A stretch of DNA of 64,000 nucleotides, taken from positions 25,296,001 to 25,360,000 of the forward strand of contig OX597815.1 in assembly GCA_951406725.2 (NCBI GenBank). The letters are read 5' to 3'. The notes beneath the pieces were generated by a model, which made no database searches, had not been told where the DNA came from, and saw nothing but the letters and a program-made list of their open reading frames with translations. Shown here in pieces: positions 1 to 64,000 of the stretch. How positions within the stretch are numbered: position 1 is the stretch's first letter; each line of letters starts with the position of its first letter. This DNA is from Octopus vulgaris (lineage: Eukaryota). A program made the position numbers and the translations under genes.

Positions 1-2330
1 GGATGCTAATGAACCGTGCTTCTATGGCCTTGGGATGGCTAAGAAACAACCTGACCCCAACATCAACAAGTAAACGTCTGATGTCCATCTGAATCTCAAC
101 AAGACCTACCTTATACTGCGCTCAGTCTAAACTCCAACTTTAGACTCGGATGACAAAATTAAAAATGCTTTCTACGACTCCCAACGTTAACATTTGATTC
201 AACATCCAAGTTGGTCAAGCTCACCATGTCTGGCAAGACATCCTCGGTAAACATGGGATTGGAAACTGTAATGCAAATAGATTCTTCTATCTTGGATTCT
301 GTGCAGAAAACATCCTCTTCCATCTTCCACCACACCATAAAACAACCTGGTACCATTTGAGGTCAAAACACTGGCATATTTTGGATTTTGTGCTGACAAG
401 GATCCAAGAAAAGAAGGACATGGTGATCACCAGATCCTTGCCAGGCACTGATGATTGCTGGACTAATCACTGGCTTGTGATCTCTCGTCCCAACTTTTCC
501 ATCCGTCCACCCACTCAGTATCTGAACACTCAAAAGTGCACACTGAGGTATGACTGTTGCAAATTGAAGGACCCTGTAATATCACAAGCCTTTCAAGAAG
601 CAGTTAACCAACATCTGAGGGACAGGCAGAATGGGAATCCTTCACTAAATGATTGGAACATGCTGTGTGATGCTATAACATCTGCTGCAGACAAGGTCAT
701 CAGCTACTCAAAGCATCAGAACCATGACTGGTTTGCTGAAAACAATGAAGATATCAAACATCTGACCAATAAGAAAAAGAGTAGCAGAGTGGTTGTGTGG
801 TAAGTAGCTTGTCTACCAACCACATGGTTCCGGGTTCAGTCCCACTGCGTGGCACCTTGGGCAAGTGTCTTCTACTATAGCCTCGGGCCGACCAAAGCCT
901 TGTGAGTGGATTTGGTAGACGGAAACTGAAAGAAGCCCATCGTATATATGTGTATATATATATATATATATGCGCGTGTGTGTTTGTCCCCTAGCATTGC
1001 TTGACAACCGATGCTGATGTGTTTATATCCCTGTTACTTAGCGGTTCGGCAAAAGAGACCGATAGAATAAGTACTGGGCTTACAAAAGAATAAGACCCGG
1101 GGTCGAGTTGCTCGATTAAAGGCGGTGCTCCAGCATGGCCGCAGTCAAATGACTGAAACAAGTAAAAGAGTAAAAGAGTATATTGCTTTTGAAAACAACC
1201 CAGTGAGAAGCAACAAAAAATGCAGATGTGCCAAAGGAATCTCAGAGAAATCCAGACTCCTGGTAGCAAGCAATGACTACTGCAGGGACCAAGAGAGTTT
1301 AGGCCCCATCACGTCTCTACTAGTGCCTTGAAAACTGCTGCCAGCCAAACCCTTACCACAAAAGGGATCATGCATCATAAAAGAAAACATTTCCATCTTC
1401 TCCTGAACAGCCATTCTCAAACCACAGAAGACCTCTAGAAAAACACTCGGCAGTGACCTTTCATACTATGGAACACCAAGACCACTCCAGATGACTTCAA
1501 AAATACAAACATTGTTACCATCTTCAAGAAAGGAGACCTGTCAACATACAACAACTACAGCAGTGCCTCCCTGCTCAGCATTACCAATAAGATTTTCATC
1601 AGAATTTTCCTGGATCATCAGTTGGTTGTTGTGGAAGAAGTCCTCCCAGAATCTCAACGTAGTTTTTGGCAGTCACAAGGAGTGATTGACATGATCTCCT
1701 GTGTAAAGCAACTCCTTCTAAACAGGCTTGTGAACAGCAGCAGCCACTCTTCGTAATATTCTGGGACCTTCACAAAGCCTTTAACAAGGTTTCCCAACCA
1801 GTGATGTGGTCTAGAGCCTGGCTTCCAGACCCCAGTTGAACTGTCCAACCCATGCCAGCATGGAAAATTGACGTTAAACGATGATGATGATAATGATGCT
1901 GGACTTCTTTCAGTTTCCGTCAGCCAAATCCATAAGGCTTTGGTCGGCCCAGGGCTATAGTAAAAGACACTTGCTTTGGTTGCCCAACCACTTCATCAAC
2001 CTCATCATCACACTCCATAACGGTATGGTAGGACACATTTGCATGCAGAATGCATTCTGAGCCATGCCCCATCTCCAGAGGTCTGAAACAAAGCTGTATC
2101 ATGGCTCCAACCCTGTTCTCCATCTACCTGGTGATGATGCTCAACGAGATCCCACATGATTCTCTTGGTGTTGACATCCGCTATTGCCTGGATGGTGGAC
2201 TCTTCAGTCTTGTACATCTGAGATCCAAAACTTGAACATCGAATAGCAGCATCAAGGAGTTTCAGGACACAAATGACAATGCCACCCCTACCTTCTCCAT
2301 TGCCAACCTCCAATGCTGTTCAACTCTTGT
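1..2330 (+). mobile_element. Decayed RTE-clade LINE (APE endonuclease plus RT), interrupted by SINE and templated insertions
   Basis: ORF 357-803 has the APE C-terminal motif HWHILDFVLTR..DMVITR..DDCWTNHWLV; ORF 2050-2235 has the RT motif GLKQSCIMAPTLFSIYL; many stops and frameshifts. Confidence 0.8.
779..1180 (+). mobile_element. tRNA-derived SINE (most abundant family in the window; internal (TA)n/(TG)n, GTAAAAGA tail)
   Basis: Box A-like TGTGTGGTAAG, box B-like GGTTCAGTCCC, tail AGTAAAAGAGTAAAAGAG; more than 10 copies in the window. Confidence 0.85.
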
Positions 2331-2416
2331 CACTGAGCTGCTGCAGCATAGCAAAATAGTACTACTTGGGGACTCAGGGTGATGAGGTTTTGTTGTGTAA
2401 AGGATTTGTGGAGAAA

Positions 2417-2606
2417 TCATCATCATCATCATCATCATCATTTAGTGTCCACTTTCCATGCTAGCATGGGTTGGACGGTTCAACTGGGGTCTGTGAAGTC
2501 AGAAGGCTGCATCAGGCCCAGTCAGATCTGGCTGTGTTTCTACGGCTGGATGCCCTTCCTAACGCCAACCACTCCGTGAGTGTAGTGGGTGCTTTTTACG
2601 TGCCAC
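2417..2606 (-). mobile_element. RTE LINE 3' end fragment with (GAT)n tail
   Basis: (CAT)n on + followed by the 3' UTR shared with 8870-9032, 55500-55683 and 58800-58958. Confidence 0.75.
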
Positions 2607-3485
2607 CCTGAAAGAATGGCTTTAGTTATCTGCCTTGTCGTTTCCGATGAGTTAGAGGTGATGCACATATGCTACCTGAGATAGCAAAAAAAAAAAAAAA
2701 ATAGCAGAGCTCTGACTTGAAATGCCACAGGTATAGTGAGGAGTGGTGATAGTGGTAATGGTAGCAATGGTGATGATAGTGGTGGTAGTTGTGATGATGG
2801 TGAATGCATGTTGGGTAATCACTATAGGACAACAGCTGGACAATTCAATTGTAGCAGGGACAGTTATGGTCTGGTAGAGGTTAGGTTTGTAGATGAGAAA
2901 GAGATAGAAGGTGTTTAGACTACATGTGTCAGTCAAGGGTGCATGTAGGGAATGAAACAGTTTAAAGTAGAGAGCTGAGGACTGCAAAAGATCCAGTTTG
3001 TGCACTCTACATCAGTATTGGATAAGTGACACAGCTGAGATATGGTAGACTCCATTAGATTGTATCCTTCTGCAAAGACACATCCTTGATATTACAAGCC
3101 TGCACATTTCTGAAAAGAATAATACTTAGGTTTGTGATGTCAAGGATGTCTAGTCTTTCTTAAATTTTTAGGTTATTCATAGGTGGTTGGTGAGTTTATG
3201 TGAGCTGTTTCGGTTGAGTGTTTGTTAGGTTTTCCCAGTTTCAAATTCTGGAGACTTGGCAATATTGGTATGAGTAGTTGAAGACATTGGTAATACAATA
3301 ATCCCTTCAGGTCAATGTATATTTGGTGAGATTTTTAAAATACTTTTTATATTTCCTAATTTTTTCCCCATATCTGATGAAAGGAGTGGACAAGGTTGGG
3401 TTCTCTGGAAGATCCATATCTTGTATTTTGTTTTAGTAATTCATTTTGGAAAATGCTTAACAAGTTAGACTTATTGAGCATACAT

Positions 3486-3630
3486 AGCTGTGTGGTAAGA
3501 AGCTTCCCAATCACTTAGTTCCAGGTTCAGTCCCACTGTGTGGCACCTTGGGCAAGTGCCTTTTACTATAGCCCTGGGCCGACCAAAACCTTATGAATGG
3601 ATTTGGCTGACGGAAACTGAAAGAAGTCCA
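3486..3630 (+). mobile_element. 5' half of the tRNA-derived SINE
   Basis: Homologous to 790-940, truncated by an RTE tail. Confidence 0.75.
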
Positions 3631-4738
3631 GCATCATTATCATCATCACCATTTAATGTCAATTTTCCATGCTGGCATGGGTTGGACAGTTCAACTGGGG
3701 TCTGGAAGCCAGGCTCTAGTCTGACGTGGCAGTGTTTCTACAGCTGGATGCCCTTCCTAATGCCAACCACTTCAAGAGTAAGTGGGTGTCTTTTTATATG
3801 TCACTGGCAGAGGGGGCTGGCATCAACCACTATCAGATGGTGCCTTTTATGTGCCACTGGCATGGATGCCAGTCAAGGCGGTGCTGGCATCAGTCATGTT
3901 CAGATGGTGTTTTTTACGTTCTACTGGCATAGGACTCACAACTACAATTTCCATTTGATTTGATGTTGATGTACTTGACTCAATAGGTCTCCTCAAGCAT
4001 GGCATGTCACCCTATGATCCAAGGTACTTTTGAGTGGGCTGGTTATGCAACACTGGTGTAGGTTACAGCTGTGAACTCACTTTATTTGCCAGATCTTCTC
4101 AGTCACAGCATATCTGCAGAGGTCTCAGTCTTTTGTCATTGCCTCTGTGAGGCCCAACATTCAAAGGTCATGCTTGACCACCTCATCCCATGTGTTCCTG
4201 GGTCTCCCTCTACTCCGGATTCCTTCCACTGTTTGGGAATGGTACTTCACACAGCTCTCCTCATCCATCTGTAGTAGATGACCATACCGATGCAAACATC
4301 TCTCTTGCATGCTACATCCAATGCTTCTTATGTCTAACATTTCTCTCAGGGCACTTACACTCTGTCATGTGTGCACACTGACATTACACATCCAGCGGAT
4401 CATACTAGCTTAATTTCTTTCGAGCCTACGCATGTCTTCAGCAGTCACAGCCCATGAAGCATGGTAGTTCACACATATGAATCATACAATCTACCTTTCA
4501 CTCTGAGCGAGAGGCCCTTTGTCACCAGTAGGGAGTAGAAGCTTTCTAAACTTTGCCCAGGTTATTCTTATTCTAGTGGTAAGACTCTCTGAGCACCCAC
4601 CCCCACTACTAACTTAATCCCCTAGGCAGCAGAAGCTATCAACTACTTCTAGTTTCTACTCCTGGCATGTGATGGAATCTGTTTTCTGAGCATCTGTGGT
4701 GTTATTGCCCATGTGCATCTGCTGCACACGAAAGCTGT
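3631..4738 (-). mobile_element. 5'-truncated RTE LINE (same family as 6400-9032)
   Basis: Reverse complement matches the C-terminal coding region (RVKGRLYD-like, GRGRP) and 3' UTR of the + copy; (GAT)n tail. Confidence 0.75.
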
Positions 4739-5772
4739 CTATACTAACCAATAGTGTTTCTACTTTCTTACTGCAACAGCATCTCTAATTAGTTGTTCGG
4801 TTTGTCTTTTGTTTTTTGAAAGTGCATCCTTCTTTCTGATTGCTTAACTAATGTTTTGATATTCTTAAATGTTGACGATTTGCTGTGCATCACAACATTT
4901 ATAAGAAGTTTCTTCATCTTTATTGTAACCCAAACAGCTCTTTTGAGGTAAGTTGCTGCCATACTATTGAACAATGACACCTGAATTTGACTTGATTTTC
5001 TTTTCTGCTAAGACCAATAAAAATCTTTCTCTCTAAATTTTCAAACAAGGTCATCACTAACTTGCTGGAGTTATTCTGTTTAGTTTTTGTATTCAGAAGT
5101 TTATCCTGCTGTCTTTATTTTCTCATAATATTTTAATGTTCTTTCAAATCTCTCTCTCTCCCTCCTTCCTCCCCCCTCTCTCATGTCTTCTTACTGCTAT
5201 TTCTTAAGTTAAAGCTGGCCATTGCTTTTATTTGAAGAGTTCCAGCTATAGATTATATAAAGAACCTTTTGCACGAGGTTTTTTTTCCAAACTTTCACAT
5301 TGCCTGTTCCAGTGCTGACACTCTTATACCATGCGAAAAGACCAACTAAGCTAAGAAATTTCTCTAGTTTTAATCACTCATCATTCATTCATCTAACTCG
5401 TAATACTAACATGCTGTACTTTGATTTGAAATAACTTTCAAAACTCATAACTCTTTAAATCTCTACTCTATTTTTCTACCTATTTCATAACCCATGTGTT
5501 GCCATACTTTGCTTTGATTTCCTCACAGATCTCTTTCATTCTCTCTAAAATTCGTAAACATTTTCGTCTTGTTTTATAACTTGTGTCTTTCTTGTATGTG
5601 TCATGATTTCCTCAAGAATAAAGTCTTCCAAGCCTCTCTCTTTCTGCCTCACTAGTATCTTCTTACTGCTATTTCCTGAGGTGAAGCTTGCCATTGCTTG
5701 TCTGTGATGAACCCATCCATTCCTGCTCCCACCACCTATACTGGAAATCTCTTATACTGGAAACCCCTACAG

Positions 5773-6059
5773 CAGTGCTTCTCAAACTATCTGATGTGGC
5801 ATACCAGCAGTTTTTTGTTACCAATGTACCAGGGACTGGTAATATTAATTTATATCAGAAACAATATATATAATGACTATAATAAAAGTTGATAATTTTT
5901 TTTATCATATTTATTTTTTAAATAAATAATACAGTATTACATAAGCATTTTATAAGTATTTTATAATGTTTCTTTCTTTTCTGGAAACTTGTCACGTATT
6001 GGCAGCTGATGGCTCGCAGAATGGCACCGGTCCATGGACCACCACTTTGAGTAGCACTG
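5773..6059. mobile_element. hAT (Charlie-type) MITE
   Basis: TIRs CAGTGCTTCTCAAA / TTTGAGTAGCACTG; perfect 8-bp TSD CCCTACAG (5765-5772, 6060-6067). Confidence 0.85.
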
Positions 6060-6399
6060 CCCTACAGGGCTCTGCCTTGCTTCTGTACTAGAAGACTTGC
6101 AAAGCTCCCTACTCTTCATCCGCACTTCTGCATGTGCCAAAAGATGTGTTACTTAGTAAATGAACAAACCACCTACCTCTTTATCTATAATGGTCTGACC
6201 AATAGCAGTTCATTTACTTAATTTAAACATTGACCTATTTATGTTTGCAGTAATAACACTTATATTTACAATGCCTACATTACATTCATTCCCAATAGAG
6301 GCAACAATTCTAACATGTTTGAATGATGGTAAGTTAAAGTGAGAACAGCTGATGTGACATGTCTGTTATCAGATGATCATTGAAACTTTCTTTTCAGGT

Positions 6400-9032
6400 G
6401 CTGAATACCATCTCTCCTTCCCATGTTCCCTCTGAAAGTCCCAGTTTTCAGAGTTGGCACTGTCAATGTAGACACATTGAAAGGTAGGTCTAGCGAGATT
6501 GTTGAGATGCTTGAATGGAGGCATGTTGGTGTATGTTGCATTCAAAAGGTAAGGTGGAGAGGAGCTTCAGCCAGGTTCCTCACAGGCAAGTAACATAGGT
6601 ATAAAATCTTCTGGGAAGGTAACAGCGTTGGAGTAGGCATACTTCTTACCGAGAAATGGGTGGATAAGGTCATAGATGTAGTCAGAATGTGCGATAGAGT
6701 ACTTAAGCTCAAGTTAGTCTTGCACAATAGTTTAGCAACAATTATCCCTGCCTATGCACAACAAGCAAGCCTACCAAATAAACAAAAATCCACTTTTATG
6801 ATATTCTTCTGCAGGCTACCTTAAAGACAAATGACTGATCTCATATTTGTGACTGGGGATTTCAATGGGCATGTCAGATAGTAGCCCAGTATCTTCCATA
6901 GTGTACATAGGGGCCAAGGAATTGGTTCAAGAAATGAAGAGGGAACAAGGCTACTGGAATTCTGTGATGCAAATAACATATTGATCTGCAACATCAAATT
7001 CAGGAAACCAGCCAACCACCTGATAACTTACCAATTGGGTGACTATGCTAATCAGATCAATTACATTCTCACCAGACAGTGGGATGCATGGTTGCTCCTA
7101 AATACAAAGACCATCCCCGGTGAAGAATGAAGAATGCCCCCCCTCCACACACACACAGTATAGACTTATCATTAGTGATTTTAGACTGTGGACCAGAAGG
7201 ATGCCAAGAAGCAGACCAATCTAAAAAAGAAGGATTTGGAAGCTTAAGGACCCTTCATATGATCAGAGATTTAGGGACATCCTTATTGAGAAATTTGATG
7301 AGGAGGCACTACAGACTTGTGACACAGAGGGCAACTGGGAATTCCTGTGGGACAGCTTGCTGAGTGTCACAGACCAAATCTGCAAATGGTGCAAAGTCCC
7401 ATCTAGACCTAGGGTGTTGTGGTAGTGGAAAGATGCGGTAGACAAGGCAATTAGAGCAAGATACAGGCCTGGAAGAGTTGGAGTAACAGGGAACTGTACC
7501 AGACAGCCAGAAGTGAAGCAAAAAGATAGGTATATCTAGCCAAGGAGAGAAGCAGAAAAGAAGAAATTTGTCTATGTTCAGCAATGCGAGGACCAAAGAC
7601 TTGAAGAATTCAGGATACAGTTAGGAGTCCACCAAGAATCAGTCTTCAGCCCCCTTTTGTTCATCATAGTTCTCCAGGTAATAACTGAAGAATTTAAGAT
7701 GAGCTGCTCCTCTATGCTGATGATTTGGTTCTTATAGCTGAATCACTACCAGAACTAGAGAAAAATTTCAGGTATGGAAGCAAGGTTTAGAATCGAAGGG
7801 ACTTAGAGTTAACTAAGTGAAAACCAAAGTTTTTGTAAGTAGGAAGGCAGACAAATCACAAATTCCTTCACGTAGATGGCCCTGCTTGATCTGTAGAAAA
7901 GGCGTAGGTAGAAACTCCATCAGATGTACATGGTGTAAGCTATGGATGCATAAGAGGTGCAGCAATATCAAAGGAAGGTTAACAGGAAAAATAGCGTTAG
8001 TGTGTGGAAGATGCACAGATACAAGAAACACCAAAAATGTACAGAAAATAGACTCCATCAACTATCAGGTGGGATAAGCTAGAGGTAGTAGATAGCTTGC
8101 ATTATCTAGGTGACCAAGTTAGTTGCAGAGGTGGATGCTCTGAGAGTGTAGCAGTGAGAATAAGATTAGGCTGGGCAAAGTTTCTACCTCTTCTGGCAAC
8201 AAAGGACCCCTCCCTCAGAGTGAAAGGCAGATTGTATGACGCCTGTATGCAAACAGCTATGCTACATGGCAGTGAAACATGGGTTGTGACAGCTGAGGAC
8301 ATGCATAAGCTTGAAAGAAATGAAGCCAGTTTGCTTCACTGGATGTGCAATGTCAGTGTGTATGTTCAATAGAGTATAAGCATCTTGAGAGAAAAGTTGG
8401 GCATAAGAAGCATCAGATGTGGTGTGCAAGAGATGACTGTCCTGGTATGGTCATGTGATGCATATGGACAAGGACAGTTGTGTAAAGAAGTGCCGATCTC
8501 TAACTGTAGAGGGAACATGTGGTAGAGGTAGACCCAGGAAGATATGGGATGAGATGGTGAAGTATGATCTTCAAACTTTGGGTCTCACAAAGACAATGAC
8601 TAATGACCAAGACCTTTGGCAATATGCTGTGCTTGAGAAAACCTGTCAAGCCAAGTGAAATCATAGTCCAGCTGATGCTGGTGTCATGTAACTAGTACTG
8701 ATGATGGTGGTACGTAAGAAGCACTTTTCGAGTGTTGGGCCTCATGGAGGCAATGACTGAGGCCATTGGCATTATGTCGTGCTTGAGAAGACCCATCAAG
8801 CCAAGTAAAATCGCAACCATGGCAGATACTGGTATCATGCAAATGGAACCTGAGCCGGCAGCACATAAAAGCACCCATTTCACTATCGGAGTGGTTGACG
8901 CTAGGAAGGACATCAAGCCATAGAAACCATACCAAATCAGACTGGAGTCTGGTGCAGCCTTCCAGCTTGCCATCCTTGGTCAAACCGTCCAACCCATACC
9001 AGCAGGGACAAAGGACGTTAAATGATGATGAT
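6400..9032 (+). mobile_element. Internally deleted RTE LINE: APE, partial RT with a PHD-like Cys/His finger, 3' UTR, (GAT)n tail
   Basis: APE start GTVNVDTLKGRS; RT GVHQESVFSPLLF and YADD at ~7620-7725; ORF 7817-8077 WPCLIC..CTWCKLWMHKRC..CGRC; LHGSETW; RGRPRKIW. Confidence 0.85.
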
Positions 9033-9413
9033 GAAATTCAAGTGATTCACCCAGTACTGCAGCAAAGAAATTTCAGTGCTACTTTAGTGTGTGGTCTGCC
9101 ACAGTATCTGTAGTTTATACCATGAAATGACCAGATATGGGTTAGGGTTAGGAACACTTTGAAATTACAGATAAAAAATGCAGCAGGCGATGGTGTGTTG
9201 GTGCCTTCTCATGTCTACACAAGAAATGTTCTTCATAAACTTCTACAGTGAGTCATCACTGTATTGTATTTTGGGAATGCTAAGTATCATTTTCTTATTT
9301 TTCTGTTATTTTGGAATTTTGATGTACTTCTTCATACTCGAACCATCTTTCACCTGGCAACTTTTTCAATAACTTTCTAATTAGTGACGACTCAGCTACT
9401 TCAGTAATGAAAT

Positions 9414-9790
9414 GGACTGGAAGCACTCCGTCGGTTACGACGACGAGGGTTCCGGTTGATCCGAATCAACGGAACAGTCTGCTCGTGAAATTAACGTGTA
9501 AGTGGCTGAGAACTCCACAGACACGTGTACCCTTAACGTAGTTCTCGGGGATATTCAGCGTGACACAGAGAGTGACAAGGCCGGCCCTTTGAAATACAGG
9601 TACAACAGAAACAGGAAGTAAGAGTGAGAGAAAGTTGTGGTGAAAGAGTACAGCAGGGATCACCACCATCCCTGCCGGAGCCTCGTGGAGCTTTTAGGTG
9701 TTTTCGTTCAATAAACACTCACAACGCACGGTCTGGGAATCGAAACCGCGAGTCCGCTGCCCTAACCACTGGACTATTGCGCCTCCACAT
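9414..9790 (-). mobile_element. Ceph-type tRNA-derived SINE
   Basis: tRNA-like head GGCGCAATAGTCCAGTGGTTAGGGC; near-identical to 49264-49640; 11-bp TSD AGTAATGAAAT (9403-9413, 9791-9801). Confidence 0.8.
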
Positions 9791-10442
9791 AGTAATGAAA
9801 TAAAACATTTGCCACTGCAAACTCGTTCAAGGGAAGTAACTTACTAATATGTGCTTACATTTTCTGAACAAGTCTTTCTTTCGATATACTAACAAAACAA
9901 ATTTTTATTGGAACTTTCACTTTTAAGTTTGTATATCTGGACATTCAGAAAACATATACACATACATATCGTTTGCTCAACATCAAAATCAAATAGAATA
10001 TTAATTCAATTGATTTCATAATTTTTTTTTGGTGGTTATTCCCCATGAAAACGATTTGTTTTTAACATAAAAACACAATGCATGTTTAACTGGAAAAGTT
10101 CTCTCTTGTTAAGAACTTAATATTTAACATTTCTAAACTTTTCCATTATTGCTTGAGAGAAAATAATATCTTGGAACTCTCTTTGATTTAGCCATCATTA
10201 ACCATTCTCGCGTTTGCCTTAACTTCTAAGCTACTGACTTAAATGGAACTAAGAATGCTTAGTACCTGACATAGTACAATGCCAACAGGGATATTTGATT
10301 CTGTTTAATTTACAGGTATTTCTAAATACTCAAGAAGTATTACAGGTATTTCATAAAACTCAAGAAGTTAATATCTTGTAGCAGGTGTTTCTCTACATTC
10401 AAATTACTGTTGAAGTTCACCTGAGCACTATATGCAGTAATT

Positions 10443-10489
<47 letters not shown>

Positions 10490-11045
10490 GAGTGAGAGAG
10501 CAGTTCATGCCATCAAAGTGACACTGCGGTAAAATATACGAAGCCCAATATACCCATCATGACTACCCGTCTGATAAGGGTACACCAGGCACATGCATCA
10601 CAACCATATGTGCACGCGACATGGTGATCTCATATCAAGATAAACAGCACATGACCTTGCAGGTGGGGCCCAGTTAGAATTTTCTTCAGGTTGAGTAGCC
10701 CATCCCGCTCAAAAGGTCCCTGAATAAGAGTTGTTTAAGGATGTTGAAAGAACCACCCATGTTTCCAGAGGTGAATTATTCAAACCCCAAAGAATCCCTC
10801 TCAACACATGGCTATGATGCTCCCCCACTACTTCTGCTCGTGATCAGAGATGCACATATCGTCAGCCACTAAGGGACATGCTCAACTGGTTAAGGTCAAA
10901 CAAATGACAAGCAAATCTGTGGTATTGAGCAGAATATTTGCTGTAGCCCATCTTTTATACCAAGACAAAACAATGTACATGATAACACTTCCAATCAGTT
11001 AAGATCAGAAGCCATGAGAGCCACTGCCTGGTACTGCATCAGAGC

Positions 11046-11050
<5 letters not shown>
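10490..11050. mobile_element. Non-coding ~560-bp element inserted in an (ATT)n microsatellite (possibly a Dong/R4-dependent non-autonomous element)
   Basis: Sharply bounded by (ATT)n on both sides (10446-10489, 11049-11083); Dong-group R4 elements are known to target (TAA)n; family call is inference. Confidence 0.5.
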
Positions 11051-11086
<36 letters not shown>

Positions 11087-12901
11087 TACCTCATTTAGAT
11101 TCCCAGTTTAGAACCACAGCCTATTTATGTTTCCATAACAGGCATGACCAACTCTGTGAACTTAATCATATTGCCATAAAAAGCATGAACATCATGTAAA
11201 CTTTTATTGACCAATTAGTATTGGTTGGCATGTTGCAACATTAAAAAAAAAAAGTTATCTACATTCTCGTCAAATTGTATTTCCGAAGTATTTTAGAAGT
11301 TTTGACCCGGGTTTAAAAATGTTAGAGTATTGAACCTTCAAACAGAGCCATTTTAGATGGTGCATGGAATTTTATACCTTTGTTGTCTCTTTTTTTTTCT
11401 ACTTGTTCTTGCATAACATACCTTGTATGTTGGCATTATGTTTGAGAAAGAGTAATCAATCTTTTGCTATAATGCCAACTTACATACATGTCTATATACA
11501 TGCAAATATCTTTTCATATAATTATCTGCTTATTCTGTTTATAATTCATCATTATCACCATTATCATTGTTTTAATGCCCACTTTTCCATGCATGGAGAG
11601 ACAGAATTCATTAAGGGAGATGTCCTTCCTGTTGTCAACCCTTACCTGTTTCCAAGTAAAATAATATTTCCCCTTAGCCAGACATGATTTTCACAGAAGA
11701 TTGGGAAAAAAACAACATTATTTGTGACATGAAGCAAAGACAAGGGTACACACACACACTCACACACACACACGCACACAAATATAAAAGAAAAAACAAG
11801 ACTCGTGGTTTGCATTTGAAATTGTGCATTTTCTCGTATAGAAACATATCCAGAGAACAGAGACTTTGGTTGGAAGTCTCAAAATTCATTATTTTCAGAG
11901 AAGGGATGATTTTAGTTGTTTTTGCTTTCCAAGCTGAACATCACTCTTTAGGCGTTGAACTCCTAATAAAATTTACAAACAGTCACCAGGCACAGAGTGT
12001 GGGATTGTTTTAAAAACCTTTACTAGTTCAACAAATACAAAACAGCTGTATCTTCTATCTTCTTTGCCAAATACTTCCTATCAATTGCTTCATCTAGGGT
12101 ATTACCCCTGAGTCTCTTTACTACCAAATTTCTCTCAAGAATATCAAATTTTTACCAGAAATGTCTTATAGAAAACGTATATAATCCAAAATCAAATTGC
12201 AATAGTCTCTTAAAGGAAAGAATTTATATATGTATAATTTATTTTATATTTTATTTATTTTAGAATCAAAATAATGGCAGCAACAATGATGGCAATTGTG
12301 GCAGTAGTTTTCAGCCACACAGGTGAAGATGTATGGGAAACAACTTTGAGAGTGATTAAATTACTCTGCTATTAAGAAAATTGGATCTTCACAATTAGGT
12401 GGTGATGAAGTTCACTTCACAATTATATAGTTCTGTACTAAGGCAAACATCTTCTACTATTGTCTTAGGCTGACTAATACTGTGATAGATGGAAATTGTG
12501 CTGAAACCTGTCAATATGTATATGTAGAGATCAATAAAATAAGTATCAGGATTTGTTGCAATCACGGTTGTGCTCAAGCATGACCTTGGCCTAATAACTG
12601 AAACTCGTGAAGAAGTAATATGAATAAAAGTGAATATAGCAGTCTATTTATAATTTAGACGGTAATATATATTTGATGTGTCCCTAAATGTTTCGTTTTC
12701 TATAAAGAAGTTTCATTTCAGACCCTTTGCCAAATAAATAAAAAGTTGTGATGTTTAAAATTTTCAAAAATGAAGTGAATTTTCAACCCAAAAATAAAGT
12801 TTGCTACAAAAATACCTGAATTCTTCCTCTGGCACTATACATATAGCTCCTGCACGTATTTTTTTCTCTCCTTGTTTCTCTCCGTGTTTCTTTTCTGTGT
12901 A

Positions 12902-12939
12902 TCTTTCTGTTGAAGAGCGTAGGCTCGAAACGTAAAAGA
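12902..12939 (+). ncRNA. Minimal type-I hammerhead ribozyme motif (family 1, core variant CUGUUGA)
   Basis: TCTTT-CTGTTGA-A-GAGC-GTAG-GCTC-GAAAC-GTA-AAAGA: 5-bp stem I, 4-bp stem II, loopless palindromic stem III; lies in a ~190-bp repeat related to 45060-45240. Confidence 0.6.
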
Positions 12940-14220
12940 CTTGTTTTATTTCTATTCCCGAGCGCCATACTAATACAATTGCTTGTTTGTACTCCACCTG
13001 CCTTCGTCTTTTGTTTATTTTCGTAAGCTTCCCATTCTAATTTTTATCACTGACACAACTGCAATGTAATATTGGAACTTCTTGTTTTTTTTTATTTTTT
13101 ATTAACCTTGAGGAAATGCAAGACAGTAGTGGAATTCCAATCCAGTTCTCTTTCCAAAAACAACTGTTGTTTCCTTTTACTTTAATTTCTGTTCTCTTTT
13201 TATTTTTTCCATTCCTTCCTGTCTTCCATCCCTCTCTTATCACCTTTTGTTTTATTCATATTTTTCTTCTTGCTTTCCTTTATTTTATTGTCTTATTTCC
13301 TTGAGCTCTTTCCATTTCCCTCCCTCCTTCCTCCTCTCTCTCTCTCTCTCTCAAAAAAGGAAAAACGTGAAAGTGTTTGATTTTTGCGGTTTTATTACTA
13401 AAATGTTAAGGCAGGCTAATGAAAAAAAAAATCTACCCAGTTGTTCCCCCTACTAAAAGTAGTCACCAAATTTAGATTAAATTAATTGAAATCAAATTAA
13501 AACCAAAGAAAATACAGGAAGAGATGATAAAAGAAAATTAAGACAGTGAATGTGTAAAGTCTTCTAGCTCTATCATTTCATGTATCAATATTCATCTGAT
13601 TTGAGATCAGAGATAACCAGAATCGATAAAGCACCAAGCAATGTTTTGGAATTCGTAGTTGTGTCCCCTGATTTCTCTGCACACTTAGTTGAAGTTGGAG
13701 TTGGCGTTCTATGAAATGGGGTATCAGTAAATATAACCAAACATTATGAATCAATATTAATTTGATTTACTTAAAGCAACATTTCAACTTTATTAAGATA
13801 TATTATTTAATTCATATTTACGACAAGTGAATATATTAATTCAAGATTCAAATACATTATCATTGATGTACTGAATCAGAATGAGATATTTTGCTTTGCA
13901 GTAAATAATATCTAATGTCCAGAGTTCCATTACTAAATATATTTTTGCTAAAAATAGTAACCAAACCTACATGACACAATGAAGATCACTGTGTATAATG
14001 TAGACCTAGATGCCCTTAAAAAGACAGATGGTTGTAGCTAGAACGCCTTCAGTCATACTTTAATTTGAGCCTAAACAATATAAAATGAAGTTATATTATC
14101 TACAATGAACTAAGCTTTTAATAAGTAAAGGCATGTCTTAATGGTTGACCTGCTTTCCTAGGTGACAGGTATTGGTTCAATAGCCTAGGGAAGCTGCTAC
14201 AATTTCACCTTCAAATTGTA

Positions 14221-14784
14221 TTGGGTTGTCCAGAAAGTTTGTGACGATTTATAGTAGCTTACTCTTCGACCTATTTTAGAACATGTTTGAGTCCATAAAA
14301 TAGGATTTGACTACACCTCCATTTAGAGCACAGTTTAAGCTATCTTTTCGTGGAAGAAGGTTTATGTCCATATAACCTTGTTAATTCCGTAACACTTTAA
14401 AATGGAAGATAAGAAAGTTAATTTTCAGCACTTGATGCTTTGGGAACCAGACAAAAATTGCTGCAGCTCGGCTGGGATGTGTTACTCCACCCTCTATATC
14501 ACCAGATATTGCTCCTTCGGATTTCCACTTATTCAGGTCTCTGCAGAATAGTATTAATGATAAAAATGTTATTTCCTTGGATGACATAAAAAGGTACCTT
14601 GATGAATTCTTTGCCATGAAACCACCTCAATTCAGGGAAGAGGGTATTTTCAAGTTAAAGGAAAGATGGAGACGCATTGTGCAACAAAATGGTTCATATT
14701 TGGTTGATTAAAAATGTAATGGCAAGTATTTATTGACCTTTTTCTTTCCTTCAAAAATCGGCACGAACTTCCCGGACAACCTAA
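14221..14784 (+). mobile_element. Internally deleted mariner transposon
   Basis: TIRs TTGGGTTGTCCAGAAAGTTTGTG / CACGAACTTCCCGGACAACCTAA, TA TSDs; remnant WDVLLHPLYSPDIAPSDFHLFRSLQ..ERWRRIVQQNGSY. Confidence 0.9.
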
Positions 14785-16534
14785 TATTAACATACAAATG
14801 CATAATACATATGTATATACATCATTCTCATCATAAGTTGATGTCCATTTTCTATTCTAGCATGGATTAGATGGTTTAACAAGATCTTGTAGGTCCAACA
14901 ACTGCATCACACTCCATTGTCTACTTTGACATGGTCTATATAGCTGGATGCCCTTCATTATACCGACCACTTTGCAGTGTACTGGGTGCAATTTTAATGC
15001 CACCAGCACTAGAGAGGCTTCCATGCATCTTGCAAGACTAAGACACCCAAAAGTGGAGGCATTATGCTTGGAGATGAGGGGTAAAAAAGATGAGAGAAGG
15101 AGCCAGGGGAAAAGAGGTTTCTTACTGTAGAGGTGTGACATGACTATTCCCATTTTAGAAGAGAGAGGTGGATGATCGGGTTGGAGCCGTGAAGAGATAA
15201 AAATTGTGACAATGAGGTCTTAGGGTGGAACCACAATATATAAGGTAAGTAGAAGTGAGTGAAGACTGCAGAACTGGGAGTGTGGTTGGGTAGATGTTGC
15301 AAGAGTGTATGAGAGAATGAGACAGGAATTGGTTGAGTGGGTGAATATAATGAATGAAGAACAAGTGTTAAAGGGTAGATGTAGTGAATAAGACATAAAA
15401 GATGACCAATGATGTATAGGAGTGATGAGCAACAGTATAGTATTACTGGTACAGTAGAATGTTGAGAGAGTGAGAGGATGTATGATTGGGTAGGTGTTTT
15501 GTTGACTTTACCACCACTTGATTCTAGGTTTACCTTCCATGCCTGGAATTTCCACTCTAATACCCCAATAGATTCAGTTGAGAACTGAAGTCATTAGCAT
15601 ATAAGAGCAGCCAGTCTTAAACTTCTCTGTGATGGCCTCTAGGACTATGATGACTAAGAGAGAATTGAGGACTACACCTTGGACTCCTACCCTCACACTA
15701 AATTCATCACTGAAATTATTGTTGACTCACTTTACTTAATGTGTCTTTGCACATAGCTTGCTCAACACTTACAAGTCATTCATCTCCACTTAGTTTTCTT
15801 AGTGACCGTCAAATTACTGAATGTGGTACTCTGCCAAATGCCTTTTCCAAGTCAATGAATGCCAGGAATAGTGGTTTACTTTTAACCAAGTACTTCTCCT
15901 GCAGTTACTAAACTGCATCTCAATGGAACAATTGTGTTGTAATTCTTTGTGACCTTTATAACCTCATACAATTAGCTTGATTCCTCCATAATTTCTTCTC
16001 TCTAAGGCACTTCAGTTGCCTTTGTAACTTCTGCCACAAAAAGGTGGTATGTTTATTATAAAAAAAATAATAAGTATTCCTAATTTCATTAACATCACCA
16101 GTTTTATGGGATTTTGCTATGACTTATTACTGTTGACAACAGGGTACTGATATAGGAGAAGGAAGATAGGGTGGCAGTATTTCATATATGGACACACTGT
16201 CACAGAGGATGAGGAGCAGGGTTTAGGCTTTTTACTTATCTGGAGAGGAAAGTATAATTGGTAAAGGCAGAATTGGGTGGGTGCATCATGACAAAAAGAG
16301 CTCCAAACTTTCATCAAAAAAGAGAACAAGAACATATTAAAGAGGAGTTAAAAAAAGGCAGTTTTAACACATTAGAATGTAAAGCAGGGAATGAATGTGG
16401 TACAATTAGACAAGAAAACAGAAATTTGGTGCTTATCTTAGCATATTTTGATTTATTGTAAATATTTGCCTGATAGGAGTGGAGTGAAGTGGCTGAAGTG
16501 ATAAATACCTACTTAACTGACACTGGTTATGAGT

Positions 16535-16790
16535 GTTTCAGTTGATCCAATCAATGGAATAGCCTACTTGTGAAATTAATGTGCAAGTGACTGAGCACCC
16601 CACAAACATGTGCGCCATTAACGTAATTCTCAGGGAGATACATAATGTAACAAGGATGGCCATTTGAATTACAGCTGAGAGAAGTGGAACAATATGAAAT
16701 AAAGTGTCTTGTTCAAAGACACAGTGGGCTGCCAGGAATAAAACAACCATACGATCATGAGCTGAGTACCCTTACCACAAAGCCACGTGC
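16535..16790 (-). mobile_element. Decayed Ceph-type SINE
   Basis: Diverged match to 9450-9600 (GTGAAATTAATGTGCAAGTGACTGAGCAC). Confidence 0.55.
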
Positions 16791-17924
16791 TTTCACATCT
16801 ACCAACTTAACTATGCACGCCACACACACATTGTGGAAGTCAATTTGTGATGAAGTAAGATCACTTCCTAAACTCAGTAAGTCCGTGCAAATGTTCCAAG
16901 AGTTCAAAACGTTTTTGTGCATGGATTTGTTTTGAATGGATAAAGAGTTACACACCACTGAACCCACTTTTCAGTGCAATCAGCTGCAACAACAGTGGAA
17001 GAGATGACTAGAAACCAATGACGCTTCAGTCTTTTTTTATATGAGTTTATCTTCTAGAAATAAGTTTTAATGAGAAATAGAGGTCTTTCACTCACGTTGG
17101 TTCACATAGCTGGGACCCTAACAAGTGCTACTTCTCTGAGTCAAAGTAGACCTGGAAATAACACACACACCCTTGTTAGTCATTAAATCTAGATCAGAAT
17201 ATTTGTTGTCAAAAATGGTGGTAATATCAGAAAAATGAAATCTCTTGAGCATAATTCTCTTAAAGCTGTGTATATGTGAATAACTATTGTACATTTGTTG
17301 TGCTCATTCTTTTATCACAGGTAAAAAAAATTAAAAAAACAATTACACAATATTAGATTTTTGTGCACTTTGAAAACCTGAAATTGAAGGGAAAATTGCT
17401 TTTTGTTTTGTTTAGAATAAACCTTTTACTTGTTTCAGCCATTAAACTGAGGCTATATTGGGGCACTGCTTTCAAACTTTACCAGTGTTGATCATAAAAA
17501 AACATTTACTGTAAACTCAGTATTGTGGAAATCATATGATTATAGATTTTTATGAAAAAATAAATAAAGAGTACAGCACTTGAATAAATATAGTGTATAC
17601 ATGCACACACACACACAAACACGACTGTGTGTAAACAGAGTTTTAAAGCATATAACTTTATTTTTAGCTTCACTTAAAATAAATACCATGTTTAAATTAT
17701 TCAGCTCTGAACAATTCGGAAGGAAGGAGTCAGTTCACTTAAATTTTTAGCTTTTGTTTAGGCCTTATCAAAAACTACTTGCTTCCTTCTAGTTGTTTAC
17801 AGAATGTTGTGATACTATGAAAAATGTAAACCAAATCAAGCTGGGATATGACTTTGTTTACATTACAACACAAAATTGTCAATGTGCATTGATTAACTGG
17901 GACATCATGACAGTTTGTTTGAGA

Positions 17925-18235
17925 GGCATACCTGTGTGGTAAAGAAACCTGCTTTATAACAACATGCTTTGAGTAAGTGTCTTCTACAAAAGTCCTGGGA
18001 CAGGTCAATGTCTTGAGAGAGAACTTGTTAGACAGAAGCCCTGTATAAGCTTGTGTGTGTGTGTTTGCCTCCCTTATTTCTTGACAACCAGTGTTGGTGT
18101 GTTTAAATCCCCATAACTTGGTAGTTTGGTACAAGAAAGTAGTAGATTAAGTACCATAGAAATAAGTACTCAGATCGATCTTGCAAGTAAACACTTCAAG
18201 GCATGGCCACAGTCAAGTGATTGAAATGAAAGATT
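17925..18235 (+). mobile_element. Decayed copy of the abundant tRNA-derived SINE
   Basis: CTGTGTGGTAAAG..AAGTGTCTTCTAC..CTTGACAACCAG..GCATGGCCACAGTC. Confidence 0.6.
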
Positions 18236-18487
18236 AAGTTAAAACTATGTCTATGCCTTTGCAAATCTGTGTAATATTTTCTAACCTAAGAAACCTATCA
18301 CTGTTTAAACCAGTATAAATTTTGCTTGTAGATGATAGCTGAAACAGCATGTGACTTAAAAGTTCTTACTGACATTAATGTTACTGTATTTAATATGAAT
18401 TTATTTATTTACAAATGTGTGGAAAGCTCCCAAATATTCTTGATTGAGCTTTAAGTTGAGGCGTTTCTGCTAAGGCATATAGACACA

Positions 18488-18880
18488 TCTCTATATATAT
18501 AGAGCTGAAGTTGTCTGTGTATGGCAGGTTTGGTAAGCCTTCAACTAACACTATCTCCTCCGAGACCCTGCACCGCAAGTTGACCAAAATTGAGAGTATT
18601 ATAGAAGAAGGCTTGCTCTTCCTTCCGTAGAAGAAAAAATTCAAATCAGACCATGTTAACACCAAAAATTATTTACATAAAAAAGGTGCTTTTTTTCTAT
18701 GAAAATCCCTATTTTTTACGATTTTTTTACTGCTGTGTCACCATTTTTCGGTGTATTTCAACCAGATAAATGTTCGCTTAAAGAGAATAACAAGCTACAT
18801 AATGCAAAATTTTTACTTTTCAAAAATTCCAATTCTAAAGAGTCGAAACAAACCTGAGCAACACCGGGTGATATGGCTAG
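18488..18880 (+). mobile_element. Non-autonomous Helitron
   Basis: A|TC 5' end, subterminal hairpin CCTGAGCAACACCGGG, CTAG|T 3' end, no TSD. Confidence 0.75.
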
Positions 18881-19870
18881 TAAATTATAAAATCATATGG
18901 AGTATCTGTCCTGGCATGTGTGAATAATTCAATGTATTTCATATCCTTTAGCAATAGTCATAAGAGAGTATGAATAACTATTTGCTATATCTCCAACTTC
19001 TTAGCAATACTCAATTTAACTAAGCCAACCTTAGATATCCCATAGGCATTAGTGTCATGTATTAAGTGAAATTGTTTCAATAGGGTCAGGGAATTTTTCT
19101 TTGCATATGTTCTAAAGTGAATCATCATCACCATCAACAACAACAATTCATGGTTGTTCTGGTGTATCTGCTACATGCGAGCCCTGTTTTTGATTCCATG
19201 ACACCTCGTGTATCTATTGCTTATATTGATCATGCAATATTTGGTAGGCAATCAGATGGTTGACCAGTTTCTTAAAGATATTGTTACCTATACTGGTCAG
19301 GGCATATGCATAGTATCATATGAGCTTTGATCTATCCTTAATCCATGCATCATTTTGATAGCCGCTATATAGTTAGTATTCTAGAGAAACTATCATGGTG
19401 TTGCCGAAAGTCTCCATTAAAATTCCCAATGATGATTAACACAACAAAAAAAAATTGTTATTTAAATTAACCCCAAAAACATATTATTAACAAAAGGGTA
19501 TGCTATTAAAATAAAATCATAAATGTCCAAGCTAAAAAGCCCCCCTCCCTCGTCTCCATCATTTCCAAGACTGTGGTGAAAAAAACTGGAAAAATCCCTG
19601 TCAAAACGGAGAAGTCCAACTTACGTGAGCATCCTGATCCGAAACACTGCCAATGTTTCAATTTGCTGAGTTAATTTTAGAAGACTTGCAGTATCGAGAT
19701 AAGACCCTTTCGATTTGGAATTCAAATTCTGCCGTGATCAGTTCTACTGTTCACCCTTTCGATATATAATAAAATAGAAGTCGTGTACTAGAGCCGATTT
19801 AAACGACGACATTGTATCCTTTCAGTATGACCTGGCCTTGTTCAAATACTAAGAACCAGTTTTTTGTTAG

Positions 19871-20249
19871 TTTACTCTTTTACTTGTTTCAGTCATTTGA
19901 CTGTGGCCCATGCTGTAGCACCACCTTTAGTCGAGCAAATCAACCCCAGGACTTATTCTTTGTAAGCCTAGTACTTATTCTATCGATCTCTTTTGCCGAA
20001 CTGCTAAGTTACGGGGACATAAACACACCAGCATCGTTGTCAAGCGATGTTGGGGGGACAAACACAAACATATACACACACACACATACATATATATACA
20101 TATACGACAGGCTTCTTTCAGTTTCAATCTACCAAATCTACTTACAAGGTTTTGGTCGGCCTGAGGCTATAGTAGAAGACAACTTGCCCAAGGCGCCACG
20201 TATGTAGTTGGTAAGCAAGCTACTTACCACAAAGCTACTCCTGCGCCTA
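19871..20249 (-). mobile_element. tRNA-derived SINE (abundant family)
   Basis: Reverse complement of the 779-1180 family; head abuts the tRNA-Arg terminator. Confidence 0.85.
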
Positions 20250-20250
20250 T

Positions 20251-20260
20251 AAAAAAAAAA
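20251..20260 (-). terminator. Pol III terminator (T10) of the tRNA-Arg gene
   Basis: A10 on + is T10 on -, 3 nt downstream of the tRNA 3' end. Confidence 0.8.
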
Positions 20261-20263
20261 TTT

Positions 20264-20336
20264 CGAGCTTGCCAGGATTCGAACCTGGAATCTTCTGATC
20301 CGTAGTCAGACGCGTTATCCATTGCGCCACAAGCCC
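20264..20336 (-). tRNA. trnR-ACG: tRNA-Arg, anticodon ACG
   Basis: GGGCTTGTGGCGCAATGGATAACGCGTCTGACTACGGATCAGAAGATTCCAGGTTCGAATCCTGGCAAGCTCG: 73 nt, full cloverleaf (acceptor GGGCTTG/CAAGCTC, anticodon stem TCTGA/TCAGA, T stem CCAGG/CCTGG), intact A and B boxes. Confidence 0.97.
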
Positions 20337-20766
20337 GCTGATAGCTTGTTTGTTTTTCAGTTCACTATATCTGAAATTTTTATATCTTATATATAACGAT
20401 TGATGTTTTCTTTGCTGAACAAATGAAATTTTATGTCTTATTTAGCTGTCTACGTCGGTGGAAATAGACGTGATATACTTATGCGCTAATGTTTTAATTA
20501 TATACAGCGTCGAAATCTCATTAAACGTTATTCAAAGAAACGCTAACTTCTCAGAGAATTTTGCTCGTTTATTTTCTTACATGACATTCTTTTTATAAAT
20601 GATGGTTGTTTAAAGGAATTAGAAGCATAGCTTTACGGTTTTTGTATCTCCCACAGCGCAATGACTGAGCAGAGGAATACCACTGAAGAGTGATATATTT
20701 TCCAAATTTTTATTAAAAAAAAAAAAGAAATCTAATGCCTTGATCAACATTAAAATTTTGTATTTA

Positions 20767-22005
20767 ATGTCGAACATGAAGAAAAATTTTAGAATTGCAA
20801 TTGAAGAAAAGGATGAAGTTGCTATAATGAATATATTAGCAAATGGAGTTGATCCAAACGCAAACATGCCTGGAGAAAAGTTCCCACCTATTCATTACAG
20901 TGCAGGACTACATGAATCCATTACTCGTTTGTTGCTCGATCATGGAGCAGACCCGAACACAAAAACTATTGATGGGCTTACGCCTTTACATATAGCGGCT
21001 TCCTGGGGTCAATTAAACATTGTTAAATTGTTACTAGAAAACGGAGCTAACGTAGCGAATCGAGACGATGATGGAAATACCCCAATGGATTTGGCTAAAG
21101 ATTACAAACATTCTGACTGTATGAAAGTTCTTAGACGTTGTTTATCAAAGGCCGAACACCCCTTATCAAGTAAAGGAAACTATAGCCATAGGAACAAACC
21201 AACCTATTTGAATAAAGCTAGGAGCACGAAGGCATTTAATCTGTCTCGTCCGAAAATGTCTAACATGTATAATTTGAAGACGACTTTCTTGATGACACCG
21301 GAAAACATTTCTTCTCGCATCAAAATTACCCTGAAAAACAGAGATTTCGAGAAAAGCTACGATGTTAACTTAGTTCCGCGCGATTCACAAAATTATTCGG
21401 CTTTTAGTAAAGATTTCAATTCACGTAAAAATAGGAATAGAAACACTCGTACTGAGCACTCTGGTTCGAAAAGGACTTCACATCATCGAACTTCGCAAGG
21501 TATTTCTTCATTTATGAATAATAATTCGAACGATAAACACGTCCAGGCCGTCAATACAGCCGAAAATTATTATTCTTGCGACGAATACTCAGAAACACAG
21601 ACGTGTGAAACGTTAACTCAGATGGGCAACAACTTAAAAGAAAATGGCGAACTTCGCAAGAAGACTCAGTTCCGAGACGACACCTCCGACATTAGCGCAG
21701 AGAAGAGTACCTCATCTGATTCATCTCATAGTGCATTAGACATTGATCCTGATTATGCTGATCATGTATCAGAGAAACAGTCCGATTGTTCTTGTGAACG
21801 AAGTAACAGTTCCGACGACGACGATGAAATATCGTGCGACGAAGGCTCAGTAGATAACTCGGAAACGTCCACACAAGATGTGACGCAGGATACTGCAGCA
21901 CGGGATTTACCGTCATATACGAGGAAAAAATGGTTAAAAAGAGCTCAAAAATATGTACAAGTTAAAGTCATGAGCTGTATTCGACAAAATAAATACACCC
22001 CGTAA
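20767..22005 (+). CDS. Ankyrin-repeat protein, ANKLE1/LEM-3-like N-terminus followed by a disordered Ser/Asn/Asp-rich region (412 aa from the first ATG)
   Basis: Uninterrupted ORF; ankyrin motifs GVDPN..PPIHYSAG, LLLDHGADPNTKTIDGLTPLHIAASWG, LLLENGAN..RDDDGNTPMDLA resemble ANKLE1 (GDPNARSVEALTPLHVAAAWG); AATAAA at 22018-22023; CpG-retaining sequence. Confidence 0.85.
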   Translation: MSNMKKNFRIAIEEKDEVAIMNILANGVDPNANMPGEKFPPIHYSAGLHESITRLLLDHGADPNTKTIDGLTPLHIAASWGQLNIVKLLLENGANVANRDDDGNTPMDLAKDYKHSDCMKVLRRCLSKAEHPLSSKGNYSHRNKPTYLNKARSTKAFNLSRPKMSNMYNLKTTFLMTPENISSRIKITLKNRDFEKSYDVNLVPRDSQNYSAFSKDFNSRKNRNRNTRTEHSGSKRTSHHRTSQGISSFMNNNSNDKHVQAVNTAENYYSCDEYSETQTCETLTQMGNNLKENGELRKKTQFRDDTSDISAEKSTSSDSSHSALDIDPDYADHVSEKQSDCSCERSNSSDDDDEISCDEGSVDNSETSTQDVTQDTAARDLPSYTRKKWLKRAQKYVQVKVMSCIRQNKYTP

Positions 22006-22270
22006 ACAACCGATTGAAATAAAACAAAAGGTGATGAGTTATATATATATCCTTCCCGCGGGTTTTCTCTTTCGCATTTTCATTTTCTTTAATCAGATGA
22101 TGTTAGTATCAATATATTTTTTACATAATCACAACCGGTACCGGATTTACCTATAGGCTTGGCAGGCAAAAGCCTAGGGTTTTTAAATCTAGAGATCATC
22201 TGACTATGGTGCATATTATTTTTGAGTCAAAGATCCGTCAAATGTCTACTTCACAAGTCTTTGGTAAGAG

Positions 22271-22727
22271 AACTCTTTTACTTGTTTCAGTCATTTGACT
22301 GTGGCCATGCTGGAGCACCGCCTTTAGTCGAGCAAATCGACCCCAGGACTTATTCTTTGTAAGCCTAGTACTTATTCTATCGATCTCTTTTGCCGAACCG
22401 CTAAGTTACGGGGACGCAAACACACCAGCATCAGTTGTCAAGCGATGTTGGAGGGACAAACACAGACTCACAAACATACACATACCTACATATATATAAT
22501 AAACCTTTACATAAATAAATAACGTGAAATACACGAAGGGACGAACATATATATATTTATATATATACGACGGGCTTCTTTCAGTTTCCGTCTACCAAAT
22601 CCACTCAATAGGCTTTGGTCGGCCCGAGGCTATAGTAGAAGACACTTGCCCAAGGTACCACGCAGTGGGACTGAACCCGGAACCATGTGGTTGGTAAGCA
22701 AGCTACTTACCACACAGCCACTCCTAC
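22271..22727 (-). mobile_element. tRNA-derived SINE with a ~50-bp foreign fragment in its (TA)n tract
   Basis: Full-length match to the 779-1180 family; extra sequence at ~22498-22547. Confidence 0.85.
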
Positions 22728-22772
22728 GAAATGATTTCAACACTTATGAGAAATCTACACTCGATTCGGTCA

Positions 22773-23546
22773 AACTAAAGTGTTTGACCCGAGCAAAAAA
22801 AGACATAGTGCAATAGGTGTACAACAACATGTAGTAAACGAATATGAAAAAAAAATTGCGCGCTGGCGAACGGGGGAGCGGACTCGGAAAATTCACATCG
22901 GGAATGTTCTGAGACCTCTCACCACTTCCCCGTTCGTCGGCGAAATTTTTTTATTTTCATATTCGTTTAGTACATTTTGGTTTTTTTATATTCGTTTTTA
23001 TATTTTTTGTATTCGTTTACTATATGTTGTACACCTATTACACAATTTAAAAGAATTTTTGGCGATCTTTCGTCTCTAGTAGACCTTTCCGTCGATTTCC
23101 GTAAAAAAATATTTTTTTTTACATATGGGCTTGCGGGAACTTTTGAAGTAATATACATACATATACACATACACCGAGTAAAAAATTTCAGTTATCTCTT
23201 TCTTTCACACATTACTCTGTCTCTTCACACACACTAACAGAAGCACTTCACTTACACAACCCCCTGTCTGTCTCCCACCCACCCCCATCAAACACACACA
23301 CACACACGCACACACACACACGCATACACACACACATGTCCATCAATGCTCCCATGCACGGTAACTTCAAAAGAACTTCCCTCGTCATAAAATCGCTTTC
23401 TCTTAGTCTCTTTCGCTCTCATTACTTCAAAAGTTCCCGCAAGCCCATATGTAAAAAAAAAAATTTTTTTACGGAAATCGACGGAAAGGTCTACTAGAGA
23501 CGAAAGATTGCCGAATTTTCTTTTGCTCGGGTCAAACACTTCAGTT
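22773..23546. mobile_element. MITE with long TIRs; a second MITE (~22806-23045) is nested in its left TIR
   Basis: AACTAAAGTGTTTGACCCGAGCAAAA / TTTTGCTCGGGTCAAACACTTCAGTT; 23051-23151 is inverted to 23421-23520; inner TIR TGCAATAGGTGTACAACA / TGTTGTACACCTATTACA. Confidence 0.75.
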
Positions 23547-23780
23547 TAACCCTCGATTTAACATAGATGTATTTTCGGAAAAGGATGCAATAACACTCTG
23601 TAAAGCCAATTTTGTTTTTCTAAATCTCTTCCATGTTTCATAGTGCTTTTCTTCTCCCGATTTCAAAAATACCCTTAGATTTTGCTTCTCATCGATAACA
23701 CTGGTCAACAACAAAGAATTTTTGAAATGTTGCCGAGACACCAAATATCTTTTTTTTTTTTTTAGCTAATTTGAGGGCGC

Positions 23781-24457
23781 TAACACCCGCTCAATTTTCA
23801 CTAAGAAAAAAAGAAAACCCTCGGATTTTTTGCATGGAATCAAGTACCCTCACCTCCTAATATACTTCAAATCCCTTATTTTGGTTCGGAAAAGTGGGGG
23901 GCGGGTCAAGGGGGAACCATCCTCCCCCAGGTTGCGGATTCATTGGAAATTTTTTTTTTTCGTTGGATGAATTCCTGTGACATCCTAATATGCTACACAA
24001 CCCTTTTTGGGGTCCGAAAAACGGAGTGGAGTGAGGTAGAAGCCTCGGGAATTTCACCCACCCCACCCCACCCACCCCATTGATCTTTTCAGGGTTAGGG
24101 AAATCCGTTCCGGATTCATTGGAATTTTCTTTTCCTGGGTGAAAAGATCAGTGGAGTATGGGTGAATGAAATTTCCGAGGCTTACACCTCACCGCACTCC
24201 GTTTTTCGGACCCCACCAAAAGGATTTTGTAGCATATTAGGATGTCATAGGAATTCATTCAGCGAAAAAAAAATTCCAATGAATCCGGGACCGGATGGGG
24301 ATCCGACTTTGGCTCCCCACCCCACCCCGCACGCACACACACTTTCCGAACCAAAATAAGGGATTTGCAGGATATTAGGAGGTCAGGATACTTGATTCCA
24401 CGCAAAAAATCCGAGTTTTTTTTTTTTTTTTTCTTAGTGAAAATCGTGCGGGTGTTA
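23781..24457. mobile_element. Fold-back (near-palindromic) MITE
   Basis: TAACACCCGC..TTTTCACTAAGAAAA / TTTTCTTAGTGAAAA..GCGGGTGTTA; arms stay complementary for ~300 bp. Confidence 0.8.
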
Positions 24458-24639
24458 TTCTGAAAGATTACCCAAATATTGGTCTGGTTATTAAGAAATA
24501 CTATTTTTGCAATAACAATCAGACCCTAAGTCTTTAAAAATAACACGATTGTATATGCCAAGACCAACAAGTATTTTCATCAAATCATTAAATAAACTAA
24601 CAGCAGAAATAAAACCTTCGTGAACATAAGAACTATGGT

Positions 24640-25170
24640 AAAAATGTTCTCTTTCTTAGCCATCATTCGTTTGTCCCACCGTCCCTGGTAGCGCTCCTCC
24701 GTTGTTGTTTTTTATCATCATGACAGTGTCCCATCTTCCTTGGTATCTCTTCTCCATTGCAGTATTGTCCTGATGGGGTCGCTCACCATGCTCCTTGCTG
24801 ACATGACCTAAGTTTTCAGTAAAGAAGTCTAAATGTGAATGCAGAAAATACATCTTTAAGAACATTCGACACCCTAGATTCCTAAAACTCTCAATAAGCT
24901 TTGCCACCAATGCTTGTAGTTGGGATCTTTGTTATTATCAAGGAAACCATGAACTATGCCACGATATGCACATCATGCCTTGTATCGACATCACTCATTG
25001 CATTTTCAAATCTCTCTGACATTGTCCTTATTTGCGGTCTACTAAATTTAGCCCTTAACCTTTGCTGCAAATAGCTTTCGAAAGACTAAACGAATCTCTT
25101 GGAAGGGTTCACCACCATGATCTAAGGCCTTCAGAACGTTTTTACCAAACCCAGTTTTATGTGAAGCGGA
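24640..25170 (-). mobile_element. Chapaev3-type (CMC) transposase remnant, C-terminal part
   Basis: LGCRMFLKMYFLHSHLDFFTENLGHVSKEHGERPHQD..MEKRYQGRW. Confidence 0.75.
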
Positions 25171-25308
25171 GGTAACAAAACTTCCGGGATTTAGCGCGCC
25201 AGAACTGAGACATTTGAAAGTAACCCCATTGTAATCGGTAGAACTATACACACGTCTAATTTAATGACAACTAGTGTATAGTTCTACAAATTATATTGAA
25301 TTGGAACG

Positions 25309-25375
25309 ATCGTACTGAAGAGTCCACGAACGAAGATTACAAGTAAATTCGTTGATGGTGAAATCGGTCTACGAT
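25309..25375 (+). ncRNA. Type-I hammerhead ribozyme motif (family 2) in a ~350-bp element ending at (TA)n
   Basis: ATCGTA-CTGAAGA-GTC..GGT-GAAAT-CG-GTC-TACGAT; perfect 6-bp stem I; host element ~25180-25535 is homologous to 41259-41610 (inverted). Confidence 0.65.
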
Positions 25376-25532
25376 TAATTCTTTATTTTGTATATTTTCA
25401 TCTGTCTTAATCGCTTATGTTCTGGTGTTTGCTGAATTTCTTTAGGGAACATTCTTTTCTTTGTGGTTAGATCGTAGGTGATCTTCTTCTAGCATATTGG
25501 ATGTCCACTTAGTGGTCATCCATATTATACGC

Positions 25533-25598
<66 letters not shown>

Positions 25599-25601
25599 CA
25601 C

Positions 25602-25798
25602 ACTTTTATTTGATTCAGTCATTTGACTGCGGCCATGCTGGAGCACCGCCTTTAGTCGAACAGACCGACCCTAGTACTTATTTTATCGGTCTCTTTTACC
25701 GAACCGCTAGTTTACGGGGACGTAAACACACCCGCATCGGTTGTCAAGCGATGTTGGGGAAGACAAACACAGACACAAAAAAATACACACACACACAT

Positions 25799-25830
<32 letters not shown>

Positions 25831-26362
25831 GTGTGTGTGTGTGTGTATTTTGTGTGTCTGTGTTTGTCTTCCCAACATCGCTTGCCAACCGATGCGGGTG
25901 TGTTTACGTCCCCGTAAACTAGCGGTTCGGTAAAAGAGACCGAGAAAATAAGTACTAAGGTCGATCTGTTCGACTAAAGGCGGTGCTCCAGCATGGCCGC
26001 ACTTTACTCGATTGCAGTTGATATAATGCCAGATTTACTTCTTCAATGGAAAGTGTATCGATCATGTGTTGCACTATCTCCTCCCAAGATGAAAAAGTTG
26101 AAAAGACTGAAACCGGTACTAAAATGTTCATGATAAAATTATTTTAGCATTTTCTACTTTGTCTTATTTTCCGGCTTTATATGCGCAGGAGTGGCTGTGT
26201 GGTAAGTAGTTTGCTTACTAGCCACATGGTTCCGGGTTCAGTCCCAGTGCGTGGCACCTGGGGCAAGTGTCTTTTACAATAGCTTCGGGCCGACCAAAGC
26301 CCTGTGAGTGGATTTGGTAGACGAAAACTGAAAGAAGCCTGTCGTGTGAAAGAAGCCTGTCG

Positions 26363-26423
<61 letters not shown>

Positions 26424-26586
26424 GACAGGCTTCTTTCAGTTTACGTCTACCAAATCCACTCACAGGGCTTTGGTCGGCCCGAAGCTATTGTAAAAAACAC
26501 TTGCCCCAGGTGCCACGCACTGGGACTGAACCCGGAACCACGTGGCTGGTAAGCAAACTACTTACCACACAGCCACTCCTGCGCAT
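25602..26586 (-). mobile_element. tRNA-derived SINE split by an inverted duplication at its (TA)n tract
   Basis: 3' half at 25602-25817, 5' half at 26420-26586; the interval is filled with inverted copies of both flanks. Confidence 0.85.
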
Positions 26587-26765
26587 ATAAAGCCGGAAAA
26601 TAAGACAAAGTAGAAAATGCTAAAATAATTTTATCATGAACATTTTAGTACCGGTTTCAGTCTTTTCAACTTTTTCATCTTGGGAGGAGATAGTGCAACA
26701 CATGATCGATACACTTTCCATTGAAGAAGTAAATCTGGCATTATATCAACTGCAATCGAGTAAAG
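25628..26765. repeat. Two abutting palindromes, 25628-26001 and 26002-26765, each centred on (TA)n
   Basis: Direct base-by-base complementarity of the arms, with a few substitutions and indels. Confidence 0.95.
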
Positions 26766-28540
26766 CCTCTGGATTGGACAGTATTCTTGTTGAAATTCTG
26801 AAAACAGGTGGAGATCATATTTCATTTGAAATTCATAGCCGGATAACTCGTATTTGGAACAAATCTTCAGTGCCACAGGAATAGATAAATGGCATTCTTA
26901 TCTCTAAGTATATAAGGGTAAGAATCCAAAATCAGTGCGTGGTAATTCTAGACGGATAACTCTCCTGGCACATACCGGGAAGATACTTTTAAGGAACGGT
27001 TAGATCGTCTCGTTGAAAATGCATGTTCATATGTGATTCCCGAAAAACAGTGTGCTTTGAGACCCGAGCGAGGAACAATAGACATGATATTTTCTGCGAG
27101 GCAGGTTCAGGAGAAATACTTAGAGGAGGAACAAATGCTACTTATACCAGGTCTTCATAGATTTAACTAAGGCATTTGACACACGGTAAACAGGGAGGCG
27201 CTGTGGATTGTTTTGTGTAAACTTGGTTGCCCAATATACTTTGTGAGCATCTTTAAGGAACTGTACGCAAACATGAAAGCTCAGGTAGTCTTTAATGGTG
27301 AGCTGTCTCACGAATTTTCGGTGGACAACGGTGTCAAACAGGGAGATATTCCTGTCCCTACACTTTTTTCTATTTACATTGTTGCATTGCTTTGATACGC
27401 TTTTAAGGATTGCAACATGGGAATCGGAATCATTTTGGGCTCACAATTATTATTAGGAAAACCAAAGTAATGTTTACTTCCGCGCCAGGACAAACATATT
27501 CTGAACCAAACATTTTTATGAATGGAACAAGGTTAGAAGTCATTGATACTTTTGTTTACCTTGGAAGCACACTGTCAAGAGATGGTGGTCTTGATGTAGA
27601 GATATGCTATCAAATAAGGAAGGGAATTGTTGCATGTGGAAAGCTTGAAAAGCGAGTATGGGTATCTTGCAGACAAAAATCAGTGTGTATAAAACATGCG
27701 TATTGACTGCACTTCTTTATTTGAGTGAGACATAGACCACTTATAAGTGTCATATGGAAATTCTGGAGAGATTTCATCAAGTGCTTCAGACGTATCTTGG
27801 GAGTCAAGTTGGAATGTTTCATACCAGATACAGAAGTTTTGCGAATGGCACGTTGTAACTCAATTGAACAAAATGTCATCTTGGCTCAAATGAGACGGGC
27901 TAGACATGTTATTAGAATGTAAGATGAGCGATTTCTAAAGCGTCTTTTATAGGTGAGCTCACCTCTGGTAAGTGACCACAACATAAACCGAGGAAAATGT
28001 ATAAAGACTGTGTGATGGAAAACTTGAAGAAACTAGATATGAACAAAAGTGATTGGGAAACTAATGCTCTGGATCGGAACGAGTCGAGAGATGCTGCTAG
28101 GACTGGTTGCAACGCCTGGGAAGAAAAGATGATTCAGAGCTCTGAGCTAAAAAGGGCCTGTCGGAAAGTAACAATTGGAACTTAAATCAACAGAGAATGT
28201 TGGATATACATTGTGTGTAATCGTATTCTGTCGTCAAAAGCAGGATGCGTGAATCATATGAAGTCACTTGGAAATCGAAATGCCCAGGTGGGTAATAATC
28301 TTGAACCCCAACCGCCTCTTACAATTTGTGTCAAGACATATGCTAGTTCACAAAAACATTCCTTCAGCATCAGATTCCAAAGGGCAAAGATGTAGAAGAA
28401 ATTTGAATAATATCTGTTACCTGTCAGTCAGCAGCTGGTCTTAAAAGTCATCTTTAAGGTTCATCAACAGATGGATTGTACTGTGTGATGGGCTGTGTGT
28501 GTTGATGGGACGGCTATCATATGTCAAGATGAAGCAATCA
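26590..28540 (+). mobile_element. Decayed RTE-clade LINE (RT and C-terminal C2H2-like finger)
   Basis: KASGLDSI..EILKTGG; DLTKAFDTVNREALW; GVKQGDIPVPTLFSIY; FVYLGSTLS; C..CNRILSSKAGCVNHMKS. Confidence 0.85.
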
Positions 28541-28544
28541 TTAT

Positions 28545-28713
28545 ATATGTACAATGGGCTTCTTTCAGTTTCCATCTACCAAATCTACTCACAAGGCTTT
28601 GGTCGGCCTGAGGCTATAATAGAAGACACTTGCCCAATATGCCACGCAGTGGGACTGAACCTGGAACCATATGATTGAGAAGCAAGCGTCTTACCACACA
28701 ACCACGCCTGCGC
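28545..28713 (-). mobile_element. 5' half of the tRNA-derived SINE
   Basis: GGGCTTCTTTCAGTTTCC..GGGACTGAACC..TTACCACAC. Confidence 0.75.
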
Positions 28714-28942
28714 TCATACACACTCACAAATATACATATATATATATATATATTGTATGTATGATGTATGTATATAAGTATGTATATGTGTGTGTATATA
28801 TATATATATATATATGTGTGTGTATGTATGTATGTATATATGTATGTACACAGTCACACACACACACACGAACAATCTTCTACTATATCGTCTGCCCGAG
28901 CAAAGTCTTCAGTAGACTGAAAGAAGACTGCCGTATGTATGT

Positions 28943-29072
28943 TATGTATGTATGTATGTATGTATGTATGTATGTATGTATGTATGTATGTATGTATGTA
29001 TGTATGTATGTATGTATGTATGTATGTATGTATGTATGTATGTATGTATGTATGTATGTATGTATGTATGTA
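28943..29072. repeat. (TATG)n microsatellite, about 32 units
   Basis: Perfect tetranucleotide run. Confidence 0.95.
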
Positions 29073-29658
29073 TTTATAAGTACGTCTGTGTGCGTTTGTG
29101 TGTACATGCACATACATACATTATGTGGGCGATATTGTCAACAGAAACGTTCCTGTTGTATCTAATCATTCAAGTGCTTCAGTTCTATTTATGTACATTT
29201 ATTTACTCGATTGCTGACTTTAATTAATGATTTTTCCCATTGTTTTGATGGGCCATTTTCTATCCTTAATAAAACTGTCGGCATTCTTAACGACTCAGGT
29301 ACGCTAGTTTTTAATAATGGTTAACTAGACACAAATATGAATGTCACCAAACTGTTTTCTCTTACGTTCGAATTCAAAACTCCAGTCACAAATTGGAGAC
29401 ATTCAACATTTAAGCGCCTAAACGACGAAGTTTGATCGCTGCTTGTTATTTTTTTCTTTACAGGTAAAATAGTTTTCTTTTGCTAAATTACAATATACTT
29501 TACCTAAAAACGTATAATTAGTAATCGTCATTAATTAAGAATTGCTGACTTTTAGGATTGTAGATCTTATTGAAGGTGAAAATAGAACTAATCAGTTTTA
29601 AAAGTTTTAAGTGCAAGTCAAAAGACTGGATGGCTGCCAGATTATACAAAAGATTTCA

Positions 29659-30005
29659 TACTCTTTTACTTGTTTCAGTCATTTGACTGAGGCCATGCTG
29701 GAGCATCGTCTTTTGTCGACCAAATCGACCCTAGGACTTATTCTTTGTAAGCCTAGTACTTATTCTATCGGTCTCTTTTGCCGAACCGCTAAGTTACGGG
29801 GACGTAAAGACACCAGTATCGGTTGTCAAGCGATGTTGGGGGGATAAACACAAACACATACATATATACGACAGGCTTCTTTCAGTTTCCGTCTACCAAA
29901 TCCACTCACAAGGTTTTGGTCGGCCCGAGGCTATAGTAGAAGACACTTGCCGGAATCATGTGGTTGGTAAGCAAGCTACTTACCACACAGCCACTCCTAC
30001 GCCTA
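29659..30005 (-). mobile_element. tRNA-derived SINE (abundant family, small internal deletion)
   Basis: Match to the 779-1180 family. Confidence 0.85.
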
Positions 30006-30274
30006 TAGTAAATAGTAAATATATATTACATTACTACTTTGTAGCTTCGCACTAGGTTCAAATACAAATGTTACTGGGTTAGGTAACCGGCTGCTGAAAC
30101 TTTTGGCTCTTCATTAAATTTGGGCGAAGGAAAAACAGCCAAATGGCAATCCCAACAATTACTACAAAAATAACTTTGAAAACAAGGTCGAGTCACACAA
30201 TTTTGAGGTCTTTAGCTAAGGGAGGCAACTCCGCCTGAACAATCTTTATCAATGCTCGATTTAACAACAAATGT

Positions 30275-30312
<38 letters not shown>

Positions 30313-30720
30313 TAGGTGCAACAATGACTGTGTTGTTGAGAAGTTTGCTTCCCAACCACATGGTTCCACGTTCAGTCCCGCTGCATGGTACCTTGGGCAA
30401 GTATTTTCTACTATAGCGCTTGTAACCGAATTTGGTAGACGGAAACTGCAGCGCTGTTCATCAGAAAATGACCGAAAAACACGTTTGTGCAGAAGAGTTG
30501 TTTGCTTTATACTCCACCGTGCCGATATGTCCATAAGAAAAGAACAAATAATACAATGTGGCTGTAAGTCATAATACCCGGGCAACGGGTGTTATGACCT
30601 ACACACACACACGCACACGTACACATACATACATATTGACTTCTCATTTTAACGGATATATTTACCAAAATTACATAAAAATAACTTGAAATACTAAAGA
30701 GTAGGAGTGGCTGAAATACT

Positions 30721-31150
30721 AAGGCGCAGGAGTGGCTGTGTGGTAAGTAGCTTGCTTACCAACCACATGGTTCCGGGTTCAGTCCCACTGCGTGGCATCT
30801 TGGGCAAGTGTCTTCTGCTAGAGCCCCGGGCCGACCAATGCCTTGTGAGTGGATTTGGTAGACGGAAACTGAAAGAAGCCTGTTGTATATATGTATATAT
30901 ATGTATATATGTGTATGTGTGTGTGTTTGTGTGTGTGTGTGTTTCTCCCCCTAGCATTGCTTGACAACCGATGCTGGTGTGTTTACGTCCCCGTCACTTA
31001 GCGGTTTGGCAAAAGAGACCGATAGAATAAGTACTGGGCTTACAAAGAATAAGTCCCGGTGTCGATTTGCTCGACTAAAGGCGGTGCTCCAGCATGGCCG
31101 CAGTCAAATGCCTGAAACAAGTAAAAGAGTAAAAGAGTAAAGAGAGTAAA
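30721..31150 (+). mobile_element. Full-length tRNA-derived SINE (abundant family)
   Basis: AGGCGCAGGAGTGGCTGTGTGGTAAG head to (GTAAAAGA)n tail. Confidence 0.9.
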
Positions 31151-31514
31151 TTTATTCAATAAAATCGCCATTGGCTTCCACCACGGCCTCCAGACGACTT
31201 TGGAATCTCCTGCAACTCTTCCAGACCGTCTCCTCCCATAATCCTTGCCTTCAGTTCATTTTTGGTATTACTAGGAGTTTTGTTAATCTCTCGCTCAACT
31301 GCGCCCCACACATAATAATCAAGTGGGGTGCAGTCCGAGGAGTTAAGTGACCAGATGTTAAGGGGGGGATGTGGTCGCAGAAATTGTCTGACGGCCATGA
31401 CTGAGTTCTCCTGCTTGTGTGGCATGGTCGGAGTCCTGTTGCCAGGAATAGGGTCTTCCAGCAGCCACCCTTTTGACTCAGGGCAGCACTACCTCTTCCG
31501 GACACTCGATGCAA
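31151..31514 (-). mobile_element. Tc1/mariner-superfamily (DD37D/maT-like) transposase fragment
   Basis: CHTSRRTQSW..DNFCDH / NIWSLNSSDCTPLDYYVWGAVERE; same family as 57166-58043. Confidence 0.75.
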
Positions 31515-32150
31515 GATGGAAGAACAGTGATTGAAGTTGCAAAGAGATATTTATTTACCGTTACTTCGTATATATCTAAAACCTTGACGGGTTGGTATGT
31601 ATAACTAGTAAATGGAAAGCATGCAAAGTAAAAAGAGTTAATTTCGGCCGGTATGTGTGTACACGATCTCATAGTAGTATATATAGAGAGATATGGTAAT
31701 GTTACAGAGAAAAGAAAGTGAATTGGTGAAAGTGAGATTGGTGGGACGAAACAACTGCTTCGTTGGTAAGTTACCATAGTTGTCCCTTTGTGCCTTTTCC
31801 TTTAGAGACGGTGTTTTGTTCAGTCACTCAGCCAGACTTGATTCTCACTAACTGACTTTGGCTTTCCGAGTTCTTGTTTTTATAACTATCCAAAACCAGC
31901 CAGAAGGATAGACATATAGTTGGAACAATGAATTTCGTTGGCGGTCTGTTATCTCTATTCTAGCTTTTGGTGAAATAGAAGGGTCAAGTGGCTAAGACAA
32001 TTCTGCGTAGCGAAGGCATCTGGCAAATGTAACTGCTGTCACTCACAGAAAAACTATTGTTTCACCGTGAGAAAAGTGCTGTTGAACTGTAAAGTGAAAT
32101 TTGGCTATCGCGGATCGAATCCACGCTATGCCTGCAAGAAGCTCACTACA
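31515..32150 (-). mobile_element. ~630-bp interspersed repeat, SINE-like (copies at 40357-41000 and 43975-44305)
   Basis: Three homologous copies; box-B-like GGATTCGATCC near one end. Confidence 0.6.
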
Positions 32151-32249
32151 CACACACACACACATACACATATATATATTAATGTATGCATTTCCCTCTG
32201 CATGTATTACACGTGCTGCTAAAAGTTTCACATACATGACCAGTACGTT

Positions 32250-32806
32250 TGTAGGGATCTATCTTGACCCTGCCTGAGATTTGAAACCAAATCCACCGGC
32301 TTGTTGCTTCTCAAAACGAGCGGGAATTACTCTCCACACCAGATGATTGATGAGGAAACACTCGACCCCCTAGGGCCTGTGCTAGTCAAGGAAAGGTCAG
32401 TCCTTTGTTTATGCTTTGACCTACATTACTGACCATACAACAGAATTTCCTATCTCTTCCTCTTCTGCGTCAGCCATGACCAAGAGCAGCACTTCCTTTC
32501 ACCCTTAGCTCGACGTACGAACAGAAGCTTTCAGCCGCAAGAAAGACAATGCTACCGTTATCCTTTCTTCCTTCTAGTCAGCACCGTGCATTCTTTACTC
32601 TTTCACTCTCTACTGACAGACAACCTTTTTCTACTAACCAGCGAGCCATCCTTGTTGTCACTATCACTAGAATTGCTACTGACTCTTTTACTACCTGTCG
32701 GGCAAACGAATAAACATATGTAAATAATATTTCTTCCTTCTTGCTGTTGATTCTTCGATGTTTACTGGTTACTCCAACGCAAGAACCTTGAAGCGTTACA
32801 TCTACA
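32250..32806 (+). mobile_element. Probable solo LTR
   Basis: TGTAG...CTACA termini, flanks CGTT/CGCT (imperfect 4-bp TSD), AATAAA at ~32709, higher GC than flanks. Confidence 0.5.
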
Positions 32807-33025
32807 CGCTACATTCTGTAGTGAGCTACATCATATCGAATTGATATGGCACATCACATCCAGCCCGCTACACAGTCATCAGGCGCTGCTTATGCTATGA
32901 AGCCAAGACGTTTAAATAGAGGACCGGACGAGAGACTATGCTAAAACAAACCATATTTAATGGAAGATTCCACTACGGGTGAGCTACCAAATTGGACCGA
33001 TGCAGATCGTTCAGATGAATTTAAA

Positions 33026-33408
33026 TCTCTCTCTATATAAACGGCAGTTTGTCTGTGCGTGTTTCTGTGTGTCTGTTTGCTTGTACCCTCACCCTGACCA
33101 CGGCTTTCAACCGATTCTGATGAAACTTGACACACACATAGCCCAATGTCATAATTCAAAACTAACGCAGCGAAAATTTTGAAAAGTTCCCCCAGTTCTG
33201 AAAAGAATCGATAAATTCGACATGGGGTCGAGAATCAGAAACACAAACCGCAAACTGTCTAGGGGACGCAACTCCACCTTTTTTAACTAAAAAAAAAATT
33301 TACCATCCTTTTTTTCCATTTTTTTGCTATTTTTTGGCTATAACTCTCTAAAAATGCTTTATAGTTATTTCCCTTACAAACCTGAGCAACGCCGGGCGAT
33401 ACTGCTAG
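33026..33408 (+). mobile_element. Non-autonomous Helitron
   Basis: A|TC start, hairpin CCTGAGCAACGCCGGG, CTAG|T end. Confidence 0.8.
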
Positions 33409-33789
33409 TCGAAAATAAACATAAAAGATAAAGTAAAAATTAAACTAGATTATCAATGTGTCAATATATAAAATATGAAAATTAATGTAGATCTATAGAT
33501 AACACTAATCAACAACAAAAATACTTCCAAGATCAGAGTAGAAATTTCCAACTAATTTTAGGTCGCTGATAATGAATATCATGGTTAAATTTGTTTGTTT
33601 GCTCCGCTTTTCAAGATACACCTACGTATCATAACAGGTTCCAACATGCTACTGGCTGTGTGTTTCTTATCACAATTACAGTCTCACTGCCCTTCAGTCA
33701 TGCTCTGTATGATAATGATACATTTTTAGAATAAATTTCCTGTTTATCTTCTAATTGTGTGTTGTTGTTTTTTTTTTTTTCCAGTTGCC

Positions 33790-34832
33790 TCATACTTGTG
33801 TGAATAAGGCAGAAAACTTCTGCTCATTTGTGGTAAGGTAACCTTTGCATCACAGAAGCGCCGTATAACTGCTATGGTTAGAAAGGCATATCACCTATAT
33901 TTTGGATGCAAGATTGGTGACCAGGATAAGAACTGGGCTCTTCACATATGCTGCAACACTTGTGCTACTAACCTTTGCAAATGGTTGAACAGGAAGAGGA
34001 AAGGAATGCCTTTTGCTGTGCCAATAACGTGGCCGGAGCCAACAGACTATACCAACAATTGATATTTCTGCATGGTAACCCCAGTACAAAAGGGCTTGTC
34101 AAAGAAGGAAACAAAGAGCCCATTGAATATCCAAGCATTCCATCAGCTATTCGCCCAGTTCTACATGGAGATGTTCTTCCTGTTCCTGACGCACCAACTT
34201 CAGTATCCTTCGAGTTAGATGTAGAAAGTAGTGAAGAGGAAGCTGAGAAGGATGGCAGTGCTGGATTACAGAGTGTTATGTGTAGTTTGGGTTCTAATGG
34301 GAAAGACAACCAATTGAAAACCATTGTTATGTTTACGTGTTTATTGCTTTACATGTTACACGGACGACGACATTCAGCGTAGTAATACATTATATACTTT
34401 ACACACAGTTTGTACTGTTCACTAACAAATAGTGCCAAGAGTGGAGATGTAGTTTGGCATACGCAAACACATACATATGAATGTGTAACACAGAGTAACC
34501 CAAATTTTGATGAAACACACTCCTCCAGACCACATCTCACAACACAAGGGGAACTCCATGACCTTGTCAAGGATCTACAACTACTTGAGAATAGGGCAGA
34601 GCTCCTAGGCACTCGTCTTCAACAGTGAAATCTCCTAGCAGCTGATGTGAAAATTTCAAAATTTCGTACCCGACAGCAGCAATTCAACGATTTCTTCGTA
34701 ATGGAAGGCGATTTAGTGACCTGCAATAATATTAATGGTCTGATGGAAGCACTTAGCCGCGAATATGAACCCAGACACTGGAGGATGTTCATAGATTCAC
34801 GAAAAACTTGTCTGAAAGGTGTCTTGCTGCAT
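33790..34832 (+). mobile_element. Chapaev3-type transposase pseudogene, N-terminal part
   Basis: YFGCKIGDQDKNWALHICCNTC..MPFAVPITWPEP; YPSIPSAIRPVLH; TQGELHDLVKDLQL..AELLGTRL; WRMFIDSRKTCLKGVLLH; truncated by a SINE. Confidence 0.8.
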
Positions 34833-34978
34833 AAGCCTAGTACTTATTCTATCGGTCTCTTTTACCGAACCATTGAGTTACGGGGACGTAAACACACCAG
34901 TATCGGTTGTCAAGCGATGCTGGGGAAGACAAACACAGACACACAAACATACATACATACATACATACATACATACAT

Positions 34979-35064
<86 letters not shown>

Positions 35065-35250
35065 GCACGCACATACATACATATATATACGACAGGCTTC
35101 TTTCGTTTCCGTCTACCAAATCTATTCACAAGGCTTTGGCCGACCTGAGGCTATAGTAGAAGACACTTGCGCAAGGTGCCACGCAGTGGGACTGAACCCA
35201 GAATCTTGTGGTTGGTAAGCAAGCTACTTACCACACAGCTACTCCTGCAC
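34832..35250 (-). mobile_element. tRNA-derived SINE with expanded (CATA)n(CA)n
   Basis: Match to the abundant family; 3' tail missing. Confidence 0.8.
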
Positions 35251-37033
35251 TTTCAAGAACGAAAGCTTGCAATAAAGGATTTTATAAAGTAAATTATCTT
35301 TCTCGTATCTCCTTCTCCACATAGATTCACAAGTATGAGTCAACCATGCCCAGGTACTTTCAATTTGTTGAGTGTGAATCCCATCTGTTATGAAAACAAA
35401 CAATTATAGAACAAGTGGTGGTTATACCCCTTGTACGCATGTGCAGCATCTTTGGTTACTATGGAAACAGACTTCTTTGCAATCAGCTATGGAACATATG
35501 GTGCTTCTTTGCTTTGGTTACTATAGAAACAGACTTCTTCGCCACGGTGATGTCTAAAATACTCGCTTCTTATTGGCTAAAATACCCAAATTTTGCAAAT
35601 TTTATAGGCTAATAACTTTTATAGTAAAATTGAATTTCATTTTCATAATTAGTATACAAAACTTAATCCATATACCAAATTTGAAAACAATTGGAACAAA
35701 ATTGTAAACAGTGACAAAAACCACAAAGATCTCTGCTCAATAATATGTATGTATGTATGTATGTAATCCAAACAGTCCAGTGACAGAAGTTACATAGTTA
35801 GCTATTATCTCTCAGTCAGCTATAGACTGAACCCCCGCCTTTTTTTTACTTCTTTTCTTTTTTTTGCTTTTGTTTTTTTAATCAAAATTGTTAAACAAGA
35901 AAGATGAATAACGGACTGTTATTTTTTTCTTCTTTTGAAAATATTCACATAGAAAAAGATAAAGAACGAATAGTGTGGAAGACACGAGAATCATCGTAAC
36001 AACGTTTATTTCTTTTACTGAAAAAGTGGTGATTCAATTTTTCTTCCCCTCACCTTTTTCTTCTTTACTGTTCAATAACAATGTGAAAACACACGACGTG
36101 TGGTATGCGAAAACACCTGGCTTCGTATTGACACAGTTGAAATACAATGTTCATCAATTATGTAAAAACGTAATGTATTGTGCACGAAGACACCTGTCTT
36201 GTTCATAAAACATTTCCAAATACAAAGTTCGACAAGTATGTGCAAGCATGTGGTATATGGTGAGCAATGACATTTGGCTTGGATGAGAGAAAGAATTTAC
36301 GAAGTTAGCTGTCAAAAGATCCAGTTGACAATATTTTTATTCGAATTCTCTGGAGAAAGGCAGGAAACACACATAAACGACATCTTTGCCAGTGTAGCAA
36401 TATTGTAAATAAAATCTTATCTATCTCTCAAACAGTGGAACGGCTTTGTCGTCAATTCACCTATGTTCTTTTGGGTACTGCATTGTATTTATGGCTTATA
36501 ATAATTCGTTAAGAATATGACCACGTACGATCGTATTCCCTACACAATGCGACCACGTGCGTTCATATTTCTTACACCAGTAAAGCATAAAACAAATGAT
36601 GGGAAGAATCATGACTAACCACACCCTGGCCAGAAGTGCTAAAAAATAAATCACACGATGAAACGTTATTGATTGGTTATGGTACAGAATGGTGTAGGTG
36701 CTCTCTTAGACAATCAGAAAAATCTTCTCTTTCACTGAAATTGGTACAGGTTCAATTCCCACTTGAACTCTGTTCCTACCAGGGCTTAACAGAAGATGAA
36801 AGCGTTTGTCATTCTTTTCAGTTGCTTCCACCAGTGAGAAACAATCTGTCTTATTAGTCAAGGGAAGACGACAGGACAAACTTTACAACGAAGTACTCTA
36901 ATAGTCAGATTCCTCCTATAAGCAACAAAACTCTACATGTCAGCAATGCTGACACTGAATGACTGCATGCAGATAGGATACATTGTTCTGCAGGCATTTT
37001 TGACAGGACCCAGCTGGTGGTATTTCCACACTT

Positions 37034-37450
37034 GAAGGCGACGAGCTGGCAGAAACGTTAGCACGCCGGGCGAAATGCTTTGCGGTATTTCGTCTGCCGC
37101 TCCGTTCTGAGTTCAAATTCCGCCGAGGTCGACTTTACCTTTCATCCTTTCGGGGTCGATTAAATAAGTACCAGTTACGCACTGGAGTCGATATAATCGA
37201 CTTAATCCGTTTGTCTGTCCTTGTTTATCCTCTCTGTGTTTAGCCCCTTGTGGGTAGTAAAGAAATAGGTATTTCGTCTGCCGCTACGTTCTGAGTTCAA
37301 ATTCTGCCGAGGTCGACTTTGCCTTTCATCCTTTCGGGGTCGATTAAATAAGTACCAGTTACGCACTGGAGTCGATATAATCGACTTAATCCGTTTGTCT
37401 GTCCTTGTTTATCCTCTCTGTGTTTAGCCCCTTGTGAGTAGTAAAGAAAT
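37034..37450 (+). mobile_element. SINE (Meta-domain-like) with tandemly duplicated 182-bp body
   Basis: Unit 37086-37267 repeated at 37268-37450; TAAATAAGTACCAG motif; 16-bp TSD TGGTATTTCCACACTT (37018-37033, 37451-37466). Confidence 0.85.
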
Positions 37451-37499
37451 TGGTATTTCCACACTTATAGAGTTGGAAGCAAATCACTTCCTGCATTCT

Positions 37500-39900
37500 G
37501 AACCAAAATTCGAAATCCAGTCTAGATTTCTCTATGAGTCCCTTTCTATTGTTCCCGACATTTACACTAAGATATTTATGAGAGTCAACAGTTATATTTA
37601 GAAAAGTTCTATTGTTTCCTATTGTAGATTAAATACACTTCAGAGCAGATAACAGACAAAAATTTTTTTTGTTTAGCATGATCTAATTTAAGTAGGAAAA
37701 TATAAATACAGAACCCAAATTCAGTTCTCCCTTTTCACTCAGTGCTTTGCCTACAGAACATATCACGCTTTTGCCTAGCGTCTGACAGAAGCTCTTCTTA
37801 CATGTCAATGAAATTCTGTACAACTTTCAACCTCTCAACTCTTGAACCCAGAAAGGTAAATTCTATTACCTTTTCTCTCTCCTTCTTCCACCCATCTTCT
37901 AGCAGTTACATAAATGAACACATCTACCTCTGAAATGGATAACAGAAATTCAATTTTTTTAATACAACATCAACTTGAAGCAGTTGTACTTTATATTGTA
38001 ACAGTAAAATAAAGGCCATTTCAACTATTATTTTCTTCTGTCATGGACCTCTCAACAAATCCATTACACACTTGGTAACACCTGACGATTGATCTTCAAT
38101 ACTTCTATGTCTCAGCTGGAGCGTGACATATCAATATATAACTACTTATAAGTGTTATAAATTTATTTCAAACCAATGCCTCCTCTCCCTCAGTAGAACT
38201 GGTAGATCGAGGATTTCTAGATGATATTCATAATCTCTGAACCCAAATCACCTAGATTTTTGTTGACATCCAGAGTTGTTGAGAAGGCCATCTCCCTTTC
38301 CCACCACTAGTCTTCTATAGATTACAAACGTGTGAGTTTCACCAGTATATTACCCAACTGGTAGGAGAATGTGATCACCCACCTGACAATATTTCAGTAG
38401 CAGATGAACTGCTTGTCCAATGAAATCAGTCTCTTCCACAAAATGCAAAAGAACAGATGCTCCAATCTAGTCAGATGAAAATTGGAGCAAAGCATGACAA
38501 TCGGGCATTAATATATAAGAGAGGGGATGTACCGCATTTTGACGTGTATAAGGAAACCCCTAATTTGGGGTGCTTAAATTTGGAAAAAAGGTTTTGTAAG
38601 GGATTATAATACTAGCCATGTATAAGAAACTCCCATATTTTTTAACCTAATTTTTGACAAAATACGGTACGTGTTCACTACCTCTGACCGACTTTTCAAA
38701 AACAGCTTCTTTTCAGCCCGTTTCTTTGTGAGATTAGTGACCCAATTCAAACCAGAACTTAAGCAACTTGATTCATTAGTTCAACGCTTTATGTCACTGA
38801 CAGGTACCAGGGACTTGTTTCTCCAAGTACCACACTATAAGTATTTATTTGATTAATTATTTGCTCTGGTCACTGCCTCATATTCCTGTAGAACAGTGCC
38901 TTCCGCCTTGACTTTTGTGTATAGCACTATAATGGAGACATCTCCCGCATATGTTGATATAATACTCCTGCATCTCACTTCAAATAGAATGCCTCCCAAC
39001 ACCTCTACTTATATATAGTGACATATATATGACGAACCAAGCATCTAATTCAAAACAATTTCAATAGGTTGCCGTTTAGTCTTACAACTGAAAAGACGTT
39101 GCTAGTCTTTGAAGCCATGTAGCCTCTGAAAATAGGACAAAGTCCAGATGACTGAGGACTGTCTCCAAGTAATGACATCGGAATCTATCGGATGATACAA
39201 ATTGATTAGAATTCAATCAAAACCAGATTTGTTCCTCATCCCCTCTATGATGTTGTATGTAGGATGGTAGCTATAGTGGATAGATTAGTGAATTAGTTTT
39301 AGACCGTATTTAACTTAACCTTAGTGTTAATCTTACACTTGACCTGTGGTCCAACATTGTGGTCCACTATGGTCCACTGATGTTAATTGGTTTAGAGTTT
39401 TAAGACATAAGGATAATTCATTCAAGTAGTTATAGATAATTATTAATCTAGTGTTTCTTCTATCTTGTGAAATAAATCCAATGGGAAACTTTGATCTAAC
39501 AAGAAAGGAGATAGATATTATTTTCACAGTTTGACGCAGTATTGTTAAGTTCAGTTGGAAGCTCTGGACAGGAGGGATTCTTTGAACAGTTTTAATATCA
39601 CCAAGGCATCTTACCTTGGTGACAGATCTCATTCAGATGTATTTATTACACCCCCACCCGATTTATCTATACAAGCCATGTATGGGCTAGAAGCTAAGAG
39701 ACTGTTTTACCACAATCTACAGGATGTCTTCTTTCTGACACATAGTTGGCTCTATATACATGAAATCTGAAGACCAACTGGACACCACAAACAACCAAGT
39801 GGATCATCATGGAGAAATCTACACTTTATGTAAATGGATCAAAGAGATGCAAGCTATACATAGCTGAAAGATCACACATTCTTTAACTTAGTTCTAGATA
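37500..39900 (-). mobile_element. Highly decayed non-LTR retrotransposon (possibly Dong/R4-like)
   Basis: Residual GRGGIGL-like motif at ~38170-38195 on -; no long ORF remains. Confidence 0.3.
38532..38667. mobile_element. Tc1/mariner (Tc2-like) MITE
   Basis: TA|CCGCATTTT ... AAAATACGG|TA. Confidence 0.6.
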
Positions 39901-39982
39901 TGAGTAGCATATGGGAACTGGTATTAAGGAAGGATAGGAGAATGTTAGATGTATAAGCCCTAAAATTAACTCCATAATTGCC

Positions 39983-40220
39983 CACGAGCATATGCCGTAG
40001 TGGTTAAGAGCGCGGCTACTAACCCTAAGATTCTGAGTTCGATTCTAGGCAGTGACATGAACAACACCAGTAACATCGAAAAAATACCTTAGGAATGAGA
40101 ACCCAGGTTCCAAATTTCCCCATCAGCTGAAATGTTGTGTCAACAACAAACAAGATGAGGACAAATATCCGTCAAATGTAAATAATGTACATAATTCCTC
40201 ATCTCTTAAATATAGAACTA
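39983..40220 (+). mobile_element. tRNA-derived SINE (different family)
   Basis: tRNA-like head GCCGTAGTGGTTAAGAGCGC..GAGTTCGATTCT followed by an unrelated body. Confidence 0.6.
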
Positions 40221-40356
40221 TATTAATAATGTTACATCATGCAAAAAAGACCGTTTTCATCAGGTGAATACAAGTAAGAACAACAGATTGGTGAGAGAGT
40301 GAAGATTCTAAATTAGCATCAAGTTCATAAAACGGAATTCGTTAAGATTATATATG

Positions 40357-41000
40357 TAGTGTATTTTGCAGGCATGATGTAGATTCGATCCTAGATAACC
40401 AAATTTAAATTAACACTTCAACATCACTTTTCTCACGGTAAAACAATAGTTTTTCTTTGACAGCAGTTTACATTTGCCAGATGCCTTAGCTAAGCAAAAT
40501 AATGTCTTCGCCACTTGATCCTTCTGACCTCTTACAGGCCACCAAAAGCTAGAATTAAGATAACAAGTACCACCAACGAAATCTATTGTTCTCAACAATA
40601 TGTCTTTCCTTCTGGATAGTTATAAAAACAAGAACCCCCAAGCAAAATCAGCGAGTTAGTGAGAACGGAGTCTGGCTGACCGGCTGAACAAACGCCGTCA
40701 CAAAAGAAAAGGGCACAAAAGGACAACTATGGTAACTCACCAGCGAAGCAGTTGTTTCGTCCCACACTCTCTCACTAGCTCGCTTTATTTTTCTCTTACA
40801 ACATCACTCTATCTCTATCTGTAATTGCTACTGCACAATGACGAGAACACAAACACAAACTATTCAAGGAAAATCTACGACATCTATCTTTACTTCGCAT
40901 GCTTTACGATTTTATCATCTGCCCGTCGAGGCAAGATATTTTACATTGTAACGGTAAATAAATATTTTCTTCACAACTTCAATCGCTGTTCTTTTATCTT
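40357..41000 (+). mobile_element. Copy of the 31515-32150 repeat
   Basis: Reverse-complement homology, e.g. GTAACGGTAAATAAATAT and GGACAACTATGGTAAC. Confidence 0.65.
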
Positions 41001-41150
41001 TACATAATGGCAATCAACGAAGAACAATTCTTACAAACTGAATACGACTCCGACGTTCCATACTATTGTTTTTAAAAATTAATTTCAACCGTTACAAATT
41101 GGTGACTCAACCGTTACACTAATTAACTTCTACCGTTACATATATACATA

Positions 41151-41794
<644 letters not shown>

Positions 41795-41809
41795 TACCGA
41801 ATCTCCTTC

Positions 41810-43110
41810 TTAGTTAAGTTAGTTAAGTTAAGTTAATTTTTGGGCTCAAAAAGCAAAAAGCAAGGCCATGTAGGGGGACATGGAGTTATGTACTGGGTGG
41901 TGTTCATGCAAAGAGTTCAGGCCATTTCCGGTCAAGAGAGACTTTGAACCGAGCGGTCGTCGGCATCTTCACCATCTCGTCCGGCAGCTTATTCCACGGA
42001 TCCGCAACCCGGACGGAGAAAGCCCCTCTCCTTCAATTGAGATGAAATCGTCGCAGATAGAGCTTTTCGGAGTGACCCCGCAGCCGACGCTCTGGAGCAG
42101 GAGTGAAGAACAGTTCTTTCGAGAGGTTACACTTTCCGCTTATGATGTTGTGAGCAAGAATGAAATCACCACGGCGCCGTCGTTTTTCTAGAGAATAAAG
42201 GTCGAGCGTCTTCAGCCTTTCTTCATAAGATAAATGCTTGAGACCAAGAACCATGCGGGTAGCCAGCTTCTGGACTCTTTCGAGATGATGTATGTCTTTG
42301 AGGAGATAAGGAGAAGAGGCTTGAATCCCGTACTCCAATATGGGTCTCAACAGCGTGTCATAGAGCGGTAGGAATATGGCTGCTGTGAGCATTCCGAATG
42401 ACCGTCGAATCAAAAACAGAACTCCGCGTGCTTTGTTGGCAGCATGGACGCACTGGGCCGAAGGTGAAAAGGAAGAATCTACCAAGATACCCAGGTCCTT
42501 TACCTGGTCGGTCCTCTCCAGCAGCAGACGACCCGGCTCGAAATCAAGTTGAGTTGCAGGAGAAGAGCCAACGGGCAGATGACAGCACTTTGACACGTTC
42601 AGACACAGGTCCCATTCGTTAGACCATCTCCAAACTTGGTGGAGGCATCGACGAAGATCATCTAAATCACTGCGAGGAGCGACCAGTTTGACATCATCGG
42701 CAAATAGAAGGGTGTGTTGCGTGAGGTCGTCGGGCAAGTCATTTATGAAGACTAAGAACAATAAGGGCCCAAGCACTGAACTTTGAGGCACGCCACTGCT
42801 CGCACTGGAGACGTCGGACGGCGAACCATTAACTTGGACTTGGAAGGAACGATCTGAGAGGAAGGCACCAACCCATCGTACAATATCCGGATGGAAACTA
42901 TATGCTTGAAGCTTGACAAGTAATAGGCGGTGGTTAACCGAGTCAAAAGCTTTGGCAAAGTCCAATAAAACGATGTCAACAGCATCACCATCATCCAGGA
43001 TACGCGTCACCAATTCTTCCATTACCAGTAAGTTGGTCAAGCATGATATCTTCGGCACGACGTGTTGGGAATCAGAGATAGAGGCTGTGTTTTGGAGGTG
43101 GAGCAACATA
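41810..43110 (-). mobile_element. 5'-truncated CR1-clade LINE with a nearly intact RT (ORF 42033-43415)
   Basis: SCLTNLL..VDIVLLDFAKAFDSVNH..SGVPQSSVLGPLLFL..LLFADDVKL..KDLGIL..RPILEYG..LERVQKLATRMV..LSYEERL; (TTAAC)n tail; CpG-rich, so young. Confidence 0.92.
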
Positions 43111-43541
43111 CGCCCCCTGATAAAAATGTCCCCAGATGTGTGTGACAGCACAGAGGACCTCTTCAGCAGAATCAATGAGTGCAACCATGCCCACGACCTG
43201 ATAGGCAGTATTGATTTTGATTTTGCTGTGGAGAAATGTGTGGAGGTGATCAGCGAGAGTAATGTGGAGTTCCGTGGTGCTGACACTGAAGAACTAGGCC
43301 TCCTCCTGAGACAAACATGCGACAATGAGTATTTAGATAAACATGACTTTAGTTGTTTCTGCCCCACTGGATCGATAAGAGGCAGACACCCCACCATTAT
43401 AACTTCTATAGCCAAGAAGACCCGCCAAAGAGAGATGGAATGGGTTGACCAGAGCTATACGGACTCCTGAAAATAATGATCAGGTTAAAAAGATTGTTAC
43501 ACATGAGGTGGGTGCGTGTACCAAGACCACACTCAAGGGCC

Positions 43542-43622
43542 AAATTGTTTTCTTATATCAGAGTAATAAGGCGTTTCAATAGAACATCTTTACCCCCGGG
43601 AATTAGCGGGTACATCAACTAG

Positions 43623-43673
<51 letters not shown>

Positions 43674-43778
43674 ATATATATATATATATATATATACTAG
43701 CTGGTGTACCCAGTAATACCCGGGGGGTAAAGATGTTCTATTGAAACGCCTTATTACTCTGATATAAGAAAACAATTT
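43542..43778. repeat. Inverted repeat (~83-bp arms of a Helitron 3' end) around a TA/TG microsatellite
   Basis: AAATTGTTTTCTTATATCAGAGTAATAAGGCG..CTAGTA vs TACTAG..CGCCTTATTACTCTGATATAAGAAAACAATTT. Confidence 0.85.
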
Positions 43779-45055
43779 CGTTTTCTTATAAAAACTGCCA
43801 CGAAAGGTGTATTTTCCGTTGCGAAAAAGTTCAAAAAACTGTCAGCTGGAGGAGGGAGAGATTGTTGAGGTTGGAGAGAGAGGTTTTCGGAGGTTGGCGA
43901 GAAAGATTGTCGGAGGTTGGTGAGGGAGATTATATAAATATATGAATGAAGTGTTTGAAGAAAGTGCAATAATAACATTCACACTCACTGATGGTCGCTC
44001 TCAGTAACTGCCTTTAGCTTACGGAGTTCTTGTTTTTATAACTAACAAAAAGCAACCAGGACAGACATATTGTTGAGAACATGATTTTGTTCGAGGTCTG
44101 TTATCTCCATTCCAGCCAGTGGTTAGAAGAGGTTAGAAGGGTCAAGCGGCAAAGACATTATTCTGCTTAGCAAAGGGAAATGTATAACTGCTGTCATTCA
44201 CAGAAAAACTATTGTTTTACCGTGAGAAAAGAGCTGTTGAAGTGTTAAGTGAAATTTGGCAATCGAGGAACGAATCCACGCTATGCCTGCATAAAACCAC
44301 TACAAATACGTTGTGAAATAAAAATATTTATCTACTGTCATGGAAAAAGTGCAACTGTAAAAATGCAGAATTATCGGAGTAATGGGCATTCAAAAAAGTA
44401 TGTATGCATAGAAATATATGAATGAAGTCTTTAAGGTTTAAGATTCAAATTAAGGAATTGCTATAATAATGTTTAGCAGTTCAAAACTGTGAGTATTGAA
44501 ATGAAGAATTAGGTCGGCTGATCGTGAGAATCAAATATTGAACACTTCGCTAAAAACTGCAGCTGGTGTGGATTAGTTCCCTTGGATTGTTTAAATAAAA
44601 TATTAGTAATATGTAGTAATGTGTAGTAGATGGAAGGATCCTATTATCAAGTTTTCAACAATATAAGTACGTCACAAGGTTTCCAGACATGAGTTCTATC
44701 CACGTGTCAAATAAAATGATATTTTCTGCAAAAATTAGAAATAGGACACAAAAAATCAATATTCAAAGTAATCGAACATAAACAATGAAATGGATTATTT
44801 TCTTTGTTTAGAAAAAATATTGTGCAGATGCTATGGGTTATTTCCCTTGGGTGTTTAAAAATAGTTATATGAGATAGATATAAAGGTCCCTTCCAGGGGC
44901 TGTATTATCGATTTTTTCCAACTATCTAACTATGTCACAGGGTTTCTAGACATGAGTTCTACTCACCTGTCAAGTTTCCTCAAAATCAATAAAACAACGT
45001 AGGAGGAGTTAGCTAACAACACCACAAACAAACATATACCGACATATGTAGTAGA
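43697..45055 (-). mobile_element. Non-autonomous Helitron containing a nested repeat (43975-44305)
   Basis: Minus-strand CTAG 3' end with hairpin CCCGGGTATTACTGGG; probable TC 5' end near 45055. Confidence 0.5.
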
Positions 45056-45112
45056 TAACTACACGTGTACCGTTGGTGATTTCTTCTCCATCTTCAGACT
45101 TTTCCCTTACTC

Positions 45113-45147
45113 TTTTCCGACGAAGAGCTATGCTTGAAACGTCAAAC
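45113..45147 (+). ncRNA. Minimal hammerhead motif (family 1, variant CCGACGA)
   Basis: TTTT-CCGACGA-A-GAGC-TAT-GCTT-GAAAC-GTC-AAAC within repeat 45060-45240. Confidence 0.5.
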
Positions 45148-45337
45148 TCTCTTTCACTGAGCATCAAGGTAATACATTTCTTATGCACGTCCTTCTTTTT
45201 TTTTTCGCTTATTTCTATTTTTGCTTTGAACTGCTTGCTTATTTGAATTGATCTTATATACACTCACACTCTCACACACACACACACACACGCGCGCGCG
45301 CACACGAACGCGCGCACACACACACACACACACACAT

Positions 45338-45370
<33 letters not shown>

Positions 45371-45560
45371 AGGAATGTGGGTTCGAGTCCCACGCGGATA
45401 GGAAAGCCTTCTTTTCTCTGTCGAGGGTTTATATGCCCCTTTATTAAACTATTTCCCTTAGTCGGTGCACGGTGATTACCATCAGCTTTAAGCTTATATA
45501 AATACCATTATTATTATTTACAGGATTGTAAATCATGGCGCCGTATAACAAAGCCATTCG

Positions 45561-45638
<78 letters not shown>

Positions 45639-45724
45639 ATCCAAACATGAAAACACAAAGAGAAAACACAACGCGAGGACGTGGAACAAGTATAGTATTA
45701 TTGGACGCTCAGGAAAGAAGGAGG

Positions 45725-45759
45725 GTTTAACGTTTCGAGCGGAGCTCTTCGTCAGAAAC
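45725..45759 (-). ncRNA. Minimal type-I hammerhead ribozyme (family 1), core intact
   Basis: Minus strand GTTT-CTGACGA-A-GAGC-TCC-GCTC-GAAAC-GTT-AAAC; palindromic stem III (AACGTT); host repeat 45635-45829 ends in (TA)n. Confidence 0.75.
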
Positions 45760-45839
45760 ATAGGAAAAGGAAAGATCCAAAGAAGGGAAGACGGAGGGGA
45801 AAAATCGCCAACGGTACACATGCGGTCACTAGTCCAAGA

Positions 45840-46744
45840 TTTCACAGTCCAAAATTTCCGCAATGCAAACGCAGATTAAGGGAGGAAAAGAGAAAGTATA
45901 GTAATTTTCCTTTTAAGAAAAAACAATAAAGAAGATAAAAAATCCTCTCTACGGACAGTACTTTGCAAGTATTTTTGGAGAAATCTCTTGGAGCATGATC
46001 CATTCTTCCAGCATGGAAAATCTGCATTGCAATATGGACCATGAATCATATCAACAACGACTAAATAATGTAGTTCCTTATCTGTTGCTGGATCTGGGAT
46101 TTATGCTCGTACATAGTCGTCAATCTCTTTTGGCCTTATATTGTTTAGCAACCAAAAAAGAGCAAGCAAGTGTAGGAACCCACGTTTTTGATATTCAGCG
46201 GTATGAGTATGTGCTTTGACTTTACCACAGAGTTTTCTTTTGACAATCAAGTCCATAAACACCTGTTTCTTCAGATGGAAAACTCTTGCAATCAAATCTG
46301 GCCTGTCAGATGCCATCTATCCAGGAAAAAGATTTTGAGTAATTTCTGGCCACTCGGAATTACAAGTGTATTGAACAACGATGGTATTCCGTGTCTCCTC
46401 AAAATTTCCATGGCACCCCCCTGCTTTTCAGCCATGTATCTTGGACCCCCAGTAAATTTTGATGGAAGTAAGATCATTTTTCCATCATTAAATCATCATT
46501 GTCGTTTATGGCATCCGTTTGTTCCTTGTATACTCTTATTCTTTTACTCTTTTACTTGTTTCAGTCATTTGACTGCGGCCATGCTGGAGCACCGCCTTTA
46601 GTCGAGTAACTCGACCCCGGGACTTATTCTTTGTAAGCCCAGTACTTATTCTATCAGTCTCTTTTGCCGAACCGCTAAGTGACGGGGACATAAACACACC
46701 AGCATCAGTTGTCAAGCAATGCTAGGGGGACAAACACAGACACA

Positions 46745-46781
<37 letters not shown>

Positions 46782-47285
46782 ACATATAGACATATACATA
46801 TATACGACGGGCTTCTTTCAGTTTCCGTCTACCAAATCCACTCACAAGGCTTTGGTCGCCCCGAGGCTATAGTAGAAGACACTTGACCAAGGTGTCACGC
46901 AGTGGGACTGAACCCGGAACCATGTAGTTGGTTAGCAAGTTACTTACCACACAGCCACTCCTGCACCTGTTGTACTTCTTAAATAAACTTGATGCTGTAT
47001 AAAAAAAAAGAGGTTATTAGATGCGATTTTGGCAGCTTGATCGACCAAATACTGTTGGCATAATATTTCTTGATTGTCAATCGCTTATTGTTTGTCATAT
47101 TCAAGTGGATGTTCCACCCATTGTTACCTTCAGGAAAAAAGAGAACATATTGCAATGGGTCATACGAACGATGAGTTTCCGAATTTATGGTTAGTTCAAC
47201 TTTCCTTCAAGACGGTATGCAAGGGGGATGCATCTTGCTTTGTATAGGGTAAAATAACAGAGACTTCATTTGCAGTTGGTGCATC
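45840..47285 (-). mobile_element. Helitron RepHel pseudogene fragment, interrupted by a SINE
   Basis: LLPSKFTGGPRYM..HGIPSLF; DRPDLIARVFHLK; EYQKRGFLH (HUH motif region); APTANEVS..HRSYDPLQYVLFFPEG..GW. Confidence 0.85.
46530..46968 (-). mobile_element. Full-length tRNA-derived SINE (abundant family)
   Basis: Match to 30721-31150. Confidence 0.9.
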
Positions 47286-47289
47286 ACCT

Positions 47290-47982
47290 TCTAAAGAGGA
47301 ATAATAAAAGACACTCCTTTGAATGGTCCATTATTTCGAGAGCCCCAAACTTTAGAGTTAATATTAATAAATGTAAGCTATGTGTGAGGGAATACTTTGC
47401 TATCCTTAGGGTCTTTCGGGCCCAAAACATTAAATAAATTTGCTGAAGTGATCCCCTTTTGCAATCACAATTTCTCTTCCACTTTTTTGAGGGTGTATAG
47501 AAATAAAAATAGATGTGGTAAAAAATGATGTTTGGCCTTAAATGGGTTTCACTCATGGATTATTACCTTTTGGTGTGAGTGAGGTTATAATACCTTTTTA
47601 GTCGATTTATTCTTTATTTGTTTAACCGCTTTCTCAACTTTTTCAGCATGACATATTTTTAGTATTAATTATAATTTTTAGTCATTTTTTTATGGGACGT
47701 TCCTATACGTGTTTTTTTTTTTTGCATATATGTATATTTTTTTTTACCTTTAGTGGTTTTTCTGTATTTGTATTCTTATATATTTTATATTTTGATTTAT
47801 ATATTATGAAAGCCGTGGTAATATTTATTTATATATGATGTATTTTGGAGGTTTGATACCGTATATAAAGTCGTTAACTCATTTTAATGTTTGTTCTATG
47901 ACCAATGTTTAATTATCCTTGCCTCATTTATTTGAGCACTTCTTTTTAACAGTCCTATTAACTCTTTGTCTCTTGACGTATT
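47290..47982 (+). mobile_element. Penelope-like element 3' end (GIY-YIG C-terminus plus AT-rich tail)
   Basis: FEWSIISRAPNF..KCKLCVREYFAIL../LNKFAEVIPFCNH matches the PLE WSI..CxLCxxEK..LN..CRH signature; ends at (TA)n. Confidence 0.65.
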
Positions 47983-48474
47983 ATATATATATATATATAT
48001 ATATATAATACATACATACAGTGTATGTCAGTGGCACATAAAAGCACCTATTACACTCCTGGTGTATTTGGCGTTAGGGAGGGCATCCAGCTGTAGAAAC
48101 CATGCCAAATCAGACTGGAACCTGGTGCAGCTCTCCAGTCAAACCGTCTAACCCAGGGATGTCAAACTCATTTTAGTTCACTGGCCACATATCAACCCAA
48201 TTTGATCTGAAGTGAGATCATGGTATTAGAACCTGTGAATAGCAATTTCAAAATTTTCCCATTGTTTTAGCGTAAAAAAAAGTACATTCTGAAGATGTTC
48301 GTGTTTAAAGAGCAATTTTATTTTGCAAAACATTGAACAAGTGACTGTGGGAACCGTTAAAGAAGACGAAGTTATCACACTGCCTTGTAAATATATACAA
48401 TTTATAAATATTAAGAAAACACTTTGAAAACATTAAAAAACATTTTTTAATTACTTTTTGTCATTTATTTTTAA

Positions 48475-48850
48475 CTAGCAGTATCGCCCGGCGATATATA
48501 AGCATTTTTATAGATGTAAAGTATAATAGCCATCTCAATATGGCTAACCACAAAGGAGGGAGGGTGTTACTCTAGCTTTTTACGTTCTGAGATTTAATAA
48601 TACATTTTTAGAGAGTTACTTCCCTTATATAATAGCAAAAAAATGCATTAAAAATAGGAAAAATTGATGGTAAATTTTTTATTTTTAATCGTAGACTCGT
48701 CGTAGATGCGTGCTAATACCCAGAAGGGCTCGATATGAATCACGACTATAAGATACCCACTTTTGGTTACACTGCACCGCAAAATGTGGGAGTAGTTAGG
48801 AATCTAAATCGTAGGAGACAGACACACAACTTCACTTTTATATATAAAGA
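48475..48850 (-). mobile_element. Non-autonomous Helitron
   Basis: CTAGCAGTATCGCCCGGCG end shared with 33026-33408; TC 5' end. Confidence 0.75.
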
Positions 48851-49263
48851 TATGCTCCTGAAACTTGGCACCTTTTCTCTAACACAAGCGCATCAATATT
48901 AGCTGTCAAATCCTGAGTAGCAGCCAATTTCAGGATGTCATTTAGGTGCTTGTGTGTGAGCCTTGAGCGCAGTTTTATTTCCCGAATAGGCGCAAAAGTT
49001 TTACAGCAAGGACAGTTAATTTGGGGTACTTTGTCAAGAGATACTGATAATATGCGTCCAAGCCCACCGAGGTAAATTTATTCTTCAAATCTAAATTATT
49101 TCAAGTTGGATGTTGATGAGTGGATCAGAGGTGTTGACTGTAAATGGTGAGTGAAAAACTGTGAAATCTGTCTCAAGTTCATAAAAAAATCTGAAACCGT
49201 TACTCAAACTCTCACAGCAGTCCTGTGATATTGTCTTGGTACCGATTCATGTCAACATTATCT

Positions 49264-49640
49264 GCGCGATGGCCCAGTGGTTAGGGCAGCGGACTCGCGG
49301 TCGTAGGATCGCGGTTTCGATTCCCAGACCGGGCGTTGTGAGTGTTTATTGAGCGAAAACACCTAAAGCTCCACGAGGCTCCAGCAGGGATGGTGGTGAT
49401 CCCTGCTGTACTCTATCACCACAACTTTCTCTCACTCTTTCTTCCTGTTTCTGTTGTACCTGTATTTCAAAGGGCCGGCCTTGTCACTCTGTGTCACGCT
49501 GAATATCCCCGAGAACTACGTTAAGGGTGCACGTGTCTGTGGAGTGCTCAGCCACTTACACGTTAATTTCACAAGCAGGCTGTTCCGTTTGTCGGATCAA
49601 CCGGTACCCTCATCGTCGTAACCAACGGAGTGCTTCCACA
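49264..49640 (+). mobile_element. Ceph-type tRNA-derived SINE
   Basis: tRNA-like head; near-identical to 9414-9790; TSD ATCTGCG. Confidence 0.8.
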
Positions 49641-50829
49641 TCTGCGGTTGCAACAACATCTTTTAGACAAAGAAAATGAGCAGGGTCACCACCTGATAAC
49701 TATGTCTCACACAAAGTTAGCTTCAACTTGAATGCGCGTAAGCTTTCAAAATACTGTGTGACAGTTTATTTACGGCCTTGCAGCATTTTGTTCAGATTAT
49801 TCAAGTGCTCTGTAATATCTACGACAGATGTTACATCTTGAAGCCAGTCTGGTGATTGAAATTCTATCACTGATGAATGTTGATTGTTTGAACATGATTA
49901 ATGATAGTGTCGAGGATTCAATTTCTAATAGAAAAACTCATTAAAGTTATTTGTTGATTTGTTAAAAATATTGTATTGCAATAAATATATATTTATGACT
50001 AAGAACGTGTTTTCTTTTTTTTTAGGTCAACATTTCACTCTGTTTTACCTCACCCAAAATACCTTTGTCAAAAAGGAGGAAAGTTGATACAGAGTGTGGA
50101 TTATTTCAAGAAAAGTGCTCAGCTAAGCGTGATCTTTCTTTCTTGGCCTGACTGCCGCTCGCGCAACGCCTTATTTTCCTGTCTCCTGATTTTCATTTAT
50201 GTTTGTTGCCGTAAGGCCTCCACTTCACACGCCAGCTTAACTTAACTTGTACTTTTAGTCGAAAGACACCTAATGTTGTTATTCTTGTTGTTCGTAATCG
50301 TGTAACATTTTCTCCGTTTTCTCATTTTTTTTTGTCTGTGTTGTTGCACATATTCGCTCGCTGTCTTCCAAGAATTTAATGCCCTTAGCTTAGATTTTTG
50401 GGGTCTACCAATTTTGAACAGTCTCAAGTGTAACAGGCCGAAAATGTAATGATGATTGAAAGCTTGACTGAAGAATAGAAAGCCACAAATGTTCAATCCT
50501 TGTTTTCCTGTCCGTCTTTGTATCGTCCTTCATTACATTCTTGTTCCGTTTTTTGGTTATATAAAGTAGCATGAAACGATTGTACTACACTACCTTGGAT
50601 ATCCTTGCTGCTTTTTTTTATTATAATCACCCCATTTGATTTATATGGATACCATACCAAATTCTGGTGCCTTTAACTTAAGTACCATATTCATCTGAAT
50701 CTAAATGTTGCTGAACGTATATATATATATATATAATATTAATTAGAGACAAAACCACTATTTTGCAAATCAAACAAGGAAAGACTTAATCAATACATAA
50801 AAAAATTTTAATATAAAGTAAATAAATCG

Positions 50830-50873
50830 CCACTACAATTGTTTCCTGTCTTCAAATGACATTCATCAGGTGG
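50830..50873 (-). ncRNA. Minimal type-I hammerhead motif (family 3)
   Basis: Minus strand CCAC-CTGATGA-A-TGTC-ATTTGAA-GACA-G-GAAAC-AATT-GTA-GTGG; palindromic stem III ACAATTGT; the pair closing stem II is a mismatch; host element ~50735-50903 lies between (TA)n tracts. Confidence 0.65.
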
Positions 50874-51829
50874 ATTTCATATCTTCTATTCAATTTTAAA
50901 GTTATATATATATAATGCAATAAAGCATCTAGCCATAGAAATCATGTCAAATCAGACTGGAGTCTGGTGTAGCTTCTCCACTTGCCAGCCCTGATCAAAC
51001 CATCCAATCCATGCCAGCATGGACCATGGACACTAAATGATGATATATGTTTTACTTGTTTAACCAGCTATGCTGAGCCACCCTCTTGGAGGGTTTAATT
51101 GAAGAAAGCGACTCCAATAATTCTTCTTCTTCGAAAATCAGGTACTTACTCAATTAGAAAAATACAGAGATTACGTATCTGGGAAATATATATACTTTTT
51201 TTATAGTTTAATTTTTTTCTTTAAGAACACTCAATGCCCCTCCCCCCACTTCACCCACCCATCACTTATCTGCTTTCAAAAAGCTAAAATCTCCCAATCT
51301 GTCACTTTTGTCTGATGTTTCATGCACGCGTAGAATTCTACTGATGTAGACAGTTTATTCCATGCTTCAGCAATTCTGAGCATGAAAAGATTTTTCCGAA
51401 GGTCATGAGTGCTGTGTCGTTTTTCGATTTTGTAAGAATGTTCATGAGTGTTAATACCAGAACACCACCAGAAAACCTGACATGCTAGAAACAATTGGTA
51501 AACAACATTATTTCTGAAGAAACTACCCTGCTTTCCAAAAAGCTAAAAGTGAAACATTGGGACTGTGTAGCTTTTTAAAAGTGGTGAAGTGATAAGTAAA
51601 ATTCTTCAAGATTTGTATTCTCTGGTTTTTCTTCACGGATTACTAAGGGGAAAAAAATTTTAAAAAAGGAAAAAAGGAATTTGGTGTGGAGAGGGAGAAA
51701 AAAAAAATATTGAGAACGTGTCTTGTGTTATTTAGTCACATAAGGGCACACCATACCAACTGTGAAAAATGAATAAAATGACCTTAAATCAAAAGATTCA
51801 CAAAGGTCAACAACTATTTTTGATCACTC

Positions 51830-52082
51830 CTAAAAATATTTTGACGGCTAACAGCTGATGCAGACAGTTTATTCCATGCTTCGGCAATTCTGAGCATGAA
51901 AAAATTTTTTCGAAGGTCATGAGCGCTATGTCGTTTTTCGATTTTGTAAGCATGTTCATGAGTGTTAGGTGTATGGAATTCAAAAAGGTGCTTAAGGTTG
52001 TTGTTGGAAAGATGGTGGGTAATCTTGTGAGTGACTACCAAATCAGTTGCCAAATGTTAGTGCTTTAATGTGCTTGTGCCCA

Positions 52083-52120
<38 letters not shown>

Positions 52121-52800
52121 CATCATCATCATCTACAACATCAATCTTGAGAAGTCTGTTAGTAAATGTGACTTGGGTATTATTGTCAACAACAATCTGC
52201 ATTGGACAAACCACATCTCTAAGATTATCAAGGAGGCTGAAGACATCTCAGCATTACTTAGTAAGACCTTTGTCAACCACTAACACTCATGAACATGCTT
52301 ACAAAATCGAAAAACGACACAGCACTCATGACCTTCGAAAAAATCTTTTCATGCTCAGAATTGCTGAAGCATGGAATAAACTGTCTGCATCAGCTGGGTT
52401 TTCCTCTCAAAATGCCTTAGGAAGGGCATAGAAACCATGCTATAACAGACAAGATGCCCAAGGAAGCAAGATGTTCAGAGTACAGTAGATGCTTGATAGC
52501 GTGTATTCATCTGGTTGCACATTTCTAAACAGTTTCCAGGAGATTGATATGCTGAGTGAGATATGAGTTCCTGACCGGTGATGCAAATTCTATGTGAAGA
52601 TGTACCATAGTCATATACAGCTTTAAAGAGATTACTGGAGAGTGGTTGACAAAGGTCTTACTAAGTAATGCTGAGATGTCTTCAGCCTCCTTGATAATCT
52701 TAGAGATGTGGTTTGTCCAATGCAGATTGTTGTTGACAATAATACCCAAGTCACATTTACTAACAGACTTCTCAAGATTGATGTTGTAGAGGGAGTATGT
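51830..52800 (-). mobile_element. CR1-like LINE 3' fragment carrying a templated patchwork insertion
   Basis: CDLGIIVNNNLHWTNHISKI..HIEFASPV..; RKNFFMLRIAEAWNKL. Confidence 0.75.
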
Positions 52801-53065
52801 AAAAGCTGGGTTTTCCTCTCAAAATGCCTTAGGAAGGGCATAGAAACCATGCTATAACAGACAATTGGAGTCTGGATAGCTCCCAGCCAGCCAGTTTCAT
52901 GTCAAACCGTCCAACCCATGCCAGCATGGAGAGTGGACGTTAAACAATAATGATGATGATACACACACACACACACACACATACACACACATTTATACAC
53001 ATTTGTGTATGTACACACACACACACACACACACACACATGCATATATGTATATTTTATATATAT

Positions 53066-53700
53066 CATAAAAGACCTATGAAATGTAATCTTTGCCTCAC
53101 AGAAAAATTCTTCATCCTGTTCCAGGATAAACATGCTTTAAACCGGTGACGTGAACTCGTAAGTTCCTGTAGGCACGCTGCAAGGTTTAAAATGTCAACC
53201 GATAAAATACTGTATGGGTAAAATGTTTTGACTTTGGGAAAATTTTGACTGTTACATTTGAATTTAACATTACACCTTATAGTTATTTTGTATTGCAATG
53301 CTAGTGCATATTTCGACTTCACTTTAAGAAAGCCTTCGACTACTCATGTATTTAATTATGTTTTATCAATTTATTTTGCAATTTCCTTATTTTAACAGTT
53401 TAATATTATATTATATGGAAATTTGTCAGTGAACAGGTTGCGGTCTCAAAGCAATGAAAACATTTTGACAAATTGAATTTAAATGTTGAAGTGAATCTAA
53501 CAGTTTTTGTGTGTTTCTTAAATGGCTTATAAACACCTTCCACGCTGCAATTGTTTTCGTTCCAGCACACGATCTTAGTTCAGGTCACTTGCTATGCAAG
53601 TACATCTCTGCAATATACCAGACAGTTTTTAAAAATTGTTTGCGTATATTCGTTATGATGTATATATTTATCTTGATGTGAAGAAAAGTCTCTATGTGTA
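53066..53700 (+). mobile_element. Penelope-like element 3' end with a decayed hammerhead (53419-53474)
   Basis: KCNLCLTEKFFILF..LNR*RELVSSCRH; downstream AATTTGTCA-GTGAACA-GGTTGC..GCAAT-GAAAAC-ATTT-TGACAAATT. Confidence 0.7.
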
Positions 53701-53794
53701 TTTATGTATTGTAGGTATGTGTATGCATGTATATGTATGTATGTGTTAGTACATGTATATATGTATGTGTATATCTATGTGTATATATATATAT

Positions 53795-54167
53795 CTCTTT
53801 TACTCTTTTACTTGTTTCAGTCATTTGACTGCGGCCATGCTGGAGCACCACCTTTAGTCGAGCAAATCGACCCCGGGACTTATTCTTTGTAAGTCTCTTT
53901 TGCCGAACCGCTAAGTGACGGGGACGTAAACACACCAGCATCGGTTGTCAAGCAATGCTAGGGAGGCAAACACAGAGACACAAACACATACACACTCATA
54001 CATATATATATACATATATACGACAGGCTTCTTTCAGTTTCCGTCTACCAAATCCACTCACAAGGCATTGGTCGGCCCGGGGCTATAGCAGAAGACACTT
54101 GCCCAAGATGCCACGCAGTGGGACTGAACCCGGAACCATGTGGTTGGTTAGCAAGCTACTTACCACA
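53795..54167 (-). mobile_element. tRNA-derived SINE (abundant family)
   Basis: Match to 30721-31150. Confidence 0.85.
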
Positions 54168-54834
54168 TATTTACATATATATGTGTATGTATATGTGTAT
54201 ATACATTTATATATGTGGGCATGTATTTGCTTGCATACGTTTTTGTATTTTTTGTATATCTGTATGCATGTCTATATGTGTGCATACTTGTATGTATGTT
54301 TGTATTTATGTAGAGATACATGTAATATTATGTGTGCATTTTTATATGTGTTCCTTTTGCAAGCTGAACAAAGTATTTAACCTTCGTTAGACACTTTTCG
54401 AATGCCATTATTTCTCTCTCTCTCTCTCTACCTCTATCTATTTTTTCCATTTCTCTCTCTAATTTTCTGTTTCTTTTTCTTTTTGTCCCCACTCCACTTG
54501 TAATTTTCTGATTTTTTTTCCTTTCCTTTCTTTCGCTATCTTGTATAAGCTCACACCAGGAGATTTTGTGTGCTTGCATGCATATATATGCATTTGTATA
54601 TATTTGTCTGTATATGTATGTAGCCATGTACCTGCATTTGTATGTTTAGTGTATATGTGTATATTATAGATTATTTAGTATGTGTATATGTGACCTAGCG
54701 TGAAATTTTTTTAACGGATATATCTTTAAATTTATTAATATTTTACAGCTAATTATTTACCCTGGGTATTCAGGCCTTTTCCTTCTTTATAAGCTATTTT
54801 TGACTTAAGGTTTTCTTTGATTTTTATAATAATA

Positions 54835-55188
54835 CTAGCACGTTGCTGGGTCATAGTGCTAGTGCATACATATACAGATGTGTGCCTGTGCACATACACG
54901 CGAGTACTGTCCAAATCTCCGACCAATCACATACAGCTAGCTGGCATTCAATTGGCATATCAAGTTTTGGGCATTTTGATTAGGTTTTAGATAGAAAATT
55001 CACAAAAAAGTCACTTCTGTTGATTTTTTAATGGCTTTGCGGGATGACTGGGCAAATGTAAAGATGTGCACGACCACCCTTGGATGATTTTGAATGACCA
55101 TAGAAGTGTGAGCCCTCTAACTTAAAAATTGTGGATTTGTATAAAGGACACACACACACAGACATTTTGCTGTTTATATAGAGAGAGA
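54835..55188 (-). mobile_element. Non-autonomous Helitron
   Basis: CTAG at 54835; TCTCTCTCTATATAAACAGC 5' end like that of 33026. Confidence 0.6.
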
Positions 55189-55226
55189 TGATTTTTAAAC
55201 AGCTATTTGTTATTTTATGCAACCAG

Positions 55227-55682
55227 CCGTTGCCAGCGTCGCCTGGCCCCCGTGCCGGTGGCACGTAAAAAAAAAACACCATCCGTTCGTGGCCGTTTGC
55301 CAGACTCGTCTGGCACCACCATCCGTTCATGACCGTTGCCAGCGCCGCCCCGACTGGCCTCGTGCAGGTGGCACGTAAAAAGCACCATCCATTCGTGGCC
55401 GTTGCTAGCCTCGCCTGGCTCCGTGCCGGTGGCACGTAAAAAGCACCATCCGTCCGTGGCCGTTTGCCAGCTCCGTCTGGCACCTGTGCGGGTAGCACAT
55501 AAAAAGCACCCACTACACTCACGGAGTGGTTGGCGTTAGGAAGGGCATCCAGCCGTAGAAACACTGCCAGATCAGACTGGGCCTGATGCAGCCTTCTGGC
55601 TTCACAGACCCCAGTTGAACCGTCCAACCCATGCTAGCATGGAAAACGGACGCTAAATGATGATGATGATGATGATGATGAT
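55227..55682 (+). mobile_element. 5'-truncated RTE 3' UTR insertion with ~60-bp internal tandem units and an 80-bp TSD
   Basis: (GAT)n tail; GGTGGCACGTAAAAAGCACC units; identical direct repeats 55147-55226 and 55683-55762. Confidence 0.9.
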
Positions 55683-56205
55683 GACACACACACACAGACA
55701 TTTTGCTGTTTATATAGAGAGAGATGATTTTTAAACAGCTATTTGTTATTTTATGCAACCAGTTATTGAAAAGACTGTTAGTTGAAAGGACCAATGAAAC
55801 AAAACCATTTTCAAGTGTATATCTTTCAAAGTAATTGTATTTCTGTACATAACTTTATCTTGCTCCATCCTTAACAAAACTGTCCAAATGGGAACATGAA
55901 ACTCTGAGCAACAGTTTTTGTGATATTTTTGCTGCTTTTTAATAAAGCATATTACCCTATCTCTGGTATTCGAGTACTATTTTTCGAATTTATGTACTTA
56001 CCCTGGTAGATATATATAAAATAAAGCAAAGTAAATATTTGTGATAATTAAGAAAGTTATTTGCTTAAAGATTTTAAAGACGTTTTGTTGATTGTTGTAA
56101 CCAGCACATTTAAAAAGCACAAAAAACACAAAAAAACACAACAACGCGAGGACGTGGAATGAATATAGTATTATTGGATGCTCAGGAAAGAAGGAAGGAA
56201 GGAGG

Positions 56206-56240
56206 GTTTAACGTTTCGAGCGGAGCTCTTCGTCGGAAAC
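56206..56240 (-). ncRNA. Minimal hammerhead motif (family 1, variant CCGACGA)
   Basis: Minus strand GTTT-CCGACGA-A-GAGC-TCC-GCTC-GAAAC-GTT-AAAC; host repeat ~56120-56316 is homologous to 45635-45829. Confidence 0.55.
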
Positions 56241-56331
56241 ATAGGAGGAGAAGGAAAGATCCAGAGAAGGGAAGACAGAGGAAAAAAAATTGCCAATGGT
56301 ACACACACGGTCACATTTTTATATATATATA

Positions 56332-56389
<58 letters not shown>

Positions 56390-56524
56390 TAAATTAGAGA
56401 TAAAACCACTATTAGGCAAATCAAACAATGAAAAACTTAAGCCAATACATAAAATTAATTAATTTATATTATTTTAAATATATATCAAAAGTATTAAAAG
56501 TTTAATAGAAGATAATGAGTAAAA

Positions 56525-56593
56525 CACTACGATCATTTCATGGCTGTCCAATTCGTAATAATTCGAGTTATGGTTACAGTCAATCTTCAGGTA
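56525..56593 (-). ncRNA. Decayed hammerhead motif (family 3)
   Basis: Minus strand TAC-CTGAAGA-T-TGACTGT..ACAGCCA-T-GAAAT-GATC-GTA-GTG; host element 56387-56625 shares its end with 50735-50810. Confidence 0.5.
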
Positions 56594-56834
56594 ATTGAAA
56601 TATTTATCTTAGCGAGGTTTAGCAATATATATATATATATATATATCAACCCGTGCTAGCATGGAGAACGGACGTTAAACAATGATGATGATGATGATGA
56701 TGATGATGATATATATATATATATATATATATATAATCAATATAAGGGTAGCAAAAAAATTCAAGAAAAATTCAAGAAAAATTTTCTGCAACCAGCGGTC
56801 AAGTGAGAAAATAGAAATAGTCACAGACTATATA

Positions 56835-56980
56835 ATATATTCAACAATAGTATTAAGGAATGACCCTGACAGGTCGTTCAACTCACTTGAAAAGAGCAGC
56901 TAAACTCGAGTTTAGCTGCTCTTTTCAAGTGAGTTGAACGACCTGTCAGGGTCATTCCTTAATACTGTTGTTGAATATAT
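56835..56980. repeat. Spacerless 146-bp palindrome
   Basis: Centre AAACTC|GAGTTT at 56907/56908; one mismatch in 73-bp arms. Confidence 0.95.
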
Positions 56981-57165
56981 ATATATATATATGTATGTAT
57001 ATGTAACATATGGTATAATTATAAACAGGACAAATTTTAGTCATTTCTCTGCAGACTGAAAAATATGTCGAACAACCTTAATCAATTTTCAAACCTTATT
57101 GGGTTCTTATCAGAGGTGTCCACTTCATTCTGACAGTCTCCAGAGAAACAAGCATCCAAACTATA

Positions 57166-58043
57166 CAGGATGCAATGGTTAAATTGTCACTTTTATATAT
57201 TTTATATTTTGCACATGTGCATGTGCATATTTTGTTTTTGATTTTGTTGACTACACAGTATAGTAGGGTCAGTTGAGCACCATCTATGAGAAAAACAGCA
57301 CCATGATGCAATTCACTCTGCCAGAACTTTGGAAACGACATACTGTACTGCTTAGCATTCATGCTGGAAGCTCCAATACGAACATTTCAGAGTGTTTGAA
57401 TGTCAATCCAAGGACATGTACCGAGAGTGATAAAAATCAAACATCCAATCAATATTATGGTGTTTGGAGTGATCGCTAGTGATGACGATGTTATGCCTCC
57501 ATTCATCTACCCACACAACTTCAGGCTCAACATGGAGGCCTACATCAAGTGCTTGGAGAAAGTAGTGTTGTGCTGGGTCAAGAGGGTGGCTGCTGGAAAA
57601 CCCTATGTCTGGCAACAGGACTCTGAACTATGCCACACAAGCAGGAGAACCCTGTCATAGCTGTCAGACAATTTCTGCAACCACATCACCCCTAACATCT
57701 GGCTACCTAACTCCCCAGACTGCAACCCCCTTGATTATTATGTGTGGGGCACAGTTGAATGACAGACCAACAAAACTCCTTGTAACACCAAAGATGAGCT
57801 GAAGATAAAGCTTATGGCAGCATTCACCAACTTAAACAAGGAGACCATCTGAAAGAGTTGCAGGAGATTCCAAGGTCGTCTGGAGGTTGTGGTGAAAGCC
57901 AATAGCGATTTTATTGAATAAATTTACTCTTTAGTATTTCAAGATATTTTAATGTAATTTTAGTAAATATATCTGTTAAAATGAGATGTCAGTGTTATTT
58001 TCCTTTTGCATAATTTAGATGACAGTTTATTCACTGCACCCTG
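57166..58043 (+). mobile_element. Internally deleted DD37D (maT-like) Tc1/mariner transposon
   Basis: TIRs CAGGATGCAATGGTTAAATTGTCA / TGACAGTTTATTCACTGCACCCTG, TA TSDs; KHPINIMVFGVI..WQQDS..CHTS..WLPNSPDCNPLDYYVWG. Confidence 0.85.
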
Positions 58044-58599
58044 TATATACATACTTACAGACATACGCATGCACACACACACACAAACACACACACACAC
58101 ACACACACATACAAATGTATATATGTCTACAAACTTACGCATTCACACACAAACATACACATACTCATAAACATACACAACACACTGGGAGTCATAATGA
58201 ACACAGTTTGTGCTGTTTATATAACACACAGATTATGTTTTATAATGTCTGTTTCCTCCATGTTATAAGTACATGAAAGAAATCATTATTATTATTATTT
58301 ATGGGTTATCAACCCACTTATAAGCACTTCTATGCTCAGTCGCAATCAGCTCTAAAAGTGAAATGACATTTTCAGACTTGCCAAAATGACGTGAACAGGC
58401 TAAATTCTAATGATTTCGGGGTGTGGGGTAAACTGAAAGTAAAAATATATCCGACTCAATCAACAAACTTTTCAGAATTGAAAAGGAGAACAAACAATGC
58501 TCACAAATAAATTTCAACTGTAAATTTCACTCGCCAGCTTGTGATTAATCCTCCTCCTCCACCTCTCCTCCCCTTCTCCTACTTCTCCTTTTCATCATT

Positions 58600-58958
58600 G
58601 GTGGCTGGCACATAAAAAGCACCATCTGAACATGGCCGATGCCAGCGCCACCTCGACTGGCTTCTGTGCCGGTGGCACATAAAAAGCACCATCTGAACAT
58701 GGCCGATGGCAGCGCCGCCTTGACTGGCTTCCGTGCCGGTGGCACGTTAAAAGCACCAACCGATTGTGGCTGATGCCAGACTCCCCTGGCACATAAAAAG
58801 CACCCACTACACTCGCGGAGTGGTTGGCGTTAGGAAGGGCATCCAGCTGTAGAAACACTGCCAGATCAGACTGGAGCCTGGTGCAGCCCCTGGCTTCCCA
58901 GACCCCGGTCGAACCGTCCAACCCGTGCTAGCGCGGAAAACGGACGTTAAACGATGAT
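58600..58958 (+). mobile_element. RTE 3' UTR fragment with tandem units
   Basis: Same 3' end as 55227-55682. Confidence 0.8.
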
Positions 58959-59611
58959 GTGGCAATGGTGACAGTGGCAGCACTGGCAGTGCTGGCAGCA
59001 GTGGTGGTGGAAGGAGCAGTGATGCAGCTGCCACTGGTGTCAATGAGGAAAAGGGGGAGCAGTTCATTTTCCATGCTTACATGAATCCTGCAAGTCTTCT
59101 TTAGCATAAAATCTCACTACTTACCACAGCCACTTGTTATCTCTTTCATGAACTTCAAGATCCTGAGATCAACTTACATAACTTTTTTCTGTGTCTTCCA
59201 TGATCTTCCTCTTTGGCAGGAAGCCCAAGGAAGCTGAATAAATAAATTTAAATTTTCAGAAAAACTGAAACTGGCCATTAAAGTAGGCACTAAAAAATTG
59301 AACAAGGTACAATAGGTAAGATGCACACATCTACTTGGAATTGATAGTATGTGCCCATCCCTCCATCTCTTTACCCAAGTATCATCTACTATAGAATTTA
59401 CATGTTTGTTCCAACACACTTTCCTTTCTTAATATATCATCTGATTTGTCTTATACTCAGTTTTGTTTCAGCTCAGTTGTGTTCTGTTGTTTATGTGCAC
59501 TCACATCACATAATCAACTGAGCATGTTTGCCTCATTTCTTGAACATATAATGCATGTTTCACTACTGTACAGCATAAAATCTCATACACAAGTATGCAA
59601 AATGTCAAGAG

Positions 59612-59947
59612 TCTCAGTGGTTAGAGCGTCGAGCTTACGATTGTGAGGTTGTGAGTCCGAATCCCGGACCGGGCTGCGTGTTGTGTTCTTGAACAAGGCA
59701 CTTTATTTCACGTTGCTCCAGTTCACTCAGCTGTAGAAATGAGTTGCGACGTCACTGGTGCCAAGCTGTATCGACCTTTGTCTTTCCCTTGGATAACACT
59801 GGTGGCATGGAGAGGGGAAGCTGGTATGCATGGGCGACTGCTGGTCTTCCATAAAACAACCTTGCCCGGACTTGTGTCTAGGAGGGTAACTTTCTAGGTG
59901 CAATCCCATGGTCATTCATGACCGAAGGGGGTCTTTACCCTTTTTAC
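59612..59947 (+). mobile_element. tRNA-derived SINE with a V-domain-like core
   Basis: CAGTGGTTAGAGCG..GAGTCCGAATCCC head; TTGAACAAGGCACTT and CCAGTTCACTCAGCTGTA motifs. Confidence 0.65.
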
Positions 59948-60644
59948 TCTTCACTGAAAGAGAAAATTTCTTTGTCTCCAACAAAAATCATAATCCCATA
60001 AGCACTTTTTTCAATTGCATTCTTACTCTGATAACTATGCATTTGGAGTATCCACTTCCAATGCTAATTCAGTTGTCCAAATAAGAGAACTTACTACCTT
60101 TGTAGAACCTTCCAATCATTTGAAACACCTTAATGCTCTTACAGTTTACTACTTCTGCCACAAACAAAGTATTACTTCATTGTCAATCTAACCAATTGGT
60201 AATTTTATTACACCTTTTATGTGCTCATAGTCTACATTGAATTTCTACCAACTCCTTTACCACATATTGCTCATGGTTGCATTCCAGATGGCAATACACT
60301 TTGATCTTCTTCCTGCTTGCTAAAACCTTTCTCTGTTTGGTTTACTTTGAGAAGTCTCAATAATTGGCTGTCTCCACTTCCAGAACTTCTCTAAATTTTC
60401 AACAGATCTTTTAAATCTCGTTTATCATCTTGCAGGAGTTCTGACTGTTAATCTTAAAATCCTCTCTTATGGTTTTGGACACACACACACACACATCATA
60501 GGTTAAACTTAAAACAATTCAATACAGATTTGACTATGGCTTCAATATACAAACAATTTCTTATTATTTACAACTTTACTTGGATAAACTCAGTACAGAC
60601 TAATAACTGCATCCATTATGTTATTATTATGAAACTTCAGCATG

Positions 60645-60915
60645 ATAAGCTGTTGAGGAGATATCATAAGCTGTTGAGGAGATATCATAAGCTGTTGAGG
60701 AGATATCATAAGCTGTTGAGGAGATATCATAAGCTGTTGAGGAGATATCATAAGCTGTTGAGGAGATATCATAAGCTGTTGAGGAGATATCATAAGCTGC
60801 TGAGGAGATATCATAAGCTGTTGAGGAGATATCATAAGCTGTTGAGGAGATATCATAAGCTGTTGAGGAGATATCATAAGCTGCTGAGGAGATATCATAA
60901 GCTGTTGAGGAGATA
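60645..60915. repeat. 21-bp minisatellite (ATAAGCTGTTGAGGAGATATC), about 13 units
   Basis: Near-perfect tandem array; two units carry CTGCTG. Confidence 0.95.
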
Positions 60916-62206
60916 ACTATTTTCCTAGTTCATTTTGCTTGCAATTCAGATAAATTTAAAGGATCTACTTCAAGTAATCAAGTTTAAGTCTAAGCTGTTG
61001 GTGAGAAAATCTTACCCTCTTTATTTGCTGTGTCAGGTGTTTTTGTCAAATAACAACTCTGACACAGTTACATGGGAAATACTCCAATATCAGTCACATC
61101 TCAGCTTACTTATGTAATGCAATACAGTTGTTGTTATTGTTATTTAGCCATGACGAAGCAGACTTATGATCAAAGACATTCTAATCATGACTATAATAAT
61201 CCATTAAGGTGCTTGTTTTTAAGTTCAATAATGTTGTCCCACAGTAAAGAGTTTATCCAAGTAAAGATATAAGTAGTAAGAGATTCTTTGCGTATTGAGG
61301 CCTTATTCAAATGCAACATGTCTTAGACTGTCAATTGTACTCTATTTGTACAGTGTACCTCTAAATTAAGTAAAGGCATGGTATCTATGGTGCACTGGAT
61401 CTAAAAATCAAACCAAGCTATTTGACTGACTGTTCACATTCCTCGGGACTGTCTAGTACTATGCATCAAAAGCAACAGCAAACACCAGGAAAACCTTGAG
61501 TGCCCATCATACCTTCATATATAGTCTGAAAGGCTAAGGCTTTCATGTAGCATAATGTGCAAGTTGTGATGTTTTTGCTCCTCTCAAGACAATGGTGAAA
61601 ACAACAAAGGTGAAAAGGGCTCTACAAGGTAATTGAAACTGTCAATAAGTTCTCACCAGCACAATTTCTACTCTAAGATGTTCCCATCAAATATTTTTAT
61701 AATTTCTTTTATTTTCTTTCATAAAATTTCATTGAGTCTTTATGAAAATGGAATGTCGAGATGTTAATGTTTCATGTTTTATGATACGTTGTTTTAGGGT
61801 AAGACAGGAATATTCCTACCAATTTTTCCCTTTTCTTTTCTGTGTATTCTAATCTTGGGTGAAAGGAAGATTTTATTTCTGCAATGTTAGAGTAATATTC
61901 CACAATAGATATAGTAATGAGCTCTCCCAACCATAACGAAGTAGAATCATTTGATTCCATGCATTCCTTTACCAAAATTATTTCAAATAACTCAGATTAG
62001 CAGAAATTTACTCTGGCTTTACAAATTCAAAAATTCTTCTTTTTCAATTTTGGTCTTTCTCATGACAAACATTTGATTATACCTGGTTTCAAAACCCACT
62101 ATACAACTACAAATCAATTTTTATGCTTACTTTGAATTTTTACTAATTTCTTTCCTTTTTTTTTCTTCTTCTTTCTAATTAACTTAATTACAATGTTATC
62201 TTCTAA

Positions 62207-62623
62207 CCCTTTTGATACCAATCTGCCTGAGACTGTCTCTGGTTCTACGATATATACTTCCTTTAAAAGTGATCAAAAATAAAATCATCTATCAAAATTT
62301 CTTGCTAGTTTATGTTCCAAACACCAGATTAATAACAACAGAATTATTTTACTAAATTCTTCATTATTTTTGAAGGTAAATGAAATAAAGGTGGTATATA
62401 ATAATAATAATGAAATTATTGTATACAGTGCTCAGGTGCACCACAACTTGTCAGAAAGTGCATACACAGTATATGCAGTAATGTACAAATGTCTGGAAAG
62501 CGAACAATGCATGAGTCAGATACATGCTTGTGTGTGTATGGAGGGGAGAAAATCAGGTGTAGTGTTGGCGAATCTCAGAAAGCATGGAAGTTTTATCTCA
62601 ACTGAAATATGATAACAAAAGGG
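62207..62623. mobile_element. piggyBac-type MITE with a nested LINE 3' fragment
   Basis: CTAA|CCCTTTTGATACCA ... GATAACAAAAGGG|TTAA. Confidence 0.65.
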
Positions 62624-63032
62624 TTAAAAGGTGAGGGCAAGAAATATTTATTGCCTTTCTCAGGGTTGGCTTCTGTAGATCAAAATCTACAAGAGACTTG
62701 CTCTCTTATGTTACTTACCAATTGTTACACAGGTTTAAGGACTCAGTGGAAGCAATATCACAGCACTTGCTATCCTGCCTAAATTGTTCACCTATGTTCT
62801 TAACTGGAAGTTTTCTGTAAGATCACAGCATGTGATAATCAAACCCTCTTGCAATTCGGGTGTACTTGATAGTTTGGTAATGTCTCTCAGACTCTTCCTT
62901 CTGTACATTAACAACCTATTTGCTGCTACTTCCAGTGTGTCCTTCCTTTTTGAAGGATGTAATTTGAAGGGTATTTAGCTGCTGTTTCTAACTGGGTTAA
63001 CAATCATATAAAGCCCCCACCATCCTTTAAAT

Positions 63033-63201
63033 CAGGGGTCTCCAAAGTGGTTGATGGGACTATTCAAGGGGTCTATAAATGCACATCTACTTAATTATTA
63101 TTATTATTATTTATTTATTTTCTTGTACATGCCTATGAGGTTGATGAGGGGTCAAGGATTCCATGAAGGGGTCAATGGTCTAAAAGGTTTTGGGACTCCT
63201 G
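63033..63201. mobile_element. hAT MITE
   Basis: CAGGGGTCTCCAAA / TTTTGGGACTCCTG; 8-bp TSD CTTTAAAT/CTTTAGAT. Confidence 0.75.
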
Positions 63202-63518
63202 CTTTAGATCTTTGCAACCCTGGTATCATCCATATTGAATCTAAATACTACATGGACTTTTATTTTCTTGCAATGAGTAAATGTTGGTTTGTAGTGTGTG
63301 TGTGTGTGTGTGCATGTGCATGTGTGTGTGTGCATGTGTGCATGAATGTGTGCGTGCATGCGTCAATGTCCATTTTCCATTTTTTATTGTTCTCTTCATA
63401 TGTTTCTTTAGCACCTGTAATTTACACAATTCTTGTCAATTGTTTTTTCTCATTGTGACGTGTTTATTGTTTATTATTACGGTCAATGGTTGTCATGATT
63501 AATTGTTTGTATCGACAG

Positions 63519-63621
63519 AGTTATTACTTTCAACCGGTGACAATGGAAACGAAATACTGCAGCTGCAAGCTGTTACCTTTATCTGAAGTCATTGAGTCAG
63601 TTCACGAGAGATATTCTCCAG
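63519..63621 (+). CDS. Candidate isolated exon of an unidentified gene
   Basis: TTGTTTGTATCGACAG acceptor, CAG|GTAAAT donor, open frame SYYFQPVTMETKYCSCKLLPLSEVIESVHERYSP; no homology recognised. Confidence 0.35.
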
Positions 63622-64000
63622 GTAAATAACACGGCAGTTAAGTTGGAGATCAAGGTTACTTTTTTGGTATTAATATTGCTGTTGTCACTATTATTTTCAT
63701 ATCATCTGTTGTACATAACAAGTATTATTTGTTAGGTTAAAAGCATCATCAAGTGTTATCACCGGGGGTGGGGGGAGTCACAATAAACGTAGTAAAGTTT
63801 TTAAAAAAAAAGCAAAAAAAAGGAAAATAATTAAAAAACAAAACTTCTTTCTTTATCTCTGTCTACATGCTTATCACCTGTCTATTGTTATACATGCACA
63901 CACACACACACACACATACACACACACGCACACATATATACATATATATTGTTAATCCCAACACATTTTTTCTCTCTCCATTTCCCTGCTCCCGGTTCTC

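What the first reader, a model, noticed from the sequence alone, without database searches (positions are those of the whole stretch)
25628..26765. A-(TA)n-A'-B'-(TA)n-B: locus structure equal to a ~0.6-kb circle of itself re-integrated backwards at the (TA)n tract
Seen: the ancestral state is SINE 3' half (A), (TA)n, then SINE 5' half plus LINE (B). The extra ~590 bp consist of the reverse complement of A up to 26001, joined without microhomology (GCCGCA|CTTTAC) to the reverse complement of B. This is a circular permutation of the inverted A-(TA)n-B segment. The arms share private features (a SINE internal deletion, the SINE/LINE junction) yet differ by several substitutions, arguing for a real, aged event. 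Inference: either an excised microDNA circle recombined into the self-complementary (TA)n in inverted orientation, or two fold-backs at a TA hairpin plus one jump occurred during repair. Every copy of this abundant SINE carries (TA)n, so it may seed palindromes genome-wide.
Basis: partly seen in the sequence, partly recalled or inferred. Interest (0 to 1): 0.75.

Follow-up and report, generated by a model that had tools for sequence, protein, structure and literature searches.

The report
Double fold-back scar at TA repeat
In this assembly a short jumping-gene copy carries two back-to-back mirror duplications around its TA repeat, likely the scar of a DNA break whose two ends each folded back and copied themselves before rejoining; mostly smaller and one-sided mirror copies sit at the same repeat elsewhere in the genome, but no sequencing read yet confirms this particular one.

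Summary
The A-(TA)n-A'|B'-(TA)n-B layout is in the assembly exactly as described, with a blunt junction and locally copied arms. A re-integrated circle is not needed. A break in the (TA)n tract, snap-back synthesis at both ends and end-joining gives the same sequence in one event. The genome holds 29 further fold-backs at this repeat's tract (control 0). Most are one-sided with arms of 10-57 nt, too small for circles; one (L024) is a two-sided miniature. The tract is enriched about 4-9-fold over two other sites in the repeat, but events are rare (about 2 per 10,000 motif copies, a lower bound). The junction was not seen in 8 public runs; two appear to carry the unduplicated allele. So this copy is unconfirmed and probably polymorphic or private, and the arm differences may be allelic rather than a sign of age. 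[quoted passage not shown]

The parts
25599..25627 (-). 3' tail of the SINE-like repeat, not duplicated
25628..25817 (-). A: 3' half of the SINE-like repeat with a private internal deletion and its CA-rich stretch (resident arm, continuous with the left flank)
25818..25829 (.). T1: (TA)6, tip of the first palindrome
25830..26001 (+). A': inverted copy of A, about 172 nt; 4 substitutions, 1-nt indel, shorter microsatellite
26001..26002 (.). A'|B' junction, blunt, no shared letters
   Evidence: not seen in public runs
26002..26364 (+). B': inverted copy of B, about 363 nt (flank beyond the SINE 26002-26182; SINE 5' half 26183-26346)
26329..26365 (+). 18-nt direct re-copy of the SINE stretch next to the tract, private to B'
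26365..26420 (.). T2: (TA)28 with one interruption, tip of the second palindrome
26421..26765 (-). B: SINE 5' half (26421-26584) plus 181 nt of flank (resident arm, continuous with the right flank)
26624..28185 (+). Decayed LINE-like reverse transcriptase remnant into which B runs; frames broken by stops
   Evidence: fragmented frames; RVT_1, E 0.0021, below the curated cut-off, 1 of 5 pieces

Best explanation
This is a two-sided local inverted duplication centred on the SINE's (TA)n tract, likely left when a double-strand break in that tract was repaired after both ends had folded back and copied their own flanks. Shown: layout, blunt junction, local origin of both arms, extension beyond the SINE into flank, and a family of similar fold-backs at the same tract. 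Inferred steps: (1) the self-complementary tract breaks, for example by cruciform cleavage; (2) the left end's 3' TA pairs with itself and is extended about 170 nt into A, giving A-T-A'; (3) the right end's 3' TA does the same on the other strand for about 360 nt, slipping once (18-nt re-copy), giving B'-T-B; (4) the hairpins unwind and the new ends are joined bluntly. Hairpin-capped ends opened far from the tip would give the same product and are counted here. The event happened in DNA after insertion, because B' includes 181 nt of non-SINE flank. It is probably polymorphic or private and has no sign of function.
For: One event explains both palindromes, the doubled tract and the single new junction. 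29 fold-backs at this tract genome-wide, reversed-pattern control 0; a private variant is mirrored in 27 of 29 (Fisher p 6e-5). Per motif copy the tract site gives 29/172,607 against 12/276,523 and 5/264,194 at two other SINE sites (denominators extrapolated from 1.59 Mb). Of the 29, most are one-sided with 10-57 nt from centre to arm end, two have long arms running into flank (L022 about 400 nt; L256 about 155 nt, read by eye), and L024 is two-sided (53 + 44 nt, 4-nt microhomology). 3 of the 4 long or two-sided events (window, L022, L256) have a direct re-copy within 90 nt of the tract, against 0 of 139 ordinary copies, as repeated priming would give. The unduplicated allele appears in other samples: X17 has a 267-nt contig unbroken across B's end; in X3 the pieces at 26002-26050 and 26050-26114 have equal depth, 57.5 and 57.4. 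Non-majority letters fall on resident (3) and inverted (5) arms, one site on both. Literature passages: foldback synthesis at one end plus NHEJ capture in yeast (PMC11724301); snap-back and loop-out SD-MMEJ (PMC5728401); cruciform cleavage at TA repeats (PMC13645644).
Against: No read or contig crossing the junction in 8 runs; only 2 of them visibly cover B's end, the tables are cut, and the one raw-read run laid 5 reads. Arms of 170 and 360 nt are far longer than the mostly 5-34 bp yeast foldbacks or the 30-nt SD-MMEJ range in the passages read. Only 1 other two-sided case among 29. In the unbiased 1.59-Mb sample 11 of 1951 TA blocks scored against 0 of 1440 other blocks (p 0.004), but 4 are repeat-family palindromes and 3 are weak, leaving about 4, which is not significant alone; loose random centres also scored 10 of 3180. 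All 8 substitutions lie in SINE sequence, none in 181 nt of flank (p 0.03), which simple ageing does not predict.
Confidence: 0.55

Rival explanations
1. Replication template switching without a two-ended break: three polymerase switches in one pass, or two successive one-sided fold-backs at the tract.
For: One-sided events dominate the class; reverse-oriented short-range switches leave perfect inverted repeats and favour AT-rich DNA (PMC7954356 passages).
Against: A'B' is not one contiguous reverse-complement stretch, so the four-point model does not cover it; a jump of about 570 nt without microhomology is needed. Arm divergence does not differ between A/A' and B/B' (4/151 vs 4/345, p 0.25), though the test is weak.
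Confidence: 0.15
2. Assembly or polishing artefact: a chimeric molecule or a flip at the self-complementary tracts, with arm differences supplied by the two haplotypes or by mis-mapped SINE reads.
For: Junction not seen in 8 runs; unduplicated allele in X17 and apparently X3. Differences confined to SINE sequence. B' matches X1 and X3 contigs with 0 differences over 84 and 49+65 letters, so an old fixed event is unlikely.
Against: Short-armed members of the class fit inside single reads and several carry arm mismatches (L013 and L249, 4 each); L024 has the same two-sided form with microhomology. The 18-nt re-copy and the blunt junction would also need explaining. 5 of 8 substitutions are transitions.
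Confidence: 0.13
3. Head-to-tail tandem duplication of A-T-B, followed by inversion between the two (TA)n tracts, which are direct and inverted repeats at once.
For: Gives exactly this sequence with a blunt B|A junction (logic); direct re-copies that include tract exist (L022, L256).
Against: Needs two events; 0 of 139 ordinary copies carry a short direct re-copy; L019, L247 and L250 have an inverted arm with no second TA tract to invert at.
Confidence: 0.1
4. One reading: a 0.6-kb circle excised from A-T-B on a sister or homologue recombined back into the tract in inverted orientation.
For: The insert is a circular permutation of the inverted segment; circle-mediated duplications are described in human (PMC7188851, abstract and section 6). 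An inter-homologue donor would explain allele-like arm differences.
Against: Most class members have inserts under about 70 nt, below what duplex DNA readily circularises (own knowledge), and L024's is about 130 nt; some lack a second tract. The human cases read are 20-130 kb and sit in other regions. A circle should also re-enter in direct orientation or at other TA tracts; the junction was found only here (40 of 488 candidates scored).
Confidence: 0.07

Closest known systems
Local foldback inverted insertions at double-strand breaks (yeast; PMC11724301, passages)
   Same: A broken end folds back, is extended, unwinds and is joined to the other end with 0-5 bp microhomology, leaving a local inverted duplication.
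   Different: Described as one-ended and mostly 5-34 bp; here both ends, 170 and 360 nt, primed on a (TA)n tract.
Synthesis-dependent MMEJ, snap-back and loop-out classes (Drosophila; PMC5728401, passages)
   Same: Inverted and direct re-copies of break-adjacent sequence, apparent blunt joins, several rounds of priming.
   Different: Structures form within about 30 nt of the break; a junction-spanning repeat here is only a 6-mer found twice nearby, which chance can give.
Short-range template switching, four-point model (great apes; PMC7954356, passages)
   Same: Local reverse-complement copies making perfect inverted repeats; fits the one-sided class.
   Different: One contiguous inverted fragment and poly(dA:dT) context; the two-sided form needs an extra switch.
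Cruciform breakage at TA repeats repaired by MMEJ (human cancer ecDNA; PMC13645644, passages)
   Same: Supplies the likely break and the TA microhomology.
   Different: Somatic; flanking inverted duplications were not in the passages read.
eccDNA-mediated duplication (PMC7188851, abstract and section 6)
   Same: Circularly permuted copy.
   Different: 20-130 kb copies in other regions, not at the donor's own microsatellite.
Inverted Penelope-type insertions in TA repeats (earlier AI notes on this genome, unchecked)
   Same: Head-to-head arms bounded by TA tracts.
   Different: Those arms are one repeat family with recurrent ends; here the arms copy a SINE plus flank and end at arbitrary points.

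Membership tests
Local foldback inverted duplication at a break | Inverted copy of the immediately adjacent flank, closer to it than to any other copy | tested here: met
Local foldback inverted duplication at a break | Self-complementary primer at the fold point | tested here: met
   both hairpin tips lie in TA tracts
Local foldback inverted duplication at a break | End-joining junction with 0-5 bp microhomology | tested here: met
   0 nt here; 4 nt in L024
Local foldback inverted duplication at a break | One-ended and short (mostly 5-34 bp) | tested here: not met
   two-ended, 172 and 363 nt; met by most of the 29 other sites
Local foldback inverted duplication at a break | Dependence on polymerase delta or theta and end-joining factors | not testable with these tools
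   needs genetics
SD-MMEJ | Repeat motif spanning the junction, templated near the break | tested here: inconclusive
   one 6-mer at 25601 and 26712, no 7-mer
eccDNA-mediated duplication | Insert is a circular permutation of a donor segment | tested here: met
eccDNA-mediated duplication | Copy at another location, or a free circle with the same junction | tested here: not met
   junction only at this place among 40 scored of 488 candidates; free circles not testable
Four-point template switch | Single contiguous reverse-complement fragment | tested here: not met
   A'B' is discontinuous
Penelope-type inverted insertion | Both arms from one element, with family-fixed ends | tested here: not met
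   arms are a SINE half and a SINE half plus flank, broken mid-element
Named octopus SINE families (OR1 and others) | Match to the published consensus, tRNA-derived head | not tested
   no library available; the SINE label rests on size, copy number (203 copies of the 5' half in 1.59 Mb) and recall; no Rfam family reached its gathering score

The most novel reading that the evidence does not exclude
A SINE with some 350,000 copies carries a built-in breakable, self-priming (TA)n, and in this animal's germ line breaks there are healed by long, iterative snap-back synthesis at one or both ends. This is a repair mode with arms ten times longer than in yeast or fly assays, it writes new perfect hairpins into the genome from unique flank, and its scars give a countable natural record of both-end foldback repair and a possible source of new double-stranded RNA.
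Probability: 0.3. Interest if true: 0.6.

Novelty: new variant of a known kind. Interest (0 to 1): 0.38.

Why it matters
If real, it shows the two-ended version of foldback repair preserved in a germ-line genome, with a ready comparison set: every SINE copy is a matched substrate, so arm lengths, one- versus two-sided ratio and junction types can be counted. It also warns that 'circular permutation' alone does not show a circular intermediate when the target is self-complementary. The single locus is non-coding debris with no sign of function.

Tried and rejected
Rfam: 50 matches, all below gathering score, driven by the hairpin and TA content; rejected. DNA searches across either tract mostly returned ordinary copies because the query is its own mirror; 4 of 57 loci showed a central palindrome and none was a clean two-sided case. 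A 3'-half pattern gave 1 site, control 1: uninformative, because that side's centre is too long for the pattern. First unbiased count of 11 of 1951 was cut after inspection: 4 rows dropped as repeat-family palindromes (L072-7988, L131, L160, L198), 3 as weak (L116, L136, L203). L021 is 1 of the 29 pattern sites that does not lie in this SINE. Return-junction microhomology in one-sided events was not used, since any terminal T or A can be read as part of the tract. X4, X16 and X18 have no depth at 26748-26781: no evidence either way. An RNA-templated origin was rejected because the two arms need templates of opposite sense and B' includes flank. A-to-I hyper-editing: not seen. Transcription of the locus was not tested.

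Full report
Observation. Two palindromes abut: 25628-26001 around (TA)6 at 25818-25829 and 26002-26765 around a 56-nt TA tract at 26365-26420. Global alignment shows 4 substitutions and a 1-nt indel between A and A' outside the microsatellite, and 4 substitutions plus an 18-nt tandem copy between B and B'. The A'|B' junction joins the mirror of 25628 to the mirror of 26765 with no shared letters. Among 40 scored of 488 candidates only the window matches across it. The predicted single-strand fold is two long hairpins with TA at the tips.

Context. The window lies at G000:C2:25296001-25360000 in a 2.8-Gb genome. It is probably an octopus; that rests on my recall of the repeat and on earlier AI notes, and was not tested. 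The host repeat is about 400 nt long, with a 5' half, a TA/TG tract and a 3' half. 203 copies of the 5' half reach the tract in 1.59 Mb of evenly spaced stretches, about 350,000 genome-wide by extrapolation. I call it a SINE from size, number and recall; it was not matched to a named family. B runs on into a decayed LINE-like remnant (RVT_1 at E 0.0021, under the cut-off). B' includes 181 nt of this flank, so the duplication happened in DNA after the SINE inserted.

The arms are local copies. 8 of 8 rare letters of A and 8 of 11 of B are shared by the inverted arm, and other copies in the sample are at most 87% and 93% identical. Against the family majority, non-majority letters sit on the resident arm at 3 sites, on the inverted arm at 5 and on both at 1; the three resident letters are common minority letters in the family, so their polarity is less sure.

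Other samples. 20 of 24 listed runs hold part of the region; I laid 8. On A'+B' (X1 whole, X3 about 80%, X15 about 76%, X24 about 3% read) no listed piece or joint crosses 26001|26002. A junction contig would be about 60 letters, longer than the shortest pieces listed, but the table shows only 24 of over 73,000 pieces. X3 has a 251-nt contig with 49 letters on 26002-26050 and 202 letters outside the stretch (not shown, presumably the right flank), at the same depth as the next piece (57.5, 57.4), as a single-copy B would give. X1 has an 80-nt contig on 25897-25974 with 2 differences from A', the number expected for the unduplicated ancestral state, though the places are not shown. On B plus right flank X17 has a 267-nt contig unbroken across 26717-26983 with 3 differences; X4, X16 and X18 have no depth there; no loose end at 26765 is listed (33 rows not shown). 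So the A-T-B allele exists and the duplication is unconfirmed. Arm divergence (8 in about 500 nt) is near the distance to X17 (7 in about 380), while X1 and X3 match B' without a difference over 84 and 114 letters. An old fixed event is therefore unlikely; an old polymorphism, error-prone copying or a haplotype mosaic in the assembly all remain possible.

The class. A short pattern for a mirror copy of the SINE stretch just before the tract found 29 sites, control 0; only tracts up to 19 nt can match, so this is a lower bound. All 29 were fetched; 28 lie in the SINE. A private C/T variant is mirrored in 27 of 29 (p 6e-5), so each was copied locally. Most are one-sided, 10-57 nt from centre to arm end, and resume in or just after the tract. 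L022 has an arm of about 400 nt into flank, L256 about 155 nt, and L024 is a two-sided miniature (53 + 44 nt, 4-nt microhomology). The same pattern design at two other SINE sites gave 12 (control 3) and 5 (control 7). Per motif copy that is 1.7e-4 against 4.3e-5 and 1.9e-5. Three of the four long or two-sided events have a direct re-copy within 90 nt of the tract against 0 of 139 ordinary copies; L024's re-copy lies 326 nt away. Selection for short tracts may inflate this. In the unbiased sample 11 of 1951 TA blocks and 0 of 1440 other dinucleotide blocks scored, but after an earlier AI note pointed to Penelope-type palindromes I found 4 to be repeat-family palindromes with other copies or recurrent ends and 3 weak; about 4 remain, which is not significant alone.

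Mechanism. Four histories give this sequence: a circle re-entering the tract backwards; tandem duplication then inversion between the tracts; serial template switches; and a break in the tract with snap-back at both ends. The last is one event, predicts the one-sided forms as the commoner outcome, allows arms of any length, and fits the repeated re-priming. Circles do not fit inserts under about 70 nt (duplex stiffness; own knowledge), and inversion between tracts does not fit L019, L247 and L250, which lack a second tract. The break, the priming and the enzymes are inferred. Hairpin-capped ends opened off-centre, as in P-nucleotide formation and some transposon footprints (recalled), would look the same.

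Literature. PMC11724301 (listing and passages): foldback synthesis at one end, NHEJ capture at the other, mostly 5-34 bp, 0-5 bp microhomology. PMC5728401 (passages): snap-back and loop-out SD-MMEJ within about 30 nt. PMC7954356 (passages): four-point template switching. PMC13645644 (passages): nuclease cleavage of TA cruciforms and MMEJ. PMC7188851 (abstract and section 6): circle-mediated duplications of 20-130 kb. PMC13282606 and PMC4824008 (passages): SINE abundance and names in octopus; nothing on palindromes in the passages shown. PMC3907307, PMC7467729 and PMC4689423 were seen as listings only. Searches listed no paper on TA-seeded fold-backs in this SINE or on a two-ended form; the library lacks most subscription papers and no supplements were read.

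Verdict. It is a new variant of a known kind, unconfirmed by reads, with no sign of function. Interest 0.38.

Noticed in passing
window 43542-43778: A second TA-centred fold-back in the same window, arms about 80 nt of sequence with no other copy in the sample, several mismatches, no second TA tract.
   Followed up: partly
L053:1213-2131 (G000:C3:128832634-128835736): A full SINE head-to-head with a 5'-truncated inverted copy of itself, TA at the centre and at both ends; a Penelope-like insertion layout for this SINE.
   Followed up: no
L024:1025-1847 (G000:C9:92560001-92563032): Two-sided miniature with further re-copies and a mini fold-back upstream; at least four priming steps.
   Followed up: yes
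L022:1080-1896; L256:700-1000: Long one-sided fold-backs running into flank, each with a direct re-copy beside the tract.
   Followed up: yes
L010:1150-1420: Direct re-copy plus two 7-nt fold-backs within one SINE tract.
   Followed up: partly
L072:7750-8297; L160:5012-5506; L198:6340-7598; L131:4160-4884: Near-perfect palindromes of repeat families bounded by TA tracts, some with ends recurring in other copies; probably element insertions.
   Followed up: partly
L171:9047-9470: Complex inverted and direct re-copies of a SINE 3' end between TA tracts.
   Followed up: no
window 26585-26680: Stretch between SINE and LINE remnant that matches a further repeat (3 hits at about 83% in the sample; very deep in public contigs).
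   Followed up: no
window 37084-37459; 55317-55510; 58606-58779; 60645-60915: Tandem arrays of period 184, 61, 67 and 21.
   Followed up: no
window 25300-25530 and about 41250-41500: Two copies of a repeat, 92% identical over 231 nt, in opposite orientation.
   Followed up: no
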